From an uncultured delta proteobacterium (GTDB taxonomy: Bacteria > Desulfobacterota > Desulfobacteria > Desulfobacterales > Desulfosalsimonadaceae), in assembly GCA_963826785.1 (NCBI GenBank), contig CAWGYD010000001.1:544001-608000 (forward strand): a stretch of 64,000 nt of DNA, given 5' to 3'. The translations under genes and the position numbers were made by a program. Within the stretch, counting starts at the first letter, position 1; every line of letters begins with the position of its first letter. The notes under the pieces were generated by a model that saw nothing but the letters and a program-made list of their open reading frames with translations, had not been told where the DNA came from and searched no databases. Below are positions 1-64,000 of the stretch, piece by piece.

Positions 1-748
1 GCGCGGCATCTATTCCCCGCACCGTGTCAAAGATATATCCGGCCCGGCGGCCGAAGGGGATTTCCAGCTGGGGTAGGGTCAGGCCGGCCACCTGGCGCAC
101 CAGAGCCAGGTTGAGCTCCCGCAGCCGGGACAGGTCGGCAGGCTCGATGCCCGGGAGCAGGAAGACGGGGAGGGGGGCCAGAAAATCCGACTCCTCTCCG
201 GCGCCCACGATGTATTCGCCTATGGGCTTGACCAGCCGGGTGGCCACCTTGGAGACCAGTTTGTTGGGGGCCACCGACCAGATGGGGGCCAGCGCCAGCC
301 GATTCCTGATTTGCCGGTACATGCGCCAGGCCACGTCCACCGGCGGCCCGAACAGGCGGCTGGTGCCGGTCACATCGATGAAGAGATGCCCGTCGGCATC
401 CCCCGGCTCGATCAGCGGGGAAAAGGCGAGCACTTCACCGAGCACATCGGCCATGGCCTGTTCATAGCGGGCCGGGTGGGGCGGCAGCACGGCGGCATCT
501 TTGCAGCAGCGCAGGGCCCGCCGCAGGGGCATTGTTTTCCGCACCCCGGCCCGAAAGGCCTCTTCGCTCATGTCATACACCACCGCCCGGGCCGCTCCTT
601 CCGGGGCGATAATCACCGGCCGGTCCTTGAGGCGGCGATCCACCAGGCGCTCCACGGCCACGGCAAAATCGGCGATGTTGAGGTGGACGACGGTGCGGGG
701 GCGGTGCGGACGCATCCAAGCGGTGCGAGATTTTTCATTCAAAAACAT
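1..748 (-). CDS. Y-family (DinB/ImuB-like) polymerase homolog, apparently catalytically degenerate; 3' end runs off the window
   Basis: Not in the ORF track; manual translation from ATG 748 (or 715): MFLNEKSRTAWMRPHRPRTVVHLNIADFAVAVERLVDRRLKDRPVIIAPEGAARAVVYDMSEEAFRAGVRKTMPL...FSPLIEPGDADGHLFIDVTGTSRLFG...SVAPNKLVSKVATRLVKP...FLAPLPVFLLPGIE. This matches the IMS fold motifs, but HxDMD reads HLNIA and SxDE reads DADG. Confidence 0.85.
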   Translation of the reverse strand, partial: MFLNEKSRTAWMRPHRPRTVVHLNIADFAVAVERLVDRRLKDRPVIIAPEGAARAVVYDMSEEAFRAGVRKTMPLRRALRCCKDAAVLPPHPARYEQAMADVLGEVLAFSPLIEPGDADGHLFIDVTGTSRLFGPPVDVAWRMYRQIRNRLALAPIWSVAPNKLVSKVATRLVKPIGEYIVGAGEESDFLAPLPVFLLPGIEPADLSRLRELNLALVRQVAGLTLPQLEIPFGRRAGYIFDTVRGIDAA

Positions 749-760
749 AGTGCAAAGGTA

Positions 761-1064
761 TTGGGTGATGGAATTAATGGAGTGATGGAATAATGGAATA
801 TTGGGAGGACTGAATCGTTTGATCCATTACTCCACTATCTGTTTATCCAGTTGGCTCAAGTTGGGCTTAAACACAGCCAATTTAATCATGATACTTGGAT
901 TCTCGCCTTCGCGGGAATGACGTAATCTTTAGTTAATGGTCATACCCGCGAAGGCGGGTATCCAGTTAAGTTGATAATTAATTTAGATGCTTGCGCCATT
1001 ACTGTGTCGAAGTGGATAACCATTTTCCATCATTCCATCATTCCATTATTCCACTCTTCCATTC
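761..1064. repeat. Composite intergenic repeat: inverted ~8-nt TGGAATRA microsatellite arms enclosing a REP-like palindrome pair
   Basis: Left arm gatggaattaatggagtgatggaataatggaatattgg (~767-804), right arm ccatcattccatcattccattattccactcttccattc (~1027-1064). Inner pair TGGATTCTCGCCTTCGCGGGAATGAC (896-921) and GTCATACCCGCGAAGGCGGGTATCCAG (939-965). Confidence 0.8.
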
Positions 1065-1080
1065 GTGATGTTGCGATTTG

Positions 1081-1932
1081 TCATGCATTTTCGGCCAATT
1101 TTTCATCGCTTTCCCCTTCCTTCATCAACCCCGCACTTTTCAGCAGCCGGATCATCATCTGCGCGTTTCGCGGGGCCTGGGCCCGGACATGATTGTTGAA
1201 AAACACCATGCCGGTGTCGGCCTGGCGGGCCATTTGGCCGATTCGATCGACCCAGGAGTTGAGTTCGGCATCCGTGTAATCGTAATCAAACTGTTTCTGC
1301 ATGCTGCCGGAGCGCCATCCCGCGGCATTCCGGCCGTGAAACCGGATATAGAAAAAATCCGGGCAGGTCACCACCTCAAGCGGCGGAAACAGCCCCGGAA
1401 GAGCAGGTTCATCCACCGCCGCCAGGGCGATCCTTCGCCGGGAAAGCTCGTCAAACACCCGGTCTGACGCCCAGGCGGCATGCCGGAACTCCACGGCCAC
1501 CGGCAGCCCTTCCAGTTGATCCAGCAGGGCGGCCAGGTAGAGCCGGTTTTGCCGGGAGCGGTCAAACGAGGGCGGCAGCTGCACCAGCACGGCCGCCAAT
1601 TGCCCGGCCTGGAGGAGGGGGGCGATGCCGTCCCGGAAGGCGGCCGCCTGGCTGCGCCACTGGTCCGGCTCGATCTCGTGGGTCATGGTGCGGGTGAGTT
1701 TGGCGGCAAAGGAAAAACCGGGACCGGCCATCTGCCGCATCCGTTCGATGGAGGATGCCTTGGGCATCTGGTACCAGGTATAGTTTAACTCGGTGATGTC
1801 GAACAGGCCGGCATAGTGTGCCAGCATGCGGGCCGCGGGAGTGCCCGGCGGGTAAAAGCCGGCATCGATCCATTCGGTGTAGGAATACCCGCTGGTCCCC
1901 ACCCGCAGCCGGCATGTGGATGAAAGCGTCAT
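1081..1932 (-). CDS. DUF72 (YecE-like) domain protein
   Basis: Motifs VGTSGYSY.EW...FYP, ELNYTWY, VQLPPSF, AVEFRH, YIRFHGRN, VFFNNH. Start overlaps the lexA stop (ATGA). Confidence 0.9.
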   Translation of the reverse strand: MTLSSTCRLRVGTSGYSYTEWIDAGFYPPGTPAARMLAHYAGLFDITELNYTWYQMPKASSIERMRQMAGPGFSFAAKLTRTMTHEIEPDQWRSQAAAFRDGIAPLLQAGQLAAVLVQLPPSFDRSRQNRLYLAALLDQLEGLPVAVEFRHAAWASDRVFDELSRRRIALAAVDEPALPGLFPPLEVVTCPDFFYIRFHGRNAAGWRSGSMQKQFDYDYTDAELNSWVDRIGQMARQADTGMVFFNNHVRAQAPRNAQMMIRLLKSAGLMKEGESDEKLAENA

Positions 1933-2567
1933 CTGGAGAGCCTCTGCATCACATCCGGTCCGCGGTGGATGCCGATGACCTTTCCCTGCACCAGGATTTC
2001 GTCAAAGGCGTATGATCTGGCTTCAAAGGCGGGGTTTTCCGGCTGCAGCACGATGCTCCCGGCGCGCAGAAAAAATCGTTTGACGGTGGCCTCGTCATTG
2101 CCGATCAGCGCCACCACGATTTCCCGGTCACGGGCATACTGCCGGGGTTCGCATATGGCCAGGTCCCCGTCCAGGATGCCGGCATTGATCATGGAATCCC
2201 CCTGGACCCGAAGGGCAAACAGGTTTTCGCCCTTGTACAGGTCCGAATCGACCACGATGCTTCCTTCCCATTCCTGCTGGGCATACATGGGCAGGCCCGC
2301 GGTGACCCGGCCCACCACGGGCACGTTTCGCCACCGGTGGATGCCCGCCAGCTGGCCCGGAGCGTCGATCAGGTAGATCCTGCGCCGGTAGCGCCCTTCG
2401 CGTTTGATCAGGCCCGCTTTTTCCAGGATTTTCAATGTCTGGGCCACGGCGGTGTGGCTGATGTCAAGGTCCTGGGCCGTCTGGCGCAGGGACGGTGAGG
2501 CGCCGGTATGGGCAATCTGTTCCTTGAAATAATCCAGAAGCCGTTGTTGTTTGGATGTCAAAGACAT
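1929..2567 (-). CDS. lexA: LexA SOS repressor
   Basis: N-terminal wHTH (MSLTSKQQRLLDY), Ala-Gly cleavage site VGRVTAGLP, Ser motif VQGDSM, Lys motif EATVKRF. Likely start ATG 2567 after GAAGGAG. Confidence 0.93.
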   Translation of the reverse strand: MSLTSKQQRLLDYFKEQIAHTGASPSLRQTAQDLDISHTAVAQTLKILEKAGLIKREGRYRRRIYLIDAPGQLAGIHRWRNVPVVGRVTAGLPMYAQQEWEGSIVVDSDLYKGENLFALRVQGDSMINAGILDGDLAICEPRQYARDREIVVALIGNDEATVKRFFLRAGSIVLQPENPAFEARSYAFDEILVQGKVIGIHRGPDVMQRLSR

Positions 2568-2608
2568 GTGCAAGGGTCTCCTTCGTGCATGGTGATCAAT
2601 CCGGAAAA

Positions 2609-2666
2609 ACCATAATTGCAAAAAATGTAAATGTCAAAGTAAAGGTTTTGTAAAGCTTAATGTAAA
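2609..2666 (-). promoter_or_regulatory. sigma70 promoter of lexA overlapped by two TTTAC-N7-TTTAC direct repeats (candidate SOS boxes)
   Basis: Minus strand: TTGACA (2637-2632), 17 nt, TATGGT (2614-2609). GTAAA on the plus strand starts at 2627, 2639, 2650 and 2662. Confidence 0.6.
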
Positions 2667-2835
2667 GACCGTCAACAATAACACTTGACTTTAAATTCAA
2701 AGTCCTTATCATGTTTTGCATTCTTAAAGGCCGGTTTGAAAGACCGGTGCATTTCTTTCCCAAGGCACACCTGTTTACCTAGTGGCGCCCTAAAGATTGA
2801 AGAAAAAGAAAATCTTATGAAAGGAGAACGTCACG

Positions 2836-3039
2836 ATGGCAAACGGAACAGTGAAGTGGTTTAACGAAAAAAAGGGCTATGGTTTCATTGAGGCGGAAGA
2901 TGGAAAGGATGTATTCGTTCATCATTCCGGCATCAACGCTACGGGCTTTAAAACGCTGAACGAGGGCGATTCCGTAACCTTTACCGTTGAGCAGGGTCAA
3001 AAAGGCCCTTCTGCAGTAAACGTTACCGTATTAGGCTGA
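2836..3039 (+). CDS. csp: Cold-shock protein (CspA family)
   Basis: [15 protein letters not shown] (RNP1), DVFVHHS (RNP2); RBS AAGGAG. Confidence 0.95.
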
Positions 3040-3049
3040 TCGGCTTACC

Positions 3050-3086
3050 AAAAGGCACCCTCGAATTTTCGGGGGATGCCTTTTTT
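3050..3086 (+). terminator. Intrinsic terminator after csp
   Basis: aaaaggcaccctcgaa-t-tttcgggggatgcc followed by tttttt. Confidence 0.8.
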
Positions 3087-3369
3087 CTTGATATTGCAAA
3101 CGTCCCGCTCAGCCCGAACCCTTGTCAAATTATGCATGCCTGCGCGAAATTTTATCCGCCGTGCAGGCAATGATAATGCCGTTACCGTTACCCGTGGGTA
3201 GCTGCATCTGTGCTGAAAGGGGGTTGTTCAGGTCATTTCGTTTTGCATTCAAACGGGCATGGAACCGGCGGCAAAAGCCTGTGAACTGCCCGTCATTCAA
3301 TGACCGGCTCCGGCCGCGTTCGAATGCAAAGGAATATGCCGCGGAGACATAAAAAAAAGAAAGGATTTA

Positions 3370-3660
3370 ATGATGAAGATATATGTGGGCAACCTGCCTT
3401 ACAATATCACGGATGAAAGCCTGGAGGCGATGTTCTCCGAATTTGGTACCGTTGAAAATATTAAACTGGTGATGGACCGATTCTCAGGACGGCCGAAGGG
3501 GTTCGGGTTTCTGGAAATGCCGGACAATTCAGAAGCCGATAAAGCCATGAAGGCATTGAACGGCAAGCAGATGGACGGACGCGCCATCAAGGTCAACCAG
3601 GCCAACCCCGAAGGCAAGAAGCAGAAAAAAACCCGCCGCCGGGGGGGAGGATTTAGATAG
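3370..3660 (+). CDS. RRM (RNP-1) RNA-binding protein
   Basis: KIYVGNLPY, RPKGFGFLEM, basic/Gly-rich tail. Confidence 0.93.
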   Translation: MMKIYVGNLPYNITDESLEAMFSEFGTVENIKLVMDRFSGRPKGFGFLEMPDNSEADKAMKALNGKQMDGRAIKVNQANPEGKKQKKTRRRGGGFR

Positions 3661-3834
3661 TCCAGTCGCACGCCGGGCGCCGATATCGCTGATAAAAGAG
3701 ATGGGGCCCGCCGGGCAATGACTTCGATTATTCAAGCTTGATGGGGCTTTTTGCCCCATAGAGACAGGAAATTCCAGGAGGAGAGGGTTTTGGTAAAACC
3801 GGCTTCCTGAAATTTCCTGTTTTTTTTGACTGGA

Positions 3835-5604
3835 TCAGTTTTTTATGGCGCTCACGGTTTCCTGGCCAGAGTAAAACCGGTCTTTGTCGGCAACAGATGG
3901 TTTTTCCACCAGGTAACGGCCTACGGCCATATATTTCAAACCGGATCTGGAAAATACGTCCATGGCATCCGCCGGGGAACAGACGATGGGATATCCGTGC
4001 AGGTTGAAAGAGGTGTTCAGCACGCCCCCGATGCCCGACATCTGGTGGAAAATCGAAATCAGCCGGTAGTAGGACGGATTCATGCGTTCCGAGACCACCT
4101 GCGGCCGGATGGTAAAATCATAGGGGTGGCAGGCGGCAATGATTTTTTGCACATTGCCGTTGGTATTGAAACTCAGAATCATGTATGGCGCGCTGATTTT
4201 TTTGGGATTCATGAAATATTCGGTTTGCCGGTCGGACAGGATGGAGGGCGCAAAGGGCATCCAGAAATCGCGGTTCTTGATGATGTCGTTGATGGTTCGG
4301 ATGCTGTCGCGGTCGGACGGGTTTGCCAGGATGGAGCGGTTCCCCAGCGCCCGGGCGCCGAATTCCATCCGGCCTTCAAATCGCGCCACCACTTCTCCCC
4401 GGTTCAGCAACCCGGCCACTTCCGTTTCGATATCGCTGCAGGATCGATAGGAAAACGAATGCTGCTTCAAGACGGATGCGATCTGGTCATCGCTGAATTC
4501 AGGCCCGTAGCAGAATGAATCCAGATGCTGCAGTTTAACGGGCGCTCCCTGCCTTGTTTTTTCCTGTGCATACTGTAAAAAAGCCGCACCCATCGCATTC
4601 GATTCATCCCCGCAGGATGGAAATACGAACAGGGAATCGACTTCGTCGAGTTCCATGATCCGCTTGTTGGCTTTTACGTTCATGAAGACGCCGCCGCCCA
4701 GTGCGACTTTGCGTATGCCGGTAGCCTGGATGCTGTTTTGCACCCACCGGACCAGAAAATCTTCGGTAAAATCCTGGACCGCCCCGCAGATCCAGTCAAA
4801 CCGTTGTGCTTCCGTCAGCTTTTGCAAAAAACGGTAGCTGTATTGCGCGTGGGGACACCCGCCGGCCCGATGCCAGGTCATCCCGCCGGTGGATGGATCA
4901 AATACCAGCAGCCTTTCAAATTTATGCTGCAGCTGCCGGTGCTTTTCACTCGAAGAATACGGCGCCATCCCCATGACTTTATATTCATGTTCTTCCGGGA
5001 TCATACCCAGAAGCGCGGTGATCATGGAATAGATATATCCGATGGATTCGCTCACGGAAACCGCATGCAAACGGCTGATTTTTCCATTTCTGCCGATGGA
5101 GACCGTGGCGCAGAGGTCGTCTCCGCCGGCATCGTTGGTCAAGATCAGCACCGGTTCGTCCCGCCACCAGGGCGAGCCAAAGTAAGCGGCGGCGGCATGG
5201 CAAAGGTGATGATCGTATGATACGATTTTTTCAGCCGAAAACCCGAGGCGCACCGCCTGCTGCAGCCGTTTTCTGTTGCGCGAGCGGGCGTAAAATGAAA
5301 ACACCGGCGTCTTCTTGAGCGCCCTTTTCAGATGGGTCTGTATTGCGGCCGAATCGATATATTCCCGTCTGATTTCATCCCGGTTCTTGTTTGCGGGCAT
5401 GTATCGGCTGGAAAATACGAGATGATCGATATCCTTTGGCGTAAGCCCGCTATGGCTGAAGATGGATTGAATGGCCTGCCGGGGAAAGGTGGAATGGTTT
5501 TTGATCCGGGACAGCCGCTCCTCCTGGATGGCAAATTCTATTTTTCCTTCCCGCAAAAGGCATGCGGACGCGCTGTGACCGTCGTGAATGCCGATAATGT
5601 CCAT
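3835..5604 (-). CDS. O-carbamoyltransferase (NodU/CmcH family)
   Basis: GIHDGHSASACL, QEERLSRIK, DHHLCHAAAA, EYKVMGMA, GGVFMNVKAN, EFGARALGNRSI, FWMPFAPS, LNTSFNLHG. Confidence 0.92.
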   Translation of the reverse strand: MDIIGIHDGHSASACLLREGKIEFAIQEERLSRIKNHSTFPRQAIQSIFSHSGLTPKDIDHLVFSSRYMPANKNRDEIRREYIDSAAIQTHLKRALKKTPVFSFYARSRNRKRLQQAVRLGFSAEKIVSYDHHLCHAAAAYFGSPWWRDEPVLILTNDAGGDDLCATVSIGRNGKISRLHAVSVSESIGYIYSMITALLGMIPEEHEYKVMGMAPYSSSEKHRQLQHKFERLLVFDPSTGGMTWHRAGGCPHAQYSYRFLQKLTEAQRFDWICGAVQDFTEDFLVRWVQNSIQATGIRKVALGGGVFMNVKANKRIMELDEVDSLFVFPSCGDESNAMGAAFLQYAQEKTRQGAPVKLQHLDSFCYGPEFSDDQIASVLKQHSFSYRSCSDIETEVAGLLNRGEVVARFEGRMEFGARALGNRSILANPSDRDSIRTINDIIKNRDFWMPFAPSILSDRQTEYFMNPKKISAPYMILSFNTNGNVQKIIAACHPYDFTIRPQVVSERMNPSYYRLISIFHQMSGIGGVLNTSFNLHGYPIVCSPADAMDVFSRSGLKYMAVGRYLVEKPSVADKDRFYSGQETVSAIKN

Positions 5605-5643
5605 TTCGACCTCCTGTCTGTTCGTGCCGATGCAATGCGCGCT

Positions 5644-6717
5644 TCATCCGATGTGCGGGTAAATCAATTCCCCCTGGATGCGCAGAAGCCTTTGCGGCAT
5701 GTATCTGTTGATGGATTCAAGGATCCTGCGCCGGGTCCCCTTTTGGGCATTCAAATGCTTCGGCGGCAGGTAATAATAAGAAAGAGGGATGCGTGCGGCG
5801 TTCCATCTCTCTTTGAACTCGATCAGTGAAAGATTGTCCAGTGAGGATCTACCGAAATCGAAAAAAAGAGCGCCTTCTTCCTGCGCAAGCTTGATCGACT
5901 CCCATATGAGCAGCTGATTGGGTGAAAGTTTCAAAAACAGCTGATCGGAAGCACTGTATTCGAAATAGAAGGTGTCTTTGAATTTCAGCAGGATGGCGGC
6001 AGCGACGACTCTGTTCCGATACTCGATCAGGGGAAGATAGATCAGGCCTTCTTTTTCCAGGTACCGCCACAGGTTCAGAAAAAAGGAAAGCGGCGCCGGC
6101 GGCAGTCCGTGTTTTTTCCGGGTGGCGATTTCAAGATGGTAGAAGTCCAAGATATCTTTTTCGCCATGGCCCAGTCGAAAGGTCAGCCCTTCCCGCCTGG
6201 CGCGCCGGATGCGCTGCTGTATGCTGGTGCTGTGAAAGGACTGGAACAGCTGATCTGAGGGAAGGCCGATATCGAGGATATGGGTCACAAAATCACTCAG
6301 CTGCGAACCGCTAATGTAATCAGGCGATCGGTCCTGCCTGGATTTCAATTCGAGATAATCGATGCGGGGGTACCGGCTCGAAATGAAGGAGAGGAAACAG
6401 GCAAGCTTTTCATTTTTGATCAGCGGATCACAATAGCCGGCAAACGGAAGCGAGCTGAGGCGGGTCCCGGTCAGCCGGCTTTTCACCATCATCATCGGAA
6501 GACCGCCCATGATTTCGCCGGTCGAGGCGTTTTCCATGGACACGTAAACCGGGGTATAGCCGTATGTGGCCCTTAAAATTTTCGCCCATGCCGAGTGATG
6601 ATAAACAGATGCGTTCGGCTGGGAGGAAATGAAATTTCCCCAGACGGCATCATCATCAACATCATCGAGGTTAAGAATTCTAAAACGGGTGCCGAGTTCG
6701 AGTTCGGCTTTCATCAT
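5644..6717 (-). CDS. GNAT-family, FemAB/CelD-like acyltransferase
   Basis: VYHHSAW, LSSLPFAGY, SPNQLLIWE, FDFGRS, FKERW; typical of polysaccharide-associated FemAB-like proteins. Confidence 0.8.
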   Translation of the reverse strand: MMKAELELGTRFRILNLDDVDDDAVWGNFISSQPNASVYHHSAWAKILRATYGYTPVYVSMENASTGEIMGGLPMMMVKSRLTGTRLSSLPFAGYCDPLIKNEKLACFLSFISSRYPRIDYLELKSRQDRSPDYISGSQLSDFVTHILDIGLPSDQLFQSFHSTSIQQRIRRARREGLTFRLGHGEKDILDFYHLEIATRKKHGLPPAPLSFFLNLWRYLEKEGLIYLPLIEYRNRVVAAAILLKFKDTFYFEYSASDQLFLKLSPNQLLIWESIKLAQEEGALFFDFGRSSLDNLSLIEFKERWNAARIPLSYYYLPPKHLNAQKGTRRRILESINRYMPQRLLRIQGELIYPHIG

Positions 6718-6820
6718 GGATCACCCAGCATAATTCATTGAAATTCCTAAATTCAGCCCCCGATGAGATTATAAAAGTCGGTATGATAGCGGCCCGCCGG
6801 ATCATGCTGCAGCCTAAGCT

Positions 6821-6956
6821 TTGATGAAGCCGTAAAAAGTCGGATTTTACGCTTTCGTCATTCCGGCGGAGGCCGGAATCTACTACAAACTAAGTTGGTT
6901 ATAGACTCCGGTTTTCACCGGAGTGACGAACTTTGGACTTTTTGCGGCTTCATCAA
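6821..6956. repeat. MITE/REP-like element with 21-bp terminal inverted repeats and an inner REP palindrome pair
   Basis: TTGATGAAGCCGTAAAAAGTC (6821-6841) / GACTTTTTGCGGCTTCATCAA (6936-6956). Inner ttcgtcattccggcggaggccggaatcta / tagactccggttttcaccggagtgacgaa. Confidence 0.8.
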
Positions 6957-7122
6957 GCTCCGGATCAGTTGTCGAATCGTATTACAGGGGTGATCTGGTG
7001 AAAATAGGGTTTAACCCTTATTTGCCGGAAGAATACCATGTAAACGGGATGACGCCGGCTACGGGAGGCGGATGGAGTGGATGCCCTTTTCGGGCTGGGG
7101 GATCTGCGGCCGGCCGCCTGCC

Positions 7123-8860
7123 TCAGGAAAGCTGCCGGCCGGTGAGTTCCTTGAAGATCAGCTCTGCGGTAAAGATGCCGCCGGCAATACCCGGGCTGTT
7201 TTTGGTGGCCGACACGTTGAACAGGTTGGCGGGGCAGTCCGGCTCCCGGATAGGGCCTTTGAGGATTTCATCCACGGTCAGCCGCCGTCCGTAGGCGTTT
7301 CCCATCTCTCCGCCGGTATCAATTTCAATGTCGATGGAAGAGACCACGTGGGCAAACGCCACCCGGCCGGCGATGCCGGGAAAAACGTTTTGATCCAGGA
7401 TGGCGATGATATCGGCGGCAAGCTTTTCTTTAAAGGCCGCCACCGCCTCCGGGCCGTCCTCATGGATGCGTTTTTCCTGGTGATAATTTCCCGGGCAGAA
7501 GATCACCAGGGCATCATCGGTGCATCCGGATGACCCGCCGAACCCGTTGGCGGTGGGCGAACCGATAAAGAGCATCTGCGGCGGGGCGGTGATGTCGGGG
7601 TATTGATAATTCACCTCCAGGCCGTCTTGCCACCAGTAATTGCGGCCTTTCATTTCCGAAATGGCGTCAAGTCCGCCCCGGATGCCGATGCAGCAGGTGG
7701 GAATGCTGTGGGAAGGCGTATAATCAAAATGCCCGGTGTCCCGGCCCAGAAGCGTGCAGGTCAGCCGGGGGGAGATATCGCTGAAGACCACGTCGCAGGC
7801 ATAATCGGACCCGTCTTGGCATACGGCCCGGACCACCAGGTCGTTCTCGACTTCCATCCGGACCACCCGTTTACCGGTCAGAACCGCGCCGCCCGCATTT
7901 TCGATGACCGATGCCAGTGATTTGAAAAAATGAGCAAACCCGTTTTTCGGGTACCAGGCCCCCTCATGATAGTTGCCGGTGCCCACGATGTAGGCGATGG
8001 CCGACATGGTCGATTCGTTTTCCGCAAAAATTCCGCCGTGTCCGTACAGGATGCGCCGAAGAAGGGGGCTGATCCGGTACTGATCGAAGAATTCCCTGAC
8101 CGACATGGAGATGATTTTCCCCAGCTTCACCTTCATGGCCAGATGCACTTTGCCGGTCAGCAGAAATTTGGTGGCCAGCAGAAACCGGCCTTCGGTGGCG
8201 GAATCTTTCCGGAAAAAGGATTTATAGGTGTCAAAAACCGCCATCATGTCATCGAATAACGCATCTATCCCTTCGGCTTCTTCCGGAAACAGGACGCTGA
8301 GTTCCCGGTGAAAGTTTTGTAAGGCCCAGCGGCACCTTGAAATCGATAAAGCAGTAATTGCAGGCCGCGTTTTGGTTTCCGATAAAAATCCGTTCAAACC
8401 CGTCAGGGGTCATGGGCGTAAACGGATCGGATGTCTTTAAATCCAGAAAATCCAGGAACCGGTCGCCCAGCCGGCCTTCCCCGAATTCCCAGACATACTG
8501 GGGCCCCATGGAGTAGCTCATCCCGCCGAAGGTCAGGCAGCGGCCATGGCCGCCGATGCAATCGGGGTTTGCTTCCAGTACGGTGACCGCATGCCCGGTT
8601 TTTGCAAAAAGCGCCCCCGAAGCCATTCCGCCGATCCCACTGCCGATGACCACGATTTTTTTCGGTTCGCCGCTGTTCCAGAAGGGCTGCTCCTTTGCCC
8701 GAAAAAACGGAATGGACAGCTGGTCTGCAATTTCCTTGAGCCGGTGCTCTGATTTCTGCTTTGAAAATTCGATAATGTCGGAAAGTTTCATAAAGAGGCT
8801 TTTATCTGGTAAAAGAAACGGTTTCGCGTAATCTGCAGCAGAATAATCCTGTTTAATCAA
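7123..8860 (-). CDS. Phytoene-desaturase-like FAD-dependent oxidoreductase, one frameshift near 8320
   Basis: IVVIGSGIGG Rossmann motif in ORF 8249..8860. It continues as LQNFHRELS...WYPKNG...GNAYG...SPGIAGG in ORF 7123..8397 after an extra base at VPLG|LQN. Confidence 0.75.
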
Positions 8861-9032
8861 AAATTCAAATCATTGTCTGCCGATCTTACCTTCCGGCCGG
8901 CAACTGTGAAGCGCGGATCAGGCAACGGATAATCATTGATTTATCCGTGATTGTTGCATATGCAAAAAAGAAACATTTCTTTCTGCATGCATTGGTCGAA
9001 AGTATTCTAAATTTTGATGATCGGAGTCCGTC

Positions 9033-9935
9033 ATGCTGCATTTTCTGCCCCCGCCCGTGCGCGGGGCCGTTGCCATATCATTGTATATCGTCAATACCAT
9101 CTGCTGTTTTACCCTGATGACCCCATTTATTTTTCTCAAAGTCATCATTCCTCATGCAGCCACCCGGAATCGGCTGACCATCGTGCTGATGAAACTGGGA
9201 ATGGGTTGGGTCAGCATCAACAGCCTGATCATGCGGCTGACCCAGAACATTAAATGGGATGTGAAGGGCATCGAGGGGTTCAGCACCCGGGAGTCCTATC
9301 TGGTGTTCAGCAACCATCAGTCCTGGGCCGACATCCTGGTCCTGCAGCACCTGTTCAAATACCGCATTCCGTTTCTGAAATTTTTCCTCAAAAGGGAGCT
9401 GATCAAGGTGCCCCTGCTGGGGGTGGCCTGGTGGGCGCTTGATTTTCCCTTCATGAAGCGCTACTCCCGCGACTTTCTGGAAAAGCACCCGGAACTCAAG
9501 GGCAAGGACATCGAAACGACCCGCAAATACTGCGAGAAATTCAAGACCTCGCCGATTTCGGTGATCAATTTTTTAGAGGGGACCCGGTTTGAGCCGGCCA
9601 AGCATGACAAACAGGGGTCGCCTTTTTCCCACTTGCTGCTGCCCAGGGCGGGCGGGGTGGCCATCGTGCTTTCCAGCATGGGCGCCTGCCTGTCCGGAAT
9701 CATCGATGTAACCATCGCATATCCGCAGAATCAGCCGCCGATTTCATTCTGGCATTTTCTGAAAGGCAAGGTGCCTGCCATCGTGGTCCGGGTGAAAACA
9801 TATCCCGTTCCCCCTGAATTTATCGGCCGGAGTTATGAAGAAGACGAACACTTCAAGACGGCCTTCCAGAAGTGGATCAATCAGGTCTGGGAGGAAAAAG
9901 ACCGGCAGATCGATCAACTGTTGAGGGCGGCATAA
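9033..9935 (+). CDS. PlsC-superfamily acyltransferase (YihG-like)
   Basis: NHQSWADI (HxxxxD), FLKRELIKVP, WWALDFPFMKR, FLEGTRF. Confidence 0.9.
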   Translation: MLHFLPPPVRGAVAISLYIVNTICCFTLMTPFIFLKVIIPHAATRNRLTIVLMKLGMGWVSINSLIMRLTQNIKWDVKGIEGFSTRESYLVFSNHQSWADILVLQHLFKYRIPFLKFFLKRELIKVPLLGVAWWALDFPFMKRYSRDFLEKHPELKGKDIETTRKYCEKFKTSPISVINFLEGTRFEPAKHDKQGSPFSHLLLPRAGGVAIVLSSMGACLSGIIDVTIAYPQNQPPISFWHFLKGKVPAIVVRVKTYPVPPEFIGRSYEEDEHFKTAFQKWINQVWEEKDRQIDQLLRAA

Positions 9936-9941
9936 GTTTTC

Positions 9942-11297
9942 ATGAACATGCGCATTGCCATCGTGGATGACGAACACCCGGTATGCCGGGAACTTGAACG
10001 CGCCCTTTCCGCCCAGGGTTTTGACACCGAGAGTTTTCAGGCGGCAAAACCCTTCCTGGATCGCATGGCGCAATTTCCATTCCATATTGTTTTTCTGGAC
10101 TTGAAGCTTCCGGATGCGGATGGGATCGAGATTTTAACGAAGATCAAACGGGCCGGCGAAGAGACCGAGGTCATCATCATCACCGGTCACGGCACCATCG
10201 AATCGGCGGTGGATGCCATGAAGAAGGGCGCTTACCACTATATCACCAAGCCGTTTCGCCTCCATGACGTCCGATCGCTGGCCGGAAGCGCCAAAGAAAA
10301 AATCGAACTGGTCAACGAAAACAAAAATCTGCGCGCGGAACTGGCCGGGGGCGACTTTATTTCCGGGTTTATCGGCGCCAGCCCCCCCATGCAGACCGCT
10401 TTTGCCATGATGAAAAAAGTGGCGGCAGTGGACTGCAATGTGCTGCTCCAGGCGGAAACCGGTACCGGCAAGGAAATGGCCGCACGGGCCATCCATAGCT
10501 TAAGCCCCAGAAAAGACGAGCCTTTCGTATCCTTCAACTGCGGCGGATTTACCGAGGACCTGATCTGCAGCGAACTGTTCGGCCACGAAAAAGGGGCATT
10601 CACCGGGGCGGCGGCCACCAAGATCGGATTGCTGGAATCCGCGGACGGCGGGTCGGTGTTTTTGGATGAAATCGGAGAAATGCCGCCGGCAATGCAGGTG
10701 CGGCTGCTGCATGTGATCCAGGAAAAGCGGATCATGCGGGTGGGCGGCACGCGCCCCATCGATCTTCATGTCCGCATCATCGCGGCCACCAACAAGGACT
10801 TGAAAAAAGCGGTGGAAAACGGGGAATTCCGGGAGGATCTGTTCTACCGTCTCAACGTGGTGTCCATTCCGCTTCCCAAACTGTCTGAAAGGCGGGACGA
10901 CATCCCGCTGCTGATTTCCCATTTCATCAAGAAATTCGACCGCGCCTTCGGCAAGAAGATCCGCGGCATTTCGCCCCCGGCCATGACCATTCTCATGGGG
11001 TACAATTTTCCCGGAAACGTTCGTGAACTGGAGAACATCATTCAACGGGCCGTGGCCCTGGCAGAAGGGGAGGTCATTGCCGTGACCGATCTGCCCGCCG
11101 ACCTCCAGGAACTCGAATTCTCCACGCTGGAGGGAGAAGGTCTGCTGTCCCTGGCGGAGATGGAGAAGCGGCATATCGAGCGGGTCCTGAAGATGACCGC
11201 ATACAACACCAGTCTGACCAGCAACATCCTCAACATCCCCCGCACCACCCTGTGGCGAAGGATGAAAAGGTTCGGTCTGATGAGAAATGAAGACTGA
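9942..11297 (+). CDS. sigma54-dependent response regulator (NtrC family)
   Basis: Receiver (IVDDE, DLKLPD), ETGTGKE, ELFGHEKGAFTGA, FLDEIGE, FPGNVREL, Fis-type HTH. Confidence 0.95.
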   Translation: MNMRIAIVDDEHPVCRELERALSAQGFDTESFQAAKPFLDRMAQFPFHIVFLDLKLPDADGIEILTKIKRAGEETEVIIITGHGTIESAVDAMKKGAYHYITKPFRLHDVRSLAGSAKEKIELVNENKNLRAELAGGDFISGFIGASPPMQTAFAMMKKVAAVDCNVLLQAETGTGKEMAARAIHSLSPRKDEPFVSFNCGGFTEDLICSELFGHEKGAFTGAAATKIGLLESADGGSVFLDEIGEMPPAMQVRLLHVIQEKRIMRVGGTRPIDLHVRIIAATNKDLKKAVENGEFREDLFYRLNVVSIPLPKLSERRDDIPLLISHFIKKFDRAFGKKIRGISPPAMTILMGYNFPGNVRELENIIQRAVALAEGEVIAVTDLPADLQELEFSTLEGEGLLSLAEMEKRHIERVLKMTAYNTSLTSNILNIPRTTLWRRMKRFGLMRNED

Positions 11298-11322
11298 AGG
11301 CGACAGGATGGATTTCAGCCTT

Positions 11323-11541
11323 TTTCCAAAATGAAACACCCCTATTTAATGTATAAGCCATTTTTTTAATTCATTTTATCGTCTTTATCATCATTTGAAG
11401 CCTTTCTTGGGTTTCAAAATGAAACACTCCCCGGGGTTTTGCCGCTTCTTCCCATTCCTTGATGCCCCTCGTTCCGTCGATTTTGCAGGCGCCTCTTAAC
11501 TCGCGCACCGCTTCCGTGATCCAACAATTTCAAAATGAAAC
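11323..11541. promoter_or_regulatory. Three copies of palindrome (G)TTTCA-AAA-TGAAAC; candidate activator (UAS) sites
   Basis: TTTCCAAAATGAAAC 11323-11337, GTTTCAAAATGAAAC 11411-11425, ATTTCAAAATGAAAC 11527-11541. Confidence 0.7.
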
Positions 11542-11652
11542 CAACAGCAGCGCAAAACCCGCCCAACGCCTGATTTTCGTGCCATTGTGGCCCGGTTTTC
11601 GTGCATGCCATAAATATCTGTCCGTCTCATAATTTCTTACATATGAATGGCT

Positions 11653-11721
11653 TATCAATCTTTTGCAGGGAAAGCCGCCTCCTAATCGAACCCCGGGTCC
11701 GGATATGGCACTGGTATTGCT
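11653..11721 (+). promoter_or_regulatory. IHF site plus sigma54 (-24/-12) promoter
   Basis: TATCAATCTTTTG (11653-11665) fits WATCAANNNNTTR. TGGCACTGGTATTGCT (11706-11721) has GG-N10-GC. Confidence 0.8.
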
Positions 11722-11756
11722 ATCTTGAAAGTGAACGCAGGGGGTTTCGGTGGATT

Positions 11757-12164
11757 ATGGAAAAAATTCTGGTGGCGATGGATACGAATATGACCAGCTT
11801 ATGGTCGTTCGTTTATGCCCTGAACCTGGCCAAACGGATGCAGGTCAAGATTTCGATTCTGCTGGTCAGCGATCCGTCGGTTTCTGAAAACGGCCCGAAA
11901 AAGAAAGGAAAAAATGCCTTTTCGATCAAAACCGAAATTGAAAAGCGCATTGCGGAGGGGCGTTCGGATGGCATTTACATCGATTATTATCATACCTGCG
12001 GATCGTACAAGGACGAAATCATACGCTTTATCCAGGAAAACAAGATCGATCTTCTGGTGATCGAGAGGCATATCACAGACAACATGTCTGAATTCATAGA
12101 AGAAATTAAGTTACGGACATACTGCCGGATCGAACTGGTCCAGCCAAAAGTTATCCATCCATAA
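11757..12164 (+). CDS. Universal-stress-protein-like protein
   Basis: MEKILVAMD...ALNLAKR...EIIRFIQENKIDLLVI. Start taken downstream of the sigma54 promoter. Confidence 0.7.
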   Translation: MEKILVAMDTNMTSLWSFVYALNLAKRMQVKISILLVSDPSVSENGPKKKGKNAFSIKTEIEKRIAEGRSDGIYIDYYHTCGSYKDEIIRFIQENKIDLLVIERHITDNMSEFIEEIKLRTYCRIELVQPKVIHP

Positions 12165-12179
12165 CGTCAGGAGCAAAAC

Positions 12180-13106
12180 ATGTGGCATCTGTATTTGCCG
12201 ATCGCAGGAAACAGCGTGAATGTCGTACTCATTTTTACCATTGGCGGATTCGTGGGGTTGCTGTCCGGGATTTTCGGGGTGGGGGGCGGATTTCTGCTCA
12301 CGCCCCTGCTGATCATGCTGGGCATCCCCCCCACCGTGGCCGCCGCCTCCGACTCCAACCAGATCGTCGGGGCCTCCACATCCGGCACCCTGGCCCATTT
12401 CCGCCTGGGAAACGTCGACTTCAAGATGGGCATTCTCCTGCTCATCGGCGGGGTGGTCGGCGGCACGGCGGGTGTCCAGATCATCAAGGTTCTGCGCGCC
12501 CTGGGGAGCGCCGACTTTCTGATCACCATCACCTATGTGCTGATGCTGGGTTTCGTGGGCGGCTACATGTTCATCGAAAGTTTCCAGGGCCTTAAAAAGA
12601 AAGCGCCGGAAACCGCGCCCCCCCCCGTTCGAAAGGATTCCAGCTATGCCCGGTTGATGAAAAAGCTGCCCTGGCAGACATCCTTTGAAAAATCGGGGGT
12701 GGAACTGTCGCTTCTTCTGCCCCTGATACTGGGGACATTCGTGGGAATCCTGGCGGCCATCATGGGCGTGGGCGGCGGATTCATCATGGTCCCGGTCATG
12801 GTCTACCTGCTGCGGATGCCCATGCATGTGGTGGTGGGGACCAGCCTGTTTCAGATTCTGTTCACCTGCATCAATGTCACCATCATGCAGGCGTCCACCA
12901 ATCATACGGTCGATTTCATCCTGGCGCTGATCCTTTTGCTCGGCTCCACCATCGGCGTGCAGTTCGGCGCAAAGATCAGCAAGCGCCTGGGGGGGGATCA
13001 GCTCAAGATTCTTCTGGCCATTCTGGTCCTCATCGTAATGGTAAAAATGCTGCTGAGTCTTTTGCTTACTCCCGAAATCATGCTATCGTATAAAGGAGGC
13101 CACTAA
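12180..13106 (+). CDS. TauE/SafE (DUF81) sulfite-exporter-family membrane protein
   Basis: Two repeats GLLSGIFGVGGGFLLTP / AAIMGVGGGFIMVP, VVGTSLFQI; multiple TM segments. Confidence 0.92.
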   Translation: MWHLYLPIAGNSVNVVLIFTIGGFVGLLSGIFGVGGGFLLTPLLIMLGIPPTVAAASDSNQIVGASTSGTLAHFRLGNVDFKMGILLLIGGVVGGTAGVQIIKVLRALGSADFLITITYVLMLGFVGGYMFIESFQGLKKKAPETAPPPVRKDSSYARLMKKLPWQTSFEKSGVELSLLLPLILGTFVGILAAIMGVGGGFIMVPVMVYLLRMPMHVVVGTSLFQILFTCINVTIMQASTNHTVDFILALILLLGSTIGVQFGAKISKRLGGDQLKILLAILVLIVMVKMLLSLLLTPEIMLSYKGGH

Positions 13107-13107
13107 C

Positions 13108-13869
13108 GTGTTTAAACGGATCATTATCTGCTTTTTTCTGGCTGCCGGTTATCTTTTCGTCCAGTCCGGCATATCCGCTGCCGTCGCTCCTTGTGATGTT
13201 CAGCTGGAACCCAACCTCGTGACCGTGGGGGCGACCTATAACGGTGCAAAAGTCGGCGTCACCGGGACGATTTCCGATGATGCGCAAGTGGTCATCGAGG
13301 TGGAGGGGGCAACGGCGGAAACCACGCTGCTGAAAAAAGAGCATGTTTTCGGGCTGCTCTGGATGAACAGCGGCACCGTCACACTGGAAGGATTGCCCAA
13401 GGTGTACATGCTCTACCTGCCCGATGACATGGCCGCCTCGAAAAGTGATCTTGGGATCGGCCTTGCGGCATTGAAAAGTCGGGCAACGGTCTTGCCCGAT
13501 GACGGCACGGCGGCGCAGAAGCTGGACGAGTTTTTCAAACTCAAAAAAAAGGAAGGCCTGTATGCCATCCATGAGGATGCCATCGCGTATGGCACTAAAG
13601 ACGGCATCAGGACCTTTTCCTGCGAACTGAAGGTTCCGGCGGCCATGCACCAGGGCATTTATACGGTAAAGACCTCGGTGCTGCAAAACGGACAGGTGAT
13701 CGAGACCGTTTCAAGTCCGCTCAAAGTGGAAGAAGTCGGTCTGCCGGCACTGATCCGTTCCCTTGCATTCAACCATGCGCTCCTCTACGGCATCATGGCG
13801 ACGCTGGTGGCTGTTTTTGCGGGATTGCTGATGGGGTATATTTTTCAGGGTGAAAAGGGCGCCCATTAA
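13108..13869 (+). CDS. TIGR02186-like conserved exported protein (signal peptide, C-terminal TM)
   Basis: KKEHVFGLLWMN motif, LYGIMATLVAVFAG C-terminal anchor; follows DUF81 as is typical. Confidence 0.7.
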   Translation: MFKRIIICFFLAAGYLFVQSGISAAVAPCDVQLEPNLVTVGATYNGAKVGVTGTISDDAQVVIEVEGATAETTLLKKEHVFGLLWMNSGTVTLEGLPKVYMLYLPDDMAASKSDLGIGLAALKSRATVLPDDGTAAQKLDEFFKLKKKEGLYAIHEDAIAYGTKDGIRTFSCELKVPAAMHQGIYTVKTSVLQNGQVIETVSSPLKVEEVGLPALIRSLAFNHALLYGIMATLVAVFAGLLMGYIFQGEKGAH

Positions 13870-13886
13870 ACCAATCGAAAACGCAT

Positions 13887-16499
13887 ATGAAATCATTCTT
13901 TAAAAGCCGTTTCCTGAATAGAAGCCGTAAAGCGGGTGATGATCAGCATCCGGTAAAGGCGGTGCCGTTTACGGCGGTGTTTAAAACCTTTCAGGAGACC
14001 CTTGCGCTCAACAACGAGGCGTTGACATTGATCGCCGAGATGGGCGCCATATTGAGCGGTGATTATGTGTATGACATCCATTACATTCAGACCGCCTGCG
14101 CAAATGCGGCCGACCTGGTCCACCGGCTGATCGAAAATTTGAATACCCTTTCCTCCCGGAAATACATGGATCTGTACGGCGCATTTCAGAAGATCGATGC
14201 CGGACTCAAGGAAGAACTTTCCGGCCGGCCGGTCATTCCGGAATCGCAGGATGTTCTGCCCTATGCGGAAATCAGCCGGGATGCCGCGGAAGTGACGGGG
14301 GCCAAAAACGCCAACCTGGGGGAGATTCAAAATGCGCTGGGATTGACCATACCGGACGGGTTTGCCATTACCACCCATGCATTTGCGCTGTTTATGACCC
14401 ACAACGGCCTGTGGGAAAAGGTCATGGCCCTGTCGGATGCCTGGCAGCATCGGGAATTGCCGGCATCGGATGCGTCGAGTCGGATTCAGGAGGCGATCCT
14501 TAAGGGAGAGATCCCGGTTCCCCTGAAGAAAAACATCGAAAAAGCGTTGTCCCGGATCGGTCATGATCCGTCAAAACGGATTTTGCATCTGGCGGTCCGA
14601 AGCAGCGCCTGGGGAGAAGACAGCGCGCACAGCTTTGCCGGGCAATACGTGACCCTGTTGAACCAGCCGTCAGACAGGGTTTGCGATGCCTATAAATCGG
14701 TCCTGGCCGGAGCATATTCGGCATCGGCCATGGAATACCGGAGGCAGAAGGGATATGCGGAAAGCGAAGTGGTGATGGCCGTCGGCTGCCAGATCATGGT
14801 GGATGCCCGGGCCAGCGGCGTATTGTACACCTTCGACCCCCAGGACCCGGAGCGGGACCTGATGCTGGTGACCTGCGTATGGGGCCTGGGTGCGCCGGCG
14901 GTGGAAGGCCGGGCCGCCGTGGATCAATACCAGCTCAGCCGCCGTTTCCCCCACAGTCCGGCCAGGACGGAGATCTCCCGTAAAACCGAAACCCTGGTGC
15001 CGCTGCCGGAAGGCGGCACCCATATGGTTCCGGTTGACGCCGACCGCCAGGCCACCGCCTGCCTCACCCCCAACCAGCTCCGGCGGCTGGCGGAAGCGGG
15101 GCTGCTGATCGAAAAGCATTTCAAAACGCCCCAGGACATCGAGTTTGCCATTGATGCGGATGGCAAAATGATCATCCTGCAGTCCCGGCCCCTGATGGTG
15201 CAATTCAACCGGTCGAAGATCGCCGGGCATCTTCCCGTGATACTGCGCGATCACCCGGTGATTTTTTCCGGTAAAGGGAGCATCGCCCAGAGGGGGATCG
15301 GCCTGGGAAGAGTGTACATGGTCTATCGCGATGAGGACCTGGATTCATTTCCCCGGGGCGCCATCCTGGTGTCGCGCTATACCTCCCCCCGGTTTGCCAA
15401 GGTGATCCGAAAAGCCGCCGGCATCATTACGGACGTGGGGTCGGCCACCGGCCATATGGCCACCGTGGCCCGGGAATTCAGGGTGCCCACCATCGTCAAC
15501 ACGGAAGTGGCCACCTCCCTTTTGCAATCCAGTCAGGAAATCACCCTGGATGCCGAGGAGAACAAGATCTATGACGGGATCATCAAAGAACTGAGGAATT
15601 ATCACCTGGCGGAGGAACCCATAGAGGAGACTTACGAGTACCGTCTGCTTCGCCGGGTGCTGAAAAAAATCAGCATTCTCAACCTGCTGGATCCGACCTC
15701 GCGGGATTTCGTCCCGTCTTCCTGCACGACCTTTCATGACATTATCCGCTTTGTTCATGAAAAAGCGGTGGAAGAGCTGATCAACCGCAATTATGACCGG
15801 GATCCCGATATCAAAACCAGCAGCGGCAAGCTGAAATTATCCGTGCCCTTGAACCTGGTGCTCATCGATATCGGAGACGGGCTTGCCGAAACCGCCGGCC
15901 GGAAAACCATTCTGCCCGACCAGATCGTCTCCGTCCCCATGCGGGCATTCATCGGCGGCCTGACCGCGCCCGGCGCCTGGAATACGGACCCCATGTCCAT
16001 CGATTTCGGCAGCTTCATGTCGAGCATGACCCGGACGATGTTTCACTCGATGGCCACCCCCAGGGATGTCGGCCAGAACCTCGCGGTCCTTTCGAAAACA
16101 TATGCCCACATCAGCCTGCGGCTGGGGTATCATTTCAACATGATCGACGCGTTTGTCTGTGACGATGACAACAGCAATTATGTATATTTCCGCTTCATGG
16201 GCGGTGTGACCGATATGACGAAAAGATCCCGAAGGGCCCAGTTTCTGGCCGATGTGCTCTCTAAAAACGATTTTCGTGTCGAGGTTCGCGGCGACCTGGT
16301 GGTGGCCCGGGTCAAAAAGCTTTCCATTGAACGAATGGAAAAGCGGCTGAATCTGATCGGGCTGCTGGTGGCGTTTTCACGCCAGCTGGATGTGCAGATG
16401 GTCAATGATCAGCAGATTACATTTCAGGCCGACCAGTTCAACGAACTGATCACCTCAACCCTTAACCGAAGTACGAAGGGGGTATATCAAGATGGATGA
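13887..16499 (+). CDS. PEP-synthase-like protein: ATP-grasp domain + phospho-His swivel domain + non-canonical C-terminal domain
   Basis: GAKNANLGE, AVRSSAWGEDSAHSFAGQY, PQDIEFAI, ILQSRPL; swivel TDVGSATGHMATVAREFRVP. No MxEvP/SIGxNDL motifs of the PEP/pyruvate barrel. Confidence 0.85.
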   Translation: MKSFFKSRFLNRSRKAGDDQHPVKAVPFTAVFKTFQETLALNNEALTLIAEMGAILSGDYVYDIHYIQTACANAADLVHRLIENLNTLSSRKYMDLYGAFQKIDAGLKEELSGRPVIPESQDVLPYAEISRDAAEVTGAKNANLGEIQNALGLTIPDGFAITTHAFALFMTHNGLWEKVMALSDAWQHRELPASDASSRIQEAILKGEIPVPLKKNIEKALSRIGHDPSKRILHLAVRSSAWGEDSAHSFAGQYVTLLNQPSDRVCDAYKSVLAGAYSASAMEYRRQKGYAESEVVMAVGCQIMVDARASGVLYTFDPQDPERDLMLVTCVWGLGAPAVEGRAAVDQYQLSRRFPHSPARTEISRKTETLVPLPEGGTHMVPVDADRQATACLTPNQLRRLAEAGLLIEKHFKTPQDIEFAIDADGKMIILQSRPLMVQFNRSKIAGHLPVILRDHPVIFSGKGSIAQRGIGLGRVYMVYRDEDLDSFPRGAILVSRYTSPRFAKVIRKAAGIITDVGSATGHMATVAREFRVPTIVNTEVATSLLQSSQEITLDAEENKIYDGIIKELRNYHLAEEPIEETYEYRLLRRVLKKISILNLLDPTSRDFVPSSCTTFHDIIRFVHEKAVEELINRNYDRDPDIKTSSGKLKLSVPLNLVLIDIGDGLAETAGRKTILPDQIVSVPMRAFIGGLTAPGAWNTDPMSIDFGSFMSSMTRTMFHSMATPRDVGQNLAVLSKTYAHISLRLGYHFNMIDAFVCDDDNSNYVYFRFMGGVTDMTKRSRRAQFLADVLSKNDFRVEVRGDLVVARVKKLSIERMEKRLNLIGLLVAFSRQLDVQMVNDQQITFQADQFNELITSTLNRSTKGVYQDG

Positions 16500-16878
16500 T
16501 AAACAGCCTGTCCGGATTCTGGTTTTAGACGATGAACCGATCGTGTGCAAACGTCTGCAGCCGGTTCTGGAAAAAAAAGGGTACTATGTGGAGACGTTCT
16601 ACCAGAGCGAGGATGCGCTTGAGCGGTTCAGGGAAACCCCGTTTCACATTGTCGTCACCGACCTTAAAATGAAGGGCCTGGACGGCATGCAGTTTCTGAC
16701 CGAGGTGAAAAAGCTTTCTCCGGAAACCGAAGTGATTGTGATTACGGGGTTTGCCACCATGGAGACTGCCAAGGAATCCTTCCGCAAAGGGGTGTTCGAT
16801 TTCCTGGCCAAGCCCTTCAAACTGGGGGAAATTCAGGACGTCATCGAGAACGCGGAAAAAAAGATCAGGGAACATTAA
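16492..16878 (+). CDS. Stand-alone response-regulator receiver
   Basis: VLDDEP, TDLKM, VITGFAT, FLAKPF. Confidence 0.92.
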   Translation: MDDKQPVRILVLDDEPIVCKRLQPVLEKKGYYVETFYQSEDALERFRETPFHIVVTDLKMKGLDGMQFLTEVKKLSPETEVIVITGFATMETAKESFRKGVFDFLAKPFKLGEIQDVIENAEKKIREH

Positions 16879-16912
16879 CCGACAACTCCTTTTTGAAGAG
16901 AGGGACACACTG

Positions 16913-17726
16913 ATGATCAAAGCCCTTATACCCGTGAATGCCGATCTGAAGTCGAGCATCGCCCTCCGATATGCGAAAGCCCTGTCGCAGCGGATCGAAC
17001 TGATGCTGCATGACATTCATATCGTGGAAGCCGACCGGGTCGGGCCTGAGCCGGGTTCCGGCTGGGTCCGGAATACCTGGGAAAACGCATTGCTTGAAGC
17101 CGCCGACCAGGAAATCCGCCAATTTCTGGAGATGGAAAACCTGGGGTTGAAGCGGCTGGGCAATTCCGAAATCACTATCGGGGATCGCACCGAAAAGCTG
17201 CTGGAAACACTGGAACAGGGGGAATATCAGCTTTTTATGGAGGGCGCGCTGCCCACGTTCAATTATTCGGATTTCTCCTCTCTGGTGCATTCGCGGCTCT
17301 ACCGCGCCATGCCCTGTCCGGCCTTGGTGGTTAAAAACCTGGTCCCCCTGGATAAGGTGGCCATCCTGGTGGAAAATGGAGATGTTCCGAATTTGATTTC
17401 TGATTTTCTAAATGTTTTTTCGTCATCGGGCATCGAAGTGGACCTGATCGGTTTCATGCCGACGCGGTCCGGCGATCTGACGGTCCGGGAAGCGGAGACC
17501 CCGCCGGAATGGCTCAAGGAAGCAGCAGCAGATGCTCTCGGACCGGGAAGTCGCCCTGAAGGCGCATGCCATAATGGAAGGATCGGTGGATCAGGCGGCC
17601 CAGCACCTGCGGGCATATGGCCTGGTGGCGGCTTCCCTGCCGCGCCATCCGCGCCGGCATGATCCCAAACTGGAACTGCTGGCCCGGGTGTCGTGCCCGG
17701 TCCTGATCTGCTGGTCGAAATCATAA
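16913..17726 (+). CDS. Universal-stress-domain protein, frameshift near 17525
   Basis: MIKALIPVNADLKSSIALRYA...CPALVVKN. After EAAA the frame continues as MLSDREV...SCPVLICW (ORF 17532..17726). Confidence 0.7.
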
Positions 17727-17742
17727 TGAAAAGGAGGTTGCC

Positions 17743-18588
17743 ATGAGGATACTGGTTGCGGTGGATCAACATCCGGAGACCGGATTCGTGGTCCGCCAGG
17801 TAGCCGAACTGGCCGGAAACACCTGGGCAAATGTCACGCTGCTGGGTATTTGTGATTCAGATGCCGGCGTCAAGGACATGGCCGGGCAGCTCGATGCCTA
17901 CCGGGGTATGTTTCTGTCCCGCATCGGGGGAGAAGTCACACCTTATGCCCGCCACAATGCGGAATATGAGCTGAACCAGCAGAAAAAGGGGGTCTGGAGC
18001 CTGCAGTACGGCGGCGACAACGGCAGAAAGGATTTTAGTTTCCGGATCCGAAGCGGCAGTGCGGGAAAGGCCATTGTGGCGGAATCGGTGGATGCGAATG
18101 CGGACCTGATCGTGATGGGCTGCAAGGACGGATCGCGATGCGAATGGCCGGACGATGCCGTCAAGAAAGTGGTGAAAAACGCCCAGTGCTCCGTGCTGGT
18201 GGTCAAGGAAGACAAGAAGCCGGAGATGATCGTCTGCTGCCTGGATCATGACACGGTGACCCAGGCGTCCATCGAAATGATCAACCAGCTGGTCACCCTT
18301 TACGGGGCTGAACTTGAAATCGTGGGCGTCACCGACATGAAAGGACTGCCGAGCGATGTGGACCGGCGGATGGCAAAGGTCCTCTCCTATTATACGGACC
18401 AGGGGATCAAGGCCTGGATCAAATCCGTGGATGCCGCTTCCCTGAAGTCGTTTGTGACACAGGCGGCGGAGGCGAATCTGGTGGCCCTGTGGATGGGCAA
18501 GGAATCTTTCCTGGACAAGATATTTTCCCGGCAGCGGCTGGTAAATCTGGCGGCAGACGCCGAGTCTTCCATCCTGATCTTAAGATAG
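17743..18588 (+). CDS. Universal-stress-domain protein
   Basis: MRILVAVD, ADLIVMG, KVVKNAQCSVLVVK; RBS AAGGAGG. Confidence 0.85.
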   Translation: MRILVAVDQHPETGFVVRQVAELAGNTWANVTLLGICDSDAGVKDMAGQLDAYRGMFLSRIGGEVTPYARHNAEYELNQQKKGVWSLQYGGDNGRKDFSFRIRSGSAGKAIVAESVDANADLIVMGCKDGSRCEWPDDAVKKVVKNAQCSVLVVKEDKKPEMIVCCLDHDTVTQASIEMINQLVTLYGAELEIVGVTDMKGLPSDVDRRMAKVLSYYTDQGIKAWIKSVDAASLKSFVTQAAEANLVALWMGKESFLDKIFSRQRLVNLAADAESSILILR

Positions 18589-18656
18589 CCATGCGTCCCG
18601 GGGCCTGCTGTCTCAGCCGAAAGAAAACCCCGTCAGCCTGAAGTGGGATTTTTGCC

Positions 18657-20177
18657 ATGAACAAAAGTGACCCGATTGCAAGTGATGCCGAGATTCCCAG
18701 CGTCGAAGAGATGTTTGCCATGGAAAAGGCGCTTTCGGAGAGGCCCGCCTTCAGCATCCGTATCCGCATCATCCTGTCTTTTCTGCTGGCGTTTTTGTTT
18801 TCATTCGGCATCGGCATCTCTTCGATGATCTACATTTCCATTTTAAACGCCAAACAGAATTTTTTTGACAATGCCGGAAAATTCGCCATGCAGGTGGAAC
18901 AGGCCCGGCGCTATGAAAAGAATTTCTTCCTCTATGGCACCCGGACTGACCTTTACAGCGCCCTTGAAAATATCCGCAGCGCAGAATCGGTTCTAAACAG
19001 CACCACCAGCGAGATGCGGTCCCTGCTGAAACAGGAGACGTTTAAGAGCCTGCTCAATGACTTGAACAAATATGAGCAGGTGCTTGCCGGGATCGCAGCC
19101 CGGTATCAAAACGGGGACTACGGGGCGAAGCCGGATGCCCCGGAGGCCGAAAGCCAGCTGCGGGTCTCGGGGCATCGGATCCTGACCTTTGCCAATGAAC
19201 TGATGGAGCAGGAGCGGAGCAAACTTCATCAGGCGGTCCACCGATTCAGGCTGGCCGCCATTTTTTCCCTGATTCTGAATTTCATCATCATGGTCCTGGT
19301 GGCCGTGGAACTGAGCCGGCAGATCCTTCAGCCGCTGGGGCGGGCCGTTCAGTACACCCAGCGGATCGCGGCCGGCGATTTCAGCCTGATCAATCCCAAG
19401 CGAAAATTCCGGGATGAGTTTTCCAACCTGGCCATGAATACCAACCGGATGATCTACGAGCTGACGGAAAAGCAGAAACAGCTGATCCAGAACCGGAAGA
19501 TGGTGGCGGTGGGGACCCTGACCTCCGGGATCGCCCATGAACTCAACAACCCCTTGAACAACATCAGCATCACCACCGAGGCGATGCTCAGCGACCTGGA
19601 CAGCTTTTCCCGGGCCGAACTCAAGGACATGCTGCAGGACATCTTCACCCAGGTGGAGCGGGCCTCCGGAACGGTCCGGAACCTGCTGGATTTTACCCGC
19701 CTGGAGCCGGCCAAAGGCGAGACCATCGACATCAAACAGTTGATTCAGTCCAGCCTCAAACTGGTCAACAACGAACGGATCCTCAAAGGAATCGGGGAAG
19801 AAGTGCGGATCGAAGAACATCTGCCGTCGGTGGAAGGGAATTTCCGCAACCTTCAGCAGGTGTTTTTAAATATTTTTTTAAACGGCATCCAGGCCATGCC
19901 CGAAGGCGGAAAGCTGCAGGTGAAGGCCGACAATCACGCAGGGGGGTTCATCCGGATCGATGTCACGGACAATGGCTGCGGAATCGAGAAGAAAGACCTG
20001 GAGCGGGTGTTTGATCCGTTTTTTACCACCAAGGACGTGGGGAAGGGGACCGGGCTGGGTCTGTCCGTCAGCTACGGCATCGTCCGCAAAATGGGCGGAG
20101 ACATCGGCGTGGACAGTGAACCGGGCAAATGGACCACATTTTCCGTCTACCTGCCGGCCTCGGACAGGGTGGGGTAA
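18657..20177 (+). CDS. Membrane sensor histidine kinase (HAMP + HisKA + HATPase)
   Basis: 2 TM; SGIAHELNNPL, QVFLNIFLNGIQAM, DNGCGI, FDPFFTTK, GTGLGLS. Confidence 0.95.
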   Translation: MNKSDPIASDAEIPSVEEMFAMEKALSERPAFSIRIRIILSFLLAFLFSFGIGISSMIYISILNAKQNFFDNAGKFAMQVEQARRYEKNFFLYGTRTDLYSALENIRSAESVLNSTTSEMRSLLKQETFKSLLNDLNKYEQVLAGIAARYQNGDYGAKPDAPEAESQLRVSGHRILTFANELMEQERSKLHQAVHRFRLAAIFSLILNFIIMVLVAVELSRQILQPLGRAVQYTQRIAAGDFSLINPKRKFRDEFSNLAMNTNRMIYELTEKQKQLIQNRKMVAVGTLTSGIAHELNNPLNNISITTEAMLSDLDSFSRAELKDMLQDIFTQVERASGTVRNLLDFTRLEPAKGETIDIKQLIQSSLKLVNNERILKGIGEEVRIEEHLPSVEGNFRNLQQVFLNIFLNGIQAMPEGGKLQVKADNHAGGFIRIDVTDNGCGIEKKDLERVFDPFFTTKDVGKGTGLGLSVSYGIVRKMGGDIGVDSEPGKWTTFSVYLPASDRVG

Positions 20178-20244
20178 ATGCTTTTGCAGGAAATGGAGGG
20201 AAGTTTCAGATCCGTCCGTTCGTGCGAAAGAATCGAACCGGGAT

Positions 20245-22440
20245 TCAATTTGAATTTTGCGCATCATGGGCGCATGCCATGCAATACAGGCGGATCATCT
20301 TTAACTGCTCATAATCGAGCGCACCCTCGAGGGCATCGAAGACCGGCTTTAGATATTCGAACCCGATCCGCCTGAACTCAGCGATTGCATTTTTGACCGT
20401 TTCAGGCTCCATCCCTTCCATCAGGTACTCTACCCCCTTTTTCTCAATCAGATTCCCCTCCATTGCAAATTTAAGCAGATGATCCAGCACGGTCTGCTGT
20501 TTGATTTCATACCGGGCCATCAATGCCGCGATGGATGTCCCTTGATTATAGGCCTTGCCGATGGTGTGGTGGCGCATCTCCCGGGTGGTTTCGGGTTCTT
20601 GCAGACTGAAAGATGCGACTTCGGGAAATTCCGGCGGCGGATCGATCCGGTTTTCCGCGCAGTATGCTTTGATCAGGCCGATAAACAGTTCTCCGTATCT
20701 TTTAAGCTTGACCGCCCCCACACCGTGCAGGGTCAGAAGCTGCCGGTCGGAATGGGGCAGAAAAGAGGCCATCTCCAGCAGGGTCTTGTCCGGAAATATG
20801 GCATAGGGCGGAATATTGAGCTGATCGGCCAGCTGTTTTCTCTCCCGGCGAAGAATTTCAAACAGATCCCGATGAACCTCGGAGGGGTCTTCTGCTTCCT
20901 CGCGGGAGGCTGCCGTCTCCCGGCCGCGCGCCACCCAGACCGGGCGCTTGCCCCGCATGACCTCCCATGCCTCCGGGGTCAGGGAAAGACCGCCGTATTC
21001 CATGTCCTGAATTAACAATCCCTGGTGCAGGAACTGCCGGGTCAGCTGCATCCATCGCGCCTTTGAGTATTCCATGCCGATGCCGTAGGTGGACAGCCGA
21101 TCGTGGCCCGAAGCGATGATTTTTTGTCCCTTGGAACCGCGCAGGACGTCGATGATATGACTGGCGCCGAAGATTTCTCCGGTCCGCTTTACGCAGGACA
21201 GAAATTTCTGGGCGGCCACGGTGGCATCTGTTTTTTCCCGCTCACCGGCTGTGCAGTTGTCGCACATGCCGCAATTTTCGGCGCAATAGGTTTCGCCGAA
21301 GTAGTCGAGAAGGGGTTTTCGCCGGCAGATTTCGGATTCGGCAAACCGGAGCAGGGCGTTTAGATGGCGCATGGCCGCCCGGGTCTCACTCTCCGGCTTT
21401 TGTGCAATGAAATATTTGATCTTGGCGATATCCTGGTACCCCAGAAGCAGGAGGCAGTGGGCGGGGAGGCCGTCGCGGCCGGCCCGGCCGATTTCCTGGT
21501 AGTAGCCTTCCATGTTTTTGGGCAGGTCATGATGAATCACATAGCGGACATTGGGTTTGTCGATTCCCATGCCGAAAGCGATGGTGGCCACCATGATCCG
21601 GACATCATCCCTGATGAACCGCTGCTGGTTCTCCTTGCGCACCTCATCGGGGAGGCCGGCGTGATAGGGGCGGGCATTGTATCCCCGTTCGGCCAGGGCC
21701 CGGCTTAAGCTGTCCACCTGTTTGCGGGAATGGCAGTAGATGATGCCGGATTCATCTTCAAATCTTTTGATGAAGGTGAGGACCTGGCCAAAGGGCCGGT
21801 GCTTGTCGGCCACCTCGATGAACAGGTTCTTGCGGTCGAAGGAGTCGAGAAAGGTTTTGGCCCCGTCCCTGAACTCGAGCATCCTGCAGATGTCGGCCCG
21901 CACCCGGGGCGTGGCCGTAGCCGTCATGGCGATGCAGACCGCCCGGGGAAACTGGCGGCGGATGTTTGCCAGCTGCCGGTATTCGGGCCGAAAATCATGC
22001 CCCCATTCGGATATGCAGTGGGCTTCATCCACCGCCAGGCAATCGAGCTGGACCGATTCCAGCAGAGAGCGCATCCGGGGGGTCTGCAGGGCCTCGGGCG
22101 CGGCATAGACCAGCTTGGATCGCCCTTCGATGATCTTTTGGACATTGTGGTCATAATCCGCGGGCGCAAGCGTGCTGTTCAGCAGAACCGCATCGATTCC
22201 GGCCGCGGTCAGCTGATCCACCTGGTCCTGCATCAGTGATATCAGTGGGGAAACCACCAGGGTGAGCCCCGGCAGAAGCTGGGAGGGAATTTGAAAACAC
22301 AATGATTTCCCGCCCCCGGTGGGCATCACCAGGAGCGTATCGATGCCCGCCAGCAGGGTGGATATGGCATCTTCCTGCAGGGGCCTGAACTGTCCATACC
22401 CGAAGGTGTCTTTTAAAATGGCTGCGGCCTGGCAGATCAT
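20245..22440 (-). CDS. recQ: DNA helicase RecQ (RQC, HRDC, C-terminal HTH)
   Basis: MPTGGGKSLCFQ, VDEAHCISEWGHDFRPEY, ATIAFGMGIDK, YYQEIGRAGRDG, Zn-site CGMCDNC. Confidence 0.96.
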   Translation of the reverse strand: MICQAAAILKDTFGYGQFRPLQEDAISTLLAGIDTLLVMPTGGGKSLCFQIPSQLLPGLTLVVSPLISLMQDQVDQLTAAGIDAVLLNSTLAPADYDHNVQKIIEGRSKLVYAAPEALQTPRMRSLLESVQLDCLAVDEAHCISEWGHDFRPEYRQLANIRRQFPRAVCIAMTATATPRVRADICRMLEFRDGAKTFLDSFDRKNLFIEVADKHRPFGQVLTFIKRFEDESGIIYCHSRKQVDSLSRALAERGYNARPYHAGLPDEVRKENQQRFIRDDVRIMVATIAFGMGIDKPNVRYVIHHDLPKNMEGYYQEIGRAGRDGLPAHCLLLLGYQDIAKIKYFIAQKPESETRAAMRHLNALLRFAESEICRRKPLLDYFGETYCAENCGMCDNCTAGEREKTDATVAAQKFLSCVKRTGEIFGASHIIDVLRGSKGQKIIASGHDRLSTYGIGMEYSKARWMQLTRQFLHQGLLIQDMEYGGLSLTPEAWEVMRGKRPVWVARGRETAASREEAEDPSEVHRDLFEILRRERKQLADQLNIPPYAIFPDKTLLEMASFLPHSDRQLLTLHGVGAVKLKRYGELFIGLIKAYCAENRIDPPPEFPEVASFSLQEPETTREMRHHTIGKAYNQGTSIAALMARYEIKQQTVLDHLLKFAMEGNLIEKKGVEYLMEGMEPETVKNAIAEFRRIGFEYLKPVFDALEGALDYEQLKMIRLYCMACAHDAQNSN

Positions 22441-22685
22441 AGGGTCTTATCAGAAATCCGGAAGGTTATGGTTGGTTCACATTAGCGGATATGAGCGCAT
22501 ATCCGTTAACAACAATATGGTTTTTACCATACTGCCGGAAATGATTCAACCGTTTCACCCCACATGCAGCTGTTAAATCACTTGATACAGAGTCATTTAA
22601 ATAGTATTTTCATACAGAATGAGAAACACGGAAGGGCTTTTATATGATGATTTTCGGATGATAACCTTTAAGAAGGGAGATTAAA

Positions 22686-23012
22686 ATGAAAAGAATCCTG
22701 ATCGTTTTAATGAGTATGGTATTCTTGACCGCCACGGTTCTTTTTGCAGCCGAGGAAGAAGAAGACGTGGGGTGGCGGTGCGGGAATCTTTTCATTCATG
22801 AAGGAATTCAATCATTTGAAGTCCTTCAAAGTTGTGGGGAACCGAATTCAAAAGAGGTCGTGGGATACGCCGAACACGGCGGCGACGATGAAGGCGACGC
22901 GGGTCTGGTAATTGAAAAATGGTTATATGGTCCCGACGCCGGATATTACCATGTACTCTACTTCAAGGCCGGTGTGCTGGAGAAGGTCGAAGCGGTCAAA
23001 GATATGAATTAG
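22686..23012 (+). CDS. Exported DUF2845-like protein
   Basis: Signal peptide; WRCGNLFI..G....EVLQSCGEP, EKWLYGP, LYFKAGVL. Confidence 0.7.
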   Translation: MKRILIVLMSMVFLTATVLFAAEEEEDVGWRCGNLFIHEGIQSFEVLQSCGEPNSKEVVGYAEHGGDDEGDAGLVIEKWLYGPDAGYYHVLYFKAGVLEKVEAVKDMN

Positions 23013-23242
23013 GCGCAAGGGCTGCTGTTTGCCACGAGCATCCTTGGGGTTTTATACCGTTTAGTTGCCGATACATGATAAAATCTGACTTGAATACTTT
23101 TCTTTTTGAGTAAAAATCAGCAGCATTCCTGATTTTTATTTCATATTGATTTCATATCTTCTCCATGGCAGGGCTCGATTAGAGACAGGCGTATTGAAAA
23201 TTGCGCGGATGACCTGCCGTACATCAAAAGGAGGTGTTAGAT

Positions 23243-23449
23243 ATGAATAGAATTCTTTTTATCGTTTTGGCTGTCTTTGCAATGGTATTTACGCTTTCAT
23301 TTACGGGATGCCATGGTCATATAAACGGAGGAATCGGGACGGATGAAGACATTCAGTTTCAGAGGAATGCGTTCGTCCAGGAAACAACCCCGTCGAGCGG
23401 GGTGAAAGCGCAATCGATTGTAATGGAGACGACGGTTTTGCCGGTATGA
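23243..23449 (+). CDS. Small putative lipoprotein
   Basis: RBS AAGGAGG; hydrophobic leader ending in lipobox-like FTGC. Confidence 0.55.
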   Translation: MNRILFIVLAVFAMVFTLSFTGCHGHINGGIGTDEDIQFQRNAFVQETTPSSGVKAQSIVMETTVLPV

Positions 23450-23533
23450 CAACAAGCGCACAGCAGGGTGAGGAATATCAAAACCCTGGTTGAACGTGAG
23501 ATGCTTATCATCGGAATCATTTATTCTCAAATT

Positions 23534-23570
23534 GAAGGCCGCAAGGAGAATACTCCTTTGCGGCCTTTCT
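23534..23570 (+). terminator. Hairpin, probable terminator
   Basis: gaaggccgcaaggag-aata-ctcctttgcggcctttc. Confidence 0.6.
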
Positions 23571-23600
23571 GCAAGCGTGCGTAAGATACGAACAAAAAAC

Positions 23601-23721
23601 TTTTTACAATTTGTAAAAACCTTTGTCATTTAAAAGTTTGCCCCATCCATCCTGAGTTCAAACAAATTCTTATCTTTTTCAAAGACTTAAATCTATTCTC
23701 CACAATGGCATTCCTTTTGCA
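23601..23721 (+). promoter_or_regulatory. sigma54 promoter with upstream palindrome
   Basis: TTTTTACAA-T-TTGTAAAAA (23601-23619); IHF-like TTTCAAAGACTTA (23677-23689); TGGCATTCCTTTTGCA (23706-23721). Confidence 0.65.
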
Positions 23722-23783
23722 TTTTTGACTGTCAGCATATGCATCAATTGCAGGGCAGAACAGAAAACAAAAGGAGAAGCATC

Positions 23784-24071
23784 ATGGCCGCATCAAAGCA
23801 TGCATCGAAAAACGGACGCCGAAAAACTCAATTCACGTTTAACGCCGAAGAAGCCAAATCGGTGAAGATCGTAGGGGACTTCAACAACTGGCGTGAAGAG
23901 GGCAAGACCCTGAAACATAATGGAAACGGCAACTGGCAGATCACACTCATGCTGCCGCCCGGAACCTACGAATACAAGTTTCTGGTGGATGGCAGCTGGG
24001 TGAATGATCCGTTAAACGAGCGCTTGTGCATCAATTGCTTCGGCACCCGGAATAATTATATCGATGTTTGA
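23784..24071 (+). CDS. Stand-alone CBM48/AMPK-beta-like (isoamylase early-set) glycogen-binding protein
   Basis: AKSVKIVGDFNNW, LPPGTYEYKFLVDGSWVNDP, NCFGTRN; RBS AAGGAG. Confidence 0.85.
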   Translation: MAASKHASKNGRRKTQFTFNAEEAKSVKIVGDFNNWREEGKTLKHNGNGNWQITLMLPPGTYEYKFLVDGSWVNDPLNERLCINCFGTRNNYIDV

Positions 24072-24117
24072 TATATTCCATGTCACGCCATGCGACAAAT
24101 ATGTTAGTTGGGCAGCC

Positions 24118-24158
24118 AAACGTGAAGAAACGCCATTCGCGCCGGCTGCATCAGACAT
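24118..24158 (-). pseudogene. 5' remnant of a HepT/DUF86 toxin gene
   Basis: ATG overlapping the mntA end reads MSDAA-[1-nt shift]-REWRFF, resembling DUF86 N-termini, then unrelated sequence. Confidence 0.45.
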
Positions 24159-24441
24159 TGATCCGCTCCTGCTCAATGTAGGGTCGCAGCTCCGGCCGCA
24201 GGGCTTTTTCGGTGACCAGATCGACCGGACAGCCGAGCAAATCCTCCAGGTAGAACTGCACGCCGAAATAGCGCTTGGAGGTGGCCGGGCCGTCGAAGGC
24301 CACCAGCACATCAATATCGCTGCCGCTGGTCGCTGTATTGCGAGCGGTGGAGCCGAACAACGCCAGCCGGGTCACGCCGAAACGGGCCTGAAGATCGGAC
24401 TTGCTGCGGCTCAGTAGGTCAAGAGCGCGCTGTCTATTCAT
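24151..24441 (-). CDS. Minimal nucleotidyltransferase (MntA-type antitoxin)
   Basis: LFGSTARNTATSGSDIDVLV (GS-x10-DxD), LEDLLGCPVDLVT. Confidence 0.9.
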   Translation of the reverse strand: MNRQRALDLLSRSKSDLQARFGVTRLALFGSTARNTATSGSDIDVLVAFDGPATSKRYFGVQFYLEDLLGCPVDLVTEKALRPELRPYIEQERINV

Positions 24442-24715
24442 CGTTTAGCCTCGAGGGACGTTTTGATCTCCCGAACATTTGCGCACCGGAAACATTCCGG
24501 CTCATGTAGACCATCCAGAACTATTCGACGATATAACATCTGCTATGCAGCGTGCAACTTAAAATTCGAGGGAGCTCCGACAGATTCAAAGCCGTTCCGG
24601 TATGTAAGCCAATGGAGACGAAAGAGAAGCGGAAAATGGCTGATACCCTGAAAAGGAGTAATCGGGCGGGCGGGCGGAGAAGCGGAAAAAATTACATAAA
24701 TATCAAATCTTACGC

Positions 24716-24756
24716 AAAAAACCCGTCGAACAACCGGACGCGGTTAGTGGACGGGT
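24716..24756 (-). terminator. Terminator downstream of tmRNA
   Basis: acccgtc...gacgggt stem followed by a U-tract on the minus strand. Confidence 0.6.
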
Positions 24757-24770
24757 CTGTCTTTTGTAAA

Positions 24771-25122
24771 TGGTGGAGGCGGCGGGAGTTGAACCCGCGT
24801 CCGAAAACATTCCATAATGGCGTCTACATACATAGCCTGAATTTTAATTGTCGCAGTTTAAGACTCCTTCAGGCAGGATTCTCAACCCGCTATCCTGTAA
24901 AATTTAACCGATTCCGGTACAGTCACCCGAAATCAGCTTTCCCGATAGTCGACGCCCTTGCATGGCCCTCGGGCAAAACCATGCAGGACGGCAGCCTTAA
25001 GCGGCTACAGCGTAGTTATAATCGTCTGCGATTATGTTTATGTTCCGCTTGTTTAACGAGTCAGCAGAAAACTCGGTATGCAACCATTACTTCCATGTCC
25101 CCGTCGAAGCCGTTTCGCCCCC
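24771..25122 (-). ncRNA. ssrA: tmRNA, tag (A)ADDYNYAVAA
   Basis: 5' GGGGGCGAAACGGCTTCGAC; 3' GGACGCGGGTTCAACTCCCGCCGCCTCCACCA. Tag frame GCA GAC GAT TAT AAC TAC GCT GTA GCC GCT TAA at 25029-24997. Confidence 0.97.
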
Positions 25123-25454
25123 ATGAATTAAGATGAACCGTAAAGTGCCTGGTAAAGAAGGAAAAAGAAAAGAAAGCAGACGAATTTATAAGCAATAATA
25201 ATGGCCGGAAGCCCGTTTGTCAAGATAATGCGAGAATCCATGCGCTTTTAAATCCCCTATGGGAAAACAATATTCATGGATTTTAAATTGGAAATGAATA
25301 TGTTATTGCAAGCAGTTGGAGAAAAAATGGTTATGGGCGGGATAGCAGCGGGTCGGCTTTTCCGCATGCCGGCTTCTAAGCAATGACGCTTTTCCGGCTC
25401 TGGCGCCGAGCTCTGATGCACAGAGGAATGGGAATGTTTGAAAATAAAGGCGAT

Positions 25455-26231
25455 ATGGACATGAGGATTTTTTTTATCATTGCGATTCTGTCCGCTTTGC
25501 TGGTGGGAACGCTGCCATGCATTGCGCCGGCCGTTGAGGCAAATCCGGACGCCCGGACCCTGGTGGACCAGGCCGTGGATCACCTGCGGGGCAAAACGTC
25601 GCGCTCCCAGGTCACCATGACCATTCACCGGCCGGACTGGGAGCGGAAGATGACGCTCAAGGCCTGGACCAAGGGCCTGAGCGATTCCATCTTCTGGATC
25701 ATGGCCCCGCCCCGGGACCAGGGGAACGGGACATTGAAAAAGGGCAGCGAGATGTGGGTGTTCAATCCCAAGATCAACCGGGTGATCAAACTGCCCCCAT
25801 CCATGATGTCCCAGTCCTGGCAGGGATCGGATTTTTCCAACAACGACATTGCCAAGTCCGACAGCATCATCGATGAGTATACCCACGAACTCATCGGCAC
25901 CGAAACCCGCGAGGGGAAAACGGTATATGTCATCCGCTCCCTGCCCAAACCGGGCGCTCCCGTGGTGTGGGGCATGCAGGAACTGAAGATCCGGGAGGAC
26001 GATATCCTGCTGTCCCAGGAATTTTTTGACGAGGAAAAAAAGCCGGTAAAAAAGCTGGTGATGGAAAAGATCACCGAAATAGGCGGCCGGCTCTACCCGG
26101 TGAAATGGAAGATGTCCAAAGCCGATGCCGGAGACGAGTATACCCTGATCGACTATGACTCGCTTGAATTCGATGTGGATGTGTCGGATCGGATGTTTAC
26201 CGTTTCCAGTCTGAAAAATCCCCCCTTGTGA
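25455..26231 (+). CDS. LolA-like outer-membrane lipoprotein-sorting protein
   Basis: Signal peptide; PPRDQGNGTLK, WVFNPKINRVIKLPPSMMSQSWQGSDFSNNDI. Start uncertain. Confidence 0.8.
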   Translation: MDMRIFFIIAILSALLVGTLPCIAPAVEANPDARTLVDQAVDHLRGKTSRSQVTMTIHRPDWERKMTLKAWTKGLSDSIFWIMAPPRDQGNGTLKKGSEMWVFNPKINRVIKLPPSMMSQSWQGSDFSNNDIAKSDSIIDEYTHELIGTETREGKTVYVIRSLPKPGAPVVWGMQELKIREDDILLSQEFFDEEKKPVKKLVMEKITEIGGRLYPVKWKMSKADAGDEYTLIDYDSLEFDVDVSDRMFTVSSLKNPPL

Positions 26232-26237
26232 TGTGGT

Positions 26238-27497
26238 ATGGCAGCCGAATTCATGGATCTTAAAATCGCCTGGCGAAACGTGTGGCGCAATACGCGGCGC
26301 ACCTGGCTGACGGTGAGCGCCATCGCATTTGCCTGCGTGGTGCTGATCTTCATGCTCTCCTTCCAGTTCGGCTCCTATGACACCATGATCAATTCCTCCA
26401 TCCGCATCAATACCGGCCATCTTCAGGTGCAGGATAAGCGCTACTTTGATAAAAAGGACATCCGGCGGGTGATTAAACATCCCGAACCGATCCTTGCGAT
26501 GGTGTCCGGAATCGACCATGTCACCGCCGCAGCCCCCAGGGCGGAGGCATTTTCCCTGGCATCGTCTGAGAACCGGACGTACGGTGTCCTGGTGACGGGC
26601 ATCGATCCCGTGCGCGAACAGCGGGTATCCACGCTCAACTCGCTTATCCGGAAAGGGGGCTTCCTTGCTGAAACCAGCGGAAGCGATACCATGGCCGGCG
26701 CCCTGGTGGGAATCCTGCTGGCCCGGAACCTGAAAGTCGGCATCGGCGACGAGTTGACGGTGCTGGGGCAGGGGCGGGACGGGTCGGTGGCCGCCACCGT
26801 GCTCGTGGTCCGGGGGATCTATCAATCGGGCATCGACGAATTCGACCGCAGTACCATCCACATTCCGCTTGTCACGTTTCAGTCCGTCTACAACATGGAC
26901 GGTGCCGTGCATAAGATTGTCATCGATGTCGATTCCCTGGACCATGTCCAACAGGTCAAAACCGCCGTGCAAAAGGGTCTCCGATCAATCCCGGAAACCG
27001 CCGACCTGGTGGTCCTGGACTGGAGCGAACTGGTGCCCGGCCTGATGCAGGCCATCAAGGTGGACCTGGCCTCCGGGCTCATCTTCTGGTGTCTCCTGGT
27101 GCTGGTGGTGGCGTTTTCGATTTTAAACACCTTCTTGATGGCCGTTTTCGAGCGCACCCGGGAATTCGGGGTGATGATGGCGCTGGGTACCACTCCGGGC
27201 CGGCTGGTGCGACTGCTCCTGTTCGAATCCTCGGCCATGACCCTGGTGGGGGTGGCTTTGGGCATGCTGGCGGGCTGCGGAATAACCCTTCTCTTTCAGC
27301 ACATCGGAATCGACTTTTCCGGGGCGTCGGATATCTTGAGCCAATACGGCATTTCCGGCCGGATCTACCCGCGGTTAAGCCCCGTCACCGCGTTTGCGGG
27401 ACCACTGCTGGTGTGGGGGGTGACCTTTGCGGTCTCCCTGTACCCGGCATTGAAGATCCGCAGGCTCAAGCCGGTGGAGGCCATGGCCCATGTATAA
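26238..27497 (+). CDS. ABC permease (FtsX/LolE/MacB type)
   Basis: IAWRNVWRNTRRT, GIDP, ILNTFLMAVFERTREFGVMMALG. Confidence 0.92.
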   Translation: MAAEFMDLKIAWRNVWRNTRRTWLTVSAIAFACVVLIFMLSFQFGSYDTMINSSIRINTGHLQVQDKRYFDKKDIRRVIKHPEPILAMVSGIDHVTAAAPRAEAFSLASSENRTYGVLVTGIDPVREQRVSTLNSLIRKGGFLAETSGSDTMAGALVGILLARNLKVGIGDELTVLGQGRDGSVAATVLVVRGIYQSGIDEFDRSTIHIPLVTFQSVYNMDGAVHKIVIDVDSLDHVQQVKTAVQKGLRSIPETADLVVLDWSELVPGLMQAIKVDLASGLIFWCLLVLVVAFSILNTFLMAVFERTREFGVMMALGTTPGRLVRLLLFESSAMTLVGVALGMLAGCGITLLFQHIGIDFSGASDILSQYGISGRIYPRLSPVTAFAGPLLVWGVTFAVSLYPALKIRRLKPVEAMAHV

Positions 27498-28788
27498 TTC
27501 CAAATCGACTTCGTCGCCTCCTCCCTGCCGCCCTGGCATCCTTTCGAATGCAAATTGGAATAAGATGGATTTTCAGTTGGCCTGGCGAAATATCTGGCGC
27601 AATCCCCGGCGCACCCTGATCATCATGACCGCCGTGGTCATCGGGGTATTTGCCATGATATTTCTGACCGCCCTCATGCGGGGGATGATGGTCGATATGA
27701 TCGAAAACGGCATTTCCACCCTCACCGGCGATGTCAAGATCTATGCGTCGGGATACCGGGACGATCCCTCCATCGATCACCGCATTACGGATCCGCAGCA
27801 GATAATGAAAAGCGCCTCCCGGGTTCTACCGGATACGGCCCGGATGACCGACCGCGTGCGGGTCAGCGCCATTGCCGCAAACGCCCGTCATTCTTTCGGT
27901 GTCTTTTTGACGGGAATCGATCCGGCCGCAGAAAAAGGGGTCTCCTTTATCGGCCAGGCGCCTATCCGGGGCCAAATGGCCGCTTCGGAAAAAGAGAACT
28001 GGATCGTCATCGGCGCGGCCCTGGCGGATAAGTTTGAAACCCGCATCGGCCACAAGCTGATCCTCATGTCAGAGGGTGTCAATCATGAGATCGCCTCCAA
28101 AGCCTTTCGCATCACCGGCATCTACCGGGCCGAGCTGAAGTCCACGGAGGAGCAGTATGTGTTTGCCGGAAAAGCCGCGGTCCAGGAGATGCTGGGCATG
28201 GGAAGCAGCGTGTCGGCGATCGCCATCGCATTAAACCGCCATGATCAGGCCGATGCAGTGGCGCAACGGGTGAAAACGGCGGTCCATAAAGCGGACCTGT
28301 CCGTATACACCTGGCAGGAACTGCTCCCCATGCTGAGGGCATCTCTCTCCATGTTCGACGGTTTTGTCATCCTGTGGTATCTGATGGTGTTTGTGGCCAT
28401 GGCCTTTGGCATCGTCAACACCCTGCTGATGGCGGTGTTCGAGCGGATGCGCGAGTTCGGCCTGATGAAGGCCCTGGGTATGACGCCCGGCCGGATCATC
28501 CGGTCGGTGCTGATGGAGTCGATCATGATTTTATCGATCGGTCTGCTTGCGGGAAACCTCCTGTCGGCAGCGATGATATGGATCGTTTCTCAAACGGGAA
28601 TCGATCTGTCCGCTTTTGCCGCCGGCCTGGAATATGCCGGCATGACCCCGGTGATCCGGCCGGATGTGTATGTCCGGGACGTATTCATTGCCAATGGGGT
28701 GGTGCTTCTCCTGGGGCTTCTGGTGAGCGCATACCCGGCGGCAAAAGCGGCGCGCATTACGCCGGTTGCGGCCATGGCCCGGGTGTAA
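27490..28788 (+). CDS. ABC permease (FtsX/LolE/MacB type); start may be 27565
   Basis: LAWRNIWRNPRRT, IVNTLLMAVFERMREFGLMKALG. Confidence 0.92.
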   Translation: MYNSKSTSSPPPCRPGILSNANWNKMDFQLAWRNIWRNPRRTLIIMTAVVIGVFAMIFLTALMRGMMVDMIENGISTLTGDVKIYASGYRDDPSIDHRITDPQQIMKSASRVLPDTARMTDRVRVSAIAANARHSFGVFLTGIDPAAEKGVSFIGQAPIRGQMAASEKENWIVIGAALADKFETRIGHKLILMSEGVNHEIASKAFRITGIYRAELKSTEEQYVFAGKAAVQEMLGMGSSVSAIAIALNRHDQADAVAQRVKTAVHKADLSVYTWQELLPMLRASLSMFDGFVILWYLMVFVAMAFGIVNTLLMAVFERMREFGLMKALGMTPGRIIRSVLMESIMILSIGLLAGNLLSAAMIWIVSQTGIDLSAFAAGLEYAGMTPVIRPDVYVRDVFIANGVVLLLGLLVSAYPAAKAARITPVAAMARV

Positions 28789-28828
28789 AAATGTAAATAA
28801 TATTTAGTTTGATTGGAGGCGGCTGCAA

Positions 28829-29512
28829 ATGCACATCGTGGAGGTAAACGGGGTGGACCGGATCTATGAACAGGGGGATGTAAAGGTTCATGCGCTGCAG
28901 GATGTCCGCCTGTCCGTTGCGGCCGGCGAGTTTGCAGCCCTTGCCGGCCCGTCCGGTTCGGGCAAGACCACCATGTTAAACATCATCGGCGGGCTGGACA
29001 CGCCCGACCGGGGGGAGGTGGTGGTGGACGGCCATCCCTACAGCAAAATGACTCCTTCCGAACTGGCCCGGCTGCGCCTGTTTCGCATCGGGTTCGTGTT
29101 TCAGGCCTACAATCTCATTCCGGTCCTGTCCGCACTGGAGAACGTGGAATATGTGATGCTGCTCCAGGGGGTTGAAAAAAAGGAGCGAGAGGAAAGGGCC
29201 CGCACCATCCTTTTCGAAGTGGGGCTGGGAGACAAGATGGACAGCCGGCCCTCGGCCCTGTCCGGCGGCCAGCAGCAGCGGGTGGCGGTGGCCCGGGCCA
29301 TCGTGTCGAACCCGGCCATGGTGCTGGCCGATGAACCCACCGCCAACCTCGATTCGAAAACCGGGGAGGGCCTTTTAGAGATCATGGGCGAGATGAATGA
29401 AAAGAAGCAGGTCACCTTTATCTTCTCCACCCACGATAAAATGGTGATGCAGCATGCCCGAAGACTGATCCGCTTGAAAGACGGCCGGATTGAAAGTGAC
29501 GAGAGGAAATAG
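28829..29512 (+). CDS. ABC ATP-binding protein (LolD-like)
   Basis: GPSGSGKTT, LSGGQQQRV, LADEPTANLD, STHD. Confidence 0.95.
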   Translation: MHIVEVNGVDRIYEQGDVKVHALQDVRLSVAAGEFAALAGPSGSGKTTMLNIIGGLDTPDRGEVVVDGHPYSKMTPSELARLRLFRIGFVFQAYNLIPVLSALENVEYVMLLQGVEKKEREERARTILFEVGLGDKMDSRPSALSGGQQQRVAVARAIVSNPAMVLADEPTANLDSKTGEGLLEIMGEMNEKKQVTFIFSTHDKMVMQHARRLIRLKDGRIESDERK

Positions 29513-29518
29513 CCGGAC

Positions 29519-30835
29519 ATGAAATTCATCCGGCAATGCGGCGCGGTTTTTGCGGCAGTGGCGCTGCTGGCATTGGCTGCATGGCCATGTTGCGCGGCCG
29601 CAGATGATAACAGCCTGCTTTCCATGGTGGACTGGGGCGGCTATACCCGCCTCAGGGGATCGATGTCTTTCCCCGAAGAGGGCTCGGTGCTCGATCTGCT
29701 CCACCGGGACCGTCTGCATGACGCGGCATTCGAGGGGCGGCTGATTACGAAAATTCAGAAAAACCGGCGTGTGAGCTTTGATGCCCATTACGAAATCGTG
29801 GGCACGGCCGGCGAGACTAACCAGGTGCGGTCCGCACTTGCGGAGCGTTTTCCCGGATATTCGGGATTGCCGCTATTGGCCGGTCCTATCCAGGATGACC
29901 GCCGCCTGATGGATCTCACCCATGTGATCACTTCCGAATCCGACTATCTGCTCTACCATCGCATCGACCGCCTGGTGCTCACCCTGTCGCCGGACTGGGG
30001 CGCCCTTCGCATCGGCCGGCAGGCATTGACCTGGGGAAACGGGTTTTTGTTCAATCCCATGGACCTGTTCAACCCTTTTCCCCCCACCGACGTGGAGCGC
30101 GATTACAAGATCGGGGACGACATGGTCGATGCCCGGGTGTTTACCGGGAGCATCGGAGAACTGGAGATGCTGTACGTGCCCCGGCGGGACCCGGCAGACG
30201 GGGATGTAAAATGGGATCAGTCCTCTCTGGCCGCCAAGTACCATTTTTCCATCGACACCAGCGAGTTTGATCTGATGGCGGCGCGCCACTATGGAAATGA
30301 CGTGGCCGGAGCGGGCATGTCCGGCTATGTAAAAGATGCGGCCTGGCGCATGGATATCACCTGGACCGCGCTTCATGATGACGGGGATGATTCCGGGTTT
30401 TTGAGCTATGTGGCAAACATCGATTACTCCTGGGTATGGTGGGGGAAAAACCTGTACGGGTGGGTCGAATATTATTACACCGGCCTGGGAAACAGCAATT
30501 ATACCGATGCTGTAAAAAACCCGCAGATCACGGAGCGGATCGCCCGGGGGGAGCGCTACGTCCTGGGCCGGTCCTATGCCGACGTTAACCTTCAGCTGGA
30601 AGCCCACCCCCTGTTAAACCTGTATCTCACCATCATCAATAATACCAGGGATCCCTCCGGCGTGCTCCAGCCCCGGATGGTGTACAATCCACTGCAAGAC
30701 CTGCAAATGACCTTCGGCACCAATCTGTACTACGGGGGCTCCGGCACGGAATTCGGCGGATTTGATCTTCCCGGAACGGACCTGGTGCTGGCGCCGGCAA
30801 ATGCGGTGTACTTGTGGACGAGCTACTATTTTTAG
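29519..30835 (+). CDS. Putative outer-membrane beta-barrel protein
   Basis: Signal peptide; RIGRQALTWG; amphipathic strands; C-terminal YLWTSYYF. Confidence 0.65.
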   Translation: MKFIRQCGAVFAAVALLALAAWPCCAAADDNSLLSMVDWGGYTRLRGSMSFPEEGSVLDLLHRDRLHDAAFEGRLITKIQKNRRVSFDAHYEIVGTAGETNQVRSALAERFPGYSGLPLLAGPIQDDRRLMDLTHVITSESDYLLYHRIDRLVLTLSPDWGALRIGRQALTWGNGFLFNPMDLFNPFPPTDVERDYKIGDDMVDARVFTGSIGELEMLYVPRRDPADGDVKWDQSSLAAKYHFSIDTSEFDLMAARHYGNDVAGAGMSGYVKDAAWRMDITWTALHDDGDDSGFLSYVANIDYSWVWWGKNLYGWVEYYYTGLGNSNYTDAVKNPQITERIARGERYVLGRSYADVNLQLEAHPLLNLYLTIINNTRDPSGVLQPRMVYNPLQDLQMTFGTNLYYGGSGTEFGGFDLPGTDLVLAPANAVYLWTSYYF

Positions 30836-30894
30836 CAGAGGGGGGAAGGGTGTTTGCGTCAATGGAGCTTGGCAGTTGCCGATCGGCCGTGTGC

Positions 30895-30926
30895 AACACC
30901 CCCCTGGCCCCCCTGAAGGGGGGAAT
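30895..30926. repeat. C/G-run REP-like repeat, copy 1
   Basis: AACACCCCCCTGGCCCCCCTGAAGGGGGGAAT; near-identical inverted copy at 37464-37496. Confidence 0.75.
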
Positions 30927-31017
30927 TTCTATCAAAGTGGGGGGAAAGCGGCTGATGGGAAAGCGCAGGAAATTTTAGACCGCAGGTGGGGCGGACGCCC
31001 TTTTTCTTCAGCTGCTT

Positions 31018-31485
31018 TCAGTCGCTGCGGTTGTCTTTTCTGATCCGATCCATCTCCCGCTTCATTTCCCGGCCCTTGATGGCCTCGCGCTTGTCATAGA
31101 GACGCTTTCCCCGGGCCAGGGCAATGGAGATCTTGGCTTTGCCCTCCTTGAAATAGACCTTTAACGGGATCAGGGTGAATCCTTTTTCATTGGTCTTGCC
31201 ATAGAGGCGCTTGAGCTCGGATTTGTGCAGCAGGAGCTTGCGCGGCTGCAGGGGGTCATGGTTGTCAAAATGGGCAAACGCATACGGGCCGATGTGCATC
31301 TGGTAGACGTAGAGTTCGCCATTGACGAATTTCGCGTAGGCATCCTTGAGGTGCGCCCTGCCGTTTCGCAGGGATTTCACCTCGGTCCCCTTGAGCACCA
31401 TGCCCGCCTCGACTTCGTCCACGATGAAGTATTCGTGGCGGGCCTTGCGGTTGTCGGTGACCATTTTGATATGTTCATTGCCCAT
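31018..31485 (-). CDS. smpB: SsrA-binding protein
   Basis: NRKARHEY, EAGMVLKGTEVKSLR, RKLLLHKSE, GKRLYDKRE. Confidence 0.97.
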   Translation of the reverse strand: MGNEHIKMVTDNRKARHEYFIVDEVEAGMVLKGTEVKSLRNGRAHLKDAYAKFVNGELYVYQMHIGPYAFAHFDNHDPLQPRKLLLHKSELKRLYGKTNEKGFTLIPLKVYFKEGKAKISIALARGKRLYDKREAIKGREMKREMDRIRKDNRSD

Positions 31486-31489
31486 GGGG

Positions 31490-33265
31490 CTAATCCTGTT
31501 TGAAATTGCGGTTCAGGAGCGAACCGTAGCGGTCGTTGATGAGCTCGATGATGGATTCGGTGGTGGACAGCTTAAGGGCCTGCCGGACCAGGGATTCGGA
31601 TTCATCCACCCGGATCTTGCGGATCATGTCCTTGATGCCCGGAATCGACTGGGGCGCCATGCTCAGTTCATCGATGCCCAGGCCGATGAGTATGGGCAGG
31701 TTGATCGGCTCCGATGCCATTTCGCCGCACATGAACGTCTTGATCTTTTTTTCCCGGCCGGCATCCACCACGTGCCGGATCATCCGGATCACCGCGGGAT
31801 GAAGCGGATTGTAAAGATAGGCCACATGGCGGTTGACCCGGTCGATGGCCAGGGTGTACTGGACCAGGTCGTTGGTCCCGATACTGAAAAAATCGACCAG
31901 TTCGGCCATTTCCCCGGCCATGATCACCGCCGAAGGGACTTCGATCATGATGCCGATCTGAACGTCCTGCCCGCATTCCAGACCCTCCCGGCGTAAGCCT
32001 GCGCGGCCTCGGCGATGATTTTTTTTGTCTGGTGGATCTCCTCGCATCCCGAGATCATGGGCAGCAGCATCCGGACCGGATCCATGGGCCGCCGCTCTGA
32101 GGATGGCCCGGATCTGGGTCGTAAATATTTCGGGCTTTCTCAGGCAGAAGCGGATCGCGCGGAGGCCCAGGGCCGGATTGGCTTCCTCCGGGGTGGGAAC
32201 GGCCGAAATTTCCTTGTCGCCGTTGATATCCAGGGTCCGGATGGTCACCGGGTGGGGCGCCATCAGTTCCACCACCTCCCGGTAATGATTGAACAGCTCC
32301 TGTTCGTCGGGGAAACTGGTCCGTCCCATGTACTGAAACTCGGTTCGAAACAGGCCGATGCCGTCCCCGCCGTGATCCCTGACCGCCACGATTTCTTCGG
32401 GCCGCTCGATATTGCCCATCACCTGAAACAGCCGCCCGTCCGCGCTGGTGGCCGGGTAGAACCCGATCCTGAGTATATCCGCTTTGTGGGCCTCGTAGCG
32501 TTTTCCAAGATCGCTGTACTTGATGAGCGTTTCGTCCTCCGGGTTGATGATGACGATGCCCGCGGTGCCGTCGACGATGATGATGTCGCCGTTGCCGATC
32601 ATCCGGGTGGCGCTGTCAAGGCCCAGTACCGCCGGGATCTCCAGGGTGCGGGCGATGATGCTGGTGTGGGAGGCCACCCCGCCCCGGTCGGTGATGAACC
32701 CCATGATCTTTTCCAGTTGGATCTGGCTGGTTTCGGCCGGCGACAGGCTGTGCGCCACCAGGATGACCCGCTTGTCGATATTGGAGATGTTGATGTCCTT
32801 GAACCCGGTGAGATTGCACATGATGCGGTCCGATACGTGCTCGATATCGGCCGAGCGGCTCCTCAGATAGGGATCGGCGATGTTGTTGAAAATGGATTTG
32901 GCCTGGAAAGTCGCCTCCTTGAGCGCCCATTCCGCATTCACCCGCTCCGTTTTGATGATATTGATGGTCTTTTCATAGAGCATCTTATCCTTGTGAAGCA
33001 GCATGTGCGTCTCGAGGATGGATGCCTGCTGGCGGAGGTCTTCGGGCAGATCGGCGATGATCTGTGCCAGTTCGCTTTTGGCCTTGCAGACCGCCTGCTT
33101 GAAGCGGTTGACCTCTTTGGTGGCCTGATCTTTGGGGATGTGATATTTTTCAATGACATCGACGCCTTCCTTGTCCACCAGGTAGGCCCTGCCGATGCAT
33201 ATGCCGGGGGATCCGCTGATTCCCTTCAAGATCATTTCACTGGTTTCGGCTGAAGCCATCAGCAT
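31490..33265 (-). CDS. ptsI: PTS enzyme I, with a compensated frameshift pair at ~32082 and ~31998
   Basis: GGVASHTSIIAR (phospho-His), GIGLFRTEF, EEANPALGLRAIR, MIEVPSA, SIGTNDLVQY, MCGEMA. The conserved VRMLLPMI segment lies in another frame. Confidence 0.93.
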   Translation of the reverse strand: MLMASAETSEMILKGISGSPGICIGRAYLVDKEGVDVIEKYHIPKDQATKEVNRFKQAVCKAKSELAQIIADLPEDLRQQASILETHMLLHKDKMLYEKTINIIKTERVNAEWALKEATFQAKSIFNNIADPYLRSRSADIEHVSDRIMCNLTGFKDINISNIDKRVILVAHSLSPAETSQIQLEKIMGFITDRGGVASHTSIIARTLEIPAVLGLDSATRMIGNGDIIIVDGTAGIVIINPEDETLIKYSDLGKRYEAHKADILRIGFYPATSADGRLFQVMGNIERPEEIVAVRDHGGDGIGLFRTEFQYMGRTSFPDEQELFNHYREVVELMAPHPVTIRTLDINGDKEISAVPTPEEANPALGLRAIRFCLRKPEIFTTQIRAILRAAAHGSGPDAAAHDLGMRGDPPDKKNHRRGRAGLRREGLECGQDVQIGIMIEVPSAVIMAGEMAELVDFFSIGTNDLVQYTLAIDRVNRHVAYLYNPLHPAVIRMIRHVVDAGREKKIKTFMCGEMASEPINLPILIGLGIDELSMAPQSIPGIKDMIRKIRVDESESLVRQALKLSTTESIIELINDRYGSLLNRNFKQD

Positions 33266-33266
33266 C

Positions 33267-33548
33267 TCACTCCCCGAATCCTCTTTCAAATAAATCGATG
33301 ATGTCATCTAAAATATCCATATCCGCGGGATCGTCAATCTGCAGGGTCACCTGCGTGCCCTTCAGGCAGGCAGTGGACAAAATATCGATAATGCTGGAGG
33401 CGTCCACCCGCTGATCGTCATTGATCAGCCAGATATTGGATTTCGCTTTCAGTGCCCGCTCGGCGATCATCGCTGCGGGCCGGGCGTGGAGGCCCAATTC
33501 ATTGATCACGATGGCGTTTCTGGTCAATCTTTTATCTAACCCATCCAT
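33267..33548 (-). CDS. ptsH: HPr phosphocarrier
   Basis: INELGLHARPA (His15), VDASSIIDIL (Ser46 region), FERGFGE. Confidence 0.9.
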   Translation of the reverse strand: MDGLDKRLTRNAIVINELGLHARPAAMIAERALKAKSNIWLINDDQRVDASSIIDILSTACLKGTQVTLQIDDPADMDILDDIIDLFERGFGE

Positions 33549-33733
33549 TTTAAAAGATATAGTTTTGTATAAAACTTTAAAAAAGTAACACGTTGGGCCC
33601 AAATTTGTCAAACTAAATCATTGACAACCCGAGGGGTGACTGCTATTTACGAAAAAATCATTTCTTTTACAACCTGCTGATTTTATATTTAGAAACTTTT
33701 TATAAATCGGGTAATTCGCCTAAGATGCCGATC

Positions 33734-33961
33734 ATGACGCAAAAAGTCCACATATTCGGTAAAATGACCTGACCTTTCACCCGGGCGGCCCGTGAGGCCT
33801 ACTCCAAGCGTGGGATTGAGTGCGAATTTGTCGACGTGCTGGCCAGCGCCGAAAACCTGGCGCAGATGCTGGCCTGTTCCGGCGGTCAGCGCAAGATTCC
33901 GGTGATTGTCGATGGCGATGAGGTGATCATCGGGTTCAACGGCCGGGGGTGACGGGTCTGA
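33734..33961 (+). CDS. Glutaredoxin-like putative selenoprotein with two in-frame UGA codons (UPFT and C-terminal URV*)
   Basis: MTQKVHIFGKMT-U-PFTRAAREAYSKRGIECEFVDVLASAENLAQMLACSGGQRKIPVIVDGDEVIIGFNGRG-U-RV*. TGA at 33770 and 33950, each followed by a hairpin; TGA TAG at 33959-33964. Confidence 0.82.
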
Positions 33962-34046
33962 TAGACCGGCGGTCCGCCGGTCGCGCATTTGACTGCCGAT
34001 CCCTGCATTTGATGACATATTTTCTCTGATACAGGAAAAAGCAATT

Positions 34047-34703
34047 ATGGAAAGACAATACATCATCGACGAAATGGGGCTGAGCGAGTCCTGGCGGCTG
34101 TTTAAAATCATGGGCGAATTTGTCGACGGGGTCGAGGCCCTGCACGAACTCGGCCCGGCAGTGAGCATCTTCGGTTCCGCCCGGGTGCCCAAAGAACATC
34201 CGTATTATAAAAAGACGGAGGAAATCGCCGGGATGCTGGCGGAAAACGGGCTGGCCGTGATTACCGGCGGGGGCGGCGGCATCATGGAGGCGGCGAACAA
34301 GGGGGCCGCGGAAAAAGGGGGCAAATCGGTGGGGCTGAACATCGTTTTGCCCATGGAGCAGAAACCCAACCCCTATGCCAATATCGGGCTGCAGTTCAAT
34401 TATTTCTTCGTGCGCAAGGTCATGTTCGTCAAGTATGCGGTTGCCTACATCATCATGCCGGGCGGAATCGGGACATTGGATGAACTCTTCGAGGCCGTCA
34501 CCCTGATTCAGACCCACCGGATCAAACCCCTTCCCGTGATCCTCTATGATACGGAATACTGGTCCGGGCTGATCAAGTGGATCAAGGCCCGGCTGCTTGA
34601 AAATAAGATGATCTCCGCAGATGACCTGGACATCATCACCATGACCGATGATCCGCAGAAAATTTTAAAAATCGTCAAGAGCGCCGCCCGTCTGACGGCC
34701 TGA
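34047..34703 (+). CDS. LOG-family (TIGR00730) nucleotide phosphoribohydrolase
   Basis: SIFGSAR, ITGGGGGIMEAANKGA, YFFVRKVMF, PGGIGTLDE. Confidence 0.92.
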   Translation: MERQYIIDEMGLSESWRLFKIMGEFVDGVEALHELGPAVSIFGSARVPKEHPYYKKTEEIAGMLAENGLAVITGGGGGIMEAANKGAAEKGGKSVGLNIVLPMEQKPNPYANIGLQFNYFFVRKVMFVKYAVAYIIMPGGIGTLDELFEAVTLIQTHRIKPLPVILYDTEYWSGLIKWIKARLLENKMISADDLDIITMTDDPQKILKIVKSAARLTA

Positions 34704-34717
34704 CCGGTGCTGATGAT

Positions 34718-35890
34718 ATGAACACGAGCCACCGCATTTTCTTTGGCAATGCCGAAAACATGTCGCCCCTTCCTCCAGAAAGCGTGGACCTGGTGGTGAC
34801 GTCTCCGCCTTATCCCATGATCGAAATGTGGGATAGCGCATTTGCCGCCCTTGATCCGGAGATCGGAAAAGCCCTGTCCGGCTCAGACGGCAATCTCGCT
34901 TTCGAACTGATGCACCGGAAACTCGACCGGGTATGGGATGAAGTGCATCGGGTGCTGCGGCCAGGCGGGTTTGCCTGCATCAACATCGGGGATGCGGTGC
35001 GCACCATCAACGGCAACTTCGTCCTGTATCCGAATCACAGCCGGATTCTGTCGTACTTTTATCCGGAAAAAATGACGCCCCTGCCGCCGGTCATCTGGCG
35101 AAAGCAGACCAATGCCCCCAACAAGTTCATGGGGTCGGGCATGCTCCCGGCCGGCGCTTATGTAACGCTGGAGCATGAATTTATCCTGGTCCTGAGAAAA
35201 GGCGGGAAGCGGACATTTGACTCGGACGAGCAAAAACAGGCCCGCCGGGAGAGCGCCCTGTTCTGGGAGGAGCGCAATACCTGGTTTTCGGATGTGTGGA
35301 TGGATCTCAAGGGGACGCGCCAGGCCCTTTCGGATAAAAGCGCCCGGCAACGCAGCGCAGCCTTCCCCTTCGAACTTCCTTTCCGTCTCATCAACATGTA
35401 TTCGGTCAAGGGCGATACGGTGCTCGATCCCTTCCTGGGAACGGGAACTACGTTGTTTGCGGCCATGGCATCGGGCCGAAACAGCGTGGGCATGGAGATC
35501 GATCCTTCCCTGTTTGAATGCATCTCGGACAAGATGGAGGCGGTGGTCGATTTTTCAAATGATTACATCCGGCAGCGAATGGAAGCCCACCTTGCTTTTG
35601 TCAAAGATCGTCTGGCCCAGGACAAAACCATCAAGCATGTGAATCGCCGATGCGGTTTTCCGGTGGTCACCAACCAGGAAAAGGAACTGGCCTTCGATTA
35701 CCTTACCGGTGTCCGCAAGAGTGCCGATTTTTCATTTGAAGTGAGTTATACCCCCTGTGACGAAAGAAATCCGGCCCTTGTCCCCGCAAGCGCCGGGCCG
35801 CACAAAGAAAAAGCGGACACACCGACCCAGCAGCTTCTATTTGAGGATGCCCCCGAATCCCCCAAAAGAAAAAAACGGGTAAAATCATAA
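34718..35890 (+). CDS. Site-specific DNA methyltransferase, beta class (probably N4-cytosine)
   Basis: Motif IV VTSPPY precedes motif I VLDPFLGTGTT. Confidence 0.88.
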   Translation: MNTSHRIFFGNAENMSPLPPESVDLVVTSPPYPMIEMWDSAFAALDPEIGKALSGSDGNLAFELMHRKLDRVWDEVHRVLRPGGFACINIGDAVRTINGNFVLYPNHSRILSYFYPEKMTPLPPVIWRKQTNAPNKFMGSGMLPAGAYVTLEHEFILVLRKGGKRTFDSDEQKQARRESALFWEERNTWFSDVWMDLKGTRQALSDKSARQRSAAFPFELPFRLINMYSVKGDTVLDPFLGTGTTLFAAMASGRNSVGMEIDPSLFECISDKMEAVVDFSNDYIRQRMEAHLAFVKDRLAQDKTIKHVNRRCGFPVVTNQEKELAFDYLTGVRKSADFSFEVSYTPCDERNPALVPASAGPHKEKADTPTQQLLFEDAPESPKRKKRVKS

Positions 35891-35912
35891 TCATGAATCG
35901 GACGAGGCTGTT

Positions 35913-37217
35913 GTGAATATCGTTTTTTTCATGATCGTCGCCATTGCCTTTGGTTTTGCCGGGTGGCGCCAGTTGATGTGGGTGCCGGGAAGCACGGATA
36001 TCGCCCCCATCCAGGCGCTTTCCACGGCCATGATCGATTCTGCGACCGGGGCGGTGGAACTGGCCATCGGCTTGATCGGGGTGATGACGCTGTTTCTGGG
36101 GCTGATGAAAATCGCCGAGGAAGGGGGGCTGCTCAAGGTCATTTCCCGGCTGATCCGGCCGCTGATGGTGCGCCTGTTTCCGGAAGTGCCGGCGGATCAT
36201 CCGGCCATGGGGGCCATGATCTTAAACCTTTCCGCAAATGCCCTGGGGCTGGGCAATGCCGCCACACCCTTCGGCATCCGGGCCATGCAGGAACTCGATC
36301 GCTTAAACGCGCAGAAAGGGACCGCCACCAATGCCATGGCCTTGTTTCTGGCCATCAACACCTCAAGCGTCACCCTGCTGCCCACCGGTGTGATCGCCCT
36401 GCGTGCGGCGGCCGGGTCGGGAGACCCGGCGGGAATCCTGCCCACCACCCTTTTTGCCACCATCGGGTCCACCCTTATCGGCATCTTCGCCGCCAAGCTG
36501 TACCAGCGTTTTTCCACCCCGAATCCGCCGCTTAAAAAGGGCGAAATGGCTGAAATGGATGATGCCGGGGAAGAAAAGGCCCATAACCCTTCGGAAATGG
36601 CCGAAGACGCGGATACGGCATACCCCATGTGGGTCAGTGTGGCGGCTATCTGCGCCCTGGTGGCCCTGATTCCCGCCACCATCATCTATGGTGATGCCGT
36701 CTCGCCGTGGATCATCCCTTCGTTGATGATGGGATTTCTCCTTTACGGCGTCATCCGCCGGGTCCGAATTTACGAGGTATTTGTGGACGGCGCCAGGGAA
36801 GGCTTCCAGGTGGCGGTAAAGATCATCCCTTTTCTGGTGGCCATTCTGGTGGCCGTGGGCATGTTCCGGGCCAGCGGCGCCCTGGACGTGATGGTCGGCG
36901 CGCTGGGGCATTTCACGGGCCGGATCGGGCTCCCGGCTGAAGCGCTTCCCATGGCCCTGCTGCGGCCCCTGTCCGGGTCCGGGGCCTACGGCATCCTGGC
37001 CTCCATCATCAACGACCCCGCCGTCGGGCCGGACAGCTACACCGGGTACCTGGTCAGCACCCTGCAGGGGTCGACTGAAACCACCTTCTATGTGCTGGCG
37101 GTCTATTTCGGGGCGGTGCAGGTCCGCCGGGTCCGCCACACCCTGGCCGCCGCCCTCACCGCCGATGTCGCCGGAGTGATTCTGGCCATCATTGCCTGCA
37201 CCTTCTTTCTGATGTAG
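35913..37217 (+). CDS. Fused SpmA/SpmB (Gate/nucleoside-recognition) membrane protein
   Basis: ANALGLGNAATPFG, LAINTSSVTL, LRPLSGSG, GSTETTFYVLAVYFG. Confidence 0.88.
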   Translation: MNIVFFMIVAIAFGFAGWRQLMWVPGSTDIAPIQALSTAMIDSATGAVELAIGLIGVMTLFLGLMKIAEEGGLLKVISRLIRPLMVRLFPEVPADHPAMGAMILNLSANALGLGNAATPFGIRAMQELDRLNAQKGTATNAMALFLAINTSSVTLLPTGVIALRAAAGSGDPAGILPTTLFATIGSTLIGIFAAKLYQRFSTPNPPLKKGEMAEMDDAGEEKAHNPSEMAEDADTAYPMWVSVAAICALVALIPATIIYGDAVSPWIIPSLMMGFLLYGVIRRVRIYEVFVDGAREGFQVAVKIIPFLVAILVAVGMFRASGALDVMVGALGHFTGRIGLPAEALPMALLRPLSGSGAYGILASIINDPAVGPDSYTGYLVSTLQGSTETTFYVLAVYFGAVQVRRVRHTLAAALTADVAGVILAIIACTFFLM

Positions 37218-37358
37218 CCGTTCAGAAACGGCATCTTTTGCCCCAGGACCGCGTTCTCGCAATTTTGAAATCCTCGACGTAGCGCCGCTACGCCTCCGGT
37301 TTCAAAATTGCTGCGGCCTTGTCCTGAGCCAAAATCTACCCTTTCTGAACGGCTACAT
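37212..37358. repeat. 147-bp palindromic MITE-like element with 17-bp perfect terminal IRs
   Basis: atgtagccgttcagaaa / tttctgaacggctacat; inner gcaattttgaaa / tttcaaaattgc and cgtagcg-c-cgctacg. Confidence 0.85.
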
Positions 37359-37401
37359 TCCAGAATCTATTTTCACGAGGGTTGCGTTTTCGCCAATTTT
37401 A

Positions 37402-37496
37402 AATTCCCCCCCTCAAAGGGGAACTGAAATTGATTCCGACCCCTGGATGCGCCTCCCTTTTTTATTCCCCCCTTGAGGGGGGCGCAGGGGGGTGTT
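37402..37496. repeat. C/G-run REP-like repeats, copies 2-3
   Basis: aattccccccctcaaaggggaac and attccccccttgaggggggcgcaggggggtgtt. Confidence 0.7.
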
Positions 37497-37634
37497 GGGC
37501 CGCACCTCAGAAATTTTTCACCCCATCATCTTAAATCTTCAAACACCGTCACGGGGCTAAGATCAGTACTTCGATTCGAACCCATGGTTTGAATTTCGGG
37601 CTGTGCAGGAAAGTCACCTCTAAGCGACGTCGGA

Positions 37635-38117
37635 CTACTCCCAGTGGTCGTCTTTCTTTTCGAGTTCGATGGTGCCGGAATCTTTTTTCCCAGGGGTAGG
37701 GGTGCTGATGTCGGAGAAAAAACGGGTCAGCAGCCAGTTGGTGATGCTGATGATGATGGAACCGAAAATTGCGGACCAGAACCCGACGACGGAAAAGCCG
37801 GGGATCAGGCCGGATGCCATTTTCAGCACCAGGGCGTTGATGACAAAGGCAAACAGGCCGAAGGTGAGCAGCGTAAGGGGGAGGGTGAGGATGAACAGAA
37901 CCGGTTTGACCAGCAGGTTGAGGACGCCGATGGCGCCGGCGCCGAAAAAGGCGCTTGCAAAACCGCTGATCCGGATGCCGTCGATGAGTGCATCGGCCAC
38001 GAACACGGCGGCGGTGAGGATCAGCCATTTGATGATCAGCATGTTTCCCAGGGAGCGGGGCGGGCCGCCCGGGCCGCCTGCGCCGTACTGTGAATATTTA
38101 CGAAATTGAATCTGCAT
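37635..38117 (-). CDS. YvlD/DUF360 (phage-holin-4 family) membrane protein; start uncertain
   Basis: VLNLLVKPVLFILTLPLTLLTFGLFAFVINA, GFWSAIFGSIII. Confidence 0.85.
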   Translation of the reverse strand: MQIQFRKYSQYGAGGPGGPPRSLGNMLIIKWLILTAAVFVADALIDGIRISGFASAFFGAGAIGVLNLLVKPVLFILTLPLTLLTFGLFAFVINALVLKMASGLIPGFSVVGFWSAIFGSIIISITNWLLTRFFSDISTPTPGKKDSGTIELEKKDDHWE

Positions 38118-38445
38118 GAAAGGATTCTCCATCAATGGTGATCATCAGCCGGTGGTGCGCTTCGCCCGAAGACAGGATCACATGCGCGTTCGAATGGCCC
38201 GACAGCGCCGGATAACGGGAGCGAAGACGCGCAAAGTCGAGCGTTTCCAGGGCATGATGGTAAAAATCGATCTGTTCTTCAAGCCTTTTTTTCGCGCTCG
38301 GCCCGCTTTCCTTGAAGTATGCGCTGAGTGCGCGATTGTAAAGGCGCCTGATCTCGGTTTCAATACAGTGATGATCTAAACATAATACCTTGTTCACCGG
38401 TATCAAAGTCCCTCTGTTTTTTACGAAACCCGGCGGCTTAGACAA
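38098..38445 (-). CDS. Hypothetical protein
   Basis: 115-aa ORF filling the gap, co-oriented with the downstream gene. Confidence 0.6.
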   Translation of the reverse strand: MSKPPGFVKNRGTLIPVNKVLCLDHHCIETEIRRLYNRALSAYFKESGPSAKKRLEEQIDFYHHALETLDFARLRSRYPALSGHSNAHVILSSGEAHHRLMITIDGESFHADSIS

Positions 38446-38623
38446 ACAGGTCCGCCGGGATTATTTTTATTGACAAATTTGCGGGTTCAAATTAAAAAAA
38501 ATCCCTTGCTGCTGCTATCGGCAATTCCGCCGGAATTATCAAGCAAACCATTAATTTACAATTCACCTGCCGTCAATCTCCCAACGGCTGCGCCAAAAAT
38601 CTCATTTCACCGGAGAATACAGC

Positions 38624-39169
38624 ATGTATGTACCACGATATATCTTTTTTACCAAGGGGGTCGGGATTGACAAGGCCCAGCTGGCGTCTTTTGAAAATGC
38701 CCTGCGGGTGGCGGGGATCGCCCACCTGAACCTGGTCCAGGTCTCCTCGATTTTTCCGCCGGGATGCAAAATCATCGAAAAGGACCAGGGCCTGTCCAAG
38801 CTGGAGCCGGGCGAAATTACCCACTGCGTCATGGCCAAGGAGCAGAGCCGGGAACCCGGCCGCCGCATCGTGGCCAGCATCGGCCTGGCCATTCCCGAGG
38901 GGCATGAGCGCTACGGATATCTTTCCGAACATCACGGATTCGGGCAGACGGAAATGGAAGCCGGCGAATACGCCGAAGATCTGGCGGCATCCATGCTGGC
39001 CACCACCCTGGGTATCGAATTTGACCCGGACAAGGATTATGACGAGCGGCGCGATATCTATAAAATGTCCGGAAAAATCATTCAGTCCAAACACACCAGC
39101 CAGGCCGCGCTGGGCGCCGAGGGCAATCTCTGGACCACAGTGATCTCGGCGGCCATATTCGTAAAATAA
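38624..39169 (+). CDS. pdaD: Pyruvoyl-dependent arginine decarboxylase
   Basis: [25 protein letters not shown] (Ser-Ser autocleavage site), GYLSEHH. Confidence 0.92.
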
Positions 39170-40038
39170 TGACCGGCCCCGATTCAATTTCTTTCGGTGG
39201 AGCGGATCTCCCGGCAGTTTCCCTGGAAGAAGCCGCGGCGCTGATATTGCCGGTCTATTATGAACTGGCCCCCTCCTATGGCACGGGCAGCATGGAGGGG
39301 CCGTTTCATATCCTGACGGCGTCTGCGGAACTCGAAGCCGTGGATGAGGAAACCTTCACCGAATGGGGGGCCATGGGCGTTCACACCCTGCCGGCTCTCC
39401 ATCCGTCCGGGAATCCGGAAGCTTGTGTCGATCAGATCCGTTTATCGGCTGAAGCTTTTTTAAAAACCGGGAAATTCCTGTTGTCCCTGGGCGGGGATCA
39501 TGCCATCACCATCGGCCTGGCTGGTGCCGCAAACCGGGTTTTCGGAAACATCGGCGTCCTGCAGATCGACGCCCATGCGGATCTGCGGGACAGCTATCAC
39601 GGCAGCCGGTACAATCATGCCTGCGTGATGCGCCGGGTGGCCGATGATCTTCATCTCCCGTTTGTCCAGGCGGGAATCCGGTCGTTTTCACCGGAAGAGG
39701 CGGCCTATATCCGATCAAATCGCCTGTCCCCGTTCTATGCCCACCAGATCGACCCGCTGGATCATTCCTGGATGGATGCGGCCATCGACCGGCTGCCGGA
39801 ATCCGTTTACCTGACGCTGGACCTGGACGGTCTCGATCCATCGGTTGTGCCGGGAACCGGGACTCCGGAACCGGGCGGACTGACGTATCGCCAGGTGGTG
39901 GAGCTGATCCGGCGACTGGGAAGCCGCCGCCGGGTGGTCGCCGCAGACATCAATGAACTGGCCAAAATACCCGGAACCCAGGTCTCCGAATACACTGCCG
40001 CCAGACTCGCCGCCAAGATTCTCATCCACTGCATCTGA
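39169..40038 (+). CDS. speB: Agmatinase
   Basis: LGGDHAIT, IDAHADLR, LDLDGLDP, GTGTPEPGG; coupled to pdaD. Confidence 0.9.
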   Translation: MTGPDSISFGGADLPAVSLEEAAALILPVYYELAPSYGTGSMEGPFHILTASAELEAVDEETFTEWGAMGVHTLPALHPSGNPEACVDQIRLSAEAFLKTGKFLLSLGGDHAITIGLAGAANRVFGNIGVLQIDAHADLRDSYHGSRYNHACVMRRVADDLHLPFVQAGIRSFSPEEAAYIRSNRLSPFYAHQIDPLDHSWMDAAIDRLPESVYLTLDLDGLDPSVVPGTGTPEPGGLTYRQVVELIRRLGSRRRVVAADINELAKIPGTQVSEYTAARLAAKILIHCI

Positions 40039-40165
40039 TCCGTTAAAATTCAAACTTGAATTTTCCCGATATCCCGGATACAAAATTTAAGGGTTGCAAA
40101 TCCCGTCCGCTTTTCCCAGCGGATGATAAAAATCCCTTCCAATGTAAAGGACACCCGCCGATCCG

Positions 40166-40864
40166 ATGAAACAACTGACCTGGAAAAAGAAGCTGAAGCT
40201 CGAAATATTGTCCATGCTGGTGACCGGCATGGCCCGCCTCTGGTTTGGCACGGTGCGCGTCAAGATCGTAAACCCGGAGGTATACGACCGGTATTTCAAG
40301 GACCCGCAGACGGGAAATGTGGTGGCCGGCAGCTGGCACCGCCACGCGATTTTCATGTTCTATTTTTTTCGGAAACTGGGTCCCCGGGGGATCATGATCA
40401 GCCGGAGCATGGACGGTGAATTGACCGCCCGGATCGCCCGACGGCTGGGATATACCCCCATCCGCGGGTCATCCTCCAAGGGCGGATCTGCCGCGCTGCA
40501 GGAGATGACTGCGTACCTGGGCGAGAAAAATGAAAAAAGGCTGTGCGGGACCCCCGTAGACGGCCCGCGGGGGCCGGCGCGGAAAATGAAAAAAGGGATG
40601 CTGGTGCTGGCCAAAAATTCCGGGTCATGGTTTATCCCCATGGCCTGCTCGGGGACGCGGATGCTCACCTTTGCCAGGGCCTGGGACAAGACCATCATCC
40701 CCAAGCCTTTCAGTAAAATGGTACTGGCTTTCGGCGACCCGGTGCGCATCCCCAAGGACATAGAAGATGACGCCTTCGAAAACCTGCGGGAAGAAATGGA
40801 AATCGAACTCGACGCCCTGACCGACGAGGTGGACCGGATGTGCGGTTATTCGGCAGCAGCATAA
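40166..40864 (+). CDS. DUF374 lysophospholipid-acyltransferase-family protein
   Basis: WH, ISRSMDGE, IRGSSSKGG, DGPRGP, WDKTIIPKPFS. Confidence 0.85.
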   Translation: MKQLTWKKKLKLEILSMLVTGMARLWFGTVRVKIVNPEVYDRYFKDPQTGNVVAGSWHRHAIFMFYFFRKLGPRGIMISRSMDGELTARIARRLGYTPIRGSSSKGGSAALQEMTAYLGEKNEKRLCGTPVDGPRGPARKMKKGMLVLAKNSGSWFIPMACSGTRMLTFARAWDKTIIPKPFSKMVLAFGDPVRIPKDIEDDAFENLREEMEIELDALTDEVDRMCGYSAAA

Positions 40865-40974
40865 AGGGAGATAGAGGGAAGCATGAGCAAACGGCAGCGC
40901 CGCCGATCAATCTCCTGACTTCTGAAGTCTGCACAAAAAAAGCCCGGTGAAACATGGAAATCCATATACTCAGG

Positions 40975-42606
40975 TCAAGATGAATTACATTGGGTCAGGG
41001 AGATAAGGTAGGTTCTCAGGTTGATTTTTTATATTTCAGGTTCAGTTTCTGTCTGATATTTTCGTGATATTTATGTGGAGGGATGATCTATAAACGGCAA
41101 TTTCCTTATTGGTCTTTGCTTCCCGGAATTGGCCACCATGACTTCCGTTGGGGTAAATTCAGATAGGTTGTCTGCAGCTTCCGCAGAACGGCGAGCTACT
41201 TGTTTGATATGCGATTTAATTGTCAGTATATACTCTTTTTCCACTGGCTGATTTTTTCCGATTCAACAATTTTTCAATATATGGGAAAATGTTTTTTTCC
41301 ATATTTTCAAAAACATCCATTTCAAAGTGTTCCTTGTCTTTTTCTCTTTGTTCAGAAGACTTTGAGCGCTGCGTTCATCTCCCCAAGCTTCGGGTTCTTT
41401 CCATAACACGATTCTCCAAAGATCATGGGACTTTTTCAATTCTCTTTCCGCTCTTTTCCGGTCGGAGATGTCCACAAAGGCATACAATATATGGAGGGGT
41501 TCCATTTCCGCGTCGCTGATGGTATTGACGGACAATTGCACATCAAATGTCGATTGGTCGCGACGCTTTACCATCAGTTCGCCTAACCAATTGCCTTTTT
41601 GTAGGATCGCCTTGTTAATTTCTCTGGCGTTTTTTTCCAATCCTGCAAAATTCTGGATCGGGTGGCCGATAATCTCTGCCGGAAAAGAACCGCCCCACAT
41701 CTCATAAAATGCGTCATTTACATAGGTTATATTTCCGTCGATATCCGTGATAGCCATCCCGTTGATGGAACTTGACAGCGCGATGTCCTTGATGCGCATT
41801 TGTTCCTGCATTCGCTTCTGTTCGGTCACATCCACAAAGGAACACATTATACAAATCGGCTGATTGGATGAATCCCTTATCAGGCTGGCGGACAGATGGA
41901 CCGTATTATACGATCCGTCCTTTCGCTTGCCGACAAACTCTCCTCGCCAATAACCTTTTTCTTTAACCACGCTAAAGATGTGCACCATCTCTTCCCAGGA
42001 TTGGGCGAATTTCGCCGCATAATTACCCGAAAGTTCAGATTTTTCACATCTCCAAATCTCGGCGGTGGCATCATTGGCAAAGGTGATTTTCCCTTTGATG
42101 TCGATTAAGATGATACCGGTAATGGATTTTTCAATGGCAATATCCTTAACCCTCATCTGCTCCAACAGTTCTTTTTTCTCGGTGATATCCATAAAGGAAT
42201 ACATCAGGCAGACGGGGATACCCTGTCTGTTCTGGACCAGGTTGGCCTGTAGATAAAGATAATTATGTGTGCCGTCCTTTCTGATGCCGGCAATTTCTCC
42301 GCTCCAGACACCGTCTGACATGGCGCCCTTAAATACCTCCAGGCTATTTTTCTTTGCAAGACTGAATTTCTCGGCAGATCTATTGATGTAATCCGATGGA
42401 TCGGTGCACCGCCACATCTTTACCGCTGCTTCGTTTGCATAAAATATTTTGCCTTTCAGATCCGCAAACACAATGCCGGTAATGGATGTATCGATGGCAT
42501 TGTTTTTAAGCCAAAGCATGTCTGCGGTTTTAGTAAAGTCAAGGTTCTCAAGGGGAAAGCCCCCGGGCGCAAATCGTAATTTTTCCTTCAGAACTTTTTC
42601 AGTCAT
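40975..42606 (-). pseudogene. Triple-PAS + LuxR-type HTH regulator; C-terminal part broken by many indels
   Basis: Three PAS repeats, then fragments in shifting frames: LENRVMERTRSL, EMNAALKV, NIFPYIEKL, FTPTEVMVAN, KTNKE, ENIRQKLNL, INLRTYL. Confidence 0.75.
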
Positions 42607-42847
42607 GACGGACCTCTACGGATTGTGCTGCATAATTTTCTCTGTGAACCTAAGGGCTTTTTTTGTAAGCAATATTATCATTGAATCATATTTGACTTCA
42701 AAAAGAAAGAGGGAGTTTTTGCCTCCTGTTTTGCTCCTTTTTTTTGCCCATTAAATAGACTTGATCGGTCATCCGAAGACACTATATAGTTTTACCTAAC
42801 CAACATATAAGAATTTGTCATAAAAATGGAAAATCGGAGGTCGCCTT

Positions 42848-43639
42848 ATGAAGCTATTTACGAATTATTTATTAAAAACGCTGGTCATTGTTTTTCTTTG
42901 CATCGGACTGTCAGCACTTTCCGCTGAAGCCAGGCCGAAGTTTCAGATGCCGTTTCCATGCAACCAGTCATGGAGCTGCGCCACCTATACCAGTCACAAC
43001 CCGCTCTATGCTGCTGACTTCAACTGTTGCGGCGGATGCAACTCGGATTTGGGGAAGAAAGTGGTTGCATCCTATAAGGGGACCGTAAAAACATCAGCCT
43101 ATTCAACGACATCAGGATATGGGAATTATGTCGTTATAGACCATGGCAACGGATGGACCACCTGGTACTGCCATTTGAACAGCCGCAGTGTCGGCAAGGG
43201 GCAGAAAGTGACAAGGGGGCAGAAAATCGGCACGGTCGGCAACAGCAGCGCCAAATACAATCTTTGCGCCCATCTGCACTATGAACAGCGGCTAAACAAT
43301 GTCGTCAAGAAAATTTATTTTAACGGCAGCCAAATCCCTTATTACAAAACAGTCACCTTAAAAAGCAAAAACTGCACTTCGACTGTGTATAAAACCGGTA
43401 CGGTAAAAACATCAGGTGCCCCGCTCAATATACGTTCAGGGCCCTCAACTTCTTACTCGGTTGTCGGCACGGTTGCAAACGGTAGCAAGGTGACGATCTA
43501 TTGCCAGACCTATGGTCAGAGAATTTCCGGCCCATATGGCACCACCACTGTATGGGACCGTATCGGCGCAGGGAAATATGTTTCCGATGCCTACATTTAC
43601 ACCGGGTCTGATGGTCTGGTGGCACCGCTTTGCAAATAA
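42848..43639 (+). CDS. Secreted M23 metallopeptidase with C-terminal SH3b-like domain
   Basis: Signal peptide; FQMPFPC, HNPLYAAD, YGNYVVIDHGNGWTTWYCHL, AHLHYEQ; LNIRSGPSTSY...WDRIGAGKYVSDAY. Confidence 0.9.
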   Translation: MKLFTNYLLKTLVIVFLCIGLSALSAEARPKFQMPFPCNQSWSCATYTSHNPLYAADFNCCGGCNSDLGKKVVASYKGTVKTSAYSTTSGYGNYVVIDHGNGWTTWYCHLNSRSVGKGQKVTRGQKIGTVGNSSAKYNLCAHLHYEQRLNNVVKKIYFNGSQIPYYKTVTLKSKNCTSTVYKTGTVKTSGAPLNIRSGPSTSYSVVGTVANGSKVTIYCQTYGQRISGPYGTTTVWDRIGAGKYVSDAYIYTGSDGLVAPLCK

Positions 43640-43743
43640 GCAGGTAAGTCAGTTTATACATTTTATCAAATCGAGTTTTCTTACAGGATCGCATACGAAA
43701 TACAGCCGGGTTTTGACCAATACATAAAGATACAGGTTTAACA

Positions 43744-44814
43744 ATGAAACAGATTAAAAGCACAACGTTTATTACTTACCTGCTTGTTTTCGCAATTGGC
43801 GTTCTATCCGGTTGGAACCTGCATTCTTTTCCAGATCCAGACCATGAGCAAGAATATTATCATCAAACAAAGCGGATGGGTGCCGGCGTTGACAACATCA
43901 AAGCGCCGGCCCCGCCACCGGATTCCTCATACGAAAATAGAGAAACGGAATGCATCCCGTGTAATGAATTTAAGGACAAACAGATTTCACCGCATGCGGT
44001 TTTGTCCGAAAATGTATCCGACATCAAGGATAAATCTCCAAGCGGCAGCGAAATGCCCATCGATGAATCGATCTTGGAAAAGCCTGAGGCTGCGCTGCTC
44101 CAGATGGCAAAAGAGGACCCTGAAACATTCATCGAAAATGTTTTGGAACAGTATCGTCCTGAAACAGAACTCAACACCCGTGAATGGCTTGCGGATTTAA
44201 TGCGGTCTGCCAATCCCGGGACACTTGACAAGCTTTCTTTTAAATTGGCGGTCAGCGATGATCCGTTGAAAAGGCGGCTTGCTTTTGAATTGCTTCAGAA
44301 TAAGTCACTGGAAGATCCCGAGGTCTGGCAAACTGTTCTTTATGCCTTGGAAAATGAATATGATGCTGAAACACTTGCTTTGGCCTGCCGGGCAGCCAAT
44401 CCCGCATTGTTACCGGATCATGATGCAGATCAAATAGCGGACCGGCTGCGCAATCTTGCCAGGCATGAAGATCCTGCCGTAAGGGGTTGGAGCATCATTC
44501 AGCTTGCCGCATGGGATAAAGAAAGCGCAGATGTTGTGGAATTCATAAATGCCGGATTGATTGACACTTCCCCTGAAGTGATGAACTGCGCGCTATCGGC
44601 AATAAATGCGGCACACCTCCAGAACAGAGTTCTTCAGAGCAATCTCTTGAATATCGCATCTGATACCCGAATGCAGTTCGAAACCAGGGAAACTGCTGTG
44701 AGACTCTTGAGCGAAAGTCCGCTCAATGATTCTGAACGCAATCGCCTGAAGCTCTATGCCGGAGAACTGACAAGTCGTTATCAACAATCCGAAGGGTCAT
44801 CGGATAACGAATAA
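43744..44814 (+). CDS. Membrane-anchored helical/HEAT-repeat-like protein
   Basis: N-terminal TM; SDDPLKRRLAFELL, HEDPAVRGWSIIQL, DTSPEVMNCALSAI. Confidence 0.65.
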   Translation: MKQIKSTTFITYLLVFAIGVLSGWNLHSFPDPDHEQEYYHQTKRMGAGVDNIKAPAPPPDSSYENRETECIPCNEFKDKQISPHAVLSENVSDIKDKSPSGSEMPIDESILEKPEAALLQMAKEDPETFIENVLEQYRPETELNTREWLADLMRSANPGTLDKLSFKLAVSDDPLKRRLAFELLQNKSLEDPEVWQTVLYALENEYDAETLALACRAANPALLPDHDADQIADRLRNLARHEDPAVRGWSIIQLAAWDKESADVVEFINAGLIDTSPEVMNCALSAINAAHLQNRVLQSNLLNIASDTRMQFETRETAVRLLSESPLNDSERNRLKLYAGELTSRYQQSEGSSDNE

Positions 44815-44927
44815 AACGATAGATTAGAGTTAGATCAGTTGCGAGGCGTAAACGTAAAGCCACGGGTCTCATGAAGAGCCCCGGATCGGCAGATAACAAT
44901 CAAAAAAAAAGGGGGCAAAAAGGGGGA

Positions 44928-45236
44928 ATAATCTTAAGGAGATGTGTAGACAATTTTAACCTTTTCAAAAGCCGGAGATGAAATTAAAACCGATGTTGTG
45001 ATTACGCCACCGAATATCAATCCGTTTGAAATCACCGACATGAAGGTCCATGATGGCACGAACATACGTTTTGAAATGGAAAAAAAATCAAATCAGACCC
45101 CAGACAGTTTATCCTTCATATTACCAACATCAAACCGGATCCGGGCCGCTATTTTGATAAAATTATGCTGACAACCACCAGTACCATCAGTCCGGATATT
45201 GATATCCGCGGATTTGGTATTATCCGGAAAAAATAA
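44928..45236 (+). pseudogene. C-terminal remnant of an Ig-like (DUF1573-type) protein
   Basis: Broken frames give AGDEIKTDVVITPPNINPFEITD...FILHITNIKPDPGRYFDKIMLTTTSTISPDIDIRGFGIIRKK*; no intact 5' part. Confidence 0.4.
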
Positions 45237-45340
45237 TCGATTTCCTGTCCCTTGAGCTATCTTATAGTGGGCAGAGCATGTGCTCAGCATGCGACTGCCA
45301 GGCGGGACAGATACATGGTGCTGTTGAACCGCTCAAGAAC

Positions 45341-45387
45341 AAAGAAAAGCCCGGTCTGCTCGCAAACGCAGACCGGGCTTTTATTTT
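45341..45387. terminator. Bidirectional terminator at the end of fhs
   Basis: aaaagcccggtctgc / gcagaccgggctttt with A/T tracts on both sides. Confidence 0.8.
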
Positions 45388-45394
45388 ATCTGGT

Positions 45395-47159
45395 TTAGAA
45401 CAGGCCGGATACCTTTCCGGTGGCCGGATCCACGTCGATTCTTCTGAAGGCCGGGTTGGAACCGGTTCCGGGCATCAGGCTGATGGTGCCTGCGCAGGGG
45501 CAGAGGAACTTCGCGCCGGAGTAGATGAGCACGTCGCGGATGGGCAGCCGCCATCCCTTGGGAACGCCCTTCTTGACCGGGTCGTGGGTCAGGGAAAGGT
45601 GGGTCTTGACCATCATGGTGGCAAAGTCGGCATACTTGGGATCTTTTTCCAGCATTTCGGCTTTGGCGTTGGCATCCGGTGCCCAGTCCACACCATCGGC
45701 GCCGTAAACTTCCTTGGCAATCAATTCCACGCGGTCGCGCAGCTTCATTTCCAGCGGATAGAGGAATTTGAAATCGTTTCCCTCTTCGCAGGCATCGATA
45801 ACCGCGTCGGCGAATTCCAGCGCGCCCTCGCCGCCTTTTTCCCAATGTTTGGACTCGGCGCAGCGGGCGCCGGCCGCTTCGGCAGCCTTCTTCACCAAGG
45901 CCACTTCCGCATCGGTGTCGGTGTAGAAACGGTTGATGCAGACCACCGGGTTGATGCCGGATTTGCGGATCACGCCGATCATGTGGACCATGTTTTCGCA
46001 GCCTTTCTCCACCAGGCTTGAGATTCTCCTTGGTGTAGGCTTCGTCAAGGGCCTTGCCCGCAACGACCTTGGGTCCGCCGCCGTGCATCTTCAGGGCGCG
46101 GATGGTGGCGGTCAGAATGGAGACATGGGGTTTTAAGCCGGAGAAGCGGCATTTCACGTTCCAGAATTTTTCAAATCCGATGTCTGCGGCAAATCCGGAT
46201 TCGGTGACGTGGTAATCCCAGAGTTTCAGGCCCACGCGGTCTGCGATAATCGAGCTCTGGCCCACGGCGATGTTGGCAAACGGGCCGGCATGCACCAGGC
46301 AGGGCTGATATTCGGCCGTGCTCATGAGGGTGGGGTTGATGGTGTTGCGCATAAAGGCCGCCATGGCATTTCCCACTTCGAGATCACGGCAGGTCACCGG
46401 TTTGCCGCTCTTGTCGAAAGCCACGGTGATATTGTTGATGCGCTCTTTCAGGTCGGCAAGATCCGTGGCCACGGCCAGGATGGCCATCAACTCGGAGCCC
46501 ACGGCGATGCCGAATTTGGACTGCATGGTGTAGCCGTCGGTGCGGCCGCCCAGGCCGATGACGATGTTTCTGAGCGCCTGGGCGCAGAAGTCGATGATCC
46601 AGCCCATTTCCACGCGGGTGGGGTCGATGTCGAGGCGGCGCATGCCGGTCAAGCGGGCCAGCTGCTCATCGTTGTAGTTTCTTTCATGCTGCATGCGGGC
46701 GGTCATGGCCACCATGCCCAGGTTGTGGGCGTTCATGATGTCGTTGATGTCGCCGGTAAGTCCCAGGGAGAATTCGGTCATGGGGATCAGCAGGGAGTTT
46801 CCGCCGCCGGCTGCGGTTCCTTTGACGTTCATGGTGGGGCCGCCGGAGGGCTGGCGCAGGGCACCGCCCACGCTTTTGCCCCGGGCGCCCAGGCCTTCCA
46901 TCAGGCCCAGCGATGTGGTGCTTTTGCCTTCACCCAGCGGAGTGGGGGTGATGGCGGTCACTTCGATGTATTTCCCGTCCGGTTTGTCTTTCAGACGGTT
47001 GATGACTTTCAGAAAGTCGATTTTGGACAGCCGGCCCATCGCCAGCATTTCTTCGGGCTCGAGTCCCAGCTTTTCTCTCCACGCTTCCGGCATGGGCATG
47101 TTCTTTTCCGCTTCTTCGGAAATCTGCCAGTCGGCCATTTTGGTTGCATCAAAAGCCAT
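45395..47159 (-). CDS. fhs: Formate-tetrahydrofolate ligase, one frameshift at ~46019
   Basis: [54 protein letters not shown]-terminus [10 protein letters not shown]...LMPG in ORF 45395..46063. Confidence 0.95.
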
Positions 47160-47353
47160 TTTCGTTTCTCCTTATCATTAAGGGGTTAATATACTAAGTG
47201 CCCAATATCATTATCACTTATGTATTTATATAAATTTTTACCCTTTTAGCACGAATCCGCTTCTTTGACAAGCGGTATATATATAGGGACCTGATAACCG
47301 TTTTTGCAACAAGAAAGATCGGACAGGGTATGGACACGCGTTTTGCGGGTTCA

Positions 47354-49322
47354 TCACGTTGTCCGTGACGGATGGTTCTGGAACTGATTGAGCCGGAAGT
47401 AGTAGCCTTTCTTTTCCATCAATTCGGCATGGGCGCCCGATTCGACAATTTTCCCGTCGTGGATCACCATGATCTTATCCGCAATCCTGGCGGTGCTCAG
47501 CCGGTGGGCGATGACCAGCATGGTGCGCAGCCGGCTCAGGTTGAGCAGGGCCTTCTGGATCTGATCTTCGGTGTTTGAATCGATATAGGAGGTGGCTTCA
47601 TCGAAGATGATCAGTTCGGGTTTGCTGGCCAATGCCCGGGCGATGGAAATCAGCTGCCGCTGCCCGGAAGACAGGGAGGCGCCGTGCTCGGAAAGCTCGG
47701 CGTCAAGTCCGTTTTCCATCTGCTGGATAAAGGACCGGCTCATGGACTGGGCCAGGATGGTGTCGATTTCTCCGGCGGTCAGGGATTGATCGGCCGGAAG
47801 GATGTTCTCCCGGATGGAGCCGGAAAAGAGAAAGGGGTCCTGGGTCACCAGGGCGATCCGGGAGCGCAGTTCGGCGGCGGCAAACCGCCGGATGTCGATG
47901 CCGTTTAACAGGATGCGGCCGGTGTCCGGATCATAGAACCGGCAGATCAGGTTGATGATGGAGGTCTTTCCAGCGCCGGTGGGCCCCACGATGGCGGTGG
48001 TCTTTCCGGCCTCCAGGGTGAAGGCGATCTGCTGGAGCACCGGTTCCCCGGGAATATAGGAGAAACAGACATCCTCAAATTCAAGTGAATCCAGCCGGGG
48101 CGGAATTCCCGATGCGATCATGGGCGGCCGGTTCGGGGATCGTGTCGGTTTCGTCTAAAATCAGAAACATCCGCTCGGCCGAGGAAAGGGCATTCTGGGT
48201 GATGTTGTATTTTTCAGCGATATCGCGCAGGGGCCGGAAGAACATCCGGATGTAGGAGATAAAAATCACTAAAGATCCCAGGGTGATCCGTTCGGCCAGC
48301 AGGCTGTATCCCCCGTAGAAAATGACAATGGCCAAAGCCACCGAACTCATCATTTCCACAAAGGGCATGAACAGGGCGAATACATTGATCTGGCGCATGC
48401 CGGCCAGGTAGTTTTCATGGTTCAGCGTCTTGAAATTTTCATAGTTGGCCCGCTCCCGGTTGAACAGCTGGATGACCTGGATGCCGCCGATGGTCTCGGA
48501 AAACCGGGAATTGATTTCCGCAATCTTGATGCGCAGGGTCCGAAAGGCCTCCCTGGCGCTGCCGGCAAATCGGAAGGCGGCGTAGAAAACCAGTGGAAAG
48601 AGGGCATATGTGGCCAGGGTCAGCCGCCAGTCGATGGTCAGCAGGACTAAAGTGATGCCGGCCAGCAGAAAGATGTCCTTGATCACGAAGATCAAAACGG
48701 AGTTGAACATTTCCTGCATGTTCTGCACGTCATTGGTCGCCCGGGTCACCAGCCGGCCTACCGGGTTGCGGTTGAAAAAACGGATGGAAAGCCCCTGGAT
48801 ATGGGCGAAAAGCGACATCCGCAGATCGTGCATGATTTTCTGGCCGGCAATTTCCATCAGCATGACCTGGCTGAAATTGACCCCGAAATTGAGCACCACC
48901 AGAAACAGAAGAAAAACCGCGATCCGGGCCACGCCCTTCAGGTCGTTTCTGCGCAGGTAGATGATTTCATCTGCCGGCAGGGTCCTGAGATGCTCATAGG
49001 AAATGCGGACGGCGCCGTCCGTTTTTTCAAAGAGCCGGGGATGCGCGTTTACGATGGCCGTCGCCTTTGGATCGGAAGGGCTTACCACCAGGTATCGCTT
49101 TTCTGCGGATTTTCCGGAGGTGCTCTGGGCGATTTCCCGGGGCACGATGTATTGGTCGATGGCGATTTTGGTCACATAGGGGATGGCCAGTTCGAACAAG
49201 GTGACAAAGACCATCAGGCCCAGCGCCGCCAGGAGCAGGAGCCGGTAGGGCCGGATATAGGGATACAACCGCACAAACAGTCGAAAATCGTGCGATTTGC
49301 CGAGTGTTTTCTCTTCAAACAT
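47354..49322 (-). CDS. ABC exporter TMD-NBD subunit (MdlB-like), frameshift at ~48115
   Basis: TMD in ORF 48081..49322; NBD in ORF 47354..48121 with GPTGAGKTS, LSSGQRQ, DEATS, IAHRLST. Confidence 0.9.
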
Positions 49323-51045
49323 CGGTCATATTCTGCAGCAGAAAGGTTTTGGCATAATAGGGGCTGGAATCCATCAGTTCCTCGTGGGTTCCCGATGCGG
49401 CGATCCTGCCCTCATCAACGACGATAATGCGGTCTGCGAACATGACCGCGGAAAGCCGGTGGGAGACGATGATCACGGTCTTGTCTGCGGAAAGCGACTT
49501 GATGGTGTCGATGATGGCGGCGGCGGTTTCGGAATCCACCTGGCCCACGGGATCATCGAGCAGGACCACCGGTGTGTCGTGCATCAGGGCACGGGCCAGG
49601 ATGATCCGCTGCTTCTGACCGCCGGAAAGGATCACCCCCCGTTCACCCACCAGCGTGTTAAATCCATTGGGAAACTGCTGGATGGTGTCATACAGGGCGG
49701 CGGCCTTGGCCGCACAGATCAGGTCGGACTCATCCGCCTCGGCCCCGAAGGTCATGTTTTCCCGGATGGTCCCGGAAAACAGGTAGGGTTCCTGGGAGGC
49801 CAGGGCAATTTGTTCCCGAAGGTCATGCAGCCGGATGTTTTGGACATCCTTGCCGTCGATGGTGATTTTTCCGGACACGGCATCATAGAGCCTGGGGATC
49901 AGGTTGAGCAGGGTGGTCTTTCCGCCCCCCTGGGGACCGACAATGCCCAGGGTCGATCCCGCCGGGATTGACAGGTCGATTTCTTCCAGCACCGGCGCGC
50001 CGGAAGCGGAATAGGCGAAGCTGACGTTTGTAAATGCGATATCGCCCCGGGCCGCTTCAAGGGGCAGGGCGCCGGGCGCATCGGCGATGGCCGGCTTGAT
50101 GGTCAGGATCTTATCGATCCGGTCTAAAGAGGCGGTGCCGCGCTGAATCAGGTTGGTGACCCAGCCCAGGGCCATCATGGGCCACATGAGCAGGTTGAGA
50201 TAGCTGATGAACGCCACGAAATCACCGGGGGTGATCCGGTTGAGGATGGTTTCCCGGCCGCCCCAGAACAAAACGATGGTCTGGCTGATATTGGTCATCA
50301 GCAGCATCAGGGGGAAAAAAGAGCCCGTGATGCGCACCAGGTCGATGTTTTTCCGGATGTAGTCCGTGGAAACCGAATCAAGCCGCCGGTATTCGCTCTT
50401 CTCCCGGTTGAAGGCCTTGACGATCTTGATCCCGGAAAAGCTTTCCCGCACCACCTCGGTCATATCCGAAAAGGTCTTCTGGACCGTGGTGTAGCGCCGG
50501 TGCATCTTGCGGCCGAAGATCCGGGTGATCAAGATGATCATGGGCATGGGAATCAGGGTGTACAGGGTAAGCTCGACGCTGATGTAGGCCATGAAGCAGA
50601 TGGCGGCGCTGCCCAGGAAGACCGCGTCGGTCAGTGCCACCATTCCCATCCCCACCGCCATGCGGATATTGTTGATGTCGTTGGTGGCATGGGCCATCAG
50701 GTCGCCGGTTTTCACCGTGCCGAAATATGTGGGGGACAGGGTCTGGATGTGGGAGAAGATCCGGTTCCGGAGTTTTTTTTCCACCACCCGGGAGGTGCCG
50801 ATCAAAAACCGCCGCCAGATGTATCGCAGGATAGCCATGCACAGGGCAATCAGGGCGATATAGCCCGCATAGGCGGCCAGGCGGACCGGGGTCACCTGCA
50901 GGGTGGTCAGATCATCCACCGCGGCCTTGATGATCCGGGGGATGAACAGCTGCAGGATATCCACCACCATCAGGCAGACGATGCCCGATGCAATCAGCAG
51001 CCGCCGTTCAGCGAAATAGGGTTTGACTAAGTACCAGGATTTCAT
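49315..51045 (-). CDS. ABC exporter TMD-NBD subunit (MdlA-like)
   Basis: TGDLMAHATNDI, GPQGGGKTT, LSGGQKQR, degenerate Walker B LLDD, SHRLS. Confidence 0.92.
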   Translation of the reverse strand: MKSWYLVKPYFAERRLLIASGIVCLMVVDILQLFIPRIIKAAVDDLTTLQVTPVRLAAYAGYIALIALCMAILRYIWRRFLIGTSRVVEKKLRNRIFSHIQTLSPTYFGTVKTGDLMAHATNDINNIRMAVGMGMVALTDAVFLGSAAICFMAYISVELTLYTLIPMPMIILITRIFGRKMHRRYTTVQKTFSDMTEVVRESFSGIKIVKAFNREKSEYRRLDSVSTDYIRKNIDLVRITGSFFPLMLLMTNISQTIVLFWGGRETILNRITPGDFVAFISYLNLLMWPMMALGWVTNLIQRGTASLDRIDKILTIKPAIADAPGALPLEAARGDIAFTNVSFAYSASGAPVLEEIDLSIPAGSTLGIVGPQGGGKTTLLNLIPRLYDAVSGKITIDGKDVQNIRLHDLREQIALASQEPYLFSGTIRENMTFGAEADESDLICAAKAAALYDTIQQFPNGFNTLVGERGVILSGGQKQRIILARALMHDTPVVLLDDPVGQVDSETAAAIIDTIKSLSADKTVIIVSHRLSAVMFADRIIVVDEGRIAASGTHEELMDSSPYYAKTFLLQNMTDV

Positions 51046-51246
51046 GAAATGGCCTCTTTACTCCACGAAGGGCTTACACTCTGGGCCGTTGGGTGTAAAG
51101 CCTTTTTTAGTGAGACAAACATAAAAGCAAACGCATGAGCGGTCAGGCAATTGTATAAAGACGATTGAAAATAAAAATAGGTATGATATAGGGTTATTGC
51201 AGTTAAATAAAACTGATTTTTCATGAAATCAAAAGGATAGATTCGA

Positions 51247-53883
51247 GTGGAGTCAATGGCCAACATATCGCGTCGGCAATCGGCAAAAGTTTGTTTTTCC
51301 GGCTTTGGCGGATGCATCATTTATATTTTCATCTGTTTACTTTACTGCTCAAACGCATTTTGCGCCTCGGCCCAGAACGGTGCGGCCGCTGCGGAAGACA
51401 AAGGGTTGTACAAGGAAATCGCCGCCTCTGTCCAGTCCGCGCTGGATGCGGAAAAGCAGGAACTCGACAAACTCGATCAGAAACTGGCAAAGGCCGTTGA
51501 GTCGTCACAAATCGGCGAGACCCGGATACAGGCGTACAATCTTCAGGCATCCACGCATAACAATTTGTTGCTGCTTCCGAAGGTCAGCGTAAATGATCTG
51601 ACCCAGGCATATAACGAACAGCTGCTGGCCCGGAGCCGGCTCAAGGACCACCAGGAGGAAATCCGGCAGACCCTCGATGAGATCGATGCCCTGAAACAAA
51701 AAACCGCCGCGCAGCTGAAAAATTATGAACAGCAGCTGGCGGAATTGAAACCCCGGGAAATCAGCAGCCCCATACTGGCGGGGGTGAAAAAGCAGCTGAC
51801 GGAATTGACTGGTATTTTGAATGAAAAAAAACGGCTGCTGGAAGAAATTTCCACGCTGTACCAGACCCAGTCCGACCAGATCCGTCAGACCCGGGAGGAA
51901 ATCGGCACCATTTCCGAAAAGACGGTCAAGAAGATCAGCGAGGCCAAAAAAAGCCGCCTGTATGATCATCAGAAGAGTCCGCTGACCGCCATTTTCGATT
52001 TGCAGGAATGGCAGCCGATGATGCAGCTGCCGGCTGATGCATCCGCTCTCTTTTCAGCCGCATACTGGGAAAAATTCGAGATCGACTGGCCGTCTTATTG
52101 TCTGTTCGCCGGCGGATTCATCCTTCTGCTGCTGATGTCGGAAATCCTGATGATAACGGCCGGCCGGCTGATGCGGCGGCCCCTGCGCTGGAGCCGGGAA
52201 ACCGGAAATTTCGGGCAGTTTTTTACCCTGAAACTGATCCAGCGCTCATTGCCATTTGCCGGCGCGTTGTTATTTTTAAGCTTCTATCCGGTCCGACCGG
52301 AGTACCGGATGACCCCGTTTTTCGCAGCGCTGCCTATTGCCGTTCGGCTCCTGGCCATTATGACGGTAGTGGAATGGGGGCTGGTGCTTTTCCGGACCAT
52401 CCGGCGGATGGACGTAGATCCCTTTTTAATCAGGGTTGCAAGGTGCGCCCCGTTTTTTTTCTGGCCGGTGCTGATATACGGCATCGGACACGTTTTGATT
52501 TCACATCTGGTGTGCACGGACTGCGCCGTGATGGTTTCCTGGCGGCTGGTGTTTGAAATCGGCCTGGTGGTGTGGAGCGCGTTGTTCTTGCGGATGTTCC
52601 GCCGCCGTTCCGTCGCCAGCCCGCTGATGAACACCGCCTGGTTTCCATCGATCCGTCTGCCCCTGATCATTTGCGGGTACCTGATTCCCGGTGCGGCCCT
52701 GCTTTTCGAATTGTCCGGGTTCGGCGGGTTTGCGGACTACTGGCTGGTGTCGTTCGGCAAATCCGCGGCAGTGCTGCTATGGGGGGTGCTGCTGTTTTTC
52801 GTGCTGAGGGAAATCAAGGCCGCACTGGCTGTTCCGGAAACCGATCCGGAAGAGGCGGAAGACGATGATGCGGCGGACAGGCCGTACCCGATCCGCCTGA
52901 CCGTTGTCCATCTTGCCCAGATGCTGCTGGGGGCCTCTTTCCTGGTGGGCCTCCCCCTGATGTGGGGAGCGGAGAAAACATACCTGGCCGACCTGTTTTA
53001 CGCGTTGAATTACAAGGTGGCCGTCGGGGGCATCGAATTCAACGTCATGGGGTTTGTATACGCGATGATCGTGCTGCTGTTCATCCGCCCCCTGGCCCTG
53101 ATCGGAAAATACGTCCTGGCAAACCGCATCCTGGCCGATTCCAAAATCGAATGGGGGGTCAAAGATTCCTTCGGCCGGATCATCGGCTATTTTATATGGA
53201 TGATCGGCATCCTGCTGGCCCTCCGGCTGGTGGGGATCGGCGCCACCTCCATGGCGGTGGTGTTCGGGGCCGTGGGGATCGGGCTCGGTTTCGGGCTGCA
53301 AACGATTTTCAACAACTTTGTTTCCGGCATCATCATCCTTTTCGAGCGGCCCATCAAGGTCGGGGATGTCATTGAAATGGACGGCATCTGGGGGACGGTC
53401 AAGGACATCCGGGTCCGGTCGACGGTGGTCCGGACCTACAACAATTCGGACCTGATCGTTCCCAACTCGGAATTTGTCAGCCAGAAACTGACCAACTGGA
53501 GCTTCCGGGATGCCAAGGTCCGGCGCTCCATCACCGTAGGGGTGGCCTATGGATCGGACACAGGTCTGGTCAGAGAAACGCTGTATGCGATTGCCTTCAA
53601 GCAGACGCGGGTTTTCCGGAGGCCCAAACCGGAGGTTCTGTTCATCGATTTTGGCGACAGCGCCCTTATGTTCAAGCTTCGGTTCTGGACGGATATCGAT
53701 CACATGCTTACGGTAGAAACCGACATCCGCTTCGAAATTGAGAGGCAGTTTGCGGAATTAAACATCAAAATTCCCTTTCCCCAGCGCGATATTCACGTGA
53801 TCGGCGGCGGAAAAAACGCCGGGAATGTGGAGGACGAAATTTACGAACCCGATGAACGCCAAGCCGTTTCCGAGACCCCGTGA
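51247..53883 (+). CDS. Large MscS/MscK-type mechanosensitive channel; start uncertain
   Basis: Periplasmic coiled coil, TM region, GLGFGLQTIFNNFVSGIIILFERPIKVGD, VPNS, IPFPQRD. Confidence 0.9.
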   Translation: MESMANISRRQSAKVCFSGFGGCIIYIFICLLYCSNAFCASAQNGAAAAEDKGLYKEIAASVQSALDAEKQELDKLDQKLAKAVESSQIGETRIQAYNLQASTHNNLLLLPKVSVNDLTQAYNEQLLARSRLKDHQEEIRQTLDEIDALKQKTAAQLKNYEQQLAELKPREISSPILAGVKKQLTELTGILNEKKRLLEEISTLYQTQSDQIRQTREEIGTISEKTVKKISEAKKSRLYDHQKSPLTAIFDLQEWQPMMQLPADASALFSAAYWEKFEIDWPSYCLFAGGFILLLLMSEILMITAGRLMRRPLRWSRETGNFGQFFTLKLIQRSLPFAGALLFLSFYPVRPEYRMTPFFAALPIAVRLLAIMTVVEWGLVLFRTIRRMDVDPFLIRVARCAPFFFWPVLIYGIGHVLISHLVCTDCAVMVSWRLVFEIGLVVWSALFLRMFRRRSVASPLMNTAWFPSIRLPLIICGYLIPGAALLFELSGFGGFADYWLVSFGKSAAVLLWGVLLFFVLREIKAALAVPETDPEEAEDDDAADRPYPIRLTVVHLAQMLLGASFLVGLPLMWGAEKTYLADLFYALNYKVAVGGIEFNVMGFVYAMIVLLFIRPLALIGKYVLANRILADSKIEWGVKDSFGRIIGYFIWMIGILLALRLVGIGATSMAVVFGAVGIGLGFGLQTIFNNFVSGIIILFERPIKVGDVIEMDGIWGTVKDIRVRSTVVRTYNNSDLIVPNSEFVSQKLTNWSFRDAKVRRSITVGVAYGSDTGLVRETLYAIAFKQTRVFRRPKPEVLFIDFGDSALMFKLRFWTDIDHMLTVETDIRFEIERQFAELNIKIPFPQRDIHVIGGGKNAGNVEDEIYEPDERQAVSETP

Positions 53884-54066
53884 TCTTTTGACGCAATCAT
53901 CATGAGCGGAAAAAAAACCCCTTTACCGCCATTTCCGGATTTTGCCGGGAAGAACTACGGGAAGAAAAGTTTTGTGCTTGATTCCGGTGGATACGAACCG
54001 ATATAACCATTTACACGCTAAGCATTCGAACTCAATTTATTTATTTTCAGGAGCGTCCCAAAATTT

Positions 54067-55308
54067 ATGGGTGATTTTCTTTTGTTGTCGATACTGATCC
54101 TGTTGTCGGGTTTCTTTTCGTCTTCCGAAACCGCACTTTTTTCCATTAGTTCACTCAAAGCGCGTCACCTCGCCAAGGAGGCGAGCAATGCCAATATCCT
54201 GATCCTGCGGATGAAGGAGAATCCGCACATGCTGCTGACCACCATCCTCATCGGCAATAATGTGGTCAATATCGGCGCTTCCTCGCTGGCCACGGCCATG
54301 ACGCTGCGGATGATGTCGAACAATCCCGAACTCGCCGGAGCGGGAAATTATGCGGTGGCCGTGGCAACGGGGATCATGACCTTTTTGATCCTGGTGTTCG
54401 GTGAAATTTTTCCCAAGACCCTGGCCACCGCCAATAACGTCATGATCGCCAGAATGGTGATCTATCCGATTTTCTGGCTGTCCAAGCTCTTTTATCCCGT
54501 CATCCTGTTTCTGAACTTCATCCCCAAGCTGGCCGGATTCATCAAGGCCGCGCCCCACGCCACCCAGGAAGAACTGATGACGTTCGTGGATGTGGTTCAC
54601 GAGGAGGGCCAGATCAAGCCGGGAGAAAAGGAGCTGATCAACAACATCGTCCTGCTGGACGACATCAGTGTGGCCCAGATCATGTCCCCCAGCGCGGACA
54701 TGTTCGTCATCGACCGGTCCAAGGAGATCCAGCTGGATAGAATCATCAATTCCGGTTTTACCCGGATCCCCGTCATCGAGGGGGACATCGATCATGTGGT
54801 GGGAGTGATCAACATCAAGGACCTGTTCCGCCAGCAGGTGTCGCCCACTGAAAAATTCAACCTGGATGAAATCATGCGGGAACCGTATTTCGTCCCGGAG
54901 AACAAGAAGCTCGATCAGCTGCTCAACCAGTTCAGGAAACGCAAGGACCATGCCGCCATCGTGGTGGACGAATACGGTGAAGTGTCGGGCATCGTGACCT
55001 TAGAAGACGTGCTGGAAGCCATCGTTGGCGAGATCGTGGACGAAACCGACATCATCAAGCCGCCGGTGGTCAAAATCCGCAACCGGGAATGGCTGGTGCT
55101 CGGGGCGGCGGATGTCGAAACCATCAATGCCAAGCTGCACATGGAAATCCCCGAATCCTCCCATTACGAAACTTTTTCCGGATACATCCTGGAGCAGATC
55201 GGCAGGATCCCCAAGGAAAAAGAGGAGATCGTCATCGACAAGTATCTGATCACCGTCAATGAAATGGAAGGCAACCGGATCAAGTCGTTTATCATCAAAT
55301 ACAAGTAG
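54067..55308 (+). CDS. CNNM/CorB-type (DUF21-CBS-CorC) protein
   Basis: SGFFSSSETALFS, TILIGNNVVN, FGEIFPK, FTRIPV, VVDEYG...TLEDVLE. Confidence 0.93.
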   Translation: MGDFLLLSILILLSGFFSSSETALFSISSLKARHLAKEASNANILILRMKENPHMLLTTILIGNNVVNIGASSLATAMTLRMMSNNPELAGAGNYAVAVATGIMTFLILVFGEIFPKTLATANNVMIARMVIYPIFWLSKLFYPVILFLNFIPKLAGFIKAAPHATQEELMTFVDVVHEEGQIKPGEKELINNIVLLDDISVAQIMSPSADMFVIDRSKEIQLDRIINSGFTRIPVIEGDIDHVVGVINIKDLFRQQVSPTEKFNLDEIMREPYFVPENKKLDQLLNQFRKRKDHAAIVVDEYGEVSGIVTLEDVLEAIVGEIVDETDIIKPPVVKIRNREWLVLGAADVETINAKLHMEIPESSHYETFSGYILEQIGRIPKEKEEIVIDKYLITVNEMEGNRIKSFIIKYK

Positions 55309-55498
55309 AGCCTCGATACAAAGCGCATTTTTTTGGCCCGCACGGCGTTCCTCCGCCAACCCTCTTCGCATCCGGCAAAAATCATTTCGGTTTCATGATT
55401 CTTTGATTTCTGATATTATATTTTATTTTAGCTCCTTGACCGAACAGGTCGGGCCGGATTCACCAACAGGTCCTGACGGACCTTAGAACAGGCGGGTT

Positions 55499-57487
55499 AT
55501 GGAACCAGGCACCATCGTCGAATACATCGATCAGCAGAAAATCCAGTGCGGCATCGTTTTGGACAGGGATGATGACCGGGTCCGGCTGCTTACTGCGCAA
55601 CATGAGGAAATTTATCAGAAGATCAGGCGATTGTATCATGTTTCGACCCTTTCGCTGAAATTGAACCAGGGCCGGTCCAGGCTGGTGGAAAAAATCAAGG
55701 AGATTTCCGCCCTGCGCCAGTCGCTTGCCGAGACCATCGATATCCTGGAATTATGGGAAGTCTTGAATCCCCTGGGCGAATGGGTGGATGTCCATACCAT
55801 GACCGGCCTGTGTTTTCCCAACCACGCCTCGCCGGATCATGAAGCCGCGGTGATCCGGGCCGTATTCGAAAACCGCATCTATTTCAAATTCAATTTTGAC
55901 GCTTTTCTTCCCCATTCCGAACACCAGGTGAAGATCAATATCGCCAGGGAGCAGGAGCGGCAGCGTCAGCAGAAGCTGGTGGAAACCGGCGGAGACTGGC
56001 TGTCTCGCATTTTAAATGATCCGAAGGTGCCCGACATCGAGGATCGGGAGGAAATCGTCCGGATTTTAAAGTCCTACTACCTGCACGGGAAAGACAGCCC
56101 GGACAGTTCCATCGGACGGGCCATCGTGTCCAGGGCGGGTCTGGAGAGCCCGGACAAGGTGTTTTCCGCCATGGTGAAGGCGGGGGAATGGCACGTCCAT
56201 CAGAACCTGGAACTGGAGCGCTTCTTCATCCCCATCGAATTTTCCGCGAATGCAGTGGAAAAAGCCGATCGTCTGGCCGAATCCCCTGCGGTCCACGGGT
56301 ATGACGAACGGCGGCGGAACCTGACCGCACTGCCCATGATCACCATCGACAGCCAGGGAACGCTCGATTACGACGATGCCCTCAGCATCGAAAATGAGGG
56401 CGGTGTATATCGGGTGGGGGTCCACATTGCCGATGTGGGCGAGTTTGTGTCCAGAAATGACCCCATCGACCAGGAGGGAATGCGCCGGGGCACCTCCATT
56501 TACATGCCGGACATGCGGATTTCCATGCTGCCGCCCCAATTGGCGGAACATGCCAGCAGTCTGCGCCAGGGTGAAATCCGCCCGGCGATCAGCGTTTTTT
56601 TCAAGATCAGCCGCAGCGCGGATGTGTTCGATTTCGAAGTCGTGCCCTCGGTCATCCGGGTCAGCCGCCAGATGAGCTATCATGAAGTCGACAACATGGT
56701 GGAATCGGATGAGTCCCTGTCGCTGTTTTACGAGATCGCCAAAAACTTCCGCCAGAAGCGGATCGACGACGGGGCGGTGATGATTACGCTCCCGGAAGTC
56801 AGCATCCGGGTATTCGAGAGCGGAGATATCAGCGTGCGGCGGATGGATCGGGAAAGCCCGGGACGATTTCTGGTTTCGGAAATGATGATCATGGCCAACT
56901 GGCTGATGGCCCGATTCCTTTCCAGCCACAACATGCCGGCCGTGTTCCGGGCCCAGCCCGATCCCAAGGCCCGGCTGCACAACCAGAAAGGCGAGGGGAC
57001 CCTGTTTGCCAACTGGATGCAGCGCCGCCTGCTCAACCGGGTGATCCTGGCCCCTTTTCCCCAGTCCCATTCCGGCCTGGGCCTGGACCGGTATCTCACC
57101 GCCACTTCGCCCATCCGGAAATATTACGACCTGGTGACCCAGCGGCAGATCCGGGCCTGTTTCGACATGGAAACCCCCTATACGGCCGATGAGATCCGGA
57201 ATATCCTGCAGGTGCTGGCCCAGCCGCTCTCCCATGCGGCCTACGTGCAGATGCAGCGCCACCGGTACTGGATGCTCCGGTTCCTGGAAACGAAGATCGG
57301 CAGCAAGGAAGAGGCCATCGTGCTGGAACGGCGCCGGGACAAGTACCTGATCCTGATGACCTCCTACCTCCTGGAATGCAAACTGCCCATTTCCGGATCC
57401 TTCAGCTTGAAACCCCAGGACCTGGTCCAGATTACCATCCAGCACGTAGACGCCCGCCGGGACCTGCTCACCATCATCCTGGGGTAG
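55499..57487 (+). CDS. RNase II/R family (RNB) exoribonuclease
   Basis: ITIDSQGTLDYDDALS, VHIADV, SEMMIMAN, HSGLGL..Y...TSPIRKY.D. Confidence 0.92.
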   Translation: MEPGTIVEYIDQQKIQCGIVLDRDDDRVRLLTAQHEEIYQKIRRLYHVSTLSLKLNQGRSRLVEKIKEISALRQSLAETIDILELWEVLNPLGEWVDVHTMTGLCFPNHASPDHEAAVIRAVFENRIYFKFNFDAFLPHSEHQVKINIAREQERQRQQKLVETGGDWLSRILNDPKVPDIEDREEIVRILKSYYLHGKDSPDSSIGRAIVSRAGLESPDKVFSAMVKAGEWHVHQNLELERFFIPIEFSANAVEKADRLAESPAVHGYDERRRNLTALPMITIDSQGTLDYDDALSIENEGGVYRVGVHIADVGEFVSRNDPIDQEGMRRGTSIYMPDMRISMLPPQLAEHASSLRQGEIRPAISVFFKISRSADVFDFEVVPSVIRVSRQMSYHEVDNMVESDESLSLFYEIAKNFRQKRIDDGAVMITLPEVSIRVFESGDISVRRMDRESPGRFLVSEMMIMANWLMARFLSSHNMPAVFRAQPDPKARLHNQKGEGTLFANWMQRRLLNRVILAPFPQSHSGLGLDRYLTATSPIRKYYDLVTQRQIRACFDMETPYTADEIRNILQVLAQPLSHAAYVQMQRHRYWMLRFLETKIGSKEEAIVLERRRDKYLILMTSYLLECKLPISGSFSLKPQDLVQITIQHVDARRDLLTIILG

Positions 57488-57589
57488 CCGCGTTTGCATC
57501 CCCTCTGAATATTCCCTATTTTTAATCAACGTCAGTTTTCGTGCACGTAAACGTAAACGCCAATAATAACCGACAATGCGGGCGCTTTC

Positions 57590-59020
57590 ATGCGTCTGCC
57601 GGAAAAAGCCATGCACAAGACCAAAATCGTCTGCACCATCGGCCCGGCCTGTGCCAGCGAATCTGTGCTGATGGAGATGATCGAAAGCGGGATGAATGTC
57701 GCCCGCCTCAATTTTTCCCATGGGGACCACCCGATGCATGCGGAAATGATCCGAATGATCCGGAGTGCCTCGGAGAAGACCGGCACGCCGGTGGCCATTC
57801 TCCAGGACCTGCAGGGGCCCAAAATCCGGGTGGGGGAGATTGCCGGGTCCGGGCTGCACCTGGCTGCGGGCGATACGCTGATCCTGTCCACCCTTTCTTT
57901 TACCGGGGCGGACAACCGCGTGTCCGTGTCCTACCCGCAGCTGCCCGGGGACGTGTCTGCCGGCGACCGCATTCTGCTGGCCGACGGGTTGATGGAAATT
58001 GAGGTGTTGAGCACCACGAGAGACGAAATCCGCTGCAAGGTCATCACCGGCGGGCAGCTGACGTCCCACAAGGGGATCAACCTCCCCTCGGGCACCATCC
58101 GGACGCCGTCGTTTACGGAAAAAGACCGGACGGACCTGATGTTCGGGCTGGATCAGGGGGTGGATTATGTGGCCATGTCGTTTGTCCGGGAAGCGGATGC
58201 CGTGCGCCAGGTAAAGGATGTCATTGCCGAAGCGGGCAAAAAAACCCCGGTAATCGCCAAGATTGAAAAGCATGAGGCACTGAAGCATATCGATGCCATC
58301 ATCGAGGCATCCGACGGAATCATGGTGGCGAGGGGGGACCTGGGCGTTGAAATCGAACTGGAGCGGGTTCCCGGCATCCAGAAAATGCTGGTGAAGAAAA
58401 CCAACCAGGCCGGAAAACCGGTGATCATCGCCACCCAGATGCTCCGGTCCATGGTGGATGCCCCCAGGCCCACGAGGGCCGAGGCCACGGACGTGGCCAA
58501 CGCGGTTTTAGACGGCACCGATGCCCTGATGCTGTCGGAAGAGACCGCCACCGGCAATTATCCGGTCAAGGCCGTGGAATACATGGCGCGGATCGCCGAG
58601 ATCACCGAAGAAAAATACCCCTATGAAAAATCGTTCCAGCAGATTCTGCAGACCCGGATATCCGAATCCGTGGCCCATGCCACCTGCATCCTGGCCGATC
58701 ATTTGAATGCCGTGGCCATCGTCGCCACCACCAAGAGCGGGTTTACCGCCCACCAGGTGGCCCGTTTCCGGCCCAGGGGCTGGATTATCGCGCTCTCCCC
58801 GGACATCAAGACCGTGAGGCGGCTCACCTTGTATTGGGGCTGCATCCCGGGGCATGCCACCTACACCGAAGACACCGACGAGATGTTCGATACGGCCTCA
58901 CGGTTTGCCATCGAATCCGGATACGCGAAAAACGGCGACCTGGTGGTGATCACCGCCGGCCACCCCCTGTGGCAATCCGGCACCACCAACATGATCAGCG
59001 TCCGCCGGCTGGGAAGCTGA
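57590..59020 (+). CDS. pyk: Pyruvate kinase (start 57590 or 57611)
   Basis: KTKIVCTIGPA, ARLNFSHG, DLQGPKIR, IAKIE, MVARGDLG, ATQML, MLSEETA. Confidence 0.96.
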   Translation: MRLPEKAMHKTKIVCTIGPACASESVLMEMIESGMNVARLNFSHGDHPMHAEMIRMIRSASEKTGTPVAILQDLQGPKIRVGEIAGSGLHLAAGDTLILSTLSFTGADNRVSVSYPQLPGDVSAGDRILLADGLMEIEVLSTTRDEIRCKVITGGQLTSHKGINLPSGTIRTPSFTEKDRTDLMFGLDQGVDYVAMSFVREADAVRQVKDVIAEAGKKTPVIAKIEKHEALKHIDAIIEASDGIMVARGDLGVEIELERVPGIQKMLVKKTNQAGKPVIIATQMLRSMVDAPRPTRAEATDVANAVLDGTDALMLSEETATGNYPVKAVEYMARIAEITEEKYPYEKSFQQILQTRISESVAHATCILADHLNAVAIVATTKSGFTAHQVARFRPRGWIIALSPDIKTVRRLTLYWGCIPGHATYTEDTDEMFDTASRFAIESGYAKNGDLVVITAGHPLWQSGTTNMISVRRLGS

Positions 59021-59090
59021 GAAAGAGGGCCGTAATTTATGAGCCTTCTTGGAATTGCACCGGGAAAATGGGAAAATGAGTAATGGCTAA

Positions 59091-59197
59091 GTTAAAAGGC
59101 CCATATACAAGGCGCGGGGATTTTTCATTTGCGAAGGCATACGATGGTATGTTGAGCCAATGAAAAATCCCGCAACGCCGTAGATGGGTATTTTAAC
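59091..59197. repeat. Palindromic REP/MITE-like element between convergent pyk and purH
   Basis: gttaaaaggcccatatac / gtagatgggtattttaac; gcgggatttttcatt / aatgaaaaatcccgc; core gcatac-gatg-gtatgt. The core resembles that of the 37.2-kb element, inverted. Confidence 0.75.
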
Positions 59198-59204
59198 GAC
59201 GCCA

Positions 59205-60461
59205 TCAGTGTTTGAAGGATCGCTGGCCCGTGAGCACCATGGTCGCGCCGGCTTCGTTGCAGGCCTCGATGGACTGGTAATCGTTCAAGGAGCCCCCGGG
59301 GTGGACCACGGCGGAAATGCCTTCGGCCAGTCCCACATCCACGCCGTCCCGGAAGGGGAAAAATGCGTCGCTGACCATGGTGGCGCCGATCAGCCCCCCT
59401 TTTTCCCGCGGCCACCCGGGCGTCGATTTCCGCTTTTAGGTCCTTTTCCTTCAGGTCCGCATAGGAGACCCGGTGGGCCTCGAAGCAGTAGCGGTCGGCC
59501 AGTTTCCGGTAGGCCTTGTCCCGGGCGATTTCCGCCACGCCCACCCGGTCCTGCTCGCCCGTCCCGATTCCCACGGTGACACCGTCTTTCACATAGAGGA
59601 CCGAATTTGAGGTGACCCCGGATTCCAGGAGCCAGCCGAAAACGATGTCCTTGTATTCGGCTTCCGTGGGCGGCCGGTTGATGACGTAGTTTTTGCCGTT
59701 GTATTCACACGCGGCCAGGGTGAAATCCGAGATCTTCCTGGGCGAGCGGGCACGAATGACCACTGGGCGACGATGCCGCCGTCGATCAGGTTTTTAAATT
59801 CCACCACCTGTTTACCCACGAAGGACTGGAGCTTTTCGATGTTGCCGATCTTGATGACCCGGAGGTTTTTGCGCTTTGCCAAAATATCGATGACCCCTTC
59901 TTCGAATTCCGGGCGCCACGATGACTTCGGCGTACTGGGCGGCCACCGCTTCGGCGGTGGCCCTGTCCAGCGAGCGGTTGACGGCGATGCATCCGCCGAA
60001 AGCGGCGATCCGGTCGGCCATGTAGGCCTTGTGGTATGCGTCTGCCAGCGTTTCCGCAAACGGCCGCCCCGCAGGGATTGTTATGCTTGACGATCACCAC
60101 TGCCGGCTGATCGGAAAAATAGCGCAGGATGTTCAAGGCATTGTCCGCGTCGGTGAGGTTGGTTTTGCCGGGATGTTTGCCCGACTGCAGCAGTTCGATA
60201 TCCGACACCAGGTAATTCCCCGGCAGGATCATGGACGTTTCCCCCAAGCACCAGATTCCCGTTGACCAGACGGTAGAGGGCGGCTTCCTGCCCCGGGTTC
60301 TCGCCGTACCGAAGCCCCTTCTTCACATTGTCGATGATCCAGTCGACCTTGTCGTAGAGCAGGGTCTGGCGCTTTTCTCCGTCGATGAAGCTGATCTCCA
60401 TTTTCGGCGGGAAGTGATCGTCCATGATGGTTTTATACATCTCTTTCAGGTCAGCAGCCAT
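59205..60461 (-). CDS. purH: AICAR transformylase domain of PurH as a separate gene; several frameshifts
   Basis: Successive frames: [42 protein letters not shown]...[32 protein letters not shown]. Confidence 0.85.
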
Positions 60462-60507
60462 GATTCATTTCCTTATAAATATTGATGAAATCGTAAAGTG
60501 CTATCTA

Positions 60508-61191
60508 TTATCGCACATCCGGATACGCAGCGCGAATGTCTGCCATCGACTGCCCGTCCAGATATCCGGCGATGGCCTTGTCATAGGCTGCGGTGTGGGA
60601 AAAGGCCTTTTTGGCCAGACCGGAGCGCATCTCCAGGGTGGTGCACCCGTTGTTGGCCTTGAGACCGCTGATAATGCCCTCGTAATCGGACGGGTCCACC
60701 ACCGGGGCCGTCCGGATGAAATTCTTGGCCGATGCCCGGATCATGCAGGGCCCGCCGATGTCGATGTTGCCCCGGGCTTCTTCCACGCTCACCCCGGGCC
60801 GGGCCACGGTCTGCTCGAAGGGATATAGATTCACCACCACCATGTCGATGGGTTTGGCGCCGGTGCGTTCGAGGTCCGCCTGGTGGGCCGGATTGTAGGT
60901 TTCGGTGAGCAGGCCCAGGTAGATCTTGAAATCAAGGGTCTTGACCAGCCCCCCCTGGGTTTCGGGCTGTCCGGTGTAGTCGGATACCTGGGTCAGCAGG
61001 GCTTTGGCCTGGTCGCCCAGGATCTGGACCAGCCTGGCATGGGTCCCGCCGGTGGAAAGGATCCGGATATCCGGGTTGATCTGCGCCAGTGCGGGGATGA
61101 ACGTCTCCAGCCCCGCTTTATCCGAAACACTGACCAGAATCGTGTTTACCTTTACCCGGTCGTCGATGGTCTCAACAGTATTCATTCCCAT
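60508..61191 (-). CDS. purH: IMP cyclohydrolase (MGS-like) domain of PurH as a separate gene
   Basis: VSVSDKAGL, STGGT, GGLVKTL, VVVNLYPF, NIDIGGPCMIRASAKN, AFSHTAAYD. Confidence 0.88.
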   Translation of the reverse strand: MGMNTVETIDDRVKVNTILVSVSDKAGLETFIPALAQINPDIRILSTGGTHARLVQILGDQAKALLTQVSDYTGQPETQGGLVKTLDFKIYLGLLTETYNPAHQADLERTGAKPIDMVVVNLYPFEQTVARPGVSVEEARGNIDIGGPCMIRASAKNFIRTAPVVDPSDYEGIISGLKANNGCTTLEMRSGLAKKAFSHTAAYDKAIAGYLDGQSMADIRAAYPDVR

Positions 61192-61301
61192 AATGATCTT
61201 GGCCGTCCGCCGTCATTATCGGCCTGGGCGCTCCTCCTTTCATCTGATAGATGCAGTCCAATGAATTCGTTTTGAAATTTTGAAAAGATGTTCCCTAAAC
61301 G

Positions 61302-61772
61302 TTATCCGGCGAAATAGTCCGGATGCTCCCGGCGGATCGACTGGATCATCTGATCGAGCTGCTGGAGAAAACGGGACCGGTCCTGTTTTTTCAGCGGCGG
61401 CGGCCCGCCCGTGATCTCCCCTGCGCCCCGAAGGTCGGAGAGCAGGTCCCGGATGGCGACGACCTCGCCGATGTTGTCTTCCGTAAATGCCCTGCCGGTC
61501 GGACCCAGCACACGTGCCCCTTTTTCGATGCAGCGGCGCGCCAGGGGAATGTCCGCAGTGATCACGATGTCTTCCAATTCCGCGTGCTGGACAATCCAGT
61601 CGTCGGCCGCATCGAACCCGTTTTTGACCACTTCGAGGGCAATCCGCGGTTCATCCGGGATCCGCATCCTGCAATTCGCCACCAGTGTGACGTGGAGGCG
61701 GTATCGGCCTGCGACGCGGTACACCTCGGGTTTGACCGGGCACGCATCCGCATCTACAAATATGTGCAGCAA
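61302..61772 (-). CDS. YaiI/YqxD (UPF0178) family protein
   Basis: IFVDADACPVK, DAADDWI, VITADIPLA, GGPPP. Confidence 0.92.
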   Translation of the reverse strand: MLHIFVDADACPVKPEVYRVAGRYRLHVTLVANCRMRIPDEPRIALEVVKNGFDAADDWIVQHAELEDIVITADIPLARRCIEKGARVLGPTGRAFTEDNIGEVVAIRDLLSDLRGAGEITGGPPPLKKQDRSRFLQQLDQMIQSIRREHPDYFAG

Positions 61773-61830
61773 ACCAAAGCCCCCATCACCTGGAAATCGA
61801 TCCTGTATTTGCGGATAAGATATTGTGGCA

Positions 61831-62634
61831 TCAATTTTTCGAGACCTCCACCCGCACCCGTTGCAGGAAATCCGTTTCGGTCATCAAATGGAGCTGATCG
61901 AGAAACGCCACCTGGAACGATCCGGGCCCGGCGGCAGATTCCGCAGCCATTTCACCGGCCACCCCCATGAAGGCCATTGCGCTCATGGCCGCAAAAAAGG
62001 GGTCTTCCGCAACGGATGCGCAAGCGCCGATCAACGCCGTTGCCGTGCATCCCATTCCCGTGACCCTGGCCATCAGTGAATCCCCGTTGAGAACCCGCCC
62101 CTGGTTTTCACCGGCGATAATCATGTCCGCTTTGCCGCTGATGCAGATGACGCTGCCGAGTTTCCCATTTAAATATTTCGCCGCCTCATACGCATTTCCG
62201 GTATCAAGTGAACTGTCCACGCCCTTGGTTTTATGCGCAGAAGAGACCAGCGCCAGGATTTCGGAAGCGTTTGCGCGAATGACCGCTGGCGAAGCCAAGG
62301 AAAGCAGGTGGATCGCCGTTGACGTCCGGAAGGGGGTGGCCCCTGCGCCCACGGGATCGAAGATGATCGGTTTTTGCAATTCCCCGGCCTTCTTCATGGC
62401 CACTTCCATGGCTTCGATCCATTTTGCGCTCAATGTGCCGATGTTGATGACCAGTGCATCGGCGATTTCCACCATATCCGCCACTTCATCCACGGCATGG
62501 GCCATGACCGGCGAGGCACCGGCAGCCAGCAGCGCATTGGCCGTATTGTTCATCACCACGTAATTGGTGATGTTGTGCACCAGGGGAGCGCGCTTTCTCA
62601 CCGCCCCAATCGTTTTCCACATCTGTTCTCTCAT
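61831..62634 (-). CDS. thiM: Hydroxyethylthiazole kinase
   Basis: PLVHNITNYVVMNNTANALLA.GASPVM, NIGTL, DPVGAGAT, VTGMGC. Confidence 0.95.
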   Translation of the reverse strand: MREQMWKTIGAVRKRAPLVHNITNYVVMNNTANALLAAGASPVMAHAVDEVADMVEIADALVINIGTLSAKWIEAMEVAMKKAGELQKPIIFDPVGAGATPFRTSTAIHLLSLASPAVIRANASEILALVSSAHKTKGVDSSLDTGNAYEAAKYLNGKLGSVICISGKADMIIAGENQGRVLNGDSLMARVTGMGCTATALIGACASVAEDPFFAAMSAMAFMGVAGEMAAESAAGPGSFQVAFLDQLHLMTETDFLQRVRVEVSKN

Positions 62635-62685
62635 AGGCCTTTAAATATCCTTATCCATTCGAAGCTGTAAAGTTCTTCCGCCCCC

Positions 62686-63501
62686 TCACCCCAGCGCCAC
62701 ATCCAAAATCATCATCACCGAAAAACCGGCCATGGTTGTCATCGTGACCAGATCGATATTGGCTTCCTGCCGCTGGGATTCCGGAATCAATTCTTCCACC
62801 ACAACGAAAATCATCGCTCCGGCGGCAAAACAGAGGGCGTAGGGCAGAATGTTTTGCATGTAAAGCACAAATGCGGCACCTATCACTCCGGCAATGGGTT
62901 CAACCAGGCCGGATGCCTGACCCATGAAAAAACTTCTGGCCCGACCCATCCCTTCTCTTCTAAGGGGCAAAGACACGGCTGCGCCTTCCGGGAAATTCTG
63001 GAGGCCGATTCCGATGGCCAAGGCAATGGCGCCGCCAATCGTCGCAGAAGAAAGGCCGGCCGCCACTGCCCCGAAAGCCACCCCGACCGCAAGACCTTCA
63101 GGAATATTGTGCAGTGTTATGGCAAGTACCAGCAATGTGCTTCGCTGCCAGGAGGTCTTCACGCCCTCGCTTTGTCTCGTGTCCAGACCCGGATGAAGAT
63201 GCGGCAGCAAAAAGTCGGTCAGTCTCATGAAAATACCGCCGCCCATGAATCCGATGGCAGCCGTCAGCCAGGGAACAAGACCGAGCTGCCCGGCCATCTC
63301 AATGCCCGGTGCTAAAAGCGACCAGAAGCTTGCCGCAATCATGACCCCGGCGGCAAAACCGAGCATGGCATCCATGAGCCGGGGGTTGACTTTTCTGGTG
63401 AAAAAGACGAGTGACGCCCCGGCCGCAGTTACTCCCCATGTAAAGAGCGTGGCGATCAGCGCTTGCGTGACCGGACTGAATTGTTCAATGAGATCGACCA
63501 T
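62686..63501 (-). CDS. ZIP-family (GufA/ZupT) divalent metal transporter
   Basis: LGFAAGVMIAASFWSLL, ITLHNIPEGLAVG, GLQNFPEG, AAGAMIFVVVEELIPE. Confidence 0.94.
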   Translation of the reverse strand: MVDLIEQFSPVTQALIATLFTWGVTAAGASLVFFTRKVNPRLMDAMLGFAAGVMIAASFWSLLAPGIEMAGQLGLVPWLTAAIGFMGGGIFMRLTDFLLPHLHPGLDTRQSEGVKTSWQRSTLLVLAITLHNIPEGLAVGVAFGAVAAGLSSATIGGAIALAIGIGLQNFPEGAAVSLPLRREGMGRARSFFMGQASGLVEPIAGVIGAAFVLYMQNILPYALCFAAGAMIFVVVEELIPESQRQEANIDLVTMTTMAGFSVMMILDVALG

Positions 63502-63790
63502 ATGGGATCCATTCCGATTTTATATTGCTCTTCCGATATTTTTCAAGCCTGTTGCGGACTTCTCATTTTCGTATCATTAAAACCTGTCAGTCAAAAGCAG
63601 TATTTCTGCTCAACCGGCCATGACTTTCTCGAGAGGGTCCAAAATTTTAGATGTTTGCCGCCACCACCGCATCAGAACTGAAGGCACTTCCGATGGTAGA
63701 CGGATATGTTTTTGCTCAACAACGCAGTCGGAAGAAAACGAATGAAAAATAAGGTTTACCCATTTTCTGCCGAATCGGCGAAGCAGAAAG

Positions 63791-63814
63791 ACTTGTCAAT
63801 TTTTATTGACAAGT
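63791..63814. promoter_or_regulatory. Perfect palindrome containing back-to-back TTGACA boxes
   Basis: ACTTGTCAAT-TTTT-ATTGACAAGT. Confidence 0.55.
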
Positions 63815-64000
63815 GCCGTGCAAAATTAAACTCTGGATAGCATGTCGGCTTGGGCGATTGCAATGAGCGGCAGAGCCGCCTGGAAACTCACTGGCCCATA
63901 GCGGGATAAGTTTTGGATCAGGGTTTTCCTTGATTAGAAGAAGGTCATCTACTGATATGGCCCTTTATCCACAGCGCAGCGGTGGCAATCATTACCTGAA

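Follow-up and report, generated by a model that had tools for sequence, protein, structure and literature searches.

A table in a 2026 review lists, as 'Distant Grx-like protein 1', a protein family (NCBIfam NF041114) with the motif UxxT and two selenocysteine (Sec) residues (PMC13188914), and the same family, with UxxT, figures in a list within a 2022 review (PMC9312934). A section of the 2026 review also states the rule for bacterial SECIS elements (bSECIS), in which one of the first two loop positions is a G, the loop lies 16-37 nt behind the UGA and the stem has 4-16 bp (PMC13188914). Regarding glutaredoxins, one passage describes members in which a Cys at the start of helix 3 bonds the active-site Cys and is reduced by thioredoxin and not by glutathione (PMC13621322), and another notes a hydrogen bond between the VP-motif valine and the backbone of the cysteine in bound glutathione (PMC11724882).

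The gene analyzed here lies in a window of 64,000 nucleotides, the whole stretch of DNA under study, at positions 33734..33961 of the + strand. Reading from the ATG at 33734 with TGA taken as Sec gives a protein of 75 amino acids plus stop, with a glutaredoxin/NrdH fold that lacks the usual C-terminal helix. The first TGA (33770..33772, +) is codon 13 and begins the motif U13-P-F-T16 (UxxT); it occupies the catalytic first-Cys position of the glutaredoxin motif and aligns with the first Cys of solved glutaredoxins. The second TGA (33950..33952, +) is codon 73, three residues from the C-terminus, and is followed by Arg, Val and the true stop (33959..33964, +; TGA at 33959, then TAG at 33962), which gives the ending UXX-stop. 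Both placements agree with the original prediction, which had put the TGA at 33770 at the first Cys of the motif and the TGA at 33950 ahead of two codons and a stop. Ile55 and Pro56 (33896..33901, +) form the cis-Pro loop of the thioredoxin fold, the predicted partner of the tail, with a cis geometry that the fold suggests. Met1, Thr16 and Pro56 are invariant in the family alignment, in which the start codon was taken as the nearest ATG or GTG 10-16 codons upstream of the first TGA. The gene is absent from the table-11 ORF list of the window (minimum 70 aa), so it had indeed been missed by the ORF track, as first claimed. A word-indexed protein search returned only 2 matches, probably because gene callers truncate such genes at the UGAs. 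No site passed in a promoter and terminator scan. At 33621-33649 (+), about 85 nt upstream of the start, there is a perfect -35 hexamer with a near-consensus -10 sequence 17 nt on, a pair that failed the rule of the promoter scan.

As predicted, the gene is situated between ptsH and a LOG gene. On one side is the divergent ptsH gene (HPr; 33267..33611, -), followed by ptsI, and on the other a TIGR00730/LOG-family gene in the same orientation (34047..34703, +), 85 nt after the stop. Both neighbors reflect lineage synteny only: of 111 loci, 17 have ptsH/ptsI next to the gene and 22 have the LOG-family gene there, mostly loci of this order. The neighbors in other clades are unrelated (ndk, RNase HII, chaperonin, sensors and hydrogenase maturation, with 100 of 133 neighbor ORFs scanned), and no family-wide partner gene was found across the 111 loci and these 100 ORFs. 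A functional link to ptsH or LOG, based on synteny confined to one lineage, is therefore unsupported. The ptsI gene itself (31490-33307, -) has a stretch near residues 410-445 that looks out of frame and matches a relative's protein in two frames, likely due to compensating assembly indels.

Profile scores place the gene product in the catalogued family. With Sec entered as Cys it scored 97.2 bits against NF041114.2, the model for 'UXX-star selenoprotein family 1' (cut-off 72), covering positions 1-70 of the 70 in the profile; scores for the parent subfamily Uxx-star (NF041212; 80.5 bits, cut-off 66) and for Pfam Glutaredoxin (37.7 bits, cut-off 22.9) were also above threshold. It fell below the cut-offs of family 2 (NF041211; 57.5 bits against 100), family 3 (NF047338; 45.2 against 97) and the HUGP/GUXX-star fusion (NF045501; 41.9 against 325), with all of which, as with NF041212, it shares the C-terminal UXX-stop. 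A CxxC active site is absent, position 16 being an invariant Thr, and GRX_bact (30.8 bits against 90) and GlrX_NrdH (25.3 against 85.75) remained under their cut-offs as well. The resemblance to UXX-star proteins that the original prediction had noted is thus a true membership, evident from the NF041114 score, the UxxT motif and the UXX-stop tail. Accordingly, the gene is a new member of an already catalogued two-Sec glutaredoxin-like family, and at the family level nothing about it differs: it exceeds the cut-off across the whole model and has UxxT and two Sec. Within family 1 this copy belongs to a longer subtype, with 60 codons between the UGAs compared to 55 in a paralog of the same genome, and its tail is Gly-Sec-Arg-Val where Thr/Ser-Sec-Gly-Val is commoner. 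That paralog, a second UXX-star family 1 gene (G000:C6:222691-222888, -; loci L019/L046; 107.7 bits), is of the short subtype, has 70 aa and two TGAs, and is intact. Of 61 genomes from the same family and order, 34 have a match above the NF041114 cut-off.

Conservation of the two TGAs was analyzed in three sets of loci. The close homologs comprise 31 of 37 over-cut-off matches that were inspected, namely the window and 30 other loci, one of them a same-genome paralog. All 31 have TGA at both sites, and this, together with the Pfam Glutaredoxin and NF041114 scores, confirms that the proposed 75-codon glutaredoxin-like frame is real. In these loci the pair of codons that follows the second TGA is conserved, with synonymous variation (Gly 21, Arg 9, Lys 1, then Val 26, Ile 4, Ala 1), and the codon three after it is TGA in 16, TAA in 10 and TAG in 5. 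GTDB genomes were also scanned with a pattern that demands Cys at site 13, which yielded 119 confirmed loci, 80 of which were kept. Their tail site is TGA in 77 (two of these assigned by eye), Cys in one (L148), Ser in one (L138) and unrecognizable in one (L133), and the stop codon of the 77 is TGA in 41, TAA in 18 and TAG in 18. Finally, a search with a profile that favors neither Cys nor Sec produced matches in 54 of 201 genomes of the phylum; the best 30 of the 58 matches, the window gene and a repeat of L035 among them, consist of 26 Sec/Sec and 4 Cys/Sec loci. When the sets were pooled (138 of 139 loci parsed), sites 13/73 were Sec/Sec in 55, Cys/Sec in 80, Cys/Ser in 2 (one being the degenerate L133), Cys/Cys in 1 and Sec/Cys in 0; selection for Cys in one set inflates the pooled ratio, but has no bearing on the lack of Sec/Cys among the 55 Sec13 loci. 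Site 73 is TGA in 135 of the 138 parsed loci and never TAA or TAG, and site 13 is Cys in 83. As the original prediction anticipated, homologs thus carry Cys or TGA at both positions, Cys13 in 80 loci and Cys73 in L148 plus 13 database proteins. Changes between Cys and Sec at site 13 amount to at least 3 switches forced by well-supported branches and to 15 by parsimony on a quick tree of weak resolution, in which 12 of 135 branches have good support. Judged by these sequences, both UGAs likely encode selenocysteine, and the tail Sec73 is the more fixed of the two, site 13 flipping between Cys and Sec. The Ser codon of L138 is TCA, one base from TGA. The quick tree groups L138 and L148, both Cys13 homologs without a tail Sec, in one small clade that may represent a lineage in which Sec was lost.

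Tail composition over the 138 loci (Gly 115, Thr/Ser 122, Sec 135, Gly 104, Val 120) shows that the tail of the window gene departs from the consensus on both sides of Sec73, with Gly in place of Thr/Ser before it and Arg in place of Gly after it. Database proteins were also compared: the best 150 representatives gave 94 Cys motifs, 16 TGA read-through artefacts, 36 unparsed entries and 4 that were too long. Among these best 150, the 57 CxxT/S/A proteins include 13 with a tail Cys, 38 that end at the presumed Sec, as taken from protein records, and 6 with neither, and the 37 CxxC proteins include 30 with a long Cys-free tail and 7 that end at the presumed Sec; proteins of both types are related, and the counts are not independent. 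Since 7 CxxC proteins also end at the presumed Sec, it would be too simple to see the tail Sec as a substitute for the absent second Cys.

The original prediction also placed a hairpin behind each TGA. The second, for Sec73 (33964..33982, +; loop 33971-33975), stands as described. It is located in the 3' untranslated region, its loop lies 18 nt after the UGA and begins with G, and it folds alone at z -2.22. Across the 31 loci 72.8% of its cells are paired, with 35 double changes, a level that 0 of 500 shuffles attained; after a slide by one column pairing is still 57.6%, since loop lengths vary. A simple hairpin scan, tuned on the 31 Sec13 loci, was positive after the second TGA in 30 of these 31 and in 75 of 77 Cys13 loci, compared to 1243 of 7968 (15.6%) arbitrary TGAs. 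The same scan detected no tail hairpin in the Cys/Cys locus L148.

The first hairpin, on the other hand, had been mis-drawn. In the register 33775-33797 the loop would lie 13 nt after the UGA, outside the 16-37 nt rule, and this register is unconserved (pairing in 53% of cells, a level reached by 380 of 500 shuffles). The conserved hairpin for Sec13 is at 33787..33799 (+) and has a 4-bp stem and a 5-nt loop (33791-33795) within Ala-Ala-Arg-Glu-Ala codons. It has G at loop position 2, the loop is 18 nt after the UGA, and it is 86% paired with a covariation of 0.307, a value reached by 0 of 500 shuffles. Its three core pairs are held in 31 of 31 Sec13 loci but in only 14 of 80 Cys13 loci, the latter being drawn from other taxa than the Sec13 set, and core pairing is missing in 7 of 26 Sec13 loci of the phylum sample. 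As a single sequence the region folds no better than shuffles (z +0.59 and +0.79), and support for this hairpin is therefore purely comparative. Under a rule of MFE <= -7.5, the second hairpin (-16.2) and the 40-nt region of the first (-8.7) pass, but the 4-bp stem of the first alone (-6.7) fails. Both hairpins fit the bSECIS rule for loop G and distance, each with its loop 18 nt after its UGA. Together, the family score, the conservation of both TGAs and the conserved hairpins at both sites support the proposal of a di-Sec glutaredoxin-like protein.

Of the Sec machinery that the original prediction named for checking (selA, selB, selC and selD), part was recovered in this assembly, which is 87.8% complete. 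The tRNA-Sec gene (selC) is present (75.4 bits, cut-off 47; also found by ARAGORN), and selA is present in two frames (G000:C3:45278-46644; L001/L002) with a frameshift near 45850 that is likely an assembly indel. No match was obtained in this 87.8%-complete assembly for selB, selD or selU. Among 61 related genomes selB occurs in 53, selD in 55 and selA in 56, and 46 of 47 high-quality relatives have selB. We took 20 regions around selB or selD from same-family genomes for comparison of neighbors; the genes that recur there, which from their sequences we take to be purM, tsaD, gmk and uvrA, also lacked a tblastn match in this assembly among the rows listed. Moreover, nine other Sec codons are intact, in four MvhD-type and five HdrA-type genes that have TGA at a Cys position and a hairpin behind it. 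Because these housekeeping neighbors are missing too and the other Sec codons are intact, the absence of selB and selD is likely an assembly gap, and the selB/selD region is probably unassembled in this genome. None of the outcomes that the original prediction had named as counter-evidence was seen: homologs have Cys or TGA at both sites, the codons between the second TGA and the stop are conserved, and tRNA-Sec, selA and other selenoprotein genes are present. Frameshifts were found in 3 of 44 other orthologues of this assembly and in 3 of 14 genes of a smaller set to which selA, ptsI and a yedF-like gene belong, which fits with assembly indels. The gene that we assume from its sequence to be yedF-like is frameshifted at G000:C5:321736-323589, where it is divergent from a presumed LysR-type regulator; selD is not adjacent here, and a yedF-like gene follows selD in 3 of 6 loci of relatives. 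HdrA and MvhD paralogs are numerous on G000 C1, C4, C6 and C8, and the Sec of the MvhD proteins is found at two different Cys positions. ARAGORN also reported a second, unusually long (96 nt) tRNA-Trp(CCA) at G000:C1:229358-229453, which by position may be outside the window.

A structural model of the protein was obtained with AlphaFold2, using Cys for Sec and a 31-row alignment. The predicted fold is a glutaredoxin core of four strands and two helices that lacks a third helix; it is of the thioredoxin type, with the cis-Pro loop at the invariant Pro56. Mean pLDDT was 90.5, and the tail block 71-75 was ordered (mean 88). The best matches in a fold search with this predicted model were cGrx1 (7c10; Z 9.7, rmsd 1.9, 67 aligned residues), NrdH (1h75; Z 9.6, rmsd 1.7, 66 aligned) and 3ic4 (Z 9.4), and Foldseek gave the same top matches (glutaredoxins and NrdH). 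Strand or bridge assignments in the full model are at 54-55, 68, 71 and 73-74; those at 54-55 and 68 were lost in a control model of residues 1-70. In the model, then, the partners of the tail are the residues immediately ahead of Pro56, the 54-55/73-74 pairing being deduced from the secondary-structure strings of the two AlphaFold2 models.

By these predictions the protein shares with NrdH-redoxin and the bacterial dithiol glutaredoxins (1h75, 7c10, 3ic4) the same fold over residues 2-70 (Z 9.4-9.7, rmsd 1.7-1.9), the cis-Pro loop and the first-Cys position. Unlike them, it has Thr16 for the second Cys and a 7-residue Sec tail that replaces the last helix, and it scores below all their NCBIfam cut-offs. 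A likeness in arrangement exists with mammalian thioredoxin reductase, which has a C-terminal Gly-Cys-Sec-Gly arm and a SECIS beyond the stop codon: in both, Sec is at the extreme C-terminus on a Gly-rich arm and the SECIS is past the stop. The folds are unrelated, however, and no flavin is involved here, so that this is an analogy only. In Chlamydomonas GRX3 and Arabidopsis GRXS16 and GRXS12, a residue beyond the last strand forms a pair with the one in the active site (PMC13621322), as we propose for the present protein. These three have their Cys within a helix of a glutathione-binding protein, whereas the Sec considered here is on a free tail, five or six residues past a conserved Gly.

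With confidence somewhat above even, we favor a model in which Sec13 and Sec73 would form an internal redox pair, the tail lying in the glutathione groove and the selenium of the tail being the working end of a glutathione-independent protein. According to the predicted structure, the short tail would occupy the glutathione groove and pair backbone to backbone with the residue before the cis-Pro, and Sec73 would be at the site of glutathione's cysteine, facing Sec13. The pair could then cycle between free selenols and a Se-Se bond, or a Se-S bond in the Cys13 homologs. When exposed, the tail selenol would likely attack an outside substrate, such as a protein disulfide, a persulfide or a peroxide, and residue 13 would subsequently resolve the bond between tail selenol and substrate. 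Thioredoxin and ferredoxin:disulfide reductase are candidate reductants. A subunit of the latter is encoded in 56 of the 61 related genomes, including this one, where a CxxC glutaredoxin adjoins the catalytic subunit (G000:C5:273272-273783). This locus is a candidate electron source, although the presence of a CxxC glutaredoxin right beside the reductase counts against the proposal. In keeping with independence from glutathione, none of the 61 related genomes gave a glutathione synthetase match above the cut-off. On the other side, full-length matches resembling glutathione synthetase, at 238-256 bits compared to a cut-off of 299, occur in 12 of the 61, among them 6 of the 34 carriers of the gene. 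The model also draws on the way motif and tail complement each other in the database proteins and on the Gly found behind the Sec in 104 of 138 loci. Against it count the divergent tail of this protein, the 7 CxxC proteins that end at the presumed Sec, the Sec13 loci without core pairing in the first hairpin, the absence of selB and selD and the split selA in this assembly, and the finding that in the loci scanned no neighbor shared across the family points to a substrate.

More tentatively, and with rather more doubt than belief, the model may be extended to the family: UXX-star proteins would be glutaredoxins that carry their own glutathione, a Thr/Ser-Sec-Gly tail that replaces helix 3, docks like the Cys-Gly of glutathione and pairs (Se-Se or Se-S) with the active site. 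This idea was not found in the literature searched, which did not cover Haft and Tolstoy 2025. The prediction that the tail acts as glutathione is possibly new, and is the only element of this analysis that may be so, as the family, the motif and the two Sec are already in print.

Other readings accept that both UGAs encode Sec but differ on what the residues do. It is unlikely, in our view, that the pair is a metal or metalloid site (Hg, As, Cu or Fe-S) instead of a redox shuttle. The invariant cis-Pro and the lack of recurring metal-resistance neighbors in the loci scanned argue against such a site, even though a TerB neighbor was seen in 1 of 42 loci, the predicted closeness of residues 13 and 73 would equally suit two-coordinate metal binding and the 2026 review states that the Sec of UXX-star proteins may be metal-binding ligands or bind unknown substrates (PMC13188914). 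Metals are also suggested by one database protein, P0027, in which an ArsR/SmtB regulator (86.8 bits against a cut-off of 55) is fused to a Uxx-star domain (73.2 bits against 66). The linker between the two domains of P0027 contains a Cys, and P0039 and P0081 look like related N-terminally extended forms. Classical roles for the same redox pair, in which Sec13 attacks the substrate and Sec73 only resolves, overlap with our proposal, the sole difference being the selenium that engages the substrate. In their favor, residue 13 stands where the canonical nucleophile is found, and the tail, by prediction, takes the place of the resolving glutathione. Yet the tail retains its selenium in 135 of 138 loci and position 13 has often lost it (Cys in 83 of 138), and a docked tail would block the substrate groove, which makes this assignment quite improbable. 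The original prediction had likewise suggested that the tail Sec could act as a resolving, or else a metal-binding, residue. With Cys13/Sec73 in 80 of 138 loci and Sec13/Cys73 in 0 of 138, the appearance of the tail Sec is more that of an essential selenium than that of an accessory resolving residue.

Two further explanations deny one or both UGAs their decoding as Sec. That the gene is a relic, with the Sec machinery being lost and both UGAs acting as stops in this genome, would account for the failure to find selB, selD and selU and for selA being in two frames. Nevertheless, we regard it as very improbable: the assembly is 87.8% complete, genes flanking selB/selD in same-family genomes are unmatched too, frameshifts also affect 3 of 44 other orthologues and ptsI, selB is found in 46 of 47 high-quality relatives, and tRNA-Sec, the nine other Sec codons with their hairpins and the second di-UGA paralog are all intact. 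The missing flanking genes and the nine intact Sec codons thus largely reject a loss of the Sec machinery. Scarcely credible is the idea that only the first UGA is Sec and the second a stop, giving a 72-residue monothiol protein. Gene callers do end Cys13 homologs at the second TGA, as expected under either reading, but in 138 loci this TGA is never TAA or TAG while the codon three later varies, the two intervening codons vary synonymously, a covarying hairpin follows at SECIS distance, and Cys takes the place of the second TGA in L148 and 13 database proteins.

The gene is ordinary for its clade, in which 34 of 61 related genomes carry the family, and since the family is catalogued its value at this level is that of an annotation fix. 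It also lends itself to reporter assays of Sec insertion in bacteria where the SECIS is located past the stop codon, and L148, a natural Cys/Cys homolog, would make an easy model for recombinant work. Combined with the one-way Cys13/Sec73 pattern, the predicted placement of the tail in the groove provides a concrete, testable mechanism on a protein of 75 residues. If true, this would be a self-contained, glutathione-independent redox shuttle for anaerobes.
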